NCBI RefSeq assembly: GCF_003263515.1
Contig: NZ_JYDE01000019.1
Span: 36,384-60,383, forward strand
Origin: Rahnella inusitata
GTDB taxonomy: Bacteria > Pseudomonadota > Gammaproteobacteria > Enterobacterales > Enterobacteriaceae
Length of the DNA: 24,000 nucleotides
Reading direction: 5' to 3'
Both the position numbers and the translations under genes were made by a program. The notes under the pieces were generated by a model. It was not told the origin of the DNA, did not search any database, and saw only the letters and a list, made by a program, of their open reading frames with translations. Below, in pieces: positions 1 through 24,000 of this stretch. Position 1 is the first letter of the stretch, and every line of letters begins with the position of its first letter.

Positions 1-342
1 ACTCAGTACGCCTACCATCTGGCAAAAACAGGCCGATATCAGGAAGCCCTGACGGTGCTGAATACGTTAAAAGATCAGAACACCAAAGAGGCATGGAATT
101 ATCGCGGCTATGCGACCCGCAAACTCGGGCGCACCGACGAAGGCATCGGCTATTATCAGAAATCCATCGCCATTGATGCGAATTACGCCAAAGTGCGCGA
201 GTATCTCGGCGAAGCTTATATGATTAAAGGGCGTCCCGATCTCGCCAAAGCGCAGCTGGCAACCATCAAAGGCTTATGCGGCACCGGCTGCGAGGAATAT
301 CGCGATCTGAGCGCAGCTATCGACGGCCATCCGGAATCCTGA
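1..342 (+). CDS. TPR-repeat protein, C-terminal fragment (5' end outside window)
   Basis: Frame 1 is open from base 1 (TQYAYHLAKTGRYQEALTVLNTLK...) to TGA 340-342. Helical repeat pattern typical of TPR (WNYRGYATRKLGRTDEGIGYYQKSIAIDANYAKVREYLGEAYMIKGRPDLA). Confidence 0.6.
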   Translation, partial: TQYAYHLAKTGRYQEALTVLNTLKDQNTKEAWNYRGYATRKLGRTDEGIGYYQKSIAIDANYAKVREYLGEAYMIKGRPDLAKAQLATIKGLCGTGCEEYRDLSAAIDGHPES

Positions 343-421
343 GTACGGGGAACGATAAATTTCACCGACAGAATTACGTCACGAACTGAGCCAGTGTCTG
401 GCCCGCCTGTGGCGCTACGCG

Positions 422-871
422 ATGGTATTATCGCATAAGCGCGATGTGGCGGACGATCTGGTGCAATCCACCTGCGTGCGGGCGCTGGAGCGCTGCGCGC
501 AGGTGAAGGAGAGCGCCGGGGTCGATCGCTGGCTCTTTTCAATTCTGCACTCCGTTTGGGTCAATGAACTCAGGGCGCAGCACGTTCGCCAGGGACAGGG
601 ATTTGTGGATGTGGATGATTTGGATGAACCCGCAGAGACGTTTACCTTTGAGGACAGGCACTGGCATACGCAGGTGATGCAGCGGGTGAAACGCCTGCCT
701 GAAGCCCAGCGCAACGCGGTTTTTCTGGTGTATGTAGAAGGTTTCACCTATCAGGAGGCGGCGATGACGCTGTCAGTGCCGATTGGCACCATCATGAGCC
801 GTCTGGCATCCGCACGGCTGACGCTGGCAAAAAATACCGGAATGTCATCACGACAGGGAGAAAAAAAATGA
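422..871 (+). CDS. ECF-type RNA polymerase sigma-70 family factor (coordinates from first ATG; true start probably upstream, see findings)
   Basis: Sigma region 2 (DDLVQSTCVRALE...DRWLFSILHSVWVNELR) and region 4 HTH (LPEAQRNAVFLVYVEGFTYQEAAMTLSVPIGTIMSRLASARLTL). Stop overlaps the next gene's start (ATGA 868-871). Confidence 0.8.
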   Translation: MVLSHKRDVADDLVQSTCVRALERCAQVKESAGVDRWLFSILHSVWVNELRAQHVRQGQGFVDVDDLDEPAETFTFEDRHWHTQVMQRVKRLPEAQRNAVFLVYVEGFTYQEAAMTLSVPIGTIMSRLASARLTLAKNTGMSSRQGEKK

Positions 872-1644
872 ACCGTGAAATCCTGTCTTCTCCCTTTTCC
901 GATGAAGCCTTAGTGGCATATCTCGATAATCAGCTGAGCGCAAAACAGCGCGCGCAGTTTGAACGACAGCTGGCGCACGACGATGTTCTGGCTGAGCGGC
1001 TGGCGCAGATGGCGCGCAGTAGTCTGCCTTTCCACGATGCTTTCGGCGCAATGTTGCAGGATGCGCCAGTCGGCAGGCTTCAGGCCACGCTGGATGCGAT
1101 CCCGGATGTACCTGCCGCCGCTTCGCGCGGCGTCAGCCGTCGCGCACTGCTTGCCGCATCGGTGAGTTTTCTGGCGGTCGGGCTGCTCGCCGGGCGTTAT
1201 TCGACCCTGCTGCGTGCCGACATCACCTGGCGCGATCGCGTGGCTGATTACATGTCGCTTTACACCGCGCAGACGCTGGCGGACATCAACGATTCCCCTG
1301 AACAGCAGCAGCTCCAGCTGTCGCGGGTGCAGAAATCGCTGGGGATCGTGTTAACACCGGCGGCGCTGAGTGTGCAGGGCGCGGCGCTGAAAAATGCCCG
1401 AATGCTGCATTACGATGAATATGACATCGCGCAGATCACCTATCTGGACGCACGTTTCGGCCCGATGGCGCTGTGCATTACCCGTAGCGAAGAGCGCGAC
1501 GACACGGCGCAGGAGAGTGAAATCCGGCAGAAAATGAACGTCGTTTACTGGAGGCAGTCCGGCTATAACTTCATGCTGATAGGCCACAGTCCGGCGGCGG
1601 TTCTGGCGGAACATGCGGCCAGTTTGCAGGCAAAATTAGCCTGA
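868..1644 (+). CDS. Membrane-spanning anti-sigma factor (no zinc-finger motif)
   Basis: Translationally coupled to the sigma gene, with GGAG at 857-860. N-terminal anti-sigma-like helices (ALVAYLDNQLSAKQRAQFERQLAHDDVLAERL), one TM segment (RRALLAASVSFLAVGLLAGRY) and a C-terminal extracytoplasmic domain. No HxxxCxxC motif. Confidence 0.7.
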   Translation: MNREILSSPFSDEALVAYLDNQLSAKQRAQFERQLAHDDVLAERLAQMARSSLPFHDAFGAMLQDAPVGRLQATLDAIPDVPAAASRGVSRRALLAASVSFLAVGLLAGRYSTLLRADITWRDRVADYMSLYTAQTLADINDSPEQQQLQLSRVQKSLGIVLTPAALSVQGAALKNARMLHYDEYDIAQITYLDARFGPMALCITRSEERDDTAQESEIRQKMNVVYWRQSGYNFMLIGHSPAAVLAEHAASLQAKLA

Positions 1645-1957
1645 GTGTGTGGCAGATAGTTTCGTCACGGAACTAACTTATGTAATTATTTAAAGTATTA
1701 AACTATTTTTAATGCACGTAACGGCAATGTTAAAATGTTTACGAAATCTCGATAATATGAGTAATCGGTAACATTTGTGTGGTTGAATTGTCGTTAGTCA
1801 CCGCAGTTTTCGTTACTCCTCATTATTGTCCTTTCATACTCTGTGGAAACAATCGCTTGTTTCCCACCGCATCGGGTTGTTGATTTCGTTTATCCAGGGA
1901 AATTTGGATAGCTTTCACCTGCAAAACTAAAACTAAACATTCAGAGAAACAGACGTC

Positions 1958-3607
1958 ATGAGAAAGATATTCGCCATGATCCTCTGCCTTAACGTGGTTG
2001 CCTTCAGTCAGTCAGCGTTCGCAGAAGATGAGAAGCCCGTCGATGTATTACTGATCGGCGGCGGCATTATGAGCGCGACGCTGGGGACGTACCTTCAGGA
2101 ATTAGAACCGGACTGGTCAATCAATATGGTTGAGCGTCTGGACGGTGTTGCACTGGAAAGCTCCAATGGCTGGAACAACGCCGGTACCGGTCACTCTGCG
2201 CTGGCAGAAATGAACTACACGCCGGAAAAACCCGATGGCAGCATCGATATTTCCAAAGCGGTGGAGATCAACGAATCCTTCCAGATCTCCCGCCAGTTCT
2301 GGTCATATCAGGTCGAAAACGGCGTTCTGCACAACCCGCGTTCTTTCATCAACAGCACGCCGCACATGAGTTTTGTGTGGGGTGATGACAACATCAATTT
2401 CCTGCGTAAACGTCACGCCGCGCTGCAACAAAGCACGCTGTTCCGTGGCATGGAATACTCTGAAGACCCGGCGCAAATCAAACAGTGGATCCCGCTGGTG
2501 ATGGAAGGTCGTGACCCGCAACAGAAAGTGGCCGCGACGCGCATTCCAATCGGTACCGACGTGAACTTCGGCGAAATAACCCGCCAGCTGGTGGCTTCTT
2601 TGCAGAAGAAACCTAACTTCTCCCTGAGCCTTGGCCATGAAGTCCGTGAAATCAAACGTAACCCGGATAACACCTGGAACGTCACGGTTGCTGATTTGAA
2701 AAACGGCGACAAAGAAAGCGTCATCAAAGCCAAATTCGTGTTTATCGGTGCAGGCGGCGCGTCCCTGACCCTGCTGCAAAAATCCGGTATTCCTGAAGCG
2801 GATAACTACGGCGGCTTCCCGGTTGGCGGTGAATTCCTGGTGACTGAGAACCCGGACGTCGTGAAACGTCATCTGGCAAAAGTGTACGGTAAAGCGTCCG
2901 TTGGCTCGCCGCCGATGTCCGTTCCGCACCTCGACACCCGTATTCTCGATGGTAAACAAGTTCTGCTGTTCGGGCCGTTCGCGACCTTCTCCAGCAAGTT
3001 CCTGAAAAACGGTTCCCTGTGGGATCTGTTCGGTAGCGTCAATTTCTCCAACATCATGCCGATGACCCACGTGGGCATCGACAACTTCGATCTGGTGAAA
3101 TATCTGGTCAGCCAGGTCATGCTCTCCGACGATGACCGTTTCGATGCATTGCGTGAATACTTCCCGGATGCGAAGAAAGAAGACTGGCGTCTGTGGGAAG
3201 CGGGTCAGCGCGTGCAGATCATCAAGAAAGATGAGAAAGAAGGCGGCGTGCTGCGTCTGGGCACCGAAGTGGTCAGCTCGAAAGACGGCAGCATCACCGC
3301 TCTGCTGGGCGCATCACCGGGCGCTTCTACCGCTGCACCGATCATGCTGCACCTGATGGAAAAAGTGTTCAAAGACAAAGTCGCGACGCCAGAGTGGCAG
3401 GCCAAACTGAAGGAAATCATCCCTTCTTACGGCACGCAGCTGAACGGCAACGTGGCCGCAACGGAGAAAGAACTGGGCGACACCAGCCGCGTTCTGATGC
3501 TGGATAATCCACAGCCAAAACCGGTCGAACCGGCACCGGCGGCGGATAACTCTTCAGCACCGAAGCAAGGCCAGGAGCAGAAACAAGTGGCTGACGTCGC
3601 TCTGTAA
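1958..3607 (+). CDS. mqo: Malate:quinone oxidoreductase, copy 1 (hydrophobic signal-like N-terminus)
   Basis: 549 aa. FAD-binding [39 protein letters not shown] and [15 protein letters not shown] blocks are colinear with E. coli Mqo as I remember it. The N-terminus [22 protein letters not shown] resembles the E. coli Mqo leader. Confidence 0.95.
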
Positions 3608-3634
3608 TCTGAATCTTAAAGCCGTTATCAGGAA

Positions 3635-3657
3635 GGCGCGGGAGACCGCGCCTTTTT
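3635..3657 (+). terminator. Rho-independent terminator after mqo copy 1
   Basis: GGCGCGG (3635-3641), loop GAGA, CCGCGCC (3646-3652), then T5 (3653-3657). Lies 28 nt after the stop codon. Confidence 0.7.
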
Positions 3658-4004
3658 AACAATCTTCTCCAATTTCTTCCTCCCTCAAATCCGATTTAGC
3701 ACGAATTGCGCGTTCTTTGTACGCCACAAATCTGTCAAAAACATCGTCATAAATCCCCGAAAACCCTGTCGGATTGCGGCCTGCGCGCAAGTCAGACGTT
3801 CTCATCTCCTCTTTTTTTGAAAGGTTAAATCCTTTTTTAAATTATGTAGTGATAATGTTATATTCGTTGCCATCATTTGAAAAAATGAAGATTCAGTAAC
3901 GTTCCCGCGTGTTTTTTTGCTAATTTCTTGTTCGATTGTGATAACAGAAGTCATAACAAATCGTCATAACGAAACAGAACTGAACATTTAGAGAAACAGA
4001 CGTC

Positions 4005-5657
4005 ATGAGAAAGATACTTGGTATGCTTCTCAACCGTGACTCACTGGGTGCCAGCGAGCCTGCGGCCGCAGAAGACGAAAAATCCGTTGATGTATTGCTG
4101 GTCGGCGGCGGAATTATGAGTGCTACGCTCGGGACCTATCTTCAGGAACTCGAGCCGGACTGGTCGATCCATATGATCGAACGCATGGACGGCGTGGCGC
4201 AGGAAAGCTCGAACGGCTGGAATAACGCCGGGACAGGCCATTCCGCGCTGGCAGAAATGAACTACACCCCGGTGATGCAGGACGGCTCCGTCGATATCAC
4301 CAAAGCCGTGGCGATCAACGAAGCCTTTCAGGTTTCCCGTCAGTTTATGGCGTATCAGGTGCAAAAAGGTGTGCTGAATAATCCACGCTCGTTCATTAAC
4401 AGCGTGCCGCACATGAGCTTTGTCTGGGGCGATGAAAATATCGATTTCCTGCGCAAACGTTTTGCTGCCCTGCAGGAAAGTACGTTGTTCCGTGGGATGG
4501 AATATTCGGAAGATCCGGAACAAATCAAACAGTGGATCCCGGCGGTAATGGATGGCCGTGATCCGGCGCAAAAAGTGGCGGCAACCCGCACCACGGCAGG
4601 CACCGACGTGAACTTCGGCGAAGTAACGCGTCAGCTGGTGGAAGCCCTGCAGAAAAAATCCAATTTCACGCTGGCGAATGGCCAGGAAGTGCGCGACATC
4701 CAGCGCAATCCGGACAGAAGCTGGCGCGTGACCATCACCGATCTCAAACACAGTCACAAACATCACGTCGTGAACGCGAAATTTGTGTTCATCGGTGCCG
4801 GTGGTGCGTCGCTGACCCTGTTACAAAAATCCGGTATTCCGGAAGCGCGTGACTACGGCGGTTTCCCGGTCGGCGGTGAATTCCTGGTGACTGAGAATCA
4901 GGACGTGGTGAGACGTCATCTGGCGAAGGTGTACGGCAAGGCCGCCGTGGGCGCCCCGCCGATGTCCGTTCCGCATCTCGACACCCGTATCATCGACGGT
5001 AAACAGGTTCTGCTGTTCGGGCCGTTCGCGACCTTCTCCAGCAAATTCCTCAAAAACGGTTCCCTGTGGGATCTGTTCGGGAGCGTCAACAGCTCGAACT
5101 TACTGCCAATGACGCACGTCGGCATGGGTAACTTCGACCTGGTGAAATATCTGGTCGGGCAGGTGATGCTCAGTGATAACGACCGTCATGCAGCGCTGAA
5201 GGAATTCTTCCCGCAGGCCGAGCAAAAAGACTGGAAACGCTGGGTGGCGGGGCAGCGCGTGCAGGTCATCAAAAAAGATGGCAAACACGGTGGCGTATTG
5301 CGTCTGGGCACTGAAGTGGTCAGTGCGAAAGATGGCAGCATCGCCGCCTTGCTGGGCGCCTCTCCGGGCGCGTCCACTGCTGCGCCAATCATGATGAAGC
5401 TGCTGGAAACCGTGTTTAAAGAGAAAGCCGCCAGCCCGCAATGGCAGGCCAAATTCCGGGAGATCATCCCGTCGTATGGCACAAAACTGAACGGCAATGT
5501 GGAAGCAACCGAGAAAGAGCTGCTGGAAACCAGCCGTATTCTGCAACTCGAGACGCCTTCCATGAAGACGACGCCGGTCGCCGAGGTGGTTCAGCTGCGT
5601 CCGCTCGATGCACAGGCGCAGGAAGAAACCAATCTGCCAGCGGATATCGCGCTGTAA
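4005..5657 (+). CDS. mqo: Malate:quinone oxidoreductase, copy 2 (tandem paralogue, non-hydrophobic N-terminus)
   Basis: 550 aa, colinear with copy 1 over the whole length with the same FAD and catalytic blocks. The first 22 residues ([22 protein letters not shown]) and the C-terminal ~45 residues diverge. Confidence 0.93.
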
Positions 5658-5674
5658 TTCCTTAACCGAAAAAC

Positions 5675-5710
5675 AAAAAAACCGCCTGTTAACCTCAGGC
5701 GGTTTTTTTT
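5675..5710. terminator. Bidirectional Rho-independent terminator between convergent mqo copy 2 and the permease gene
   Basis: A7 (5675-5681), CCGCCTG (5682-5688), 7-nt loop, CAGGCGG (5696-5702), T8 (5703-5710). The A-run/T-run symmetry allows termination on both strands. Confidence 0.75.
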
Positions 5711-5725
5711 ATGCCTTTATTTTCC

Positions 5726-10867
<5,142 letters not shown>

Positions 10868-10869
10868 AT

Positions 10870-10885
10870 TGTCAGAGAGATCACA
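10870..10885. promoter_or_regulatory. CRP-like site upstream of ebgA
   Basis: TGTCA-GAGAGA-TCACA, one mismatch from the TGTGA-N6-TCACA consensus. Lies about 80-95 nt upstream of the ebgA GTG. A TATTTT -10-like hexamer about 30 nt downstream on the minus strand would fit class II spacing. Confidence 0.35.
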
Positions 10886-11005
10886 CAATTTTAAAAATGT
10901 GTTTGAGGATCATGCAGTTAACTTTACCGATCGTCGGAGATCCCTCTGACACTGCCTTTTCATCGAAAAACCGCGTGCCAGAGAGTGATTCGTACCAGCC
11001 CCGGA

Positions 11006-12091
<1,086 letters not shown>

Positions 12092-12120
12092 TTAACGCTT
12101 TACCAATAATTCAGTATATT
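12092..12120 (+). promoter_or_regulatory. Candidate sigma-70 promoter of ygjJ-ygjK
   Basis: TTAACG (12092-12097), 17-nt spacer, TATATT (12115-12120). It sits immediately upstream of the operator palindrome and 78 nt before the ygjJ ATG. Confidence 0.3.
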
Positions 12121-12138
12121 TTAGTAAAATATTTACTA
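12112..12138. promoter_or_regulatory. Operator-like palindrome TAGTAAA-ATA-TTTACTA plus an upstream CAGTATA half-site
   Basis: Perfect 7-3-7 inverted repeat at 12122-12138 directly after the -10 candidate. A related heptamer CAGTATA lies 10 bp upstream (12112-12118). The motif is shared with the ebgA promoter. Confidence 0.5.
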
Positions 12139-12182
12139 CTATGCGTTTTACTTTTTGGCTCACCTAAAACTTCTCATCCTGA

Positions 12183-15667
<3,485 letters not shown>

Positions 15668-15680
15668 TCCAGTGGCCGTA

Positions 15681-15701
15681 ACCGCCCCTCGGGGCGGTTT
15701 T
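15681..15701. terminator. Rho-independent terminator after ygjK, shared with the convergent permease gene
   Basis: ACCGCCC(C) / (G)GGGCGGT stem (15681-15698) with a short loop, followed by a T run to 15701. Lies 14 nt after the ygjK stop and 7 nt from the stop of the minus-strand gene. Confidence 0.7.
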
Positions 15702-15707
15702 CGTAGG

Positions 15708-16961
15708 TCAGGATTTGCGCCCTAATCCCCAGCACACCAGCCCTGCGACCACCAGCGACGGAAGGGTCGCGCCGATGTCCGGCAGCAGGTGAGCCATCAG
15801 ATGATAGACCGCGATACCGATAATCCATGCTGCCAGTGAATGCACATTCAGGTCTTTATGGGTCTGAGCGTGCAGGACAAAATGATGGGTGAGCACGACG
15901 CCGAACAGGGGCGCAAACACTGAGCCAATCAGCAGAAGGAAGTTTTCATACTGCGTGAGCGGCACACCCCATGCGATAAGCGTACACAGCAAGCCAATGC
16001 CCAGAGTGAGTTTTCCGATGCTGATGGGCAACGATGTCCCCGCCGAGACCGCCGCCGAATGGATATCCGCGAACGCGTTTTCGTGTTCATCCACCAGAAT
16101 CAGTAACAATGGAATGCCCAGCGCGATGCCGGAAAGTGCCAGCAGCAGGGCGTTAGCGTCAGTCGATGTGCTGACGAACGCCAGCGTGTAGCCCACGCCG
16201 AGTGACATCATCCATACGCTGCCGAGAAAATATCCGCACGCCGTTCCCCAGAAGTTCTGTCTGGCGGTTTTGCCGAACCGGGTGTAATCCGACACCAGCG
16301 GCAGCCACGAAAAGGCCATCGAGACCACGATGTCACAGGCCTGCGCGAACGGCATCGAGCCGTCTCCCGCTTTGTGCCAGAGCGTGGATAAATCCGCATG
16401 CAGGAACAGGTAACCGGTCAGCCACGCGCAACTTGCCAGAAGCAACCAGATCCCCCAGCGGCGCAACACCACGCGGATAAATGCCAGAGGCCCGCTGGCC
16501 GCCAGCAGCGTGGCGATTGCGCCGAAGATAAACGTCCAGAGTGTCGGATTGGCCCACAAGCCGCCATCGCCCCACGCCCGTTTTGCCAGAAGTGTGGCCG
16601 CATCGCGCATGACGACGATTTCGAACGCTCCCCAGCCGACCAGTTGGATCAGATTAAACACCACCGGCAACGCCACGCCGCGTTTACCGAGGCTCAGCCT
16701 CAGCGATGCCATCGACGACATTCCCGTCTGTCCGCCGATCACCCCGACCAGCGCCAGCAGTGCAACGCCCACTGCGGAACCCAACACAACAGCCGCCAGC
16801 GATCCCGCGAGCCCCAGACCCGGAGCCAGAATCGCCCCCGCCTGCAATACCATCAGGCCCATGCCGAGCGAGAACCAAAGCGAGAATAAATCAGCCCAAC
16901 CTAATGTCCGTGATTTTTCCGGAACAGAGGTTTTCGGTGAGTAAATACTATTATCTTTCAT
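15708..16961 (-). CDS. NCS1-family purine/cytosine-type permease (CodB/CytX-like)
   Basis: 417 aa with about 12 TM segments. Length and layout resemble CodB (419 aa), and the SDYTRFGKTARQ motif parallels CodB ADFVRFGRNAK. Substrate not assignable. Confidence 0.7.
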   Translation of the reverse strand: MKDNSIYSPKTSVPEKSRTLGWADLFSLWFSLGMGLMVLQAGAILAPGLGLAGSLAAVVLGSAVGVALLALVGVIGGQTGMSSMASLRLSLGKRGVALPVVFNLIQLVGWGAFEIVVMRDAATLLAKRAWGDGGLWANPTLWTFIFGAIATLLAASGPLAFIRVVLRRWGIWLLLASCAWLTGYLFLHADLSTLWHKAGDGSMPFAQACDIVVSMAFSWLPLVSDYTRFGKTARQNFWGTACGYFLGSVWMMSLGVGYTLAFVSTSTDANALLLALSGIALGIPLLLILVDEHENAFADIHSAAVSAGTSLPISIGKLTLGIGLLCTLIAWGVPLTQYENFLLLIGSVFAPLFGVVLTHHFVLHAQTHKDLNVHSLAAWIIGIAVYHLMAHLLPDIGATLPSLVVAGLVCWGLGRKS

Positions 16962-17114
16962 GAGGTTAATTTCGTGGTTACAGCGAAGGTCTGTTATAGC
17001 ACAAAGCCAAAGGATTCTGATGACGGGTATGGGGGAAGCGCACTTTTGGGTTTCAGTTGCTGAATTTCCGGCACAAAAAACCTTTTCTCACTTCTTAAAA
17101 TTTCAATCTCTTCC

Positions 17115-17786
17115 TTACTTCGAATGAATCACAATCACGCCTAATTTCTCCAGCAAATGACTTTGCTGCCAGTCATCGATTTTCACGCCGTCGAGATCGA
17201 CCTTGCGCAGGTTCAGTTCGCCAAGATCGGAATTCGTCAGGTCACAATGGGTGATGTTCACATTGTTCCAGTCAAACTCGGTGAATTCGCCGCCGGAAAG
17301 ATCGGAGCCGCTGAGGTTCGCGCCTTGCACATTCGCACCGGTCCAGCGGTTTTCCCACAGTTCACATTTCTCCAGAATGACTTTGCTGAAGTTCGTGTAG
17401 CTGAAGTTATTTTTGGTCATGAACGCGCTGCAAAACCAGGTGCGCGAGGTGATCATATTCATAAAGCTGGCACCGCTGAAATCTGCGCCGGTGGCTTTGC
17501 ATTCGCGGATTTCCAGACCCAGCGCCTGAATATTTTTGAAGTCGGCCATGGTTAAATCGCAGTTTTTGAAACTGGCGTCTTTCAGCTGCGCATGCTGAAA
17601 AGAGCAACCTGCCTGCGTTTCATCATCGTAAAAAATACAGTTCACGAAGGCGACTTCAGACAGATCACTGCTGTCGAAACGGCAGCGCAGGAACCGGCAA
17701 TCATGAAATATTTCGCCCGTCAGCTGCTTCTGGCTAAACCGCTGGTCGCTGAAAGTCTGGTCTTTGATCATCTCGTTCTCTGTCAT
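17115..17786 (-). CDS. qnr: Qnr-family pentapeptide-repeat protein (DNA gyrase/topoisomerase IV protection, quinolone resistance determinant)
   Basis: 223 aa. Colinear with remembered QnrB/QnrD through GADFSGASFMNMITSRTWFCSAFMTKNNFSYTNFSKVILEKCELWENRW, GSDLSGGEF, THCDLTNSDLGEL and LEKLGVIV. Pentapeptide A(D/N)LXX periodicity runs throughout. Confidence 0.9.
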   Translation of the reverse strand: MTENEMIKDQTFSDQRFSQKQLTGEIFHDCRFLRCRFDSSDLSEVAFVNCIFYDDETQAGCSFQHAQLKDASFKNCDLTMADFKNIQALGLEIRECKATGADFSGASFMNMITSRTWFCSAFMTKNNFSYTNFSKVILEKCELWENRWTGANVQGANLSGSDLSGGEFTEFDWNNVNITHCDLTNSDLGELNLRKVDLDGVKIDDWQQSHLLEKLGVIVIHSK

Positions 17787-17811
17787 TTTTCCCGCCGCGA
17801 AGGGGCTTATC

Positions 17812-17827
17812 CTGACAGAAAATACAG
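17812..17827 (-). promoter_or_regulatory. LexA (SOS) box upstream of qnr
   Basis: The minus strand reads CTGTATTTTCTGTCAG, i.e. CTGT-N8-TCAG against the consensus CTGT-N8-ACAG, with CTG-N10-CAG intact. It ends 25 nt upstream of the qnr ATG. Confidence 0.6.
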
Positions 17828-17956
17828 ATCGAAAATATGGAACCTGCCTCGTAATAACACGATTTACTTAAGTATTCGTTTTGCCGATCGGCTGGCAGGC
17901 GTCTATTCTCAAAGGCTTAACGGAGTCCATCTTTCAATCAGCTAAGGAAGACTGAA

Positions 17957-24000: not shown

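Follow-up and report, generated by a model that had tools for sequence, protein, structure and literature searches.

Chromosomal qnr genes are monitored as a source of transferable quinolone resistance, and some of them, being under SOS control, can be induced by the drugs they counter. The stretch of Rahnella inusitata DNA analyzed here (24,000 nt, referred to as the window) contains a gene of this type. It raises the questions whether the encoded protein is a genuine Qnr protein, whether the gene is native to Rahnella, a bacterium of soil and water, or shows signs of mobilization, and whether it is regulated by LexA, as proposed in a preliminary description of this DNA. Based on the results presented below, Rahnella qnr is an ordinary member of its family without any sign of mobilization, and its claimed inducibility is unsupported.

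In the ORF listing of the window, a 223-aa open frame is located on the minus strand at 17786-17115. The frame therefore exists as described before, whereas its start has to be revised. The upstream in-frame ATG (17784-17786, minus strand), at which the 223-aa version begins, is present in a few species only, is absent from most of the 19 Rahnella orthologues compared and is probably not the start codon; the 223-aa version was used by a single JGI gene call. The ATG at 17771, opening the sequence MIKDQTF or MFTNQ, is common to all 19 orthologues, and the exact-match protein in a large protein database comprises 218 aa. Because of the start shared by the orthologues and the length of the database protein, the qnr coding sequence was taken as 17115-17771 on the minus strand (218 aa plus stop), which places the claimed LexA site 40 nt from the likely start.

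The deduced protein was assigned to the Qnr family by the NCBIfam model NF033086 (317.7 bits, cut-off 240), with profile positions 2-210 of 211 being covered. Alignment to QnrB1 (PDB 2XTW) yielded 61-62% identity over 206 residues without any gap (E 1e-88). The sequence blocks quoted in the preliminary description are included in this alignment, and the colinearity noted there was confirmed for QnrB1. The repeats are interrupted by two surface loops: loop A reads YDDETQAG in the Rahnella protein vs. YDRESQKG in QnrB1, and loop B reads SFMNMITSRTWF vs. SFMNMITTRTWF. For QnrB1, deletion of the residues TTR in loop B was reported to abolish quinolone protection (PMC7897471). An AlphaFold model of the Rahnella protein, calculated from alignment A1, reached a pLDDT of 91.3 and features a helix at residues 200-209. 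In Foldseek comparisons, this model matched QnrB1 (2XTW) with TM values of 0.93-0.97 and an rmsd of 1.1 A, and AhQnr (3PSS) with a TM value of 0.94, whereas the next pentapeptide-repeat proteins after Qnr (MfpA, AlbG) reached values of only approximately 0.5-0.6.

Scores obtained with the subfamily profiles remained below the respective cut-offs for QnrB (311 bits vs. 460), QnrE (307.5 vs. 480), QnrD (275.7 vs. 425) and SmQnr (275.5 vs. 460); therefore, the Rahnella protein represents an unnamed lineage. The novelty consists in this unnamed lineage of a well-known family; in relatives, the protein already carries the automatic annotation 'Qnr family pentapeptide repeat protein'. The fact that the curated cut-off of every named subfamily was missed, and that a functional assay for the Rahnella lineage was not found in the literature searched, might be taken to mean that the gene encodes a generic pentapeptide-repeat protein without a topoisomerase role, resembling Qnr at the level of the repeats only. 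This interpretation is very improbable, since the curated family model is passed, the identity to QnrB1 extends gaplessly over the full length including the functional loop, the predicted structure superposes closely on 2XTW, and non-Qnr pentapeptide-repeat proteins match the Rahnella protein at E values of 1e-13 or worse. As the identity to Qnr families does not fall below 40%, the limit under which the preliminary description would have considered the protein a generic repeat protein, the assignment stands: the Rahnella ORF encodes a genuine Qnr-family pentapeptide-repeat protein. QnrB1 binds GyrB and promotes ATP-dependent drug release (PMC7897471). By analogy, we infer that the Rahnella Qnr would protect gyrase from quinolones.

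Genes encoding Qnr were found in 18 out of 18 genomes of the same genus that were searched, showing identities of 86-98%; the nearest named genome is that of Rahnella inusitata (98%). The divergent arrangement of dcp and qnr is kept throughout Rahnella and Ewingella, and cytX is often located downstream. In the Qnr tree, Rahnella and Ewingella form one clade (support 100/99) with the Qnr proteins of Rouxiella/Sodalis as sister group. The dN/dS ratio of qnr ranges from 0.04 to 0.08 (window vs. eight relatives), and its G+C content from 0.48 to 0.51 vs. 0.53 for the genome. Transposase or integrase genes or insertion sequences were not seen adjoining qnr, the neighbours being cytX, dcp and ygjK-type genes; the earlier observation that no mobile element flanks the gene thus proved correct. 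Based on its occurrence in all genomes searched, the conserved dcp/qnr synteny and the clade support, qnr is a native, core and vertically inherited chromosomal gene of Rahnella, which is in line with the preliminary description. In a search of 72,556 plasmids (4,224 records with a match), the best match was QnrB with approximately 62% identity, and none exceeded 80%. Consequently, there is no evidence of mobilization of the Rahnella qnr lineage, and its designation as a potential progenitor-type allele was not supported.

The divergently oriented neighbour dcp, encoding a peptidyl-dipeptidase, is located at 17957-20110 on the plus strand (NF007624, 1096.6 bits, cut-off 944). Downstream of qnr, a cytX-type gene for a putative hydroxymethylpyrimidine transporter was identified at 15708-16961 on the minus strand (TIGR02358, 380.2 bits, cut-off 309.85). 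For approximately half of the Rahnella genomes (L002, L003, L007, L008, L012, L014-L017), no cytX gene was detected in the 1.5 kb following qnr. As cytX abuts qnr in the window, the downstream junction is variable. An Rfam search of positions 16800-18100 returned nothing at E <=1, and hence no riboswitch or leader, including the region ahead of cytX.

The preliminary description had further proposed that qnr is controlled by the SOS response via a LexA box. The SOS system of the genome is of the standard E. coli type: lexA is located at G000:C25:95549-96145, and palindromes close to TACTGTATATATATACAGTA were found directly upstream of recA, dinB, sulA, umuD, uvrA, uvrB, uvrD, yebG and ftsK as well as, in two copies each, upstream of recN and dinI. 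The SOS genes beside these palindromes were identified by means of NCBIfam and Pfam. The 13 verified SOS operators were used to construct a symmetrized LexA matrix (PWM1), with which they themselves score 18.6-26.3 bits, while the two boxes preceding lexA score 16.4 and 17.9 bits. Since PWM1 was trained on strong sites, it is conservative toward weak ones; a looser matrix (PWM2), derived from the 50 best genome sites, shifts the qnr site by approximately 1 bit. In addition, following Lewis et al., a heterology index was calculated from 15 verified sites of the genome, resulting in values of 3.0-8.8 for verified operators; the threshold for this index from the E. coli literature was not applied as a hard cut-off. 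Further LexA boxes of 20-24 bits were observed at G000:C24:15018, G000:C39:102394, G000:C31:50706 and G000:C36:45173. The genes downstream of these boxes encode two C-5 cytosine DNA methylases, a phage-type integrase and a DUF2461 protein, and possibly represent lineage-specific SOS regulon members or prophage switches.

The claimed LexA box CTGTATTTTCTGTCAG (17812-17827, minus strand) was confirmed as a reading of the sequence, including its end 25 nt before the ATG at 17786 (40 nt before the ATG at 17771). It represents a weak LexA-like match and is probably not an operator. The left half, CTGTAT, is perfect, and the spacing CTG-N10-CAG is correct. On the other strand, the right half reads CTGACAGA vs. 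the consensus CTGTATAT; it mismatches positions 4-8 of the half-site consensus and keeps the CTG alone. The single half-site mismatch counted previously holds against CTGT-N8-ACAG only, whereas the 20-nt LexA consensus is matched at 11 of 20 positions. Moreover, the site scored 10.0 bits with PWM1, a value reached or exceeded at approximately 310 positions of the genome, and 11.1 bits with PWM2 (genome rank 242), compared to 16.4-26.3 bits for the verified operators of the genome. Its heterology index of 14.3 likewise lies outside the range of the verified operators. Calculated for the 16-nt core, the experimentally validated LexA box of qnrD, CTGTATAAATAACCAG (PMC8789287), reached 19.7 bits vs. 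12.6 bits for the claimed qnr site. When the 185-nt dcp-qnr intergenic region was dinucleotide-shuffled, 0.9% of the shuffles contained a site of at least 10 bits, and such sites occurred within 120 nt upstream of approximately 2% of gene calls (crude ORF calls). The site is therefore somewhat unusual by chance, yet far below functional strength.

In orthologous promoters, where the operator of a LexA regulon member would be expected to be conserved, the left half-site was found in 3 of 19 Rahnella species, one of them showing a weaker variant. Among the 19 Rahnella orthologues, CTG-N10-CAG upstream of qnr is restricted to the window and its two closest relatives, and screening of up to 220 nt upstream of these orthologues revealed the motif elsewhere in none beyond those three. 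The left half was found in the window, in G004 and in R. inusitata SAF3349, while the other 16 species do not possess a CTG at this position. Strain SAF3349 reads CTGTGT, corresponding to 6.9 bits and a heterology index of 16.1. Only three differences between the window and SAF3349 are present within the 90 nt upstream of the start (dS of qnr 0.21), one of which alters the conserved A of CTGTAT. The occurrence of CTGTGT among just three upstream substitutions gives no sign of selection keeping the site.

Alignment of the dcp-qnr intergenic regions revealed two invariant blocks, TTC[CA]ATATTTTC and TTCTGTCAGGATA, which are approximately 9 nt apart and enclose the most variable stretch of an otherwise conserved region. 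The block TTCTGTCAGGATA (17808-17820, minus strand) is identical in 15 out of 15 aligned Rahnella intergenic regions. The other block, reading TTCCATATTTTC in the window, is located upstream of the 9-nt spacer at 17831-17842 on the minus strand. CTGTAT falls into the variable spacer, while the CAG belongs to the invariant block TTCTGTCAGGATA; hence, the match is composed of a lineage-specific spacer beside a separately conserved element. Block TTCTGTCAGGATA may represent a regulator site or, as part of the qnr promoter, an extended -10 element (TGT-CAGGAT), in which case TGTCAGGAT may be the -10. The block TTC[CA]ATATTTTC possibly acts as an activator site or UP-like element. For the divergent gene, a likely dcp promoter, TTGCCG-N17-TATTCT, was located at 17881-17909 (plus strand); both hexamers are invariant in Rahnella, while the candidate matches the consensus at 8 of 12 positions and stays under the threshold of the scan. 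Accordingly, the consensus scan of positions 16950-18000 for sigma-70 promoters returned none at threshold, and both the qnr and the dcp promoter were assigned exclusively by conservation.

Further observations concern the same intergenic region. The sequence AAATCGTGTTATTACGAGG, located just upstream of the dcp promoter candidate, is also conserved. A PhoB box composed of CTGTATT-TT-CTGTCAG was considered and rejected, as the repeat period is 9 nt instead of 11 nt and most species do not possess the first repeat. The 15-nt sequence TTCTGTCAGGATAAG (window positions 17806-17820, minus strand) recurs exactly once in the genome, at G000:C26:61381 on the plus strand. This copy is intergenic, following a 111-aa ORF and preceding a small Gly/His-rich ORF by approximately 190 nt. 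Approximately 0.01 such 15-nt repeats are expected by chance, and the recurrence may reflect a shared regulatory site or a coincidence.

In order to place the Rahnella locus among its relatives, 80 qnr loci from named genomes were scanned with the same matrix from -200 nt to +40 nt of the match start. Among the Enterobacterales loci outside Rahnella and Ewingella, 46 of 60 possess a box of at least 13 bits next to the ATG and 45 a box of at least 16 bits, the box-bearing genera including Citrobacter, Enterobacter, Lelliottia, Buttiauxella, Serratia, Pantoea, Erwinia and Chania. Its usual form is TACTGTATAAA(A/T)AAACAGGT. The qnrB box TACTGTATAAAAAAACAGGT scored 21.5 bits. A box was also detected in all five Ewingella-type loci (13.7-17.1 bits), compared to none of at least 13 bits in the 15 Rahnella-type loci, where the best value was 6.9 bits. 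The distance between the CAG of the box and the ATG is 8 nt in qnrB1, as read from a plasmid record, and 9 nt in Ewingella, where the box overlaps the ribosome-binding region; the claimed Rahnella site does not share this position. Concerning individual records, 'Hafnia psychrotolerans' CGMCC 1.12806 (L062) and 'Ewingella sp.' S1.OA.A_B6 (L066) possess no LexA box. Their Qnr proteins are placed in a starred 10-row clade together with those of Rahnella rivi, R. inusitata and the window, and the genus labels of both records look doubtful. In the case of 'Ewingella americana' E4 (L054), Qnr groups with Ewingella and the box is present.

At the position next to the ATG that is homologous to the box of the relatives, Rahnella possesses the sequence GCGGGAAAAATGACAG (17780-17795, minus strand; heterology index 24.5). 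It keeps ACAG, 8 nt before the ATG, and the A-run, while the left CTGT is missing. In the MAFFT alignment, ACAG or GCAGG of Rahnella is aligned with the right half-site of Ewingella, and the left half-site falls into an 11-nt gap. As judged from this short alignment, GCGGGAAAAATGACAG is likely a decayed ancestral operator, the right half of which would have been kept because it doubles as the Shine-Dalgarno region, although ACAG may persist just as a ribosome-binding site. Furthermore, the Rouxiella/Sodalis sister clade does not possess the box either, so that a gain in Ewingella instead of a loss in Rahnella is possible.

Taken together, the claimed box is most likely not a working operator, and qnr is consequently most likely not SOS-regulated: the site is weak, confined to three close species and off the canonical position, which itself has no left half-site. 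The favoured explanation, considered probable, is that of an intrinsic Qnr protein expressed from a Rahnella-specific promoter region after loss of LexA control. According to this scenario, the 218-aa protein is a right-handed pentapeptide-repeat beta-helix with Qnr loops and a C-terminal dimerization helix and, as suggested by its homology to QnrB1, would bind DNA gyrase, mainly GyrB, freeing quinolone-type poisons from the cleavage complex. The predicted outcome is low-level intrinsic quinolone protection. The ancestral gene almost certainly possessed the canonical LexA operator at a distance of 8-9 nt from the ATG, which is still present in Citrobacter qnrB, Enterobacter qnrE, Serratia Smaqnr and Ewingella qnr, and the left half-site of this operator would have been lost in Rahnella. 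Expression would now proceed via the genus-specific upstream region with the blocks TTC[CA]ATATTTTC and TTCTGTCAGGATA, and the apparent 'LexA box' would be a lineage-specific CTGTAT in the variable spacer, separated by 10 nt from the CAG in the invariant block.

Two other interpretations of the upstream region were weighed against this scenario. The site could be a young, weak and functional LexA operator of the R. inusitata subclade which partly restores SOS control, CTGTAT having arisen in the promoter spacer beside the existing CAG after loss of the canonical box. Such an operator would be well placed, as it overlaps the invariant block with its possible -10 element and thus sits on the putative promoter, where LexA operators usually act; furthermore, genes of the wider family are as a rule under SOS control. 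The perfect left half-site, the correct spacing and the chance probability of only approximately 0.01-0.02 also agree with it, whereas the right half CTGACAGA, mismatching at positions 4-8, and the sibling sequence CTGTGT, which alters one of the most conserved operator positions, do not. With respect to its strength, the site is at least 6 bits below every verified operator of the genome and has a high heterology index; however, its score overlaps those of the weakest E. coli operators, for which the same matrix gives 10-14.5 bits (ybfE 10.0, ydjM2 14.0, recN3 14.5), so that weak LexA binding is possible. Overall, a functional young operator is considered unlikely. Also quite unlikely is a rewiring of qnr in which the operator was destroyed (approximately 11 nt missing vs. 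Ewingella), control was taken over by TTC[CA]ATATTTTC-N9-TTCTGTCAGGATA together with a putative non-SOS regulator, and the spacer is drifting toward a LexA half-site in the R. inusitata subclade; the 15-nt core of this element would be the sequence that recurs at G000:C26:61381.

Decay of the canonical box was not restricted to Rahnella. Partly decayed boxes, e.g., ATATGTATGGATAAACAGGT and CACTGTTTAAAAAAAAAGGA, were observed in Serratia rubidaea, Acerihabitans arboris, Yersinia pekkanenii, Y. aleksiciae and Serratia sp. AKBS12 (loci L081, L087, L075, L082 and L080), so that qnr seems to have escaped SOS control repeatedly. Moreover, the plasmid-borne qnrB1 box of K. pneumoniae (NZ_OW970415.1, L031:1457-1471) reads CTGTATAAAAAACAG, featuring six A residues and the spacing CTG-N9-CAG. 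The A-run comprises seven residues in chromosomal Citrobacter copies and eight in one Atlantibacter hermannii copy. Changes in A-run length could misphase the half-sites and de-repress qnr.

A study addressing the Rahnella qnr gene was not found in the literature searched for qnr of Rahnella, Ewingella or Rouxiella; in one paper on quinolones in Rahnella, resistance was put down to mutations in gyrA and parC. Among Enterobacterales, a LexA box next to the qnr start codon is widespread and has decayed repeatedly, namely in Rahnella, Rouxiella, Yersinia, Serratia rubidaea and Acerihabitans. For this reason, SOS inducibility should be scored for each lineage and not be taken for granted because a gene belongs to the family or a bare CTG-N10-CAG match is present.

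Among known systems, the chromosomal Qnr of Ewingella americana shares the dcp/qnr locus, the clade and 82-91% identity with Rahnella Qnr. The Ewingella gene carries its box with the CAG 9 nt before the ATG, whereas Rahnella retains the right half only. QnrB1, which is plasmid-borne and of Citrobacter origin, belongs to the same length class and has the same fold and C-terminal helix, and its loop B is kept in Rahnella except for one T to S change. However, Rahnella Qnr is not a QnrB allele, as it remains below the QnrB cut-off (311 vs. 460), it is chromosomal with no plasmid occurrence seen, and it is not preceded by a strong LexA box like the one that qnrB carries 8 nt ahead of its ATG.

SmaQnr of Serratia marcescens and QnrD are Qnr proteins from the family or order of Rahnella and share 55-60% identity with its Qnr. 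They provide the precedent for SOS control (Briales 2012, in the form in which it is cited in PMC8789287). The boxes of S. marcescens qnr and qnrD reach 19.8 and 19.7 bits, respectively, vs. 10-12.6 bits for the Rahnella site. Identities are lower for QnrA and QnrS (44-47%), while the chromosomal Qnr of Rouxiella shows 60-64%. Like Rahnella qnr, the genes for QnrA, QnrS and the Rouxiella/Sodalis Qnr possess no credible upstream LexA operator; in contrast to them, Rahnella qnr is preceded by conserved upstream blocks of its own.
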